From: Iphione sp. A-MEVVRFRX5
Lineage: Eukaryota
DNA length: 64,000 nt
Reading direction: 5' to 3'
Assembly: GCA_976226885.1 (NCBI GenBank)
Contig: OZ320317.1
Coordinates: forward strand, 34,100,001 to 34,164,000
Part shown: positions 1 to 64,000 of the stretch, piece after piece
How positions within the stretch are numbered: the first letter of the stretch is position 1
Layout of the letters: every line of letters begins with the position of its first letter
Translations under genes and position numbers: made by a program
Notes under the pieces: model-generated
The model's database searches: none
The model's input: the letters and a program-made list of their open reading frames with translations, nothing else
Told to the model about the DNA's origin: nothing

Positions 1-559
1 CTGGATGTATACCCGATAATTTGTCATTTCAGCACGACATTACCCCAACATCACAATAAATAATGCCCAAAAAGGAAAATCCATCCATGTGAAAAATAAG
101 TTTTTGTTTATAGCCCTATGTGGGTGATACAATGCTTACGACACCGGTAGGGGTTTGTAAGGTTCCTAATAAACTACATAGTGTACACATTATGGGAATA
201 CGGACATTCGTGAGTTTAAAATAATATTTAAACTAAAGCAAGTATGTTCTTGTTTTATAAGTAGATGGTATAGAAGAACAGTCTTCATTCTATGGATCAA
301 TAAATATTTATTTGATCTTATCCTATTTCACCAGAGACCTCAGTTAAAACTGTCGTTTTCTCTTCCTCCACGTCTAAGTCGCAATCTTTAAAGAAACTCC
401 ACCAAACCACCCGGGTTTCATGCTGTCTTGTTTGTCTTTTTTTAAGAAATTTGGAGCAATATCACAATGAACGTTTTGGTATAGTGATAATAGCCATACC
501 TCCATATGACATCTATAAAAATGCTTCGGAGAAACGCCAGGTAGACGTGGTTGCATTAT

Positions 560-1230
560 AAGCCAGCCTCGAAGGAGAATGACTTGTTTGGTTCACAATG
601 GATACCTCGGTTGGGAAGCAGTTGTTTGATGTGTGGAAGGTAGGTGGAAATTGGGAGGAGATGGCGGCCTCAGATGGTATTGACCCTCCGCGATTGATCT
701 AGGTCGGCCAATACTGCTCACTACGTGTTGGATATTGGGAGGGTTCGGTCGGTGGGTGTGACACTGAATGGGTCAGTGCATGGGTTGGCAGGGGAGTAGG
801 TTGGCGGGCTCTTCAAATGGTGAGGCTATAGATGGCCGTGTTGGCGCAGCTAATCCTTTGAGTCGGTGAGAGGGTTAGAAGTAGGTGAATACCTCGGGCC
901 TTGGGTTGTTTGGGTTCCTTAGTGAACTGGTTAGTTAATCGTGTAATCGCTGGTGAGTTCGACATTGGGAAAACCCTTCAGCGGGATCACATTGTGTTTG
1001 GCGTTTGGCTTTATGGGTGTTATGGAGAGTGCCGTTGTGGTATGGAGTTCAGGTGAGTTTGAAGAATGTGCAGGTAAATATTTGTCATGGGTTCTTGTTT
1101 AGTCTGCCAGAGAGTATGTTGGCATTTTTGTAGGTAACTGGATAAGTTTGGTTTATGGTATAGTAGGTGATAATTTCTTGGGATTGGTTTTGTTTGTTGC
1201 CAGGTAACAGTTGACTGGTACATATGAAGA
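560..1230 (-). pseudogene. Possible decayed Penelope-like element fragment (RT-to-GIY-YIG linker region)
   Basis: Strongly A/C-rich minus strand. Fragments IITYYTINQTYPVTYKNANIL and SCANTAIYSLT loosely resemble Penelope linker and CxSxNxIY motifs. Interrupted by stops and frameshifts. Confidence 0.3.
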
Positions 1231-1926
1231 ATGGATTAACACTGGTATCGTTAGAGGTTTAGCTGCAGGACAGATGTGTTAAGGTTTTGTTTTAATGAGT
1301 GCGGAGAATGTGAAACGAATGCATGAGGTTTTTCGTTTCAAAGGAGAATGGACTGGTCCATTTCTGTGATTCTAGCGCATGCTTCCATATATTTGGTCCA
1401 TGTATGCCTCAGTGTCAGAAAAGGGGAACCATCGTAAATTTCTCAAATTTACAGATTTACAGACCTATCTAAAGACAGTTGGAGAGAGAAAATAAGGAAA
1501 AATGATGGCAACGACCCGTGCAGTAGTCTGTGAAAAAGGCTCACGTTTCTCCCCATTCACGCACTAAAAATCCGTTGATGGAAACATAGCCTTACAGATT
1601 TCTGGCTGACGTCGAGCTGCCTTGGTAACCGCATGAGGTTGGTGCTTGGACAGGCAAGTTTGTTATACCTGTAATAGTTAGTTTGCCTCATCAGCGGGCA
1701 TCATGAGCATTTGATGGGTTGCTGTGCTACTTGGCATATGTGCTACTTGGCATGTTTTTTTTAATATACAAAACCACTGAATGTGTAAGTAAGTAAATAT
1801 ATGAATTTGAAGGTGGAAAGTGCCCTGCCCCCCCCCCTCTGTTTCTTTTTGTACTCTGCCGCACGAGGGAATCTTTAAAAACTCTCTGTCGCTGCTTACA
1901 GGTGTGTTCACAAAGTAGCAGCGATG

Positions 1927-2000
1927 GCTCACCTTTGCCTGCTATCGACATGGCCGCTCAAAGAGAACAACACTCACCTGTAACAGAGAAAAGAAAATAA
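1927..2000 (-). other. Candidate recursive splice site (AG|GTGAGT) with a 45-nt exon
   Basis: Minus strand TTATTTTCTTTTCTCTGTTACAG|GTGAGT (junction 1978/1977), then a second donor AAG|GTGAGC at 1933/1932. Confidence 0.45.
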
Positions 2001-3601
2001 TTTAGAGTCAGGGAAATTTGCAGGAATAAAGAGAGATCTTATAACATTCTTAGTATTGACAAAATGGGAGTTTGGGGCTTTGTGGGTTACCATGCAAAAA
2101 TGTGCATCTTGTACAGAAACATCCTTGTATAGGCTACTAGGTGGGCGTCTGTCGTTCTATTTGTCCCTAACCGAATGGGAAATACATCGTCAGCACAGTT
2201 GTTACATGTAGTTTCTATCATTCATGATGTATCACCAAAGGGTACACTTTGCGTTAGCGGTACATATACATGCTCCATTATATAGATATGTAAATATGTA
2301 TTGTTGCACCACGGGAAATTACACAATTGAAAAACACAATTTCACAAATTTGTTGCATTTATTAATGCTTCATGAATGAACAAAGCAGAGGACATATATT
2401 TGTGTAAGTAATGGGACCGCTATTCCAATGTTAAATTATTCAGACAGGGTATTCCTTCAACGCTGGCACAGGAAATCCAGGAAGCTATTTTATCTGTGAG
2501 GTAATAAAAACACAAGTCTTAACTAGGGACAGGAGGCAGAGGTGAATGTGATCCTTGAATCTTAAAAAAATGAATGTCAACGATTTTGGTGGCAACACCT
2601 TTGTCAGTTTTCGGCTGATTCAATAGAAAACGAATTCTCACCGATCTGCAGTCAAACCTTTTGGTGGTGGTAAAAGAAGACAGAAAGAGTACCAGTCTAT
2701 ACTTTAAAGTAAGCCGTTCAAGCACAGAAGATGCATAAACTAGTGGTGAGAAAGAGAAAGGTACCAGTGCGGAGCATATAAGACGTAGCTTTTTGCGGGG
2801 AATAAACAAATTCTCTCTTAATGCACGACATCAATGTCTGCCAGTGGCAATGGAGCTGAGCAGACTTCGATGAGTCTTTTACATTACACGTCTCGGTCGT
2901 TTCTTTTGAATGTAAAAGCTCACCACAAATTTGTCGAACAGGATATCTGACAGAAATATATCTTTATCATCGAGTACTTTTATGCCCTGCCCATAATCGC
3001 CCAATGTCTAAGTTTTGATAGGGAATCGTCCCCTGCCTGCACGTCTTTAGACCAGAGATGACTGCAGGAATGGCCTCCGAGGTACATGTACACGAAAACA
3101 GAAGAAAGACAAAAGAGCTCTAAAGCAATGACAGGAATCGAATTTAACAATTCAAATATATATACCTGTATTTCCCGTTTCTTTATTTCATCCGTACGTG
3201 TATTTTTTCAAACATGATAACGTAAAGGTCCGTACGTGTATACGTGTATGTGGCTGTGTATGTGTGGCTTGGCTCTAGATGGGGTCGGCCGGAGACGTTG
3301 GGGAGGTGACGTTGTAGTAAATTGACAACACGATGTCATAAGTGCCTGCTGAGTATGATGAATCGCTAGCACCATTTTGCAGCTCAGAGGCGCCACAGGT
3401 CACAGCTACGAAGCCACCGTGTGAGAGAAAGTATGCAATGGTTGAGGGAGGGGGGGGGAGGTATCGTGAGAGGGAGCGGGAGAGCCGGCTGAGCTCGAAG
3501 AGGAAAAAATATAGACTGAAACAGAAGGGGAAAAAAGTAAAGTGGTTGTAGGTTAAGAGCGAGAATGTCTAGACGAGTGACTCGGTGGTAAATAAAAGGA
3601 T

Positions 3602-3605
<4 letters not shown>

Positions 3606-3698
<93 letters not shown>
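3606..3698. repeat. Compound microsatellite (GA)n(GACA)n
   Basis: Direct reading. Confidence 0.98.
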
Positions 3699-4817
3699 CC
3701 AAACAGAAAACTATGGGGTTCGGGAAGAAGTGAAATATTCAATCGGTGTAAGAACCTAATAGAGAGAGGGAAACCGCTTGTAGGAGTGAGATCTGGTTAG
3801 ATGGTTGGTACAATATTGTATGGGCTAGGGGGTAAGTTAAGTGGCAGGGAGTAAGTTGGAGGGATGGTTAGGCTTGAGGGTGGGCAAATGAGTCTTTGGG
3901 CTAAACGAAAGGAGACACTAAAGGTGTTTTGGAGCAGCCAGAAATTTGTGTGTGAGGGGTCTCGACTGTAGCGCTAGACGGAAGAGGAGAATGGAGGAAT
4001 ATTGTCCGATGGAACAAGGATAGTAATGAGGGAGGGAGGAGAAGCGACTCCAGACTTGCTTCATGCCCCTTGAGAGTAAGTATCTCTAAACTCTATAGGC
4101 TATCACAGATCTATACATACACCTTTTCACCCTTTTTCTCTAAGCCACGCCCTATCAAATACCATTCCCTTCTGCTCCATTTTCGTTTGATCCGAACGTG
4201 CCTAGACTTACGTTTTTCCACCGCTGTTGGCCAGCCCATCTCTGTAAGTCCAACTTCTCTGGTTGAACACACTCTCCCTCTCCTTTTCTCTTTTTCATAG
4301 ATTTCCTTTTCCCTGTCTCCTACCTCCCTTCTTCTGTCTCCCCCTCTCTCCTACTTCTCCCTAGCTTACATAAATCACCCCAACACCTACTTTATTCCAG
4401 AGGGTGCTCAGACTCCATATATAATACAGTGCAATATTTATTTACGACCATGACTTGGGACCAATGCCAACTGGTTATAATGGTGAATTTGGTCGTAAAT
4501 AGATTGTGTTAACCAAAGAAATTAAAACTTTTGTACCAGGCTGTACTGGTCGTAATAACAAGAATGGTTGAAAATTTATGCGGTCGTTTATAGAGATTCC
4601 ACTGTACTCCATTTCTCCATTTTTCTCTTTCTCACCTTCTCATTCGAAGGACTGCCAAGACGTTTGTCAAAATCTCCCACAATATCTAACTTTAATTTAT
4701 ATATTTACCTTTGCATTAATCTTCAATCCGTCGGCTCACTGACCCTCACTATCTCTCACTATTGCTTTCCTGAAGCCCTTAACCTAACCATTGCGTTTAC
4801 CTTTCTCGCCCTCTGCG

Positions 4818-5064
4818 TGAGACTCACCATCTCATTATGCTTTCCTCTTACCTTCTTCATTTACCTCCCTGAGGCTCCAAATAGCACACACCACCCGCCA
4901 AATGACCCCATCCCTTTAGGTTGGAGCGTTTTTATCTTTAAGTTTACCTTCTCAACTCCATCTCAATGAGTCTCACCACCGCACTATGCTTTCCTCTCTC
5001 CTTCTTCCTTTACCTCCCTGAGGCCCAAAGTAGCACACGCCATCCCCCATTGACCCCACCCCTT
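4818..5064. repeat. Diverged direct repeat, two copies of about 98 nt, period 149
   Basis: 4818-4916 and 4967-5064 share TGAG.CTCACCA...TATGCTTTCCTCT...TTTACCTCCCTGAGGC...TAGCACAC...TGACCCCA.CCCTT. Confidence 0.85.
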
Positions 5065-6982
5065 CAGGTCAGAACGTGTTCGGCACCGCGTTCTGCCAGG
5101 GCTGTCAACTTCCCGGGACCATCGTTCACTGCAATTAATCTCAAGGAGTATTTCGCCGCGGGCCTCCTACCAACTAGGAAGTGTATAATAATGAGGCCGT
5201 GTTTAAGCCCCTCGGTCACGCTCGTCCAACTATGTTGAAGTCGAAATAAAATAATCATGAAAAGATCCATGTAAATTGGAAGGAAGAGCCGGGCAAATAC
5301 GCTCCATAGACACGTGTCACTGCAGCTAGAGGTAGGTCCTTCTTGTGTGTTAAGTTTCTTTTCCTAGACCAAACTTAAAATACGTGAAGGGAAAAATCAT
5401 GTTTTTTCCCCAGAAATCTCATTTATGTTAATTATTATGTTGTATTTGTGTACTGTACCCTGAGATGAACTGGCTCAGTAAGTCTCGTGTTGAAACAACA
5501 TCCATTCAATGTTAGCAAATGTTTATCCACGGGATGAAGGAGTTGCCCCTAGATTCCAGGAATCTGAACTTGGGGCAATATAGATAAGTTACGTGATTCA
5601 TATTGGATCTGGCATCACCCCTAATATCAATACGGAGTTGATCATTGAATTTTAGCGAAGCCATTTAAATTGGGACATTTTAGACCCAGCACAATTCCAC
5701 CACAATAGAAAACACTAACCCCTTGTCATAACCTTTGTAACAGGCTTGAGACCTGTCACCGAAGATAATTTATGGCAGGAAAACGAATGACTATGGTGAC
5801 ATTATCAGTTGTCTCCTGTTGATATGAAACTAAGTAGGCGTTGTCTATGGCTGACTGTGGTCTAATACCTAGGTTAATTTTTGTGAGCAATCTAAACAGA
5901 ACAGACCTTGTGGATTATTATGTGTATGCTAGATAAATGTATCGAAACAGAGCACAATAATGATATAATAAGGCAACCAGCCGTAAAGCATCTCAGAGCT
6001 CGCAACATAATACGGAGAACAACAGAAGGAATTTATTCTTAAAATTCTTCGTTTTGTAGGAATCTGTAAATATTTTTGCTATACATTTATATATAATTCT
6101 TTGTAAACAGTCAATCTGCGTGTGCTCTAATGATTTTAATTCCCTTGGTAAAGGTGCCACCCTACAATGAAGAAAGTTTTAAGATACTTCTTAAAGACAC
6201 AATGAGAGCATTGTCCGTAACAGTGGGATTCAGTTTCTGTCTAGCAGCATATAAACTGAACTCTCACGGTCTTGTGGCCACATTCAATCACCTCCATCAT
6301 GCATTAATTGTGAAACAAAGTACACTTGGGGGATCGATTCTCTCCTAAGCGGTGCAGTTATTCACCTGTCCAGCTACATCCTACCTCCTACATCAGAGCC
6401 GAGCTGTGCTCAAGATGTGTTTTACCGGTGGTATCATATAATACCCAGACCGCAAAAAGAATGTGATAGAGTTCCAGATGAACTAGTCGTCATTTATTGA
6501 CAGCGGACACAATTGTCAAAATGATTGAAAAATATTTCCGTCATTACTTCTTAATGATCTTAGAATAGAATTGCTAATGTTCTAAATATATCATCCAAAC
6601 ATTCGGAGTATTATCTTGAATGGAGCATTATCAAATCGTGAGGAAAGTATTACCCAATAATACTTTCATAAGGGTTTTCAGATATTTTCTCTGTGTTCTA
6701 AATACACGTCTACGGAGATGTCAGCACAATATGTTTTCATCGCTTTCTCAGCTTGTTCAAAGAACGTTGAACAAAGGTTACATAAGTGCTATCTGAATCT
6801 TGTGTATGCATGCTGAGCGGAGCCGCTCTTTCAAGTAATTTGAGTCCATGCTTTTTGTCAAAGGTGTCCGAGAGTTTTTCACTGCAAGGCTCAGGTTTCA
6901 CGACGCCAAAGTTCTTCAAGTTTTTTTTTGACATGTAAAGATTGGAAATACAGTCGTCGTCTATTTGGAGTTGTTTGAGGTT

Positions 6983-7079
6983 TTCGATAAAGATTTTCGA
7001 TAAAAAGTCTTTCGATAAAATGGCCTGTCGATAAACTGTCCCTTCGATAAAATGGGATTCGATAAAACGTCGGTCTCCG
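6983..7079. repeat. Six TCGATAAA motifs at 13-16 nt spacing ending in AAAACGTCGGTCTCC; probably one arm of a non-autonomous DNA element
   Basis: Motif copies near 6983, 6996, 7011, 7027, 7043 and 7058. Confidence 0.7.
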
Positions 7080-10000
7080 GTCTATTTCGACATGCTAATT
7101 TCACTTCTCTCCTGCCATGCGTCCATACATGTGTTTTATCAGTCTCTTCACACTTTCCCAATCTCTAAAAAATCGTTGTTCTTTACACTCGCTGGGCCTT
7201 CCTGGCTGTAGGCACACTTCTAATCGTCTTTTTTATCTGAAGGTCCAATAAGTACGCCTTGCAGAGTGTCCTCCGCTATTTGCCTCTTTTGTTGCTTTCC
7301 CTGCTTCATGCAGAGAGAATGATTTCTCTCCAATTCTTTCTCTAATCTTTTTTCCCCTCTCTCCTTCCAGTTCAACCAGATACATTCACTAGGTGCGCTT
7401 TGATCTCGAATTCCACATGACCGGCTATCGTGCACGTGGTACATTTCGAACATATTCCCAAAACAGCTACACTTAGGCTTCAAAACGTCTATATGGCTCC
7501 ATTCCAAATATTTATTTAAACCAAACGTCCTCTTTAGGACGATAAAAAATATTATAAAGTGAAGCAAAATTAAAGTAGTCAAACGGTACAGTGCACACCT
7601 ATCTTGTTGAATCGCCCTTCTCTCATATCAGAGCACAGTCCCTGGTTGTGAGCAAGGAAAGGTGCGAGCAGAAAGGTTCAGACACCCTCTCTGATTATTC
7701 TCCACTTGGTATCAGAAACAAATACTAAACTGCTGACGTCTGTGCATACCTGCTCATATGGCGGTCCTCACGTATCTAGTTAATAAGAATGCATTATGTG
7801 GCGGATGTCATAATTTCCTGACAGATATATGGCATAATCTGACAGACATTGCCTTATATTGGCATCTAAGATTCCGGGCGGATATGGTCCAGTCCATCTG
7901 TGCAATGTATGCATAGATCTCTAGCTGTTGGTTATCACATGCCCGAATGTATCTTTCAGAAATTTCTTGAACACTATTTCCGTGTAGAGGCAGCCTTTCC
8001 ACCATGGGACATGTATGCAGCAAGTAGAAATCGAAATTTTGAGCTTTTTATATGTCAAATATCATCAGCATTTTTTTATAGCATGTGTCTCTCTTCGAAG
8101 AGATCGTAATGTGGGAATAGCCTGCGCCTCGGCTCTCTGTTTAACATCCACTGGCCTGCCATAGAAACCATGGCAATTCAATGTCAAAAACATCATGATA
8201 CCTATGTACACGCATATTAGTTGCGAAAGACGTTAAACGAAAAAACCCAGAAATTTAGTGTAGATATACGAATGAATACCGCTGCAAAGACTAATATTAG
8301 AGATCTCTTAACCGTACGTAATGGGAACTATCAACCGAAGTTCCCAAGCAATTTCGTTCTTTAAGCTATTTAGTCAGATGTAAGTTTCTTGAAACTATTT
8401 GCTGAGAAGCCAGCAGGAAAGGGTGACCTTTCACGTGCAAGTCAAAAGATTGCGTGATAGGGAGCCGTATATATCCAGCAATCACAAGAGGGCAAATGTT
8501 GCCATAAAAAAATGGAGAGTTTGTTTGATGGAAGATCGAGACCTCAGGAAAACAAGGGAGAGAGCAGGAGAATGGGAGAAATCGAAATAAAGGCTAGCAG
8601 AGAGCACCGATCAAAAGGAAGAGACGTTCAGAGAGAATAAAGAAAGCGAAAGAGAGGGAGTGACAGAAATTCAAACAGAAAGACGAAGAAAGAAAGGAAA
8701 AAAAGAGAGAAGGAGACGTCGGACTGTAAAGAGGAAGGCGAAAGTGGAAATACAAAATAAAACATTCGCGATATGCTGAGTTCCTCTCTGTACTACGGGA
8801 TTGTATACAATCCTAGTTCAATACAAAAATTCCATCTCCACAGCGGCGGTGGCTAGAGAGCCGCTAGAACACTTGCGGGTGGCAGTTTAGGACAGGACTA
8901 GCAAGAGGACAAGTTTGGCTGTCAAAGTGCACTTAGCCGCTGATAGCCAAGACCAACACATCCGATTGCAGATGGGTGAGAAGAGCCTCTGTGTGTGTTT
9001 GGGTGCATGTGTGTGCGTGCCTGTATCTGTCTGAGTGGGTGTCTCTGTGTTGCTGGGGCAGGCTTCAGATACATTTGCGATATAAAGCAGCTATCTCAGG
9101 CTTCACGCAGCTAACGTGGCCGAAGCTTTGTCTATCTAAACCCTGCCTAAGAGCCATAATGAACTGACAAATTCTGTAACATTCTTCCTTAACCAGTAAT
9201 GTATGTACTGTCCGAGCATAAATGAACGATTGAAATAGACGTGTTTCATATTTGATACATCGTTAAAACATGGAGAGATTAATATCGAGGAAAGAAAGAC
9301 GTAAGACAGATTATAGTTTTTCGTTAATGATAAAAAAGAGAGTAGAAATATAGGTAGTAAGCGAGAGATACTGGTAAAAGTATATGCATGTACAAACACG
9401 CAGTACTGATGGGGAATACAGTGATTGAAAATACACCTACACACATATCTTACAATAGACCACATGAAGGAAAACAAAAGACAACCTGAAATTCAGGCAG
9501 AGAAAGGCACATAAACAGGTAGAAACAGGCAGGATGAAAAAAACTGTTTGCTTTTTTTTGCATCGTTCTGTAGACTGCGATGAGACAAATGTTTTCATCT
9601 AGTGCCCACATGTAGATGTTTGCAAAGGTATGTTTATACTCCCAACAGAGTTGTATCATAGATGATATAGAGGTATATACCTAGAGGGAATGAAAGATGC
9701 GCGCACCGCATAGAACTTAGTGGCAGATTTCAAAAGGGCTAAGAGGCACACGAACAATGAAACGGGTTCCAGAGGCAGAATACTCCGCGCATATTCTGTA
9801 TTTAACAGCACTTTCATTTGATGTAACTAGTGGGGAAGAGCAGGGAGAAGAGGGTCATTCGGACAAAATATATGCGGTGGGTACTAAACGGTGCACACAG
9901 GCACATTACATGAGCGAGGACACACTTCCACTACTCCCCTTTGTGGTGCTAGTGGGAAGGGCAAAAGGGCGTCAGAGAGAAAGACAAGTTTTGTGCTGGA

Positions 10001-10963
10001 AAACGGACGTATAAGGGAAAGGAATGTAACACGCATACAGACTGATACAGTGACCTCCCTACGCAAAAAATATAGAGCTAAAGTAGGAAGGGAGACAAAG
10101 TGAGAGAGAGAAAAGGAGGGAGGGAGATTGATAAACAGAGAGACAGACCTGGAAATAACTACTCAGAGAGATATTGGGACCGGTCTACCTAATCAAGGCT
10201 ATAACACATCTTCCCCACAGCAAGCTAAGGGCCCCCTCATTCAGTAAGACGCCTACTTCCAAGTGCGTCGTTACCAAAGTAATAAATTGCAGGCAGGAGC
10301 CGCATACCAGCCTACCCAGGCCACTGATGACTACTAGAACATGGGTAATAAGGTAATTGCACTGTTGTTGTGTTGACAGATGGTATCCTCAAACATATGG
10401 GGATAGGGGCCGGTCTTAAAGGGAGCCACATCTTTACGAAGAGTACAAACGTATTGCCTTTTGCTATTACAACCTGTGTTGTCTTGACTTCCACTGTTAC
10501 AAACTTCAATATCGATTGGTTTGGAAACAGTTTTTTTGTGTCACCCACAACTCTCAAGAGCATTAGTATCATCTGTTTTCCTAGTTCACTCCCTCCGGTC
10601 GAAGGCGTGGTTCACGGTGCTTATCTTTCAATAATTGCATTTCAGATCTTTGTATATCAGCGTAGAAATCTTTTATATGCTTAATTTAGACAGCTCATAC
10701 TTTGCATCTATTCTAAAACTTACTCACATACTAGTTGGCTATATTGACTTTCCCTTCCTCATCAAGTGTCTCTCATGCTTTCTTTTGGGTACTTCAGTTT
10801 TTTCCTCGTCATTTCCAGTCTTGCTGTGTATATACATCGTTCTGTCCATCGTAGTTCGCTTATCTTTGTTTCTGTTTCTTTTTCCTCATTTCTCCCTCGT
10901 CGCTTTATTCTGGTGCTTTTCCTGCCCTTTTCCCTCCTGTTCGTTCCATGCCTATTATTCTCT

Positions 10964-10971
<8 letters not shown>

Positions 10972-11007
<36 letters not shown>
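10972..11007. repeat. (CT)n microsatellite in a pyrimidine-rich tract
   Basis: Direct reading. Confidence 0.97.
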
Positions 11008-11010
<3 letters not shown>

Positions 11011-11774
11011 TATCTTCGCTACCTTCCCTTGCCTCTTTGACTACTTATCATCTTTCTCTCCCTATTCCCTAGGCCCTCAACCTCCCATGTATCTAGCCAT
11101 TCATTTTTGTCGATCTGTATTCCTCTCTTAGTCTGCCGTGTGCTCTCTCGACGACTTTCACCTAGAAGTCAAAACTTTTTTCTCTCCCTAGCAGTTCCCG
11201 TACCTTTTCCGCAAGTAGCATATTGCTATGCTGCAAGCAGCATTGCAATTTCTTATAGTAGCAACTGTGGCACCAGTAACTTTACATTATATAGCTTCAC
11301 CTCTCTGCCATCACCCATTTCGATACATCAGGAATGACAGGACGTCTAATTCAAACATGTTTCTAGCTGGTCCGGTTAATGTGTTGACATTATCTTTTCA
11401 TACAAGACTTATTTCGGTTCTCAGATTTTCAACAAGTAACATATTATCTCTAGGCGGGGATGTTTTTACCATTTGCAGACTAAATACATGTGCATGCAAA
11501 TAATGCCCCCCCCCCCCAAGGCAAAAGAACGTGTAAGTTGATGGAGCACAAATGAAGGTAATTTCAGGTTACTGGAAGGTACTTTTTAGACCCGACGAAT
11601 CCTCAATAATGACACTGTAAATGTCGCCGCCCCACAAGAGCATCCAGCGAACAGCATTAAGGCGTGTGTATGGGGGCGGCAGGCGCTGGATTGTGCATCA
11701 CCGGGGGCGACTTGTGCAGAATGAATCACTGCCCTTGTGGAAATGCTTCACTGCAAGGGGTTAATATCATGTGG

Positions 11775-12230
11775 TTTCGACGGTGGTAGTGGCTGTGCGG
11801 TGAAGAGCTGTGGATGAGTTTCGTGGAAATTGTGTGTATGGTTGTGGTTGCATGTGGTGTTGTTGAGTGATGTTGGAGTTGATGATGGTGCATGGTGGTG
11901 GTTGCGTGCTTTGGTGTGGTGTGGTGATCATGGTGGTGACTGTGTGCATGGTGGTGGTTTTCATGGTGGTGAGTGCTATGTGGTGATGGTCATGCTGGTT
12001 CAGTGAGGCGATTATTAGTGGGGTATGAAGTGCATAGCGATAGTGTATACATGAGGTGGTACACAGTACTGTGTGTGTGTGTAATGTTCGGTGGTTGTGT
12101 CTGCCTTGTGTGTGCATGGTGATGGATTAAGTGGTGATGTATGCCGTGGTGCACATATCAGTATGTGTGCTTGGCACGGTGGTGGTGTCAGTCATTGTAG
12201 TCTGGGTAAAGGTGCTCTTGGCGTGTTCCG
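11775..12230. repeat. G/T-rich low-complexity tract (degenerate GGT/GTG repeats)
   Basis: Many GGTGGT/ATGGTG units. The His/Thr-rich ORF on the minus strand is a by-product. Confidence 0.8.
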
Positions 12231-15200
12231 GGGGGATGAATGATACAGGTGGTGGGCGCGGCAGTAGTGTAAGCAGTAATGCATATGGTAGTTTGCGCAT
12301 TGTCTGTTATGGTGTTGATAGTGGTTTTACGTGGTTACAGTGTTCTGCTTGTGGATGTGATAAATAGTGCTGGGGCAACGGTGGTGGCTACAGTATCATA
12401 GCAAAGGCACTGGATTTTCTGATCGGTGTCGATCGTGGCGGAGAGAAGGGAAAGCTGCGATAATGAGGGAAATGGGCTGAACGAAAATAAGGAGATTTCT
12501 ACATTTGTACCCTGGAAAAGACTATGGGGAGCTGTTTAGGTTTATCTATGGAGGCCTACAAATTCCTATGGATTGTATGAAGAGCCAAATACATCTGCTC
12601 CCCTACGCAGCTGACGAGGCATCCACAGCCTGACGCGGGTTCGAATATTGCTCATCGGAATGCCCGTTTTTTTCACCCGCATATATTCAACATATGCAAT
12701 ATGATACTTCCAACTGATACATCATGATATATGAGATATTGATCCAGTTTTGACATTGTCAGGGCTACATACTCTCCAATCCGGTCTCTTCTACCGAGAC
12801 AGAGTTCCAAATAAAGTGCCAGAAAGGGAGACGGATAGACCCTGAGTCCACTGCAAGTACAGCACTCAAGCACGTTTCACTACATCTGTTGTGTCACGTC
12901 TATTCAGATTTGTCCGCCCATGAGTTCTGACAGTGCAACCCTAGGGGCATCAGACATCATACCTAGTAGTATATGACGGTTGTCCTTTGCTTCGGGCGTA
13001 TCGATATTAATTCACCTCACAAATGGTGACGATGGTAAGCTGCTGGTAATTACATGTATTATCAGTCTCTTGCCGCCACTCTTGTGTCATTCCATGTCCC
13101 ATCTGATTTAAGACGGAGGATTATTCGACCGGTTATGCAAAACTTCGATATATTCGAAGCACATTATGAAACAATTGTGAAATCTCTCTTGAATCTCATT
13201 GGTTTTAATTTTCATGAAAAAGGAATAAAGCAATTAATATCCTTTTGCAATAAACTTATCCCTGCGTGGACCTTTCTCCTTTTTTCACAGAAGCGTTATA
13301 GTAGATGTGTATAGACTGCAGGTGGTGGAAACTGCATACAGGCAAGAAACCTCGGGGGCCAGGAGAATGCCTGAGTTGCACTTTGTGAAGCTGGTACTTG
13401 TATATAGCTGTGGCAGCAAAGGTAGGAGCGGCGGGAGCGGCGGCGGCAGTGAGGAGGCGGGTTCGGAGATGTTGAAAAAGGCCACAGTAGGACGAGGTCA
13501 TGGACGGATCCCATTCAAACATATGTCACGGCCAGTTTGCTGGCTGACAACAAACTGGCTATGGCGTCAAAAGGTGCTCGTTCATCATAGTCAACGCCTG
13601 GGCTGGGGCCAGGTAGGTCGGGTGGGTACTGCCGAGGGAGGGCAGGGAGCGACGGCGGGGACGCTGGATTAGGGGTGCGTGCTGACAGGCGGCGGCGCGA
13701 GGCAGGGCTAAGTCGGCCGGAGCCGCAGTTCTAGACAAAGCGAATGAGTTGAGTATTTACGACTCTGATCGCCCTGAGGGGTCTGCGTGTGCACTTGTGT
13801 GTTTGTTTTTGCAGGCTTTGACAGGACCGTTAGAGGTCTGTGTGAAAGTGTGTGTGTATGTGTATTTGTACATGCTGTGACAGGATCTTCAGGAGCCATG
13901 TTTGTGATTGTGTATGTGTCCATTTTCCGTTTGTAAGGTTTTGCAGTTCTTTTAGAAGGGTGTGTGAGTGTTTGTTGTATGTTTACAAGACTTTAACATG
14001 ACAGTCAAAAGACTGTGCGTAAGAGGTGTGTATATCTGAATGGATCTGTCAGAAGGCTATAATCGTCACCAGGTGGATGTGTCTAAATCCTGGCGGTGTG
14101 TATTTACGAGGGTCTGCGTAACATTCGTTTTATCAACGATAACCTGAGGCGTGAAGTGCGTTTGTATTACATGTACAATGTAGTTGGAAACCCCGGTTAT
14201 GACAGGACTTTGGAGCCTATATTTCTCTGTAGCTATCTGTCTGCGAGTAACAGGGAAGGGAATAGAAGACGGCAGGACACAGGGGATACTGTGACTGTGT
14301 GTATTTTAACATGGTCCAGGTCGAGTGGTATATGGTTGTTAATTACCACTGTCTTTTATAAACCACCCCACACCACAACTGTGTGATGTGCAGTCAGTCC
14401 AGCGGCATGGGTCCAGTGAAATACATCTGAGGCGGCCTCTGGCTCCGGGCAAGCATTAGCCTAGAAAGTTCGGACGCAGGTGTCTGTTGAAGTGGCAATC
14501 AAGTGGCTACATGGCTAACACAGAAAAAAAGATGGACACAAAAATATCAAGCATATAGTGTATGTCAAGAATCTAGAAAGTAATTATCACTGTCATAAAC
14601 TGAAAAAAGAAGGGATGTTGCGGCGGGGTGTCCCTCACTTTCAATAATGAAGAAACAAAATTTTACTAAAGGTTACATTGAAGATACCATGAATTCATGA
14701 AAATACAGGACATTTTGCAGAATATTTTGATAAAGATGCCTTGTGTCATGAAGTAATCGCCAACGTCATTGGAGATTATACTAAGGTTGCCATTCATTTA
14801 TTAAAAATGGCACGTTTTACGGAAGGAAGAGCTAAAGATACCATAAAAAAGAAAAAAGGGCAAAGGAAGTGGGGTTGTGGGACTACATCCGTAACATCAA
14901 TCAATAGAAATAAAAACAAGTGCAACATGAATTCTCTAAAACCTTTTCGACACTAATAAACCTTGGTAATAGATGAATGAATGCTCTAATCAATGTGCAG
15001 TCAGTTGTAAGAGTGCTGGCACCCATGTAGGCTATGTACAAACAGCACACGGCATCCTACCGACCTGAATTGGAGGCCCCAGCTGGGCTAAAAAAGATCT
15101 CAGCCTTTGGCGCAGCAAATACACACAAACCAGAGGGGTCGAGCAGTAACTGTACACCATTTGATAAGTAGTATATGAATTGGTTGTTTGGCTAAGGTGA

Positions 15201-17112
15201 TTGACCAGAGGAGTTCATGAAGTCTGCATCCCGGATATATAACAGCTGAGTTGAAGCAGTTCTGTTGTCATTCAACGATATGCACACCAGTAAGGCTGAC
15301 CTAGGTTCGATGGACAAGGTTCGCAGTGTATTGCAGGTGCCGTGGCGGTAGTAGCCCGAAACGCCCCGGGGAAACAGCTGAAGATGCTGGAAAACACTTA
15401 AAAGATTGTTACCCAAAAGTGGCTTCGAGGGAGAATTCAGACTCGGATCCCGAAGAACACATGCTAGTCACAAGTTAGGCTGTGGGCATTGCATGAGAGT
15501 GACCTAAATGGCACAATTGGCAAGAAGACACATGTCGACTGGGCCATTCTGTCCTTTAAACGTTCTGATCTGTCCCCCATGGATAGCTGGTTTGCCTATT
15601 TTATCCTGGAGGTTACCGACAACGATGGGGTGCTATATCCACCCTGTAAATGGAAAATAGCTAAAGTAATAAACCATACATGGAAATGTCAAATAAACTT
15701 ATTTGTGTTCTTAACATTATCGATTGCTTTCTCAGAGGTCCCCTCACGAATATCCAAAAACGATTACAATGCTACATAAGAGATGTGCCTGGACAACAGA
15801 AGCAGATGGACATACACTTAAGAACTGCCGACAATACTCTGGATGCGAGTGGCTGATAGCAGAAACGTTGTGCATAAATATCCACCATGCCGACATCATC
15901 ACAAATGTGGAAGAGAAGCAACTGTTCGATAGTAACTTGCCAGCAAATGGACTTGAGAAAATCTTATGGCATGTACTCTCATGACTGCCAGCGTTTTAAG
16001 GGCAAAAGATGAACATTTGAATCTAGATGCACACCATGAATTGAGAGCCAAGTTGATGCTTTATGTGTGTTGCTGTAATTTTACAGAAAAAGGACTGCGA
16101 CTGAGTAGATGTACATGTACTACGCATCGGTTGAACCGAATTGTAATCCGTTGAGAAAATATTCTGTCGTTAAATATTTTCGGAGGGCTTTGAGGCGTTG
16201 AAACATGTTTTTCATTAGTGTATTCAGAGCCTGAGTCACACCCCTGGAGGAGGGTTCTCATCTTCTCCGTCCAGGGACCACACCAATGATGCTCACGTGT
16301 TCGATTTTAACAGAGAAGAGACCAACGCCAGTGAGGCTAGCGTTTGCACTTACCAAACCCTCTCAAAAGTTCTGTATTCAGGTAATGAGGCTTGGTCATC
16401 AAGTTTCTATTCTTATCGTATGCCGACTGCACAATTTCCAAAAGCGTTCCAGAGAAGCGAGGTCTGACGTTAATATTTCCGGCCAGAAATAAAACAAAAA
16501 GACTATACTAAAATTTTACATTTCAATTTATCTGAAGTATAAAAGTGTTTAGGTCGAGGAAAGGATTATTCAGAGAGAATGATTAGCGGTATTTTGTTCT
16601 CGTAGTTGATCATCAAGAGAGCCTGGACATGTTTAATCTGGTCTAATATTCCCCCTATCCGACTCTCTCGCCTAGTGCCGCTCCAACAGCCTCCCATGAA
16701 AGAGAGCTAACGACCCACCCTCCCGCCCTCCTACCAAACAACCCAACACCCAGCCCCGGGGGCATTCAACCCTGGATAGGTTCACTGACCCGTGACGGTA
16801 CAGTCGTTTTGCACTGTTAGCACCAAGCCCCCTCCCAGTTTCGGCGTTCTCTTGCCATTTTTCCAGTGCCGTACATCAAAATAAGTTGATGTGGGCTTCG
16901 CATGGTATTGTCACATTGAGTTGCCCTGCGCCCTGGATGGCTAGCTCCTAGGGTGAGTAAGTAGACTAAGAAGGCAACGTGATGGGGCTCGATTCAAACA
17001 GATCCAAATAATGTACACCGACGGACCTACTTGGACTTACAAACGAACTCACATGCAGCAGCGGCCATAGAAATTTAAATGAGGTTGATCGGCAGTATTT
17101 CTTTTCCCTTTG

Positions 17113-17136
17113 CTCTCTCTCTCTCCCTCCCTCCCT

Positions 17137-17201
<65 letters not shown>

Positions 17202-17206
17202 TCTCT
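17113..17206. repeat. Compound microsatellite (CT)n(CCCT)n(CT)n(CA)n
   Basis: Direct reading. Confidence 0.98.
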
Positions 17207-17839
17207 AGTAACGTAGGGAAGGAGAGCAGAAACAAATTCTCCCTTCCCGCTTTTTCCACACATTTAAACAAACACGGCCAGTAGTTCTGCAACATAGACA
17301 TATATATTACAAAGAATATGCAAGCTTTAGCACTGGAAGGAATATACCTTTCGTTAGAGTGCCAGTCAACATGCTGCAACACAGTCGTTTGCCCTTTGTG
17401 ACGTCATAATAGAGATACCACCTATCAGAATTTCGATGAAAAGTACGTAAAAATTGCGTCGTAATGCTTTCAACTACTTCGGCAATGGATCAATTGTTTG
17501 TAGTCCCTTTATTATTCCACGCATTATGATTGTGACACTGTATTTCTAATAAATGATAATGACAATGGAAATCATATATGTATATATACTTGTACCTTCG
17601 GCCCCTATTCTTTCTTTATACCTAATGAACCGAACCACAAATCATACACAGTACCTACAACTAGTTCAAACATCACGGACTTCGCCCATGGCGAAAATCG
17701 GTACATCTTTTCAGCTCTCACACACCAACGTACATACATACCTTACCCCATCCAGGTCCCTCCTCCTAGCCCTCACTTCCTCCCCCACTGCCTCCGTCCA
17801 TCCCTCTACACCCTTTACAAATGGCATGCTGCTTATGGG

Positions 17840-18065
17840 CCCAGTTGAAAGCAATAGGTGGTTAATTTGTCCACACCGGTGCCGAGTTAAGGGGGTGATG
17901 GCTGCTCTAATGCAGGTGAGAGAGTGCAGAGGGAGTCTGTCCATTATGCATGAGTGTATGCACAAATGTTCGCGCACAACTTTGTGCTTGCCCCAGGGAT
18001 CAGTCCTACGTCCCTTATATCGTAGCATAGAAGCCACTGCTGTGATGTTGATATACTGACGGTAA
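17840..18065 (+). pseudogene. Decayed non-LTR reverse transcriptase fragment
   Basis: Translation VKGVMAALMQ...RTTLCLPQGSVLRPLY...MLIY, followed by a frameshifted TGAC, resembles the RT G(L/V)PQGSVLGPL and YADD motifs at about the expected spacing. Confidence 0.55.
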
Positions 18066-18362
18066 AGGTCACTTCAGCATAAATCTCAAAATAGTAAGCA
18101 TAGGGGTCCCCACTTTGAAAGAAAAAAACTTGGCATAGATAATGGCTAATAAAGTAACAAAGAAATACTTTCCCCGAAGCGCAATATGAATGAGTTCTTT
18201 ACACCATGGTGAGTTATTTAGCTTATGATTAGCATGGTCACAATCAGGCTTCCCTTGATAGATATGGGGAGGTGTATGGGTAATGTGAATATGAGGTTAA
18301 TTACCATATGGAATCAATACAGAGGTATTTGAGTTTCGGAAGGGTATTCGGTCGAAGTTAGA

Positions 18363-18393
18363 TTTTTTTTTTTTTTTTTTTTAATCTTTTATT
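18363..18393 (-). terminator. Polyadenylation signal and poly(A) tail of the LINE
   Basis: Sense strand reads ...GTA AATAAA AGATT followed by A20. AATAAA is at 18388-18393, about 500 nt after the ORF2 stop. Confidence 0.8.
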
Positions 18394-18896
18394 TACACTG
18401 GGGTTCAAATACAAATTGTATATATTCCAGTATATTCCTACAGAACAATCTTCAACAAAGTGATGTATGAGATGAAATGATCAAGGAGGGGGGAGGGGGG
18501 GTTTGTGTTAGGACTGATACCCATTAATGTTATTGCTGATGACAATGTGATAATGTGATTCTGATGGTTATGCTGGTGATGCTGGTTATGGATTCTCATT
18601 GAGATAGGATGGGATATGCCCAATGAGGAGAATCTATTGTGCAATGATTGAGCATTATAGTCGATTCACAAAGTCTCTTCCAGTGCCCCAAAAGGCACAC
18701 ACGCGTTCAGTACCCCACACGGGTATTTGATATATTTTTCCTTTCCCGTTTGGTATGATATGAAGTTACATCTGCGTTCGTTTCCCCCCTACCTTTTATC
18801 TTGGTTCTGATACATATTCCTTTGTTCAAGCATGATGCTAGGTGAGACGGGGGTAGCGGCAGTGCCCCTTACCCCTTTGTTCGATTTCTAGTGTCA

Positions 18897-21698
18897 TCAT
18901 GGTATTCTAAATAGGGCTTTGTATTTCCTAGCTTGCTGTCTCATTTGGCTCCTGAACTCTTTCAATCCGAGTAGAGTGGTTTTTGCTGGCAGTTTGTCCC
19001 ACAACCTACTACATATGTAGGTTGGGGATTTCCTGTAGCTTTCATACTTTGGCCTTTGAACAGGCACATGTTTTCTCCCCTCTGCCCTTGTTACTCTCTC
19101 TTGTTCTCTCTCTCGCGCACACGGATACCCCATTATTAGCAGTCTAGTATCCCTTCCGTTCAAGTAATCTTTTTTCGAATCCTCTAAATCCACTCTCCGG
19201 TAACCAAATGCTGTATTTAAAATGTTTTTTCGTAGCCTACAGATTTTTTCCACTGGCTTAGAGGAATCCCTGACCGTAATTATAGCATATTCACTTAAGG
19301 GTAGAATCATCGTGCGGGCTACCATAATAGCTTCTTTTTGTCTCATGAACGGTCTTATCTTTCTGAAATACCTCAATTTTCCCGCTAGCCTCCTAACTAG
19401 CTGCCATTGGTGACTACTCATGGTAAGATTGCTATCTATTGTTACCCCTAAATACACCACACTTCTAACCACCTTAACTTCTGTCGACTTTGTCTTGACC
19501 ATGTCTCCTAGGGGAGTTTCACCTCCCCTGCGGTAACTAAACTGAGTGCAGTATGTTTTAGACATATTTATTTGTATTTTTGACCCTGTGGACCACTCCG
19601 CCAGCTCATCCAGGGCTTTCCCCACTTCATGCCTCAGCTCTGCCGGCGTTCTCCCCTCCACTATTAATGCAACATCATCCGCATACAGTATACTCCATGC
19701 GGTGCTTAGTGCTGCTGGTAGTCCATTGATAAAGATTAGGAAGAATAGGGGTCCTAAAATGGACCCCTGAGGGACTCCGCATGTCACTGTTCTAGGGTTC
19801 GACGTCGTCCCGTTACATATTACCCGTTGTTGCCGGCACTTCAGGTAGTCTCTAATCCATATCATTTTGCGCTCTGACAGACCCAGCGAGCCTATCCTGC
19901 TCATGAGGACAGAGTGGTCCACAGAGTCAAAAGCCTTTCTAAAATCTACGAATATCCCCGCTACAAGCCTTCCCATGTTTAGTTTTTCATGTACATAGTG
20001 CAATAGTGTAAATATTGCCTGTTCCGTCGATCTTCCTGGCCTGAAACCGAATTGTTGCTCGCTCAACAGCTTATGTTCGTCCAGGAATTTAAGTAATTCT
20101 TTGTGTACCAGTTTTTCTTGGGCTTTAGCAAGAATACTTAAGAGACTTATGGGCCGATAATTTGAGACCTCATCTCTCTTGCCTCCTTTATATAGGGGGA
20201 CAACAAATGCATCTTTCCAATCGCACGGGACTATCCCGTCTTCAAAACTCTTGTTACATAGGCGGGTAAAAAAGTCTTCGTTTTGCTCTACAATCCTTTT
20301 AACCAACCTTGTTGGTAGTTGGCCCACCCTAGATGCCTTATGATTCTTGAAGGAATTAACTTGCTTGGTGAATTCACCTGGTTCTGCAACAAAAGGCCCT
20401 CCCTCCCTTTTACCCATATACAATCTAATATTTTGGGTGCCTTCCGCTTCACCTAATTCCTCATTTATCCTCCTCCCTACATTAATGAAAAAGCTATTTA
20501 TCTCATCGGCAACTCGGTGTTTGGTGATCGTATCCTTATCTTGTCTAAGCTTAATACTTACACTCGGTGGTTTACCCCATCCGAAGCTATGCTTCAGGTG
20601 TCCCCAATATTTAGTGCTTTCCCCTTCATATTCCTTCGCTTTATTGATAACATAATTTTTCTTTGCTAGTCTCACTGCAGTTGCGACTTGTTTCTTCTTT
20701 ATCTTAAAGACCAGCCAGTCATCCGTCCCCCCACTTATCTTGGCTAACTTGTATAAATTGTTCCTCTCCCGTATGAGTCGTAAAACTGCTTCACTTAACC
20801 ACGGGGCTGGGCGAGTTGATAGTTTTTTACATTTCAGTGGATTCATACAGTCATAAAGCTTCGTTAAATAGTTTCTAACTAGTTCCCATTCAAGATTAGG
20901 TCCCATTTTTCCACCCATTATGTCTTTGATGCGGCTGTTTACTCTGTCTATGTAAGTCTCTTCATCGAACTTTTTTGTCTCTCGCACCCATCTACATTGT
21001 CTTATTTCTACCCGGTTCAATGGCAGTCTACTTATTACCGCATCATGATCTGTAAAAGCCAATGGTAATATTTTTGTTGTGACCCGTATTCTCATATTGG
21101 TCATAACTATGTCTAAAATTGTCTGTGAGCGGTCGGTGGTCCTGGTGGGATCCGTTACCAACTGAGCCCCCCCACTCTCATATAAGAAGTCTCTCATCTT
21201 GGTGTACGTCGTATGTGTTTTCTTTCCAAAATCCACATTGAAGTCGCCTGTAATTAAATAGTTCCTAAAATTCACCCCACCCTGGGTGCTTAAATGTCTA
21301 TTGATGGATCTTAAAGCAACATCTAGGTTTCCTGTCGGGGGTCTGTAGCACCCCACTAGATAAAATTGGCATTCGTCTGTTGCTATTCTCATCCATATTG
21401 ACTCAAAATCCTCACTACTGTCTCCCATGTCAGTCAACACCTCCACATGGTCTAAGTACTCTACCTTAATATAAGCGACCATCCCACCTCCCCTTATCTT
21501 TTTGCGTCCTATCCTATCCTTTCTAAACATGGTATAGTGTTCTATGTTCAGTAACTGGTCTGGCATATCTGCGCTTAGCCATGTTTCCCCCAAAATAATA
21601 ATGTCCCATTTGTAAGTAGTTATCGACAACACAAGGTCTTCCAGGTTTTTGTAAAGGCTCCGAACGTTGATATAACAGATATCTAACATTTTAGTCAT
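18897..21698 (-). CDS. LINE ORF2: apurinic-type endonuclease + reverse transcriptase (933 aa from the first ATG; the ORF track starts at GTG 21707)
   Basis: APE motifs INVRSL, LGETWL, KDR..GGG, GDFNVD, LDIV, TDH. RT motifs YRPISLL, QFGFRPGRST, DFRKAFDSVDH, GVPQGSILGP, YADD, YLGV. CR1/L2-type C-terminus (SRLWDKLP). Confidence 0.97.
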   Translation of the reverse strand: MTKMLDICYINVRSLYKNLEDLVLSITTYKWDIIILGETWLSADMPDQLLNIEHYTMFRKDRIGRKKIRGGGMVAYIKVEYLDHVEVLTDMGDSSEDFESIWMRIATDECQFYLVGCYRPPTGNLDVALRSINRHLSTQGGVNFRNYLITGDFNVDFGKKTHTTYTKMRDFLYESGGAQLVTDPTRTTDRSQTILDIVMTNMRIRVTTKILPLAFTDHDAVISRLPLNRVEIRQCRWVRETKKFDEETYIDRVNSRIKDIMGGKMGPNLEWELVRNYLTKLYDCMNPLKCKKLSTRPAPWLSEAVLRLIRERNNLYKLAKISGGTDDWLVFKIKKKQVATAVRLAKKNYVINKAKEYEGESTKYWGHLKHSFGWGKPPSVSIKLRQDKDTITKHRVADEINSFFINVGRRINEELGEAEGTQNIRLYMGKREGGPFVAEPGEFTKQVNSFKNHKASRVGQLPTRLVKRIVEQNEDFFTRLCNKSFEDGIVPCDWKDAFVVPLYKGGKRDEVSNYRPISLLSILAKAQEKLVHKELLKFLDEHKLLSEQQFGFRPGRSTEQAIFTLLHYVHEKLNMGRLVAGIFVDFRKAFDSVDHSVLMSRIGSLGLSERKMIWIRDYLKCRQQRVICNGTTSNPRTVTCGVPQGSILGPLFFLIFINGLPAALSTAWSILYADDVALIVEGRTPAELRHEVGKALDELAEWSTGSKIQINMSKTYCTQFSYRRGGETPLGDMVKTKSTEVKVVRSVVYLGVTIDSNLTMSSHQWQLVRRLAGKLRYFRKIRPFMRQKEAIMVARTMILPLSEYAIITVRDSSKPVEKICRLRKNILNTAFGYRRVDLEDSKKDYLNGRDTRLLIMGYPCAREREQERVTRAEGRKHVPVQRPKYESYRKSPTYICSRLWDKLPAKTTLLGLKEFRSQMRQQARKYKALFRIP

Positions 21699-22024
21699 TT
21701 GTTTCACCCATATTATAACCCTTTAACAAGTAGACGATGTGACCACTTAGCTGCTCATTACGGTGAAGGAGAGGTAGATGTTGCCCTTGGCAATGCAATA
21801 GTGAAGCGTCTATATGGAGTGATGATGGCTGATGAGTTGCATCCCCGTCTTGGGAGACGCACATGATCGATGTGAGTTGTGTTTCTACCACTGAATAGTG
21901 GCAAAACGGCCCCGGCTACCCGTGCGAATCATCAAAATGAAAATGAAAAGATTTCAATCTTGAGGTATATGAACAACATGAGGTATCAACACAGTTCAAT
22001 TGCAAGTCATTCTTTTATGTCGCG

Positions 22025-22728
22025 GTATGTGGTGCTGAGCTCCTACATACAATGTATCTGATTTGAGAAATACTTCCACTAACACCATATTCTGATTGTT
22101 CTCAGAGTAACTAGCTTAAGTTGGTATCCTGCAGTTGTTCTTTGAGGTACAGTCAGTTCGAGACAAAAGAATAAACATGTCTCAGTTTGTGCGGTGCTCT
22201 GCCCCTGCACAGTTTTACAGAGACGTTGTTAATCATAATATAGAGGACGACCTCGTCATGCGGTGCTGTGCTCCTGCATGTACTATTCAACTGGTGCACT
22301 TTAACTGATGTATTTTATAACCAAGCCCAATGTACATGTAATTTGTCATGCGGTGCTTAGCTCCTACATGACCTGTCTTCTTTTCCAATTATTCGTTATG
22401 CACACATTGCATATGATACTAGATTATCGCTTAATTGACCGGCGTCGTCGGACAGCTTGGACAGGCATTTTCTACTTACAGAATTTGCCGTTACATTCTT
22501 CGATATTTAGTACATAATTTCATACTTTACCAAGAGTAGATTTACACCCATTACTCGCCACTACCGCTCACATTGGTTTGCGTGATGTGTATGGTGCTGT
22601 GCTCCTATGCACACCTGCAAGTAGAACTCATGAACAAGCAATATTTAGTAATATCGTGGAGCAGTATTCTTGCTGAACAGTTTGCCCGTTTTGACTCTGC
22701 ACTATACACGGTGCTGGGCACCTGTGTA
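22025..22728 (-). repeat. Array of six dispersed copies of a structured RNA hairpin; sense consensus [stem]-A-GG-N-GC-NNA-GC-A-CC-[stem']
   Basis: Copies at 22705-22728, 22586-22613, 22345-22372, 22257-22280, 22188-22211 and 22025-22050. The core is invariant, while the 5-7 bp lower stems differ in sequence but stay complementary. Confidence 0.9.
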
Positions 22729-22743
22729 ACACGAGTGAACCAT

Positions 22744-23472
22744 TTATGGACAATTGCTAGTTACGTAGTCCTTAATAATTCTGGCGACTTTTCCTTTATA
22801 AGTTTGACTCAGATGACAGCCATCCATGAGTCGATTATATCTATGGCGATAATGACTATTTTCCCTGGTGTGTATGAGACTACTGATGTTTAGTTGAGGC
22901 ATGCCATTGATGGCATTAATGCACCTAACTGTGCCATTAAAATAGAGAACAGCCTCATTAATAACATGTTGAATGTAGCGCTCGCTAGTCTCATTAACCA
23001 CTAGGCCACATCGGTTCTTATTATATACCCTATAGCTTAGCCCGAAAATAGTGGAAAAGGTATACTTAATGCCCATAGGTTTCAGCAAATCATCCAGTAT
23101 TTCAGTCTGAGAACGTAGCAACGAGCTAATACTCTCAATACTTTCATTTACTGTATCATACCTGTTTCTTACATATCTGCCCGCCTGCGAGCCCGCCGCA
23201 ACAGAAACATCGTTCAGACAAGTGATATTATTGATACCAGCTAGGATGATAACATATGCAAAAGCGTATTTGTCACATAACGTTATGGCATGATGTACAA
23301 TGTCCTCTAGCTTCTTACCTGAATTCACAGACACTGCTACTCTGTAGCAATTTAGCGAACCTAGGTGACGCAATAAACCCCTACCGTGACTGTCAGTTAT
23401 CAAAAGTGTCCATTTGTGGTGGTGATCAGTACCATAGTACTCCAGGTTATCCCTTGTTCGTACATAGTTCAT
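22744..23472 (-). CDS. SGNH/GDSL-type hydrolase (esterase) ORF, 242 aa, overlapping the ORF1 end by 26 nt
   Basis: All four SGNH blocks are in order: LLITDSHG (block I Ser), VNSGKKL (block II Gly), ILAGINN (block III Asn), DGCHLS (block V Asp/His). ATG start at 23472. Confidence 0.85.
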   Translation of the reverse strand: MNYVRTRDNLEYYGTDHHHKWTLLITDSHGRGLLRHLGSLNCYRVAVSVNSGKKLEDIVHHAITLCDKYAFAYVIILAGINNITCLNDVSVAAGSQAGRYVRNRYDTVNESIESISSLLRSQTEILDDLLKPMGIKYTFSTIFGLSYRVYNKNRCGLVVNETSERYIQHVINEAVLYFNGTVRCINAINGMPQLNISSLIHTRENSHYRHRYNRLMDGCHLSQTYKGKVARIIKDYVTSNCP

Positions 23473-25036
23473 CGCGAACTTGTGTTAGTAGACGCCCGTA
23501 GTTGTTCAAACCTCGGCCTCTCGACTGACTCGTAGGTGATGTCGGTGCGACTCCGGAACCCCAGTAGCCGTCCTTCGTTGTGATCACAATTTCTCTGTTG
23601 CCGGTGGCTAGAAGATCATTTTTGGCCTTCGCGTCTTGTATAAATTTCTCTCGTAGAATCGTTCGCATCACTTTCAGCCTTGAGTTAGTCCAGTCTGAAG
23701 TCGACTGTATGCGGCAGCCCAGCCTTTCAATCTTTGCTCTCGAACGTAAGGGCAAGATCTCCTTTGCTAATTTATCCTGCCGACACAACTGTAGTCCTTC
23801 CCAATAGTACGCATGTGCGGCAGAGAGGAAAACTTTCCCCTTCCACCTCAGGTCTGCCTCGTTGTCAGATGATAGCCTTGTACCCGCGTGGTCGATAAAA
23901 ATATATTTTCGTCTGCACGAAGTGACCCCTTCGTCACCAGACCCGTCCTCCCCAGACCCACTCTGTTCCACTTCCATTGGTGTTATTTTCGCTGCTGCCT
24001 CTATGGGTGCCTTCTCAGCCTGTGCGGCGACCGGGGTGGCTGGTAACCCGCTCCTCCTCGATCGTGTTTCACGCCTCGGTTGCTCCTCTAGGGTTACCGG
24101 TTTGGGCTCCTGTTTCTTCCTCTTCTTACTTTCGGCCTGGCCTGCTCGTTCTGATTCGGATGTCTCCGTTTTACTTGCTTCTCCCTCACTGGATTCCCTC
24201 TTCTTCGCTAGCTGCTCTGCTTTTTTCGACATGGCCAGTTTCCGTTGTTCCAGAGTAAAGTCATGATTCAGCCAGATGTCCTTTCCTTTTAGATTTTTCT
24301 TCCTAGCCATTACGTCTGACTTTTTAGAATATGATCTGAAACGTACGAATATTCCCCGTATACCACTCTTATTAGCACGTTTCGTTCTATACGCAGTGTC
24401 AAGGTCGTTCACAGTTATTTTTGTTCCAATTGAGCTAAATAGCCTAATAACAGCGGCAAGCGTGTTCTCATTATCGGTTTCCTGCATACCCTCAATGAAA
24501 ATATTATTTCTCTTCTGGAGTCGCTCTAGTCTCTCACATCGTTTCTCCAGTTCCACATGTATTTTGCCACGCTCTTTAGATACTACTTTGTCAGTGTCAG
24601 TCAGTGCAATTTGTTCCTCCAACACTTCCAGTCTAGTCTCCATCGCCTTGACATCATTTTGTACCTCCCATATATCGGCGGTATTCGATTCTACCATTTT
24701 CGTAATTTTTGCGACACTGTCCTCACATATCTTAAGTACCTGATCCATTTTCTTCTGTAATTTCTTATCGCGTTTTGAGTCAGCCAGCTCCTTTTTATGC
24801 ATTTGTTTTAGGAAATCATTCCAGCTCGGGAACCCTGCAGGATCGGGTTCAACGTCGTTCTCGTCATCAGAATCGTCCGTCTTCCCTCCCTCCGTTCTTT
24901 TCTTGTTTTCCCTCTCTAGAGGACTAACCTCCTTCCTCTTTGTACCCTTTACAGTTGTGTAGGTCGTTTCCTCATCATCTGAGCTTTCCTCTAGATTACC
25001 TTGTGTCGGTGTTGAGCTCTCAGCTATTTCCGCCAT
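23447..25036 (-). CDS. LINE ORF1 protein (529 aa): acidic N-terminus, coiled coil, L1-ORF1-type RRM/CTD, low-complexity linker, C-terminal NADAR (YbiA-like) domain at about aa 377-525
   Basis: Heptad-rich segment (VQNDVKAMETRLEVLEEQI...LEKRCERLERLQKRNN). RRM-like NNIFIEGMQE...DLDTAYR...IFVRF...LKGKDIWLNHDFT. NADAR signatures: VMRTILREKFIQ, LLATGNREIV, DGYWGSG, GLNNYGRLLTQVRDEL. Confidence 0.88.
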   Translation of the reverse strand: MAEIAESSTPTQGNLEESSDDEETTYTTVKGTKRKEVSPLERENKKRTEGGKTDDSDDENDVEPDPAGFPSWNDFLKQMHKKELADSKRDKKLQKKMDQVLKICEDSVAKITKMVESNTADIWEVQNDVKAMETRLEVLEEQIALTDTDKVVSKERGKIHVELEKRCERLERLQKRNNIFIEGMQETDNENTLAAVIRLFSSIGTKITVNDLDTAYRTKRANKSGIRGIFVRFRSYSKKSDVMARKKNLKGKDIWLNHDFTLEQRKLAMSKKAEQLAKKRESSEGEASKTETSESERAGQAESKKRKKQEPKPVTLEEQPRRETRSRRSGLPATPVAAQAEKAPIEAAAKITPMEVEQSGSGEDGSGDEGVTSCRRKYIFIDHAGTRLSSDNEADLRWKGKVFLSAAHAYYWEGLQLCRQDKLAKEILPLRSRAKIERLGCRIQSTSDWTNSRLKVMRTILREKFIQDAKAKNDLLATGNREIVITTKDGYWGSGVAPTSPTSQSRGRGLNNYGRLLTQVRDELCTNKG

Positions 25037-25439
25037 ATTTCAATGCAACGTACTCTATGATTATTAATTCTTCACACCTTCCGACCTTCAGAGAGTGTAT
25101 ATAATCACAACCCCATACATAGCATAATACAAGAGCAAAATATATGTATGTTTGCTTAACTCACGGGTTGATTATCGTCTGTTGGGCCACTTTCCGTTGG
25201 TCGCGGTTGCGTCCGGTGTTCTCCTCCGAGTTTGTTATTATCCTCGTTTTTCGCCCACTGCAGTTGTCGCATATTCTAATCACACTATTGCTCACAAATA
25301 CATGGCCTCTTTCAATATTGATCCGCTCAGCTTTCTCAGCAATATAATCACTCAATTAGCTTGACCAAAAACATTGCCCTCGAACATTGTCAGTCTAAGC
25401 CTGTTACCTCCGTTTAGGTAGAAAATCGGGACCGTGCGC

Positions 25440-25479
25440 CAAACACGTCCTACTCGCGCTCGGCCATTCTATATTCGTG
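25440..25479 (-). promoter_or_regulatory. Probable 5' end / internal promoter start of the LINE, with a YY1-like ATGGCCG motif
   Basis: Sense AGAATGGCCGAGCGCGAGTAGGACGTG in a CpG-richer patch about 430 nt upstream of the ORF1 ATG. It resembles the AAGATGGCCG start of L1 5' UTRs but is an imperfect match. Confidence 0.4.
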
Positions 25480-26548
25480 AGATTTATGAGAGCTTTGTTG
25501 TATACGTATCACATACAGCATATAGGCTGTAATTGAAGCCCCTTGCTTCTTCCCGTCGCGGCCCTTATTAAAAGGTCCCTAGTAGAAACCTTGACAAAGA
25601 GAAAATATAATCGATTCTTTTTGAAAGTATTTCTATGAGAGACATTTCACTAAGTGGCTTTCTACAACAGTAAATACCAATGAATACGTGCACATTGACT
25701 ATATAACAAATGATTTGGAGAAGAGTTTATAGTCTTTACTCTATCCCCCTTTAACAGTGAGCATCCAGAATGGCTACCGCTAGGAAATATGAGGGCAATT
25801 GTCGTGTGTACATGTATTTATTATATATTGAATCTGTCTATATATAAATTCATAGTTAATTCAACCATTATTTGGATAGTTGCTACGTGGATGGTTTCCC
25901 GGATAAAATGTTGCTGTAGAAAAGGGATACGTTGCTATAGTACATTTTGTGATATGAAATATGATTGCATACTATTTAGGTGTATAAATTAGACTGCGAT
26001 GAATATGATCACTCAACAATAAGGGAAATCTTGAGGACATGGTATTTTCTCTTAAATCCTGTGATATACAGTATATAAGAAAAATATCTTTGCTAAAAAT
26101 ACCATGATTGAATATCAAAAAAATGACACAGTACAACATAGACAGGCATTCACTGCTGCTTATATACCAATACTGTAAAAATTGTTTTCAGTTCTAACCT
26201 GTTAGTGTGTTGATACCAAATACAAATTTATGTTAAATCATTAACACTTTTAATACACTGATGTTAATCATAGCAGTTGCACACAGCTATACTCTAAGTT
26301 ATCAAAAGTATTTACCTTTCACTAAAAACACCATTAAAGCATTTCAAAAGTGTTACAAGCCGAAACAAGTTACTCAATTTTATTCTATTAACATGAATAG
26401 TGTTCAGATTATTAATACATTAACATCTTTAAAATACATCTGACAAAGCATGTTCAAAACTGAACAATTGTCTTTTAAGTGCAGGTGTAACCATTGCAGC
26501 ACCTAGAATAGCAGATATATCTTACATGTCCCTCATCAGTGGCTCCTA

Positions 26549-26737
26549 GCAATGGCACAGGCACATCCAACCAGTTGGGATGATGCATCAACCACCTCCT
26601 GTAAAATCCTGGCAATGATGCAGGCACACCCAACTAGTGGACACGACTCATCGATCACCTCTTGGGAAGTCTGGGCAATAATACAAGGACACCTAACTAG
26701 TGGGGATTACCCTTCAAGCACCTCCCTGAAAATCTTT
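26549..26737. repeat. Three diverged tandem copies of a 63-bp unit
   Basis: Units start at 26549, 26612 and 26675 (GCAAT...CAC..AAC.AGT.G...CACCTC). Exact 63-nt period with no indels. Confidence 0.85.
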
Positions 26738-29700
26738 CCATAAGGCAAGATGGCCGGAAAATATACGTTGACTATTTCGAGAAGGATGTTTTCGATGAAA
26801 ACACTTAATTGTCATACTTTATACTTTTTATTCTGTAAAGTACAGCATTGTCCTAAGGAGACTGCTTTCGCAAAGGACTGGTTGAGAAGAGTATGACTCA
26901 ATACAAATTAATTATGTTCATGGAAACTTTGAGATGATATTGACGGTGTTTTAATTCATTTTAAGAACTATTTTCATCTCACTGTAATTAAGTACACGTA
27001 ATGGTATGCTAACATCTATTGACAATATGGTACAGTGATGTGCACCACAATGGTACATGTCGTATAGTATCCTGGGGAATGTCAACTGGTAAATATATCT
27101 GCCGGTAGGTTTACAGTGAAATGCCCAGTAGATGCTGTTTAAATAACGCCATCACTTCAGATATGTGAAAGTACTTGGCAGTCGTGAATTAAATATTTGA
27201 AGACAGATTTCAATTTCATTACTTTTATGAAATTGATAACATAATGCCAGACACTTCAGGAATTGCAGTGTCACTGTTGTAAATAACACTGATGATTTGC
27301 AAGAATGTCTTCTGTTGGGGTCAAGAATGTCCTGATTAAATGAGACTATTCCGAATGTTGGAGTTCAGCAAAAAATGACAGACCATAACTCAGATGAGGA
27401 GGATTTCACCGGGGAGGATGACGTTCTTCTCCTTCTAAAAGATGGAGAAGGAGATTTTGAAACAAGAAGGGAAATAAATCGTAATATCAGGAGTATGATT
27501 GTCAGGTGGAGAGGAATCCTTTCAAGAAAATGGAAACAAAATTTTTTGTTGTGTACATGAAATGGGCTTATGTTGAAGAAGACATGACATAAGCAATGAA
27601 TCAATTGGACTCAGCGTATGGTACATTACTGTGATAGAATAACTTGGAGTGGAAGGAAACATATTTATCATAAATGAATGCCCACCGGAAGGGCATGACA
27701 ACCAGCAATACTTCTTGTTGCTTGTCTTTCCATAAAACGTCTTGGATTTGGGGGCGTCAACAGCCCTGCAAGCTGAGGGTTCGCGATCTCCAAATAAAAT
27801 GTAAATCTAAACATATTGTAAGTATGGGTTGGTCCAAATAAACTCAGGTGACCAATTTCAAACCAATTTATTCTCCAAGGACCCTGTGTATTTACAGGTG
27901 CACAGCATTCAATAGGAATTACTACATAGAAACAAATGTGTATCTACATTTAGTATGTATTCCATCTAATCAGTCCTGAGCCCAGAAGGCAGCTAATCAA
28001 GATTCACTAGTTCCTCCCCAGTGATATGTAAAAATATTAAATGACATGAGCCAAACATACCAGAATATTTAAATTTCTACAAATAAGACATGGCCTGACA
28101 ATATATTCAATGACCCCAACCTACCCCCAATGACCCTGGCACTAAGTGGACCTTCACGAGTATTGGATCAAATCTAATCCTTCTCTAATCCAGCACCAGT
28201 TCCTGCGTTCTGCCAGTAGCATCATTACCAATGGTAACATTTGTATCTAACTTTTACAGACATCTGTACATAGTATGTAGCACATGGAACTGACTGGATC
28301 TTGGAAAAACAAGACCCGTAGATATGGCTTTATCCCCAGTTTTGGCCCTGAGCAGAAGTGCTTCAAATCACAATACTTGCACCGCTACATTAATTGTTTC
28401 CTAAAAAACAATATAAAAGGCTTGGCGAACTTCTACACGATGCGTCGTTTTATGGGTATCGCCACTTTCACGTTAAAAAATAGATGGTTTCAAGGTATTG
28501 GGCAATCTATGATACAGCGTTTAAAAATCTACTGTAGAATGCAAGGTTCCATACATATAACACCTTCCACAGGTAGATTTGTTTAAATCTAGACATCCGG
28601 TGTGAAAGTTTATTTAGGAGTATGCTTACTTGGTAAAAGTCATGACTTGCACTGGTCTACTATTCTAGAGGCATAAGGTCATAGAGCCATGGGCCTAGAA
28701 ATCTTGATCTTGATCAGAGAAAGATATCAAATCCCAAATCCAAAGTGATCTGCATTTTTTCCAAAATGGCTTTGGATATATCGTATTCTGCCCCATATAT
28801 ATATATATATATATTTAAAAAACAGAAACAGCTATTATGCTCTTTCAATTCTCAAATATAAAGAAAGAATGAAATGAAATGTCATCAGTGAATACTGCGA
28901 TCTATAGTACTAACGTTAAAAGTCACAAATGGTATATACCCCCAATAATCAGGACCCGTCTGTCTTTTGGTCCTATTAGTTCCGGAATAAATTACTTATC
29001 CATCTATTTACCTATATGTTTGACTTGAGCAATTCACATTCAGTACCACTTGACACTGACTTGATTATAGGCGATGATGGATTTATGAGATTTATGAGAT
29101 TGGACTGCAAATGATATAGATTTATATACATTTATATATATATATATATATCAATCGTTTCGTGTGTATTCTCAGAAATGTCTATCTAACCAAGTCGACG
29201 GTAAAGCATTGCAGCTTGTAAATACATGCAGCAGTAATGTTTATTGGTTGCTATGTTGCGAGGTACTTCCTGTTTGGGAAGCTTTCGTTTCGGTCATTCT
29301 ACGGGGACCATTCAGCGTATGATAATGAAGGCTGGTAGGCAGAGATGTCGAACTCGTTTTCCACTGCGAGTCTCATAAGGCACATTGAGTGTTTCCACAG
29401 ACAGTGTGACAAGAGCTCATGGCTGCAACCCAATATTTTATAAGGCTATGGATTTCAACGCCTCAGCCATACTTACATATTTTCGAGTATCTCTAATGAA
29501 ATACAGTATATACGGAAATCGATGACCAAGAAAACCAACTGCAAGCTTATTCAACGTTTCCCTAATGAAATTTCTTCTAATTTCCTTGTTGCTCTTAGTC
29601 TAACGACGTTTATCGAGGCAGAATATTAGGACTTGGCTGGTACTATTTCCCTTTCCTACTTGATGCATCCAAGTGCTCTATAAGGTGACAGAGTTAGTTA

Positions 29701-30578
29701 TTTACCTTAGTGTCTCCTGGTAACTGTAATATATCCTCTTCGTTTACGAAAAACATACGATAGAAATACAACCGGGATAACGGGCCTTGTCAACCGAATG
29801 ATGCAGCTCTGATTAGATTTGCTTATTGCGTTTAGGCTGTGTATCTTGCTTCGTAGTTTTCATATCAGGCAGAAATGAGAGAAGTCGTTGACCAATATCT
29901 TGGGTGGTGAACCAAATATGTCAATTTGCAATGTGTAACCATGATAATAAAAGAGGAGCGAAGAACATTGGACATTATCCGTGATGAAAATATTAAATTA
30001 CTCGCGTAAGAACGGTGCTTAGATTACCTGACGAAAGGTTACACGATGTTTTGTAGAGATAATGACACGTTTTAAACCAAGCAAATAGAATGATTATTTC
30101 AAGTCCTTAATGACATGTTCATGTACTTTGGACCGGTGAATTGTTCAAATTCATTCTTTGTATACTGGTCACTCTTATCGAAGCTTGTCATATAACAGAC
30201 ATTAATGTCCGTCAGAAAAAAAGTTGGCCACTAAGCTGAGCCGTATCACCTACATTACTTTAATGATAAGAACATTGACAGTCAAAACTAGCAAGGAAGT
30301 CCTAGTTCGGTATTGCCAGCACGTTACGTATTGTTTCTTACCAGTACTGGTGTTTTCAAGTAGACAGCACACGGTTTTGGAACATTTTCGCTTAACAAAA
30401 AAACCCAGATGACAATCATATATTTCTAAACAGAATATCTTTTAAGCATGGACCAGAGCAAAGCAATATTGAAGACATTTAGGGTCTACAAGGAATGTTC
30501 TTCGAAGAATAAAGTTCAAAACTGCATAGGCCTAATATTTTCACTATGCAACACGTTTCCTCATCGATGTATTGTATC

Positions 30579-30581
<3 letters not shown>

Positions 30582-30635
<54 letters not shown>

Positions 30636-30641
30636 GAGAGA
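30582..30641. repeat. (GA)n microsatellite
   Basis: Direct reading. Confidence 0.98.
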
Positions 30642-33600
30642 AAGCACCGACTGCACCGACTGGCCCACCTCTCTGACATAGTTACAATAGGGCAACTGTC
30701 GGGAATACGCATGTGGAGCACCTGCCTGTCTCTTCCATCCTCGGCAGCTAACGATACAGTGTTTCCAACACATAAACACCTGCATACACAGTAATGTGCA
30801 CACAACTATCTTTCTGGCTTCCTCGGCTCGAGCATATCAACAAACATCTATACACATCACACAGGTGTCTAAGACTCATAAGTAAAGGAGTTGCAATATC
30901 CCTACACATATACACATACGGACACACACACATGCATGCAGGAACACACGCAAATCTAACTCTCGTTTTTGTGTAAATCAGCCTGAAAATAGGAACTGAA
31001 CTACAATTGTTAGTTGTCCCCTTTTTAAAACCGGGAGAACCCATGAATATATAAACACGGCAATGTGCTTTGCCTTGTCCACTTTCCAGCTTCGATGGTA
31101 GCATACTATCAGCACACATTGAAAAGCAGAAACAGAAATCTACAATAAATAGCAGAACCCTGCTCATCCACCGACCCAATCACTCAGCCTCAGTGGACAA
31201 ACGCTGATGATGGAAGCCCTTTCTTGATACTGTGGTATGAGTATGTCTCTGGCCGGCACATAATACCAATTCATTGGGTGTTCATTATTTCAGAGAATAT
31301 GTGACTTCTAATTTGTGTTCTGATTCATCCTCTAATTCTGATTCATCAAGGGTTTTATGTATTTTTTGTACTAAGAAAAGGTTTATCGTGTAATCTTGTG
31401 GCTAAGTTTAGAACCAGGCTTGGAAAAAACGGCTAGGTTTCCTGAATAAAGCAGTTACTCTCTGACTGCACGTCAAGAGGGTTGCATCCAGCAGAAGTCC
31501 TGCATTCGGAGTGAACTAGATATTCTGAGTGGATTTTATTCGTTCCCCATGTGATTTCAGATATCCCTATCCGAAACCAGCACACATAACAATATGTTTC
31601 ATTGACTTATGTTACTATGGCGCTGTCATCTAGATATAAATAAAGTTATAACATCACTGAATATCTCATGGCATATGGTTTATTCCAGATGGTTATATTT
31701 CTTACCTTACTCTACAGTTAAGCGATAAGATCTGGAATGCAGAGTATAGTAGTCAGACTGGTATTCCTCATACCGTTAGAATACAATGTAGATTTAAACC
31801 TCTTAAATATTCGCATCTTTTACAGACAAAATTTTCACTTTTCCTTCTCCGTTTCTGTATAGAATGCCCAGCAACTATCCTGCCACATGAATACTAACCA
31901 CCATCCACACACCTGCCCCTGCGTCAGCTTCAATCTCACCTGGCCTAGTCACCTGTTCAGTATTCAAAGGAACCTAAGGCTTACCTCCACCTGCTCGCCC
32001 CCACCCACTGCCATCCGATCCACAATGTACTACATAATAACAATTCTTTCCACCCAAAGACACCAACAGCTCTGTCGATGTGTAACTTATGCAGTCCCCC
32101 ACCCACACATTGATCATATTGCGCCTAGACAAGTTGGTGCTAGAAGCTGACAGTCCAGTGCGACAGCCTGCCTTTGCCAGCAGTTATGCACCCGGCGAGT
32201 TCTAACAATGAGGACTTAGTGACTCATCGAGTCGTCCATTATTAATAAAGGATTATCTCATCTCCATCTCCATCAATTAAAACGGAATTTAACAGACACA
32301 CGACTCAAAGTGGTTTTAATAAAGTTACAGTAACTTCTAGAAAAGCCAATGAATATCCATGGAAATCGAGTTACGTTGCCAACATATAAAAGGAATAAAT
32401 GCGTATATGGCTATCGTAGATTCTCTTTGCAAAGACAACCCCTTATATTTTATTAGCCTGTTGAAATAAATGTGTTCTCAACAGCTGGAGAGGAGAAGCA
32501 ATCGTAAAATGTAAATATTTACAGCGTCCACACATAAAATTTCAAGCATTTGCATCTGACCTAACAAACGCGGCCTTTACACTGGAACTAGACAGCTATC
32601 ACATCCAAGGCATCATAGCGGCCCCGCCTACCCTATTCCAGTGTTACCTATCAAATACCAATGTTCCCTATCGCCAGGCTAGCAGTGGAACTACCCGCAT
32701 CCCAAAATGCCTGTCTATACTGCGGTAGATGAAGCAGTTTGTTATTTCCCCTCAGGTCAGAGGAGGGGATCGGGCCAGGATTGTGTTCGGTATCTTTATC
32801 ATGTGTTATGAATGGCTGCTGCTGCAGAATGACAGATGACGGCCACGGCGGCTCCCAACCACACACCCACACATATCTACACCCTAGCCTCGCCATCCCA
32901 CCTGCACCCTGTTTTATTGCAGCAGACGTGCAATTTTTATGTTGTGAATCAGACGTACGTAGTGGCCGGCTTTGGGAACGGTTGAGGGGAGGGCGACGGG
33001 GGGATGCAGAGGAGGGTGTAAGAAGTACGTCCCCCACCGGAAAACCGTATGTGGGATCGTAGTTGCCATGGCGCGGCGTGGTGCGCATCCACAAGAAGGT
33101 TGGGTAACCAAGCACGAGAAGCATCCATCATGTCGTCGTTTTATTGGGCGATATGAATACTTGAAAGGTGTAAAGATACTCCAGAATGGGAGCACCAACC
33201 AAGACCTTCCACAGTCGCTGTATAAATAATGTGTCGATGATAGAGGTCCGTTCAAAAGTGAAACAGATGCATTAAGTTTGGTAGGAAATGGAGAACCTCG
33301 GTCATGTGACGTATCACATCCTAAAAGGTCACAATAACTGTGAGGAGTGCCACCAATTAATACGATAGCAATACCCTATTGATGTTTAACACGTAGAGTT
33401 GGAGCAGAAGTAAACCTGAAATGCGGGATTTACATGAAATTCTATTTGCAACGAAAAATAACAAAGGCATTTCAAACGCTTATATAATATGAAAACCATT
33501 TCGTTTCAACCTATACCAAGATTCAAGCTTTCATTCGACGAATTTGTTGAGGTTTTTGACAAATTTCTCAAGCTCCACTTGTTCAGTTTGTGGACGTGTT

Positions 33601-34689
33601 TGAGTTAAAATCAACTCGTACCAACTAGCTTAATTTGCAAATTCCTTCCCATCATCCCCGGCTCTAATGGGACGTTTGAGTTCCCAACGTTTTACCGGAA
33701 GTCAACGCTTTGGCATGCGCACGCGTGTTTCCTTCAACCTTTTCGTGAGCTGGAATAAGGCCCGCCGATCCCCGATTAGTGCCGTCCGCGACCGCTGGGT
33801 GGGGTGGGAGGGGTCGTTTGGTGTGTCGTGGATGATGTTTATTGGTGCTGATTGAAGGCGGTTGGTGGCGGGCCAGTGGGGTGGCGCACGGATGATGACG
33901 CAAGGTGGAGATTGTCTGGCGCTGGTGGTTAGATGGTGATGCAATGGTTTCTCACGTTGCTGGCAATAGTGGTTCTACGTTTTGGACAGTAGCAACAAGT
34001 TGTAACAGGCTTTAGGTTGGTACCAGGCGATAGGTAGTATACAGGAATCAGGTGGTCAGGAAGGCATCTCGTTAGCTAACCCCGGCGGTCGCAGGGGGCG
34101 ACAGTAGGTACTGTAGGTGGCTGGTGGCGAGGTTTGTGAAGCTGGTGATAGAGGGGGATTGGTGGTGATAGTCATGTATCCAGGAAGAGAGCTCGGATGC
34201 TTTCAGAGGGCAGAATGATGAAAATCTGCATCAGGCAAATTATTAATGCAAATCAAATAAGTTTCAGTGTTTTATAGATAGACAGGGGGGAGCAATAAGG
34301 TTTAGTACGTACACAAGTTTCTGGCTTATTAATCAGTCAGTACTGATTGACTTTTCCATTGAACATTGAAACACAAAGTGGTAAAAACCATGTCAGATCA
34401 TCACCTTGTGAACTATTTGCTGTTGACATTAATAGCACAAGCAAATTCTGTATGTTTAAAACTTTAGATGATCGCGCTCATGGAAAATAGAAGTCACTTT
34501 CTTGGTTCATACTCAATCTCGTTGTTCTAACATCGCTTGAAATCCTTTACTTTTCAATCTCTGGCCGCCAACAAAAAGTTCCAAACATTTGTGGATGCCT
34601 TTTAAATATCAATTGCTTTCCGCCTTTTTTACTGTGACTAAAATACGTTTTTCAACCTGTGGATCTTTATTCTCCAAAAATTAAAGTGT

Positions 34690-35050
34690 GTGTGCACGCG
34701 CATGCTCTCCTGGTGCCGGAACCGGATACTCTGCCATTTTCTGGGCCATGCTCATGCGTAAAGGCGCGTTCGACGAGAGCCCCGCCGGAAACAGCGTCTC
34801 CCAGTAGGAAGTGACGGCAAACAAAGGTGACATCTGGTGAACAGCGGAGAAAATTTACTTCTGTTGGTCACGTGACAGAAAGGAGTGTGTCACTTGATTT
34901 CTAGTGGACTGGGGGTCCTTAATATGTTCACTCAGCTACGTTGTATACTAATGAAGCAGCCAGCTAGGTGCATTTTTTAAATTCCTATTGGCCTCCTAAC
35001 CGCTCTCCTCCTTTATTTATATCGTTACATAACAACAGGAGGGGCAGGGT
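34690..35050. promoter_or_regulatory. Promoter/enhancer-like motif cluster
   Basis: GCGCATGC (34698, NRF1-like), GCCATTTT (34733, YY1-like), GGAAGTGACG (34807, ETS-CRE), GTCACGTGAC (34867, palindromic E-box/CLEAR), ATTGG (34987, CCAAT), in a CpG-richer patch. Confidence 0.45.
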
Positions 35051-36274
35051 TTAATAAACCTTGTCATCGCGCCAAACATCTCATGTTCTACTTAATCATC
35101 TGGTTGTCCTAATTCTCTACAATCCAGTCATTTATAACGTTAGATATTGTCCGTAGTTTTGCTGAAATGGCAGGTCTATATCCTAAATGGCTGGAAGTAT
35201 TATGATATCGTAAACATCATAAAGACATTGTATAATCTCTTTTACCCAGGAATGCCAGAGCCAAGTGTTGTTGGCAAAATTTGCTGTCAATCGTGTGGTG
35301 AATATTGACCCCGTTTGATTCAAAAAGCTTTATTTTTCGACAGTGCTGACGTGTTAGTGATGACTCCAGGATACAAGTGGATTTCCTAGCATAAGTTTTA
35401 TTCAAGATACTTTACGTTTGAGAAGTGTGAACAGGGCATCAACATGAACAATACTAGCATGTCTTGTATATATAGCAAACTGACCGAAGAATGTTATAGT
35501 GTAAAGAGCCCTGTTTTCTTCACAGAATTTCCATGAGTGCAGGTTCTATGCATCTGGATGAGGGTGCGGATTGACCACATAGATTACTGGTCTGTTGGTA
35601 CACGTAAGTGGGTCCATACAACCCACATGCATCGAAAGGCACCGATAGAAAAAGGTTGTATTCCCCACATGTAAAAATAACCCACGTACATGGAAAAGCC
35701 CCCTTATGATCTGAACTCTTTAGTGGTCATGAATTTAACATGTAAGGAAAATTGTAAGCCATCCGGATTGTTATCTGCCCGGAGAATAGATTATAGATAG
35801 CCGTATAGGCGAACCATTCATATTGTATCGTACTGCCTACACTGAGAGGGTATATAAATGCTGATACAAAAAAGGCGCCTGGTTCATTCAATTTAGTATG
35901 GTTTATAGAATTTCGGGAATACATTGGCTGACCAACTCAAGCTGGCAAGCTGACTAGAATAGCACTGGTCCCAACACGTTTAGTGTGCCTCAGGCGCTTG
36001 ATGTATGGGCGGGTCCATACATATGCAGCACAGAGTTGCGTATGTGTATGTGCATAAGCAACAGATGTTCAGCTGCTGGATTGTTCACAAGTATCGATGA
36101 GAAAAGCAAGGAGGACGATAAACTTTTGAGAGGGTTGTTCAAGATGAGACGACTATGTAACTAGAGTGAAACAGGTCAAAGAGAAGTCCACCCAATACGA
36201 AAAGGAAAGATCAAAGTCGACCTCCAACTACATGTAAGATTGGAGAAAATAGAACTTGCGGACACATGACATGA

Positions 36275-36385
36275 AATGTCATGAGATTTGAATGACAAGA
36301 TAGATGTCAGAGATATCATGAGACTTGAATGACACGACAGAAGTTAAAATGTCATGAAGCTTAAATGACACGCTAGAAGTTGAAG
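36275..36385. repeat. Three diverged copies of a 36-37 bp unit
   Basis: TCATGA...AATGACA cores start at 36279, 36316 and 36352. Confidence 0.75.
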
Positions 36386-39300
36386 GTTGAATCTAGTGGA
36401 GCATTCACAAATAGATATATAGCATGAATGAATTGTTTGTGAACACCAAACAGACTTGAGAAACCTTTGCTGAAAAATATTGCCGAGGGGGCACATTGCG
36501 TGTTACTTTGTCCTTTCATATTTCCTGAATTACGTACATGCATTTCACATGTAAAACATGAAAGCCAAACTATATTTGAATTCCAGACAGACTTGGCATA
36601 ACGCATGGACACGAAACGTTGGCATGAAACTAGGTACGGAAACGAGCATATGGTGGCCTTCCAGAGAATCTACTGCTGGTGCAGCTAAATATGTTGTCCT
36701 CTGAAAGGCATAGCTGAATTTCAATGCATGTCGCAAAAAAGGGCATTTCTTTTCTTACAACATCCCATTAGGGAAGCATCTAATATTCTACTGTCAATAT
36801 GCAGTCTAATGGGATAGAACACTCTCACCAGAAACACCTAAGGCAAAATAACTATAGGAAATTATAAAAACTACAATAATATATGTTTTGCAATCTACCA
36901 GTTGAAATGATAATAATAAACCTGTCAGATTAAAACGTTTCTCAATTTTTACACCGCTAGAATCACATCACTTCCCATATGCAAATCTTGTGAGAGTCAT
37001 CTGAGTTACACAAATATTTCTCTAAATGATATATTTTCTGTAGGAGTAGAAAGAATCAAGACTCTGTGTTGCTTCCCATCAGCCAGAGTCATACCAATCC
37101 TACACTCTCACTTTGACCAGTGTATCTCTGCCCACTCCATTTATCAGCTCTGCAAGCAATATACGCCAACATGTCGAATAGGCTTCTTTTTAGATGGCAG
37201 TCTCATTGAATTAGTCTGAGTCTCTGTTTGCCGTAATTACCTCTGACAAACAGTGCCCGGGATTTCATCGCTTTAATCTAATCGCGCAGCCTCCTCCAAT
37301 CAGATTACTCTCCTTTGCTATGATGCAGTAGTTACTGTCAAAGGTATTTTCACATGAAGGCATACAAAGACAGCATTTATCTTGTGTTATTCCACATACT
37401 GCTATGTTCGCTTAATAACCTACGCGCACAATAGTACGAGACACTGTACTGGTAATTTGACGGATGGTTCGAAATCGCCAAGGCTAGGTTCTTTGCTCAT
37501 GATATCCAAGGAATTAATTTTGCTCCTCAGAACTTCCTAATACGTTTTCAGGAAATGGAGTTGATTCTTATATGCACACACGTTAAATGAAAACGTATTT
37601 GACCATTTGCTGTTTATTTTCAGTATATTCGGCAGATTGTTGTGGCGATAGCAAAGCCATTCTGAATTCAGAACATGCTATTCATGGGAACAAGTGGTTA
37701 GTCATGCTTGCCAAATCGTCTTTGACATGCAATTTGGGCAAGAAATGTAGTTCTGCTTCAACACAGAAGTTGAGGCAGTTTTTATTACAAAATCAATAAC
37801 GCTTTTTATAGTAAACGTCACTGGCTACTCTCTTAAAAGAATAGCCTGGTCCAAGCATTAAAGTGTCCTTTTAATCTTTTAGTCTGCAATGCTACAGTTT
37901 GGTGGTGTTCATATTCTTGAGAGCCAAGATGGAAAGCCTCAATATTGATAAATTTGTCCCTTAATTCTAAAGGTGATTTAACTTTCATCATGCCATATCT
38001 CCTAAGAATGATACTTTTCTTAAATGCTGTCATGTTTTCTGCTTAAAACTTGAATGCAACCAGTGTCTCTGCTCCACGTCACGTCAATTTGATGTCATTC
38101 CCCTTCGAATGGTTTCAATCTGAAATATCAGATATTATCATTTAACTGTGTGCCGATGTCTCAAAATACAATCTATTCAAAACTCCTATATCTATATAAC
38201 ATTCAGTTCTGAATATTCCATACTTCGTGCATCTGCCACCAATTTTACCACTTCCCATAACTCTAGGGCTAACCCCCGACCTTACATGACGCATGTGCAG
38301 TTCAGTGAGATGCATTATTTCTTGTGGTACAATCTAGGTTTTGTCATTTTGCCGCAATCCAGGCACCGGTCTGAAACTTAACCTATTTTCCTTAAGCAGA
38401 ATAAACTGTACCGTTGTTTAATCTTTTGTATGTCACACCTGGTAAAATTGTCTCAGTCCCTTACCTATCCTAGATTGAGTAAAAATATTTAGAAGCGTGT
38501 TACTTGTTATGTGTAGGAAATCTATCCATGTTAAGTGTTAAATTTTGATGTTAGGTCCATCAGGTGACTGGAAGTGCCATAAAATAAGCTTGGCCCTCAC
38601 AAAAGCCCATAAAATATGCATAAAAACACCAATTCAATATGTTGATTGTCACTTTTATCATCCTCAATGACATAAGGCAGATTCGATGCTTTCGAAGAAT
38701 ATCTTCTGATATTGCAAAGCCACTTTCTGGTGAATTCAAATGGTATTTTGGTCAGAGAGAGTCAGGCATTAAGATTGCAGGTCTCAGAGTGCATTTTTTT
38801 ACATGAAAGCAAAAGAAGAAGCGTCACCAGAATTCAATTAAACAGTAGAATAAACGGAAATGTTTTTACAGGGAAATACCACTTCCTGAGTGAGGGGAGA
38901 TTTATCATAAAGTCACCTTTCAGTCTTTTAGGAGGCTTACACCACCTGATCTTACATGACCTGCGCTTGTAACGCGAATGTACTATTTTTGTTAACGTGC
39001 CTATTATGCAAAATACATCACATTGCATTCTTAAATTAAATCTCAGGTGATATATGCGATTGACAGGCTCATGCTGTCATGTCTTATTTGACACACAGAC
39101 GCCGACAAGCAAAGTGATAAACTATTCCCAATAGATATAATAAATAATATATACACACCTGTGTCACCAAGTCTCAAAAACAAGAGTCGAATGGAATGCG
39201 TGTAAATCTATGCAATTTATTTGAGGGATTTAATCACATAATCAATCTGATATAATAATTAAAGTGAGCATCAGAAGCTACGGCCTATTTCTCACTGAAT

Positions 39301-42300
39301 GAGAGAGGTTAAACTGTTTCGACGAAAACTGTATTAAACTTTTCTTAACAGAATGAGTCCCTAAGGATAAATCCACACACAGTGGGAGATGCCCCTAATG
39401 ATACAACTGCAAAGGTCTGGGATTTCTCCCTGGGGGGTCCATGGCCATATGCTAACAAGCATTTCGATTCAGTAGCGTAGTTATTCTGGAGGTAATTATT
39501 TTCTCACATGTGAGTTTTGCTTAGTTCACACGAACTAATATTCTGATTCCCTTTCTTATAATATCTACAATTGTGAATTAAGCGATTGTTTGCTTCGCTA
39601 AAACAAGGAAATGGCAAGGTTATATACGTATAATCCTGTCCCATTATGTCCCATTCGTAGTGCACAGAGATCTCCAGGCAGTCAGCGAGGATCATGGAGA
39701 GCCCAAAACGCTAAATAATGATTCTTAACCATTCATGAACACCAGCAAAATACATACAAGGCCACAAATACGTAAACAGTTCTCTATAGCCCGTATCTCC
39801 GAACAACATATCTGTATTTAAGTATTCCAAGGTATGTCCATTGAAGTAATTCGTTAGATGTTAATTGCTAAGATGGATCTGTATCTCACGGATACAGCTT
39901 ACAAACTTACAAACATATTCGTACACAAAGATCCAAGGTGCTCCCAAACCTCGACTATAAACATAGTTACAAACCAAAGCCAACTATCCCACAGTTTGCA
40001 GTGACATATTCCCTACGGGTTACTACACGCAGGCATACATGTACACACACTCGCCACGTGTGATACCTTCATGTCCTAATGGGAATTAATATTTCATTTA
40101 TCAACCCCAGTTCTAAAGGTGTATCTGCCTAATATGATGTAGTACCGACTTAGTCGTGCCCTGGTTCTACATTAATTTGGCCTTACAGGTGGCAAGTGCG
40201 GCTAGATTTATCACAGAGGGACTATGTCATGGGGCCGATTGTTTTTGTTTAAGTCTACATGGGAATAGAGAGGTAGCTTATAGGAGCTTAGGGAACTGGC
40301 GTGAGAGGAATAGCGTAAGAGCCACCCGGCGTAGCCCCCCCCCCTTCCCGTCGTGCTTCGTCAGACGGTCTTCAGATTTAAGTCCGATTGAACTTATCGG
40401 TAACTTAAATGCAATGCACAAAAGCAGATCAAGAATGACTATTGGAAGAACGTCTCTCTTCCTTTGCTTTTTGGTCAGTATGCATCACGGAGTTCTAACA
40501 TTAATCAGGTACGTCTGATCCGACTTAAAGGCTATAATTAGACAGATTTCTTTTTCAATTGAATATCACAATTTCTATTTTTGTGTGCTTCACGTATCCA
40601 CAACAGAATTATTTGAACAACGTACTGTTCCAAGTTTTTTTATTCTGCAACAAAGTACAATGTAAGGCAGTGTTTTCGAGTAAACATGAGAGATCGACAT
40701 CTCCAAGATATGACCTTTTCCGTATAACCTTTAGAGGTAATGCAACTATCCTGAACAGTAGAGGTCAACATTTCACCTGCAAGAGGGCTCGGTAAAGAAA
40801 CGAGAGAGTCACACAGAGACAGAGACAGAAAAGGGGAAAGCGTAAAATAGACTGAAAGGAAGAGTATGCCTAAAGCGTCTTATTTGTGAGAAAGAAAGAA
40901 CAGTGTTGGACTTGGCGATATTTTAGGAACCCAGGGTGAAGCAAAGGAAGTGTCATATTCAACACCATGTAAGCTTATCATCAGATGTAATGGTCTATCT
41001 CCCACAGGAAAACATCATAATAGCTAATAGTTTCCCTTGTTCACTCTAAGATCAGTGGCTTTCGATTTCAAGCCCTGTTTTTCCAGCTTAGTGAAGGTCC
41101 ACAAATCGCTGTACACTTGTCTCTCTTGAAAGTCTCATTATTGTTAAAGCAAATGAAATAAGTGCGTATGTGACACGGTATGGAGGCTTGTAAAAATATC
41201 AGAAACTGTAAATATTTCTGTAAGTCCGATCATCTCTATGTTTAATTGCTGGTTACTAGTTCGGATATTATGGACTCTGTGCCCTTACTATCTGTGTTTT
41301 AGCACTATTAACCGTGGTGTCTTATTCATTTGGAAATATGTAGACTGCTTGTATTCATATGTACATGTACTGTAGAGTGTCTGGGTATTCCCAAGCATCT
41401 GGTCATCCTAACTATACTCTGTGACCCCTGTACTGGCGGAGCAGCTATGGTGCTTGGGTACTCCGAAGCATCTAGTAGGGAATTCTTGGTCTCTGATTTA
41501 TTCGAAGCATCCTATTTTAAGTAACTACTTGTGACTTTGTAGCTTATCTATTTTTAGCCTACACCTGCAATACTGTAACTAAATTGGAGCTATTTTTAGA
41601 ACTCCCAAGGAAGGACTGTAGCATTTCCCTTCCAAATCTTATCAGGGAACAAACCCACTTGGAATACTTTAATGGTGGACACTTGGATTAAAGATCGAGA
41701 TATTAGTCGAGTTACTAAGGCAATCTGATAGGGAACAACAGCTGTATTACCAAGTGGGAGGGACAACAAACGCGCTATTTCAGTACTTTCTTTGGCTACA
41801 CTCTTTTTTGCTTTCATGTCAATATAGTGCTTTGTTTAGCAAATGTCGTATTTTTATTGAATTAGTCTACCATCCAAGTATGTCCATATTTATATTACTT
41901 TAATTTGTTTCCTTATTTCGTTCCCCTTATCTTCACTGGAAGATGACCCGGATACACCTCTATGTAAGTAGGAGAAGAGAATAAAATAGTATCACAGTAT
42001 ACCATATTGAATACGTGTTGACTCTTATCTTGAAGAACCTTTAAATGAAAATTTGATTAAACCAATGACCCACATGCAGCAAAGAAGTATTAAAAATATT
42101 GTATTTTATTAAGAAATACAATTAAAGATGGCTTACTTCGTCTCGAAGTCATTGTATCAATAACACAACTGAAACTTAAATCAATATTGAAATAACACGT
42201 GTGATACTTCCAATCCTCCTGTAGATCCTATGTCAAAGTCTGGAGAATTCAGGCTTCACGTAACTAGTCAACCTGAGGTCATGCACCGAGATTTCGGAAG

Positions 42301-43404
42301 TGGCATCTGCCATTTAGGCAGACAGGATTGTTCATTAATATTTATGAGATTCAGCCATGGTAACAAGAGCCGTTTTGCTGGGATAGTAAAGGAGGCATCT
42401 TTCAACAGAGTCAACTTCACCTTTATTTGTAAAATCTTGAAAAACCCTGTTGGTCCAGTGGTGTACCAGCACCTACATAACTGACATAACATAAGTAATC
42501 TTATCTTGTAGTACCGGATTTGACGAGACAATACTGTGTCCATATACTGCAGTAAGTAATCTAGATGCTTTCTTTTTATAAACATCGCCGGGAAATAGAA
42601 GTGGTCCAAAAATGGCCATGAAAAAGATCTGCACGATTCCTGGTACTTCCGAGAATAGTTCCTGGGCATGACGGTCTTTCCTTCCCTCTGTACCTCTATT
42701 GATAATCCCATAGAAGCATGTAACCATGTGGTAAAGACGCAATTACTCTCTGAATGTAAAGGCGCCATTAATAATAGGACAAACGTATGTATTTTGTAGG
42801 AGTCTATGTCTTATTAATAGAGCTTTTCACAAATCGTTATGTCTGTTGTGCTGTTGGACATCTTAGTATATCGTCAGGAAATAATGGTAAATAGAACACG
42901 GTACTATCAGATGCAGTCTTTAACACCAAGATAACACTAATATCAACAGGAAATCCTCGGCAAATGTTCTTCAGGAAGACAGAACCCATCACGTGTCCGG
43001 TATATTCATCACGGAGACGTCAAGACCACATGCTAAATTCGACAATTAATAGAGCTTAATCCTTCTGCAAGAAAGTCTTTTCATCTACTGTTGGTCTCAG
43101 GGTAATTCAGATCCAATTAACAGAAGGTATAATCATAAACACGGTCTGTCCAAAACCAATATTAATTACGGACAATAACAGATATTACATTTTGTCCTTT
43201 TTGCCTACGTGTTGAGTGTCCTCAACTAGATATCTAGAAACTTGGACTGCGCGTGACACGAAAAGTCCGCCTTACATAAAACCAGAGATGATTACAGTGA
43301 GGGGCCAACATCCATGATCGTGTCAGTATACTCTTTCACAATGTTTAGCTTGCTTTGGTACTATTCTGTAAGACTTAGGATGTAATCTCTTGGACACTGA
43401 ATTA

Positions 43405-43880
43405 GCAGACAGGCCTTGATGTCCATAAGGCAGATACTAATTTTAAACAAGCAGTACACACTGACAACAATGCCTTGCAACGTAATTTTCCAACTTTTTT
43501 TTCCAAGTGGGACAAATAGCTTCGTGCACGAAAGAGGAATCTTAATGACTTGAATCAATTTCTTCAATCTGACATTAACTGGAATTGTTTCAGTGTGCCA
43601 GAATCTCTTTTGTAGTTTCTATTCGTATCAATAAGAAAGAACAAGTTGTGGGACTATACACTGTAAACCGCACAAAGATTAATAATAGGCCAAAATACTC
43701 TGAGCAAAGGATGCAGTTAGACAGTCTACAATTTCCAATTAACGGTAGCTATACCGCCTAATGCAATCATGTTCAAATGTATTTCGCAGCATTCAACAGG
43801 CTTATACAGGAAGCCACGTTCTACATCTTATATGCTGATGCGAGACAAATCCTTATTGATTGCTGAATACGGCATACGCT
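43405..43880 (+). pseudogene. Possible decayed Helitron/Helentron RepHel fragment
   Basis: RNFPTF/FPSGTNSFVHERGILMT (needs removal of one T from the T8 run at 43495-43502) resembles the Rep N-terminal FPxLFPxG motif. Downstream KEQVV and GLYRKPRSTSY...LLIAEYG loosely resemble the RGxxxYW...MIxxxG region. Several frameshifts. Confidence 0.35.
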
Positions 43881-44195
43881 CAGCACTGAATTTAAAGGTT
43901 AATACGCGGCCAATATCAAGACATACGTGTGTTGGGTAGTGCTAAACCTTCCTGTATGAAGTACAGATAGTACCGATAAGCTCTTGTAATATTTTTTCTA
44001 TTTTCATATAGCACTCTAGTAGTCCTGCCAGCTCTCCCCACGTCACATGTAGATATATACTCTCTGTGAGGCTCTTGCTATGATTTCACTCAGAACTACC
44101 ACCCATGAGACTCGGTGACCTCGGGTATGATGTTCCTCTGGCTCAATAACTTTATATTCAATGCAACTCCGTGTTAACCAAGCAGACCTCACCTA

Positions 44196-44290
44196 GACAC
44201 ACACACATACACACACACTCATTCACTCACTCGCTCACTCAAACACGCACGTACACACAGGCGCATGCTCGCTCGCTCACACACACACAG
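44196..44290. repeat. Imperfect (CA)n/(CACT)n/(CGCT)n microsatellite
   Basis: Direct reading. Confidence 0.85.
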
Positions 44291-47200
44291 GCACTAGCAC
44301 ATCTTAGAATTACTTCCCAGGTGATCTTTATGACGATTTGACGACAAATATTTCAGTTCAAACATGTCCCTGAGCGTGTCTCGGTGGCTATGAAGCGGAA
44401 GCCTTGGGTAATTCTAACCCGTCGTTAAACACGACATATTAGCCGGAATTAGGATGGTAACGGCCCGCAACTCCATCCCCCCGGTCGCTTTAATTGGCGT
44501 ATTTGCCACCAGAGGGAATTGAATCTCCCGAAATATCTTAATGAAGTCGGCGGACCAGTCAATACCATCTAGGAACACGACGCAGTATTTGCACCATTTT
44601 GCTTGAGTTAATCACTCGATTTTGAAACCATATTACTGCTTGGTTGGTGTCGGGTTTATGGCATTACTTGACACGTTCAATACACGTGTCCTCTCAATTT
44701 TCATTCCTTCTTCTAATTCCCTCCACCCCCGCCCTGAAGGATAGATTCCATTCGTCGGGTTCGTTGATTTGTGAGATAGGAAGCAACGTGCAGGCATGGA
44801 AGAAAGTAAAGGAGAGAAAATTGATCGAGGAGGAGAAGAAGGACAGGGAATACAGTGCAAGGATGATTGAATGAAGACGATGTGGACGAAGGGATCTCTT
44901 AAACATAATTGCCAGGAGGCGCCATGGTGCCGAGTAACTTTCAGTTGGCTCCCAACGTGTTACTGAAGACTCAGCTTGGAGGTACACACAGTGATTAAAT
45001 TCCTGACATTTTCATACCACCAAAACATGAAAGACGTAGTCTAAGCATCAACAGCTAAGTAGACATTCTGAATAAGACAAAGAAAATGTTTTGTCTCCTC
45101 TGCCAACAACTGCGACATTTATGGTATGCAAAACTATATATAATATATACCTTGCATGCTATTGCCGAGATTGCTTTCTCACGAACTACCTGATGGCTTC
45201 TCTGGCCATGTATATTACGTTTCTCGCATTACACTGGGAAAAAAACTTAATTTGATATAATACCACACTGCTGCATCATTAAATGCATTAACGGAATGCA
45301 AAACCCGATAATGAATCCTCAAAATATAATTGCTGAGGTCATTTCAATAAACGCATATTTTATCATAAATTCTGCGGGTAAAACAGTCATGGAACACACT
45401 GGTCGTGATGTGTGCATAGCCCTTACTACCAACGATGAGGGAGAGGAAAATTTGCCTTCGACTAGGAATTACATGGAGCTACCGGCCAGCCTGACGGTCG
45501 TAGGAATTGAAGGAAATATGGCAGTTTGGAGCGCAGAGGTGATTACTGGCTTGTCGACATCTTGACTAATCTCCTTGCTGGCTTCCAGGGGAGGACGTGA
45601 GCGAATGCGGGGTGAATAGGCGCTTGGAAAGTTTTACGCGTCTGCGTGTGTATGATTGTCGGTAGCTAAGCCGGGTATGTGCTAAGATTCTCCGTGCTGT
45701 TTCTTACATGCCTGTTTTATAGTCTGCTTTCTTTTGTTTAAATTTCAAAAAGGTAAAGAACGAATGACAGAGAAAGAGAAAGTGAAAGGCTACAAGAGAA
45801 GGTGGTCATGGGACTTGCACATATATATGTCGAAAGGAGAAATCAATCAGTTGTCTAAGGCGGTGCATTGGTTGGGATAGAATAATTAAACTCAACAAGA
45901 ATGGGGAAGAGATGGGGAGGAGAAGGTGAAGGGAAAAGAGAAAGAAGGAGAGGAAGAGAGAAAGAGTGAGGGGGGGGATTATGGCAGAGGAAATAAATCA
46001 TGGCAGAGGAAATAGTGTGGTCGCTTATCAATAACTTAGATTTCAATAGGTAATAAAGATGGACAAACTCACAGAAAGACAGACAAGTACGTACAGAGGA
46101 TGAGCTACCATCACATTTGTTATACAGAAAGTTGAAAAGACAGATTTAATGAAACTGGTAAGCACAGATTACGATAGAGATAAAATATGCTTATGGGAAG
46201 AGACGCGCCAACACAGCGTTTCCATTGGGAAAGAAGGAAGACAGCTGACCTAGCATCCTCCCCAGCTCCTTTCAGAAAATCAAAATGGAGCTTCAATTCC
46301 GAAACGGAGAAAGATAAGATCAAATGAAAGAAACTAACGATGAGGTGATCTTTGCTTCGGAGGAGCTCTGCCTCGACAGCGGCTATGCTACACGAAGGTG
46401 TGATGTGAATCGTTTCACGAAATCCTCGATGATGTAAAAATAAGAGGAAAAATGTTTCAAATATGACGGTCGTCCAATATGAACTATATCGGGCCTATCG
46501 GTCATGTATGGGCATGCCTTGTCAGAGACAAGCGGGGAATTAAATGAGTGCCGACAAATACCTCCAATAGATATGTCCCCGGCGAACGGCCTCAGCCCCG
46601 CTATTCAATTTGCATATCTAAATCACTCGCCGGTTCATCGACAGAGGGCGCCTTGCCTCCGACATCCTGTCGGCAACTTCCTGTTTTGATTTCCGGCCTA
46701 ACTTTGTGCATCGCATCGATGGTTTTGGGAGGGGGGATTTATTTTGTGAACACGCGAGATAGAATATTCAAGATAACTTAAATTACTTTGGTCCAGCGCA
46801 TTTCCTCTAATTAACATATGGTTTGATTTTAATGTTTGGCCTCTTTTAGACTTCAGTAGCTAAGAGTACACATCCACACCTAGACCAATGAAGTATTCAT
46901 GTATGACAAGATAAAATCAGAAACTTTATATTTATCTATATTGCATACTGTCAGGTGATTCCTAGACACATTCGTCACACTTACAAGCAGACATATAAAT
47001 ACTATCAGAGTACCCAAAATCTCATGATCTCTCCTGGTCCTCCTCATAGGTAAACATCCTCACCCATGCTATTACCCATGATATTCTGCTTCTGAAGGGC
47101 GAATATCGTGCAAACATATTACGTGCAAACGCTCATAATCTCTTCTCAACTCGGTGGGGATTTCCAGTTTCACCCAAATGTACACACTGAAGTATGTTTA

Positions 47201-50200
47201 CTGGCTACAGAGCAATGGGCTGGAAAGCAAATATTAAAACTGCTTTTGATGTCTCGAGCAATATATGTAAGACGATAAGAATTTATTACAATATTTAGAT
47301 TAAAAGAAGGTCAAAAAAGAAACAACCAAGCAAAAGCGTATGTTACTACATGTATTAAACTTGTCCTACCGTAATTCGGATCTTATTGCAACAATTGGCG
47401 CATCTGTTTGATTCTCTGGTCTTTCCACGTGTGAACAGCTTGTTTTCATTGCAGGTTCACAGTCTCGATACCTCAGTACCTAACATTATATTATATTTAT
47501 GCATATGTGAATGTTCATCGCTTTTCCTTTCAGAATTTTGATTTTTCCACTAGCTCACCGCCTACCTACATAGAGAAATCTGTAGGAATTATTTGTAAAG
47601 AGAGGTCAGTATTGTACAGACATTCAAGTTTTCCTCATTTGTTTTCACTCTGCGAATTCCCTGTAAATTCGAAAATATTTTGGACATCAAACAGCATCCA
47701 TTTGAGCCAGTTGGCGGATCTGCGTGCTAATCTCCGAATCCACTATAAAAAGAGGATAGAAAAGAATGGCAGTTTGAGACCTCTAGACCCTTAATTTCAT
47801 CCATTGACCTCCTCTTTATTGTGTTTTCAACTGCCGGTCCTGAATGTTCATAGTTCGACTTGCCCTGACATATTCTGAACTGTTTTACTCCGAGTTCTTA
47901 TTTGTTTTCGGGTCCAGGGTCCCTTGACTAATCTTCGTCTCGTCAGAAATACACTTTTTAAGTGGCCCTTCTAGTCAAACTAGCCCTTGGGATGATTAAA
48001 TCTTGGCAGTATGCTGAGAACGAGAACAGGAGTGGAAAGTCGTGCATAGTGCTCTTTATTAAGTTACACAAGAGATCTATGACATTTGAAAACACTTAGG
48101 ATCACCATCGGAGGAATAAAGTAAACCATCAGGTAATCACTCCGTGTGTGCAGATGTATCGGTGTTTGCGTGTTAGGGTTAATGGAGCTACATAGATTCG
48201 AAATCGATGAACATTTTAATGATAATGCACGATCTATTAGCCGATGAATGAGGAGAGCAACAAACCGCCAACTGGGGAGAGGAGAGCAAGTAGGCCTCTC
48301 CACAGTGCACAAAGACCAAGTAGGGAGAGGGCCAACTCAAAGACAGGCGGGCTCGAAGCTTGCAGACATTTGCCTAATACTTTACAACGTTAATCATGAT
48401 GAGTATTTATGGAAACCGACTTTTGAAAATTGAACATTAACGTTCTAGTTTACTATTAGGATGATGGCACTGAGTCTTGATCGTTACAAAAAAAGTATGA
48501 TTTAGAAAAAAAAACGAGCCGACTATTATTCTAAATGGAAACAGCCTTGGTTTTGTGCATGAAAACTCTTATTGAAGGCGAGGTTGGCAATTGGAATGAG
48601 GAATAAGGCCAACTTAATGTTTATCCCTTTTATCCTAGTAATAACCAAGTACTCGCCAACTGGATGTAACGTTCGACGGACAGTGGATCAAGCCAATCAG
48701 AACATGTCATAACGCAGCAATGAACCGATAGATACTAGTGAAGTGGTATATTACATTGATTGGCTGACAATGTCATAAGGATACTACTTATCTCGTCATT
48801 TGCCGAACGTTAACTGTATAAGCGGTGTGCATGTTCCTATGAGGACCTCGCTAGAATAACATTGAGTAACAAACCAAACTCATAACTCATAGACATTTCT
48901 ACTTTATTTGCTTATCGGTAATTGACTACTAGCTAATTAGAACAGTCGAAATTTTAGGTATGACTATATATGTTAACGTTCCCAGTTACAAATATTTTTC
49001 TAATTTTCTCGAACGTCTTATCGGTATGATAAACAATACAGGTCTGCAGGGGTGGTCACTGCTTTTTTGCGATTTATTGTAAATAATGCTAAAGATTTCA
49101 AATAATGTAGTCTCTTTCTCCTCATAAGCCCCAGTTCCGTACCTGCATTAGGCATCTATGTGCTTTAGAATGTGTTAGGATGCACTGGTGTGCGTTTAAA
49201 TTATCAAACATCTTAATGTGTGTGTTGGGGTGCATAAGGTAAACCTCTACGCTCCTATCAAATAGCCTAGGCAGCAGAACAGGTTCATTTATCAATTCTA
49301 CTGCTATCCATTGCTGATAACTCAGCCATGCTAATGAGCTGAGATGAGCACTTGGTTGTAAAGGCAGCTACTGGTTCAGCTCCAACAGGGTAGGACAAGG
49401 AAACAGTTAAAAACGGATGTGAGCAGGATATAAACATACATGTATTCCAGAATACACCCATTAGATGGATAAAAGTTACGACGCCTAAGATTGTAAAAAA
49501 AAAAGAGCCATCCAGTCGGACAGCATTATTCTTATACTCCCTTATGACAGGTGGCTCTACCAGGTGGTGAAAGATAACACTATACCAATGGGCCAGAGAA
49601 AAAGGCGAAGGGAAAGATGGGGAGACAGAAAATGAACAACGGGGAAGAATGTGCACGTACATATATAAGTTCATCTTGTTTTGGCAGACCTGCATTCAAT
49701 ACGATAACTTTATGTGTCCTTCTATCTAATAAGATTTCCATTTCTTAAAGATTTTTTCCTAAATGAAATAAAGTGTGCTGAGAGACAGAAGCCCCCGAAG
49801 TGAGGAACAAAAGTCTGAAAGGCCGCTCCCAGAGGTTGCGGCTTTTTTCTAATTCCGTTTTTGTGCGTTTTTGGTTGGAGGGGAAAGTCATCTTGATTAG
49901 TTTCTGACGCTGAAATCATTGTAAAAGTTGAGCGCAAAAGCCACAGGAAAAATCCGGCAAAAAAGAAAATGGCACAATGTCCCTTTGGGAGGTTAAAAAT
50001 TAGTTTTACTGCCCCTTGAAGCAGAAGAAGCGGGGAAGTTAAAACTGGATGATTATTGATTAACGTAGCCATGTGGTTCTTGTCTCTTATTGTCTAAACT
50101 GTAAGACATTTGGGGTACGAACCATTGAATTATCAGTTCCCTAGTCCTTTAAAGGGGTGGACGCGAATTAAAAGTAACACCGGGTGTCCCACAAAGTCTA

Positions 50201-51753
50201 CATGCAATCATTCTCCGTTTTTACTGGGTGTAATGCTTAATAAAAAGACTGGTTATTGTGGTCAGGCAGTTGAAAGAAGAAGGTAGTTCCTCGGACAAAT
50301 CCTTATTCTTTCGTGTCTGGTCAACATGATTTTGACATTTGAAATCGTTGAGCTGGCACAGTAGGGCCAGATTTTTGAGTAATAGCTATGTACAGAATCT
50401 GTATAATACTTAAAAAGAGAATATGTATAACACAAACAGAGAACATCCTTGCAAAAAAAGCCAAGGTAACATCAAGTAAATGCCTCAGATTCTTACTTGA
50501 AAATGCAACATTTCAATTTGTATGCTTGCTAGTATGTGTGATAACCTGTTTGTGATGTCTGATGCTAATTATTAGTGCTTAGTGTTGTTGCACCGACAAG
50601 GCGATTATGACGCCAACCTCAGCAGGGTAAGATAATTGGAAGGAATATAAAAAGAGTCCAAGTGTTACATGCCTATAACAGTGATTGACTCATTTCTTCG
50701 ATGGAAAACTGGTATTTTCGCCAACGTGAGACCAAAGATCGGGTTAGAGCAGTATTGATTCATGGATGCATCAATAATCTGTTTATGTATGTAGGCTGTG
50801 GAAAAAAAACTTTCAGAAAGTACAGCAGTTCCGCGAGAATCTGCGCAAATTTTGAAATCCAAGTTGCTATTTCATTGACTTTTTTACCCTCACTATTAAT
50901 TCTATTAATTCTATTCGCCTATCTATATAGGTTTATGATATGAGCACGGAGGAGTGAAGTTTTCTTCTTTACGATGCGTAACTATATTGACATGAAGCAT
51001 GTTGTCGTTAAATTTGTAACTCATTTGATTGTCATCTGCGGCATCCGCTGTCATCATAGCCATCCCCATGTAAAGCTTCTGTTTGCTGCTATTAGGACGG
51101 AGGACGCCTCTTCCTCGGACGCTGCGTCTCCCTAATCCCTGCGTTCGCTAGTGCCTCAATATGTCGCGGCGGGGCGCTTTCATCTTTCGGCGGCGGAGAG
51201 ACAAACTCATTCCGCCCCCGAAAATTGCGGCGCCAGATAAGCCTTCCCTCTCGCCAGTACGCTTAATTTGTTTCATTTTTCTGTTTCCCGCGCAGGCAAC
51301 ACTCTCTCGCTTCGTGCATTTTCCGAGCGACTACATGTGGGGAATGATGAGAGTGTCAGAGGAGGCCAAGTTTCATCGATCTACTTTTTGTAAGTGTGAT
51401 CGTTGCTATATGATATTAAATGAGGAGAAGAGCCTCTTGCTAGTTCTACTCACATCATAGGTATGCAACTAAGTATGGACAATTAATCTCATGTTAAAAA
51501 CTTGAATGTGTAGAGTCGCATTACTGAACTACATGCACAACTGTGGGTATACACAGACTTGATGTCGAATTTATGACATGTCATTCATTGCAAACCTTTA
51601 CACTGGAAACAAATTGTTTTAAAATAATAATGTGTTGATACTGAGTACAAATGATACATAATTAACACCCTGGAAAAGCTGATATCAATGGTAGTACCTT
51701 CATAAATTATACTCACAGGCAGTTCTGCCGAATATGTAGCACACAAATGAATA

Positions 51754-51970
51754 TACAGGGGAACCCCTGATTACGGATGCCCGGCCACAGCGGACGCCCC
51801 CTGTAGACAACGGATGCCCTGGCGCCAGTCTGCAGCAAAAACCCTCTATATCATGTCTGATGGCGCCCAGGCACAGCGGACACTCGGATACAGCGGACAA
51901 CCCGACTTCGGACACTCTTTGTACAGTCCCAAACACTGATTTTACAGGGTCTACAGCGGACACACACGGT
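51754..51970 (+). mobile_element. 5' part of a Tc1/pogo-type MITE
   Basis: TA + CAGGGGAACCCCTGATTACGGA TIR-like start, followed by several CGGAC(A/G)C / CAGCGGACAC subterminal repeats. No matching right TIR seen. Confidence 0.5.
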
Positions 51971-54900
51971 TGATGGGCGTCACACCTCCGGTAGAGCCGG
52001 TAGAGGCGCGAACCTCTCCTTCTCACCCTGGAGGAACGGTTCTTTATCTTTATTGTATAATTTACATTTACTTCAAATCTACAGGTTGTGCGATATTACT
52101 CCAGTAAAGAGTTGTGTTCTTGCAATACTAGCAAATTATACGACGCCTAAAGAACTATTATCAAAATGGTAAAGATTGATCCGAATTATGATACATGACT
52201 ATGTATGTGTTAGAGTTACTCCATCTGCTTTCAAAATGATGCGTGCACTTCAACTCCGTAATAGAATAATTGTTCTATTTTAAGAACGGTGCCCCAAACT
52301 AAGAATGAGTAGTAACCAAGGTTTGTGTCCGCCTACTTGAATGTGAGTATTTTCTTAATACATTTGCATTAATTAGCTGTATGATACAGATGTCTTCGTA
52401 GCCTGCGAAAGATGGGCCTTACTTGGTCCGGCTGAAAAGAGAAGTATATCTATCTTTTATAATATTTTTTCTGCCTCCATTACAAATTAGATCATGATTG
52501 TTGGTTCAATGGATGTTGGATAAAGGGACCAATCATGGGGATATGACAGTACAATGTAGCCTCCATTTTGATAGCAGATTGGCAAAGGAAATAAGCTATT
52601 TGTCTTAGTTTCGAGTGATTGGGAACTTCTTGCAAACATATACTACATCTCTTCCCCGAAAGAAACTCGCTTAGTGATATTTATTTCGATCCACCACCCA
52701 CTGGCGCCCGATTGCTTACTGTCCCTTGTTGTAAGCCTAGACTATACATACCTACATGTAGATTGTTAGCCCAAGGCCCTCTCTGAGTCGTTGTTTCTTC
52801 CTTTGTCTGTAGCTGTCTGTGTACGAACTTGGTATTGGCGAATCACTGCACATCATTACGGTTCTGTTTATTAAACGAGGAATTTTGCTACTGTCGAATT
52901 ATAATTACACGAAACAATTTTCAATACCCCTGTTTATTGATCTCCCTACCTCACACTGTTCTCCATTGTCCATTTCCGTTTCTCACTTTGTTTCTCTGTT
53001 TCCGTTATTGCCATCCTACTTCTCTCTTCCCAACCGTCATTCTATATTTATGAAATTAAGCGCAGTTCTATTTCTCAAATGCACATCCAGCTGGTTCAGA
53101 CTTAACTTCTTCACATACAACGAAAAGCTGTTAATTGATTCAAGCAATCAAATGTACTCTGGAGGGTTACCTTTCATTCGAGTATTCCCCTTTCAGAATC
53201 ACAGCGCAAACAGTCAAAGAACAACTAAAATAAAATGGATAATCCCTCAAAGGATTGAATTGCACAACACAACACTTTCGATAGCATTTCAAATCAGACA
53301 ATTTAATTGATAGTTCATCCTGGATTACATTCACTTGAGAGGCACTTTCCCTGATAACTTACTGCTTCAAACAACTTCCGTGGAAGCCAGAAACAACTGC
53401 TATCATTTTTGCAGAGAACGCACGGAGGTACACATTTTCATAGACATACGCTACCAAACGGTCAGACAGAGAAAGTAGACTTATACGGAAACAACGTCAA
53501 GTATGACATCACATAGTTTTATTATATTTGAAGGTACGTTGATGCAAACAAACATCACGTACTTGCGTATATAAAAGCACATAAATACCATAACATTTAT
53601 TGAGACAATGACTGAAGTTCCCATCTTCCGTTGCCATGGCCCGACACAGACAAACGTACAAACACAAATACTCGCTTTCCCTCAAGCTCTACTTAAATGG
53701 CCAGTACAATGCCATTTGGACCCTGTCATTGTCATTCCCCTGGGCTGAGTCAATTAAATCCTGGCTGAATGACTCTGCAAGTAGTCTCAGAAAGGCCCCC
53801 TCAACTGCTCATTAGCGCTCATCATGTGCCCCAGTGTTTACATTGCTCTCAGTCGCCAGTGGCGCTGGTTGTGAACAGGGAAAGTGGCGGGAGGCTATAT
53901 AGGGAGAGATGCTACTCACTCATAGCAACTATATATAGGAAGGGCCTACGAGCACACTGAGGTGTATGTCTGTGAGTAAGGGTAGAAAGAGGTAGGAGAA
54001 GAAAGTTCATAGAGATAAAGATATAAAAACAGATGAGAGAAAGACGATAGATGCATACAGAGAAAGGAAAGAAGACTGACAGGAGAGGAAGATGAGTCGA
54101 CAGAGATGGGGGACGAATGGAGTAGGGAGGAGGACTAAAGTCACAGGAATAAAGTTCAAGATTAAGGTGAGGGATCAGGGGAGAGTTAGAGAGAAGGACA
54201 TAGATTAAGAACGGCTTGAGCGACAAAAAAAAACGGATTGAGAATAAGAGGGTGGCAAGAGGAATACGAGAAGCAACATCTGGCTAGAAGGTCGAAGCTT
54301 TATATGGATAAGCCACATATATATAGCCTGTTGCTTTCAGAGCGACGGTTGACAAACACTTTAACGTGGCCCTGAGGTCGGGAACCCATTCTGAGCTGAG
54401 CTGGCCAAGGCTGGAATATATATACGACCTATCGAGAAGCTCCTCACGTTACTATTAACATCATTAAATGGCCGGAGAGACATGAACGTATGCATACAGC
54501 AAATGTCTGAGGCGCTCAGGGAAGTGAAGCTTTTAACACATCATTACTTATGAAAGATCACCCATACAGGACCGAGCACTCAGGTAGCACCCTGGCATGA
54601 CAAAAACACATGTAGGGGACAGAAAAAGGACAAGTACTCAGGTGTACACACGCAAGCTGAGATACATCCATCACATACTTCCACAGCAAGAACTTTGAAG
54701 GACATGCACATGTATGTACACACAAAGAGCATCACGAACGTAGTCCGTAAAAAAAGTGTTCTCTCACAGACATGCATATGTACCGAGGGAGAGGGCGCCA
54801 ACACACATAGCCGTTGCAGTTTAGAGTTCTATTATTAATATGGACACTTGCTATTGACTACATAAAGATATACGACTCGACATCAGTGGGGACAAACCAA

Positions 54901-56654
54901 CCGTGGTTTGTTTTTTACCTCAGCAGCCTTAATGTGGTCCAAGCTTTATACCGTAAGTTCTTTGATGTTTAATACCGTTGCTACGAGGAATGAACGTGAA
55001 AGTCCCTGTCCTCTTCTGAAGAGTTTCTCCCACACTCGTGTCTCGTTCATGATAGGATGTAAGTAGCCTCACATCCTTATCTACAGAATTATACATATTA
55101 GTTATGTCGTTGAACCAGGGACGACATATATTTCCATTCCAGTCACAAGAGTGAACAAGTTATTATTAGAATAGGGCTCCCCCGACGTTAACCTTGCCAG
55201 GAGAAATCTTTTAGCATTTGCCGATCTACACATCACAACTATACATCAATATACGTTCAGTTATCACAATCAGGAACAATCACCTGATAAACCCTCCTCT
55301 ATACATACCCTCTTCTTATCATTATTTGAATCCTAAAAAATGTCGTAACATAAAGTGTAACTATTACGTACTGAAACTCCTTAAATTTGAGGAACAAAGG
55401 TTTTCGTTGTCGTGACGTGTAATTGACGCGCGCGCACACACAAATTCATATCTGTCCGATTGTGAGCAATGAGACTGTTAGAGTAGGGATCAATAAAAAA
55501 CTACACATAATGGCCAATCTTTTTCATACGACCTGACACAGGTGATGCAGCATGTGGCCAGTAACGGAACGTTCACTGACACTCATAGACTCTAATATAA
55601 CTTCATGAAAGATCAATCACACCATGCCACATGAATGACAAAAACCACAACCCTAACATACACACAGAGGCAACTTGGTAAAACTCCTTTCAATCGATTC
55701 CTGGTAAGAGCGTATACTCAATTACAGGGACGCGCAGGCGCGCGCAACCGGAAGCACTCACACAAGATTTGTTTCAAGATGCGATCAATTGCACTATCAT
55801 ACATATCAAACCTTCGTGTGCAAAAAGGCGGCCTTTTCATATAAAAGCGTGGTAGGCTGATGAATGTATTGATGGTGAACAATGCCATTAATGCAAACGA
55901 GGGGGGCAGAAAGAACCACAGATTGGAGGGACGGGAAAGGCTTTCGGAGAGACGGGTATAAAAAAAGAGGCAAGAAGGCAAGTTGGATGCCAGGTTAGAA
56001 AGAGAGACAATTCTCGGGAAGCGTCGGGTCATATCAAATAGAGACAAAAAATATCCTAGCTGTACGTGACACAAAATATTGAAGCAATTTGAAGAACAGA
56101 GATAATGAAGGTGTGGCAAGACAAAAAGGAAGAAAGAAAAAGTGAAGCCGAAGCAGAATGCGCTTAGACAGACTTACATTGAAGGAGGATGTTCAAAGGG
56201 ATAGAGAATGGGAGAAAGAAACGAGAAGAGGGATATTGTCTAAGCTAGTTGGCCGTCAATGCAGGGGCAGCTCTGTTTCTCTTTTTGCGGGCCGGGAGTG
56301 TATAACATTTGCGGCCTTCCAGGCTGCAGTCATTGACAACTAGGGTCAATTTCCCTCCCGTTGCACCAATCGCCACCCCTTCCAGCTCATACATGTCAGG
56401 CAAAGCTACTGATAAGGAGGCTTTGGATAGTTCCTGCCTGGAAAAGGCGGTTAGGTTGCGATGATACCGTACGGTGATATGCCAGTTGCCGTTTTGTTGG
56501 CAAATGTCCAATGTCCATCATCACCACCTCGAACACAGACAGACACACACTCACATACACACACCTACTCCCGGTGACGACAAGGTTCTTAGCATCCATG
56601 TAAAAGCCGGTATAGCCAACAGCGCTCCCGCAAGACGTCGCTGTATACATATAT

Positions 56655-56700
56655 GGAACCGGAACCGGAAGTCATATTCAGCCCGGAAGTAGGCCCGAGA
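56655..56700. promoter_or_regulatory. Tandem ETS/GABP-type sites
   Basis: CCGGAAGT at 56665-56672 and 56683-56690, preceded by CCGGAA, in a CpG-richer region. Confidence 0.35.
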
Positions 56701-59700
56701 CGCACAGATGTGCGGCGGTGACCATATTTGGCACCAAACCGGCAGGGGTACCCCTCTCCCCATCTAACACTCATACGCAGATGTAACCCCGAGGGAATGA
56801 GCCAAATATTCTTCATCGTCAGGGGAACATGATCAGAAGGTACATGCGCATACAAGTGGCGCTGCCGCCGGCAATTCTCCGAAATGTCTGTATGATATTC
56901 AGCGTTCATGAATGTATACTAAATCTGCTCGTATTTTAATTGAAGCTGCTTTCGTCTGTTGTATACTCCTCCCGACAAGTCTGTCCTTTTGCCAAGCACA
57001 TACCTGGCTCGTTTTATGTCCTCGTAACTTGTCTAAGAATCGCATACGACGGGCGGATATTTGACCCTGTATGCAGCAGTCACGATTATGAACTGCAGGA
57101 CTGTGAATACACGCAAATTGATAGTCTTAGAGTATCCATGGTAACCGTGGTATATTCGTTAGTGCGAGCCTTTTAGCTTCCCCTTTATCTGTCTCAATAT
57201 CCTCCTTTTCACTTTTGTCTCTCCGGTCTGCATTTGTGTTGGTTTTTGTCCGTCCACTCAGATTCTATCACCATTCTCTCATAGAATCTTTCTGTCTCTT
57301 CGTTTTTTTTTCTCAACCGGGTCATATGTCCGCACAGTGGCGCTGTCAGTAATGGTTGGACGTGACCTGGGCTCTCATGGTATCTGGTAGAAGCCTCCTG
57401 ACGTGTACTTCCTGTCTGTGTCTTCGAGCTAGGGTCTTTATATACATTTTTTGTACATGGCTGACCATTAATGTAAAACCTGACTTGCACAGAAGACAGT
57501 GCAGCTAGGCATAGTGTTACACCCCTAGTAACCATTCATTCGTTGTTGCCGTGTATATGAACAACACAGCAGTAGCGTAATAGGATATAAGTAGAGATTC
57601 GGATATATTCAGAGACAGTTCATGCATGGTACGCAGTTCATTTCCGAAGAAACCTCCATAAAAGTGGTAAATAATCCAACGATAACGGTTGAATGAATAA
57701 TGGGACTGCCTGAAGAATTGCAGTTTATTTTTAAATATCTCGTTTTAATCAGTAGTTATTCAAAATCCCAACATTGATTGCACTGGGATGCAGCCAGGTC
57801 AGAGGAACAGGTATGACATTTGACATATATTATTATTTATTATCACTGTGGAATCTGCCAAGATTCTGCAGGTGTCATAAATGAGCATCTGCTCGTAGTT
57901 AGTGACCATTTTATATTGATTTGAAAAGAACTGCTTTCGCTCGAATCAGGTCAGATAGAACGGAACTACACAAAAGCTAACAAACTAGAACTACAGAAGC
58001 CATGAAATTACAACAGGTGTGACGACTGTTTCTACGTAGCGGGTTATAAGGCGCCACGATTATTTGCAATTCCTAGGCGCCACAATTATCTGTGGATTGT
58101 TTCTGTCCTAAGAACTATACATTATGTGTGTCTATTCCGATAACGATTTACATGAGAGAGACTAACGGCCTCCAAGCCATCACCTAAAGAGCTTCGCTAC
58201 GAAGGAATACGACATGCACGCCCTTTCTCCAGATAACTGAGGAAATAGGTTCGAAACGTGACTGGACTTTGGTCCTCCTATTTGTATGTACACGACATTT
58301 GTAGCGTGCCGTACAGGAAGTGGTTGGGTTGAGGGGTGACAGAGGAGTGTGAAGAAAATGTAACTGAACATAACAAAAGCAATCGGTGTCCTGAATATCA
58401 AAGCTTGGAGCGCATGGAAAAGACAGAGAGAAGAGACAGAATGTTTAAGCTAGGATATTCAGTGAGAGGAGGCAACAGGAAGAAAGGCACAGTGAGCATT
58501 ATAAGAGGATTTGATAGAGTTATCTTTTGTTAAAATTTGCACTAAATTGTTGACTGAAATCAAAATTCAACGGTGAAGAGACTATACCAAAATACAGCCT
58601 TCTGTGGTATGATTTAAATTCTATTAAATGTGCAGACATTTTCGCAAAAATATTACATTGTAAATTTTGCTTTGGCTGTGAGGTAACATACGAATGTCCG
58701 TTTGTACAGAAACGATAGTATGCACTGGCTTTTTCATCATATTTCGAGCCAATCCCAGCCACAAGTAAGGACGCGGTTCTCACCGGGTATTGCCAAATAA
58801 GGCGTTGACCCTTCCAACTACGCCACATAAAGTGATAATGTCTACAGGTCAGTGCCAAATATGGTTATTATAGTCCACGATGAAGATGGAGACCGGTGGA
58901 TGGATGGCTTTTGTGACAGCTGTGGAATGTTTAGAGGCATCAGCTTAAACCTGATGCAAGACATAACCAGAAAAGTTTGCACTGATCTACCGGATCACGT
59001 GGAATTTCGGTCAGCCTGTAGAAAAAACATGTATTCTACCCAAACGATGTAAATTTCGAACCTTCGTCGAGGTCAGTGCCTCTCATAATGACGTCACGTA
59101 CTTCATAATGCATATGTTATAATCGAGACGCATTTTCTGAATTCGAGTGGGTCTTGTACGCATAATCTGAGGATCATCTACTGGAATGGGACTGTTAGTG
59201 ATGGGGAGGAAACGACGGAGCTACTGACGGGCTCATGGGGGTCACAGTGAGGGATAGGGAGAGCTTTCAGTGCAATATACAAGCCAAACGTGCTATCCTT
59301 GACTTAACTTCTCACCATGCATGTATTTATCGATATGTTTTCTCAGATTTATTTTTGTATCAACTGACTTGCTCCATCACTCCTAGGACTTGAATAAAAG
59401 GACAAGAGTGACATGACCTCGTTGAGTAACAGTTTTAATGGTAGCGTAGAACAGCCATAAGAGGCTGTATTCATGGGCAGAAACACCCCTTGACAGAGTT
59501 TGCACAGACGCACCGGGGTTATTCCAATGGTTTTGCCACGTTCTCAACAACAAAGACCAGCCATAATGTATACAGCCTCCAAAGTCAGCACACGATGGGA
59601 CAAGAAAAGGTTGTAAATAAGTAGTTTTATAGATACTACTCCTAGCTCTGTCCATCTATGGGCTTCAAACATCATATGATTCCACTTTGGGTATACTTCT

Positions 59701-62700
59701 GACTAGTTTATCATCAATTTGTAGAGGGTGGCCTTAAGCCATAGCTAGTTGAAGGTAACCAAAGTGCCACGAGTAACGTCAGAGAAGTGAAAAGATAAAG
59801 TAGGCTGCTTAGGCTGACCCTGAGGTTAACTTCGGGCCGGCTGCCAAGACAATGTTGGTTAGTGTTGGGCACGAGTGCCTGCATCATGGGTCTGATGAAT
59901 ACCATGCAGAGTATTAAGTGCACCATCTGTTGTTTACAATCAAATAAACAAACGAACATCTGTGCATTATTGACTGTCACTGATTAGGTTGGTGATGTTG
60001 GAGAAATGCCAGACGATCATCACAGTATTTACATGTAAGAATATCATAATCAAATAAAAAATGTAACAATGAAAGTAATGAAAGTAATTGTGGCTAGTCG
60101 TGTTATTTTAACATTTCAGGTAAAGAGCTGATGTAGTCCCGGGATGTTTCGTAATGTAAAGATGTTAGGTGAATTGCCAAAGCCAATACTGGATCGAAAA
60201 TAGCTTGCTTATATGTGAAGTAAATACATCCCAATACTAAAAGCTAGGAAGGAGAACTTTGGGTCAGTATATCCTACCGACTGGGAAGGAATCTGAATCC
60301 TTGGAGCCTAAAACTTCACCAGGATTAGCACCGCACCTGTAAGGGCAGATGATCTAACCCATCATGGAACTGAACCCTGTCTCCTCGTCATCACCGTGCT
60401 ACACAACGACCAGAAGTGATAGAAAGCATATCATTGATGGAAAAATCCAAGAGAGTATCCTCGCACGACTACAAAACCGCTGATGACCAAAAACAAGCCG
60501 CTTGAAGGTAAGGGAGGAAACTAACATTATACTAGACATAAAAGGATCCCTATAGGGTTCCGGAGAAACAAGTAGCTCTTGCTTCCGAAATGGTCGTAAT
60601 ATTAAACGGATATGTGTGCATGCAAATCCTAAGGCACTCTACACGCAAGTGCTCAGGTGCAAAAATACCACATATATATCTATATGGGAAAGAACTGTAG
60701 AATAAAATCCTGCCCAGAGGTTCCCATAAACGCAGTGGTTTTCATTACTTCCTTTTACTTCATATTTTAAGGTCCAACTATAAAAGTGAGAACTGTATAA
60801 GCTCTATTTTCAAATGCGTATATGTTGTACATGTACGTGCATATGTATGCAGAGATGTATTTTATCACGCAGACAGTAAAAGTGTCCATAGGGCAATAGG
60901 GGGCATGAACGCGTTGGTTAAACCAGTTCTCAACCAAAGACCGTGTGCGATTGGGCAGGTGTGTTTCTTGCCAGGTGACCGCGGGCCATCGACTTCAGGC
61001 ACCAGGTGGCGTTCTGCTCGACCTATCCTCTAGTGGGTGATTTCCGCACCTCCACCCACCTGACATTAACACTACCTTGCGGCAGACTCGAGTATCACAA
61101 CGTGCATGCACGGCGCCCGTGGTTAAGCGAAAAGAAGCGGTAGGGCGTGATGCGGGAAGCGCCCGACAGATGGCGCCAGAGGAGTTTCGTGTTTCCTCGT
61201 AGCCCGGCGACATGACCTTCGCCACACGACGGAACAACCTTCGTGTACGTCCACAGGTATCTGCCAAGAACTATCATCTTACCAGCCAACTTCTACCAAC
61301 TTTCCTAAGCTTCAAGTATTTTTTAATCTACAAACACGCATCTGTATAAATCCATATGGAACTTCATGAGTTCCGTGGAGGCATACGACACCAAAGAAAA
61401 AGGAGACAATAAAAGAGGGAACACGCAAAAGTAAATATGTATGCAAAACTTCCTACAACATAAATAACAAACGACAGAACCTAAATAAAGCGAAAATAGA
61501 TTTTACATGAGAGCTGGGCCGTTCCACAAATTGAATTCTTTTACTCTAAATAAATGTACAAAATGCACAAGATGGACGGTCCGCCTGTCATAGGTCTACT
61601 TTATTGTATCTGCCCCTTAACGACACTCTTTATTTTGCGGCAAAGTCTCTCTCTTGTTTCTCTCTCAAATCTGCTCGGTTTGTACCCTATCTCTTCTTTG
61701 AATGCATTTACAATCCGTTCTCCCTCCTCTTCAGGCCATACCTCCTACAAGCCCAACTATTCTTGCTTCTCCACATCTTTGGTCTTTCTCCCTGCTGTGT
61801 TACCCCTCTATCAGTGACACCATGATGTGTTTTCACGTTATCTTCCCTATACCTTTCCCTCTGCTACCCTTTCCACTTGCTCTGCCTTCATTCCCCACCG
61901 TCCTCATTCCTGATGTAGTCATCGTGTGACGTGTTTTTGGAAAGCGGTATGTCACAATAGGCGCCTGGTGCGATTTATACTTTGTACAATCTGGTTATTG
62001 TTCGTATCGACTTGAAGTCATGAAACCAGCTGCTATAATCCCTCTATGCTCCATATACTATTCTTCGTCAACCATTCATTGAGCAGAGAATTTCCTCTTA
62101 TACTCTCTCGAAGATTGAGACGACCAATCTCAGTAAGAGGTACATACGCACCCATCAAATGGCTTCCACTCCACACATATACATGCAGTTTGAGCGTCCA
62201 GGCGCAGTATCCAGGTCTACATCGGGGCCCTTCATTCAGCCCCCGGTCTACGCTCCCAGCCGCTCCTCCAAAGCCCCAAAGTCTCAACAAAGCCCCGCAT
62301 CAACGGGTGGATAAAGTGTCCTCGGTCTGCATGACCCCATATATTCACACCCTCAATTAAAGCTTCTCAAACGATCCCACAAACCATATCGTACACTTTG
62401 CTCAGCCCTAATCCCAAACCCACTCCGTTTTACATGTATATACATACCGCCCCAATCGCCGTTTGGATATTCATCCTCCGGCCTCCCCCCCCCCACCCCA
62501 CCGGTCGCACACCCATCCTCCCGGCGGGCTGTTCTTGGCAAGCCTGCCTCTAGAATAAGCTACTTACAGCTTGTCCTTAATCAATCCCCCTGATCACAAC
62601 TCACATTTGGAAGGCATTTGATCCAGGCTCCTTGGGCCAAATGAGTATGCGGATCCATGCCACTGGGAAGAGTGGGAAAGTATAGCGACTCTTCCCTCTC

Positions 62701-63966
62701 AACCTGTTCCCGACCTTGCTCCTCCCTCCATTCCGAAGTTTCTTATATCGTCTTTCTAGCCCTGTCGTTTCCAGCCAGTGTGCAAGTCCTTCTCCTCCTC
62801 AAATAATATTCTCCCGCTTCCTACACCTTTTTTCCTCATCCATGTCTGCCGTCCAGCATACTGCATGTACATGTACTTCATCCCGATGTCATTTACAATG
62901 ATTCTCTGCTTAACATTCTTTCTGATCAATCTTCCTTCTTTCTGTCCTTCTACCACCTACACTCGCCACTTACCCTGATTATATTTTTCTCTTCTCTTTT
63001 TATTCTTCTCTCCCGGACGTCCCTTCTCCTTTACCGTGTTTTTGCTTTTTGTAAATCTCATATTATTCTTATATTCCTCATTCTCACTGTGCTAAAAATA
63101 AAGTACATGTACCCTTCCGTTCCCTCGTTACACGTTCTCCTCCCCACCTTTCCCATACCGTCTGTGCACAACATCCAACTGTTTCCCTTTCCTCGACCTT
63201 CTTCTGTTCTAACCTGCTCTTCCCAGTCGTCTTCTTCGGCCCTTGGCATGTTCAGCCCACGTGCTCTTCATCCTTTTTTTCACTACAAGTGTTTTTCCCC
63301 CCTTTGCCTCCCCTTGAAGGCCTGCACGTACACGGTGTCGTTGAAATAAGATCTATGTAGAAATCTATATATTTCTTCAACAGAGCTAGTTACGTGAACA
63401 GGCGCAGCTGTGCTACATTCTTAGCAAACTGCCAGCGGCAGTTCGAGTAAGATTCAACTAGGACGGGATCTTTTGTTAAAGGGAACGTCACGCACACCTA
63501 CGATAGATCAGGTGACTTCTCGTTCCCGTACGACTCCCTCGTGGCTACCTACCTGACACCGTTAGCATATCGTCTAATGCCCGCTGCCATTATATTTCAA
63601 AACGCTGTACCAGCCATGCCTCTGGTCCTTGTAGAATGTTTCAATGTATCTCAGGTTATGAACAGTTTTTGTGTGTGAGAAGCTTAACTCCACCACTGAT
63701 AACCCCATAATCATCATATATAATGCTTTCTTGTCTCAACAAAAATCAAAAACAGAAATACTTGCACTACGAGTGTTCATATTTTAACGAACATGACTAC
63801 AGGAAACCATTTGATAAAAGCAATGTTGCTATTGCATGATATAAACAAAAATAAGGAGACTGCAGGTAAACACAGCATGACCAACGAACGAAGTACCGCA
63901 GATCAGTGCAAGCTGTGGGTCAAGTGTTAAGGTCAGGGAGCATAGAGTGAAGCATCATTCAAAATA

Positions 63967-64000
63967 TACAGTAGAACCACACTTGAAAACCAACCTATGA
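63967..64000 (+). mobile_element. Start of a probable Tc1/pogo-type MITE, truncated by the window end
   Basis: TA + CAGTAGAACC, the typical TIR start of this class. Only 34 nt are visible. Confidence 0.35.

What the first reader, a model, noticed from the sequence alone, without database searches (positions are those of the whole stretch)
22025..22728. Six-copy RNA hairpin array with covarying stems in the inter-ORF spacer of a LINE
Seen directly, in sense 5'->3' order: UACAC-A-GG-U-GC-CCA-GC-A-CC-GUGUA (22728-22705); UGUGCAU-A-GG-A-GC-ACA-GC-A-CC-AUACACA (22613-22586); GUCAUGU-A-GG-A-GC-UAA-GC-A-CC-GCAUGAC (22372-22345); CAUGC-A-GG-A-GC-ACA-GC-A-CC-GCAUG (22280-22257); UGUGC-A-GG-G-GC-AGA-GC-A-CC-GCACA (22211-22188); GUAUGU-A-GG-A-GC-UCA-GC-A-CC-ACAUAC (22050-22025). 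The bulged A, GG/CC, GC/GC, the third loop A and the 3' internal A are invariant in 6/6. The lower stems change sequence but keep pairing, with one C-A mismatch. One copy pairs by a U-G wobble that works only on the sense (minus) strand, which favours an RNA rather than DNA structure. The sequences between copies are unrelated and of uneven length, so this is not a simple tandem repeat. The first copy begins 16 nt after the SGNH stop codon. Inference: a multivalent protein-binding site, superficially like the bulged-A MS2 operator, used for RNP assembly/packaging by the element's own proteins or for controlling ORF2 translation. I know of no description of such an array in LINEs, but I could not search the literature.
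Basis: partly seen in the sequence, partly recalled or inferred. Interest (0 to 1): 0.92.

Follow-up and report, generated by a model that had tools for sequence, protein, structure and literature searches.

The report
Repeated RNA hairpins inside a LINE
A jumping gene (LINE) carries six copies of a small, precisely conserved RNA hairpin between two of its genes, and distant relatives carry similar arrays with different motifs, which points to undescribed family-specific protein docking sites on the element's RNA.

Summary
The core AGGNGCNNAGCACC occurs six times in 64 kb, all on the minus strand at 22031-22723 (0.02 expected by chance). Each copy folds as described. In the 5-bp lower stems, 29 of 30 cells pair and all five pairs show changes on both sides. 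A covariance model scores the six copies at 35-40 bits and nothing else above 16.

The wobble argument for strand is cancelled by a C.A mismatch that would be G.U on the other strand. The element is poly(A)-tailed with an L1-type ORF1p RRM, so it is L1/Tx1-like, not CR1/L2.

New evidence comes from distant relatives of this three-ORF lineage (NADAR-ORF1, SGNH ORF, EN-RT). The exact core is absent from them. Three of five families with readable spacer DNA carry their own repeated hairpin after the SGNH ORF. One of these families also has copies in its 3' UTR. Two families in one assembly use different motifs.

Best reading (about 0.5): family-specific, multivalent RNA binding sites for an element-encoded protein. 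No same-family copies could be fetched and function is untested. The scan noted similar hairpin arrays on other DNA of this genome; those notes are unchecked.

The parts
22705..22728 (-). hp1: UACAC-A-GG-U-GC-CCA-GC-A-CC-GUGUA. The N.A position is a U-A pair here.
   Evidence: 34.8 bits
22586..22613 (-). hp2: 7-position lower stem with one C.A mismatch. It can extend by G-C and G.U to 22584-22615.
   Evidence: 37.5 bits
22345..22372 (-). hp3: 7-bp lower stem with a U-G wobble next to the bulged A.
   Evidence: 37.5 bits
22257..22280 (-). hp4: CAUGC/GCAUG lower stem.
   Evidence: 38.6 bits
22188..22211 (-). hp5: UGUGC/GCACA lower stem, with a G.A internal loop.
   Evidence: 35.4 bits
22025..22050 (-). 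hp6: GUAUGU/ACAUAC lower stem.
   Evidence: 39.9 bits
21699..22743 (-). 1045-nt spacer between the SGNH stop and the probable ORF2 AUG (21698). It holds 26 AUGs followed by short ORFs. The array fills the first two thirds, and the last roughly 320 nt have no hairpin copy.
22744..23472 (-). Stand-alone SGNH/GDSL-like ORF (242 aa). Its start overlaps the end of ORF1 by 26 nt.
   Evidence: conserved DSRG and DGxH blocks; weak GDSL lipase matches. No Pfam hit.
23447..25036 (-). ORF1 (529 aa): coiled coil, L1-ORF1p-type RRM, disordered linker, NADAR domain.
18897..21698 (-). ORF2 with APE-type endonuclease and reverse transcriptase.
18363..18393 (-). AATAAA signal (18388-18393) and A20 tail (18363-18382) that end the element.

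Best explanation
The six hairpins are selected structural elements of the LINE's sense-strand RNA. Each presents the same unpaired and apical nucleotides (5' bulged A, GG/CC, N.A, GC/GC, NNA loop) on a helix whose sequence is free to vary as long as it pairs. Together they form a multivalent, family-specific docking platform for a protein.

The most likely ligand is encoded by the element itself. The first candidate is ORF1p, which has a coiled coil and an L1-type RRM. ORF2p is the alternative. Binding would nucleate or specify assembly of the element's own RNP. Because the array lies between the SGNH stop and the ORF2 start, binding may also gate ORF2 expression.

Shown here: the motif, the pairing, the covariation, the analogous arrays in relatives, and the RRM fold. 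Inferred: that a protein binds, which protein it is, and what binding achieves.
For: - Six exact cores against 0.02 expected, all in one 700-nt stretch of one strand.
- 29 of 30 lower-stem cells pair and all five pairs change on both sides. Tests: arm-swap permutation 2/720; excess of double over single changes, P about 5e-6.
- 11 invariant core nucleotides sit in flanks that have lost all similarity.
- The covariance model (CM) scores the six at 35-40 bits and nothing else in the window above 15.7. Phage contigs chosen only for containing the core reach 17-24 bits, so the core alone does not bring paired flanks.
- Relatives of the same three-ORF lineage were found through the SGNH ORF.
- All relatives with a mapped or sequenced ORF2 keep a 0.4-0.8 kb gap between the SGNH ORF and ORF2.
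- Three of five families with spacer DNA carry their own repeated hairpin:
  - L003: 3 copies of A-UG-AACAG-CA with a bulged A.
  - L007: 2 copies of A-UCCCA-GUCU-UGGGG.
  - L126/L127: AAGGAUAUUACCUG, 3 copies in the spacer and 2 in the 3' UTR, 5 against 0.16 expected.
- In the relatives' hairpins the sense strand is more stable in 9 of 10 cases and carries most of the G.U pairs.
- L007 and L126 come from one assembly at about 40x coverage but use different motifs. This fits private, element-encoded ligands better than a shared host factor.
- The ORF1p central domain models as an RRM, and the best matches are human L1 ORF1p structures 2ykp, 2ldy and 2w7a.
Against: - No copy of the same family could be fetched, so covariation is measured only among the six paralogous hairpins of one element.
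- The exact core is absent from all relatives.
- L006 and L004 show no clear array.
- For the window's six hairpins the antisense strand folds equally well.
- Predicted pairing in the full spacer is unstable for hp2, hp3 and hp5.
- L1 ORF1p is known as a sequence-non-specific binder (my knowledge of the family).
- There are no expression, probing or binding data.
- The window element has no copy in its 3' UTR.
Confidence: 0.5

Rival explanations
1. The hairpins recruit a host factor or the ribosome, as an IRES or ITAF platform or a reinitiation enhancer, so that ORF2 can be translated from the polycistronic RNA across a 1-kb spacer full of AUGs.
For: - The 1045-nt spacer has 26 AUGs with short ORFs, so scanning to the ORF2 AUG is implausible.
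- The array lies between the SGNH stop and ORF2, and a long spacer is kept across the lineage.
- IRES activity upstream of ORF2, with the host factors hnRNPL and nucleolin, is reported for mouse L1 (PMC3592465, abstract seen).
Against: - In the L126/L127 family two of the five copies lie in the 3' UTR, downstream of ORF2.
- Families in the same host assembly use different motifs, which is unexpected for a shared host ligand.
- The last roughly 320 nt before the ORF2 AUG have no copy.
Confidence: 0.2
2. The hairpins are signals read by host RNA transport, stability or defence machinery. They could act as localisation zip-codes like the I-factor and gurken signals, or as decoys or shields against silencing.
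For: - Repeated small stem-loops with a fixed apex are typical of localisation and stability elements.
- A LINE localisation hairpin is known for the Drosophila I factor (my recollection, not checked here).
- The copies in the 3' UTR of L126 fit such roles.
Against: - The motifs differ between co-resident families.
- No match to any Rfam family.
- Nothing here tests localisation.
Confidence: 0.1
3. The structure acts in DNA. It could be cruciforms or palindromic factor sites in the integrated copy (an internal promoter or insulator), or hairpins in the first-strand cDNA during target-primed reverse transcription.
For: - For the six window hairpins the antisense strand folds as well as the sense strand, and the wobble evidence is 1:1.
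- The core contains CAGCACC, which resembles the left half of the vertebrate REST/RE1 site (my recollection).
Against: - A factor site would conserve sequence rather than covary in its flanks.
- The asymmetric bulge and N.A mismatch are invariant.
- In relatives the sense strand is favoured 9 of 10 times, with G.U pairs mostly on the sense strand.
- The RE1 right half and its spacing are absent.
Confidence: 0.08
4. The array has no function. It is a set of old duplications of a palindromic unit, with stems kept complementary by a mutational process such as hairpin-templated switching during replication or reverse transcription.
For: - All stem changes are transitions on one alternating pyrimidine-purine scaffold, which is compatible with descent from a single ancestral hairpin.
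- Covariation is seen within one element only.
Against: - Template switching would also erase the bulged A and the A.A mismatch, yet these are invariant in all six copies.
- The flanks have decayed to no similarity while 11 core positions stay identical.
- Independent families evolved analogous arrays.
Confidence: 0.07

Closest known systems
MS2/PP7-type coat-protein operator hairpins, and the dispersed packaging-signal stem-loops of ssRNA viruses (MS2, STNV)
   Same: A single 5' bulged A below a short apical stem-loop. Recognition nucleotides are fixed while the stems vary. Several dispersed copies lie in one RNA. Different lineages have different motifs, as do MS2, PP7 and Qbeta.
   Different: The geometry differs: here there are 2 bp, a 1x1 loop and 2 bp between the bulge and a 3-nt loop, against 2 bp and a 4-nt loop in MS2. 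There is no coat protein. The host is a eukaryotic LINE. Binding is untested.
Iron-responsive element array in the transferrin-receptor 3' UTR
   Same: About five copies of a hairpin with an invariant bulge and loop on covarying stems, separated by unrelated sequence in one mRNA, acting as a multivalent protein site.
   Different: An IRE has a C bulge and a CAGUGN hexaloop. It is read by a host protein (IRP) and controls mRNA stability. There is no sequence relation.
3' UTR stem-loops of 'stringent' LINEs (eel UnaL2, zebrafish ZfL2) recognised by their own reverse transcriptase
   Same: A family-specific RNA hairpin in a LINE transcript, read by an element-encoded protein. The L126/L127 relatives also have copies in the 3' UTR.
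   Different: Those are single hairpins at the extreme 3' end of L2-clade elements that lack poly(A) tails. Here there are six copies in an inter-ORF spacer of a poly(A)-tailed, L1-like element, and none in its 3' UTR.
Mouse L1 inter-ORF IRES region
   Same: A cis-acting RNA region upstream of ORF2 in an L1-type element (PMC3592465).
   Different: No repeated hairpin motif is described there. That activity is attributed to host factors on an A-rich sequence.

Membership tests
Any curated RNA family (Rfam 15) | Match to a covariance model at or near the gathering score | tested here: not met
   No match at E<=1 in window 17000-27000 on either strand.
MS2-type operator hairpin | Bulged A two base pairs below a 4-nt loop with fixed A positions, bound by a phage coat-protein dimer | tested here: not met
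   A bulged A is present, but it is followed by 2 bp, a 1x1 loop, 2 bp and a 3-nt NNA loop. No coat-protein gene is present in the element.
Iron-responsive element | C bulge five base pairs below a CAGUGN loop | tested here: not met
   The bulge is A and the loop is NNA.
Stringent-type LINE 3' recognition stem-loop | A hairpin at the 3' end of the element, next to the tail, shared with partner SINEs | tested here: not met
   The CM finds no copy in 18363-18900 (best 5.6 bits). The array lies 3.1-3.8 kb upstream of the tail. Partner SINEs were not searched.
L1/Tx1-like LINE (the host element) | Poly(A) tail; ORF1p with a coiled coil and an L1-type RRM; ORF2 with APE endonuclease and RT | tested here: met
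   AATAAA and A20. RRM model with human L1 ORF1p as best structural match, E about 1e-4 and 23-29% identity. RVT_1 and Exo_endo_phos_2 domains. No RT phylogeny was made, so the clade is not fixed.
   The tail is A20 after AATAAA. The SGNH domain is a separate ORF.
Dispersed viral-type packaging signals | Several stem-loops that share a minimal motif and bind the particle-forming protein co-operatively | not testable with these tools
   The sequence features fit. Binding and assembly need experiments.
REST/RE1 DNA site | A 21-bp bipartite site: CAGCACC, 2 bp, GGACAG | tested here: not met
   Only the left half-site occurs, in 4 of 6 copies. No right half follows it at the canonical spacing. The consensus was recalled from memory.

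The most novel reading that the evidence does not exclude
Each family of this NADAR/SGNH LINE lineage carries a private operator-protein pair. A family-specific hairpin, repeated in the SGNH-ORF2 spacer and sometimes in the 3' UTR, is read sequence-specifically by that family's own ORF1p (or ORF2p). This would give L1-type elements a sequence-coded self-recognition system that keeps co-resident families from mobilising each other's RNA. It would also supply a natural set of orthogonal RNA-tag and binder pairs.
Probability: 0.3. Interest if true: 0.85.

Novelty: new variant of a known kind. Interest (0 to 1): 0.66.

Why it matters
L1-type LINEs are thought to find their own RNA mainly by cis-preference and poly(A), and ORF1p is thought to bind RNA without sequence specificity. 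A repeated, covarying hairpin that differs between families would argue that some LINE lineages use sequence-specific RNA recognition, as RNA viruses do with packaging signals. It would also make two questions directly testable in a compact system:
- how a third, distal ORF is expressed from a LINE RNA;
- how co-resident families avoid cross-mobilisation.

No description of such arrays turned up in the literature searches run here.

Tried and rejected
- Rfam scan of the element: no match.
- Word-based protein searches with the SGNH ORF and ORF1: nothing.
- ORF2 search: best hit only 30% identical, so no same-family copy is in the public collection.
- L001 and L002, the nearest ORF2 relatives: no motif.
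With the single protein it found no relative in metagenomes.
- Exact 24-nt hairpin pattern in metagenomes: 0 hits.
- Two-core pattern in viral contigs: only chance singletons, used as a negative control.
- Three relatives in ERZ26222911 gave gene maps but no DNA.
- L005 ends at the SGNH stop.
- L004 and L006 spacers: no convincing array.
- Pfam does not detect the RRM or the SGNH fold.
- REST/RE1 half-site idea: rejected on order and spacing.
- MEC-8/RBPMS 'GCAC' idea, prompted by a low-ranked RRM fold match: not pursued, because the relatives' motifs lack GCAC.
- The 3' UTR hairpin at 18850-18875 looks like hp5 but scores below the CM listing.
- Splicing of the spacer was considered because of a GTAAGT at 22474-22479. 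One such hexamer in 1 kb is near chance, so it was not followed.

Full report
**1.

Reading the minus strand of 21900-22900 shows the six hairpins exactly as listed.

- The 14-nt core AGGNGCNNAGCACC occurs six times in the 64-kb window. All copies are on the minus strand between 22031 and 22723, against 0.02 expected from shuffles. Allowing one mismatch adds no further site.
- Folded alone, every copy gives the same shape: a lower stem of 5-7 bp, a bulged A on the 5' side, GG/CC, a 1x1 internal loop N.A (closed as U-A in hp1), GC/GC and an NNA triloop. Energies are -8.4 to -12.3 kcal/mol.
- No other repeat family links the copies, so the intervening sequence is unrelated.
- hp1 starts at the 16th nucleotide after the TAA that ends the upstream ORF.

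**2. The pairing is more than chance or shared ancestry**

- On an ungapped alignment of the six copies, 11 core positions are invariant.
- The five lower-stem pairs nearest the bulge form a standard pair in 29 of 30 cells. Each of the five pairs has changes on both sides. Pairing collapses to 18-53% when the 3' partner is slid by 1-3 columns.
- Cognate 5' and 3' arms pair better than arms swapped between copies; only 2 of 720 permutations reach the observed total.
- Relative to the commonest pair, 9 cells changed on both sides and 2 on one side. If the 20 changed sites fell at random, 9 or more doubles would occur with P about 5e-6.
- The doubly changed copies are shared in incompatible patterns (hp2+hp6, hp1+hp2, hp2+hp5, hp3+hp4), so several independent events are needed.
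- All changes are transitions on one alternating pyrimidine-purine scaffold. This fits descent from one ancestral hairpin that evolved through wobble or mismatch intermediates.
- A covariance model built from the six scores them at 34.8-39.9 bits. The next best hits in the window are the antisense of three of the hairpins, at 15.7 bits or less, and then noise.
- As a control, phage contigs picked only because they contain two copies of the core sequence score 17-24 bits. The core alone therefore does not bring paired flanks.

**3.

- *Strand.* The U-G wobble in hp3 works only on the sense strand, but the C.A mismatch in hp2 would be a G.U wobble on the other strand. The evidence within the 5-bp stems is therefore 1:1.
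- The summed folding energies of the six are about equal on the two strands.
- The sense-RNA reading therefore rests on context (ORFs and the poly(A) tail on the minus strand) and on the relatives described below.
- *Context folding.* Within the whole 1045-nt spacer, predicted pairing probabilities are high for hp1 and hp6, intermediate for hp4, and unstable for hp2, hp3 and hp5, depending on the allowed span. The similar copies can pair with one another. Thermodynamic prediction neither proves nor disproves the array.
- *Classification.* The element ends in AATAAA plus A20. The central domain of its ORF1p, modelled from a six-sequence alignment (pLDDT 78), has the beta-alpha-beta-beta-alpha-beta order of an RRM. 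Its best structural matches are human LINE-1 ORF1p (2ykp, 2ldy, 2w7a; E about 1e-4; 23-29% identity).
- With a preceding coiled coil and the NADAR domain, this is an L1/Tx1-like element, not CR1/L2.
- A paper notes NADAR domains in ORF1 proteins of Tx1 LINEs of the Pacific oyster (PMC12477816).

**4. Anatomy of the element (minus strand)**

| Feature | Coordinates | Evidence |
|---|---|---|
| ORF1 | 25036-23447 | |
| SGNH-like ORF, overlapping ORF1 by 26 nt | 23472-22744 | |
| Spacer | 22743-21699 | |
| ORF2 (EN-RT), probable AUG at 21698 | 21698-18897 | |
| 3' UTR and tail | to 18363 | |

- The SGNH assignment has no Pfam hit. An exhaustive search gave about 70 homologues of 205-240 aa at 25-32% identity. 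Their alignment keeps a DSRG block and a DGxH block, and the profile weakly matches GDSL lipases in the PDB.
- The spacer holds 26 AUGs followed by short ORFs, so ORF2 cannot be reached by simple scanning.

**5. Relatives**

No same-family copy exists in the public collections searched. The best ORF2 hit is 30% identical, and the metagenome scans were blank. The SGNH homologues did lead to distant members of the same three-ORF lineage, with a NADAR ORF1 directly followed by the SGNH ORF. Wherever ORF2 was on the contig, a gap of 0.4-0.8 kb separates the SGNH ORF from ORF2.

The window's core is absent from all of them. Three of five families with spacer DNA nevertheless carry their own repeated hairpin:

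| Locus | Motif | Copies and positions | Notes |
|---|---|---|---|
| L003 (only 228 nt of spacer available) | AUGAACAGCA | 3 (0.36 expected) | Variable lower stem, bulged A, UG/CA, AACAG loop |
| L007 | AUCCCAGUCUUGGGG | 2: one just after the SGNH stop, one 500 nt further on | Unpaired A below the upper stem, different lower stems |
| L126 and L127 (97-98% identical paralogues) | AAGGAUAUUACCUG | 3 in the spacer (first copy 20 nt after the stop) and 2 in the 3' UTR; 5 against 0.16 expected | Each is AGG/CCU with a hexaloop on a different lower stem |
| L004, L006 | none | no convincing array | |
| L002 (NADAR LINE without an SGNH ORF, 190-nt spacer) | none | none | |

- In these ten hairpins from relatives the sense strand is the more stable in nine, and it holds 10 of the 13 G.U pairs. 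This supports a sense-strand RNA structure for this class of element.
- L007 and L126/L127 come from one assembly with uniform coverage of about 40x, yet they use different motifs.
- The L126/L127 family also ends in AATAAA plus an A-rich tail.

**6. Interpretation**

Invariant unpaired and apical nucleotides on freely covarying stems, repeated several times in one transcript, are what protein-recognition hairpins look like. IRE arrays, phage operators and viral packaging signals are examples.

- The motif changes from family to family, even within what appears to be one host genome. The organisation persists: several copies, the first one close to the SGNH stop, and an unpaired A below the apical stem.
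- This pattern is easier to explain by ligands that co-evolve with each family, meaning element-encoded proteins, than by one host factor.
- The element encodes a plausible ligand in ORF1p (coiled coil plus L1-type RRM). The multivalency of an oligomer would match a multi-copy site.
- Copies in the 3' UTR of one family argue against a role limited to ORF2 initiation.
- The position of the array, and a spacer that scanning ribosomes could hardly cross, keep a translational role alive.

I put about 0.5 on element-protein docking for RNP assembly or self-recognition, possibly coupled to ORF2 expression. The other readings get about 0.2 for a host-factor/IRES platform, 0.1 for localisation, stability or defence signals, 0.08 for a DNA or cDNA-level structure, and 0.07 for no function.

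**7. Limits**

- All covariation for the exact motif comes from paralogous hairpins within one element.
- The comparison with relatives shows analogy of organisation, not homology of sequence. A shared ACAGCA(C) between the window and L003 may be coincidence.
- The three relative families with repeated hairpins have only 2-5 copies each.
- No transcript, probing or binding data exist.
- Two other first-reader notes in this genome report hairpin arrays in a LINE inter-ORF spacer and in a LINE 3' UTR. They agree with the picture, but they are unchecked and I could not read their DNA.

**8. Novelty**

No Rfam family matches. Six full-text searches found no description of repeated hairpins in LINE spacers. 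That library is incomplete, so absence there is not proof. I class this as a new variant of a known kind: multi-copy protein-recognition hairpins, here in an L1-like LINE.

Noticed in passing
window 18850-18875 (-): A hairpin 22 nt after the ORF2 stop (GGGGUA / UACCCC stem). Its apical part, AGGGGCACUGC, resembles hp5 (AGGGGCAGAGC), but it lacks the 3' A-CC and scores below the CM listing. This is of interest because a related family has true motif copies in its 3' UTR.
   Followed up: partly
   Followed up: yes
window 24167-24541 (-), ORF1 residues 166-290: Pfam detects nothing here, but the AlphaFold model is an RRM whose best structural matches are human LINE-1 ORF1p. In the window's ORF1 the CTD-like segment seen in relatives is replaced by a K/E/S-rich linker before the NADAR domain.
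   Followed up: yes
window 22188-22728 (-), lower stems of the hairpins: All lower stems are strictly alternating pyrimidine-purine (5' YRYRY), and every difference between copies is a transition. Either helix shape matters or the copies descend from a single ancestral hairpin.
   Followed up: partly
window 23447-23472 and 22741-22746 (-): The SGNH ORF start overlaps the ORF1 end by 26 nt. The SGNH stop is followed at once by AUG (UAAAUG), which opens a 13-codon ORF. Both hint at coupled translation of the upstream ORFs.
   Followed up: no
window 22474-22479 (-): A perfect GTAAGT 5' splice-site-like hexamer lies inside the spacer. One occurrence in 1 kb is near chance, and no matching acceptor was sought.
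   Followed up: no
L126:10893-10906 and 11003-11016; L127:10256-10269 and 10360-10373: In this related family the spacer hairpin motif recurs twice in the 3' UTR, each copy on a different lower stem. One copy carries a U-to-C change in the loop.
   Followed up: partly
L126:11180-11460: A GC-rich repeat of about 280 bp (GTCGCCGGGCGAC units) is inserted in the 3' UTR of L126 but is absent from its paralogue L127.
   Followed up: no
L002:5188-9844: A LINE in the same assembly has a NADAR ORF1 but no SGNH ORF. Only 190 nt separate ORF1 and ORF2, and there is no repeated hairpin. The long spacer and the arrays therefore go with the SGNH ORF.
   Followed up: partly
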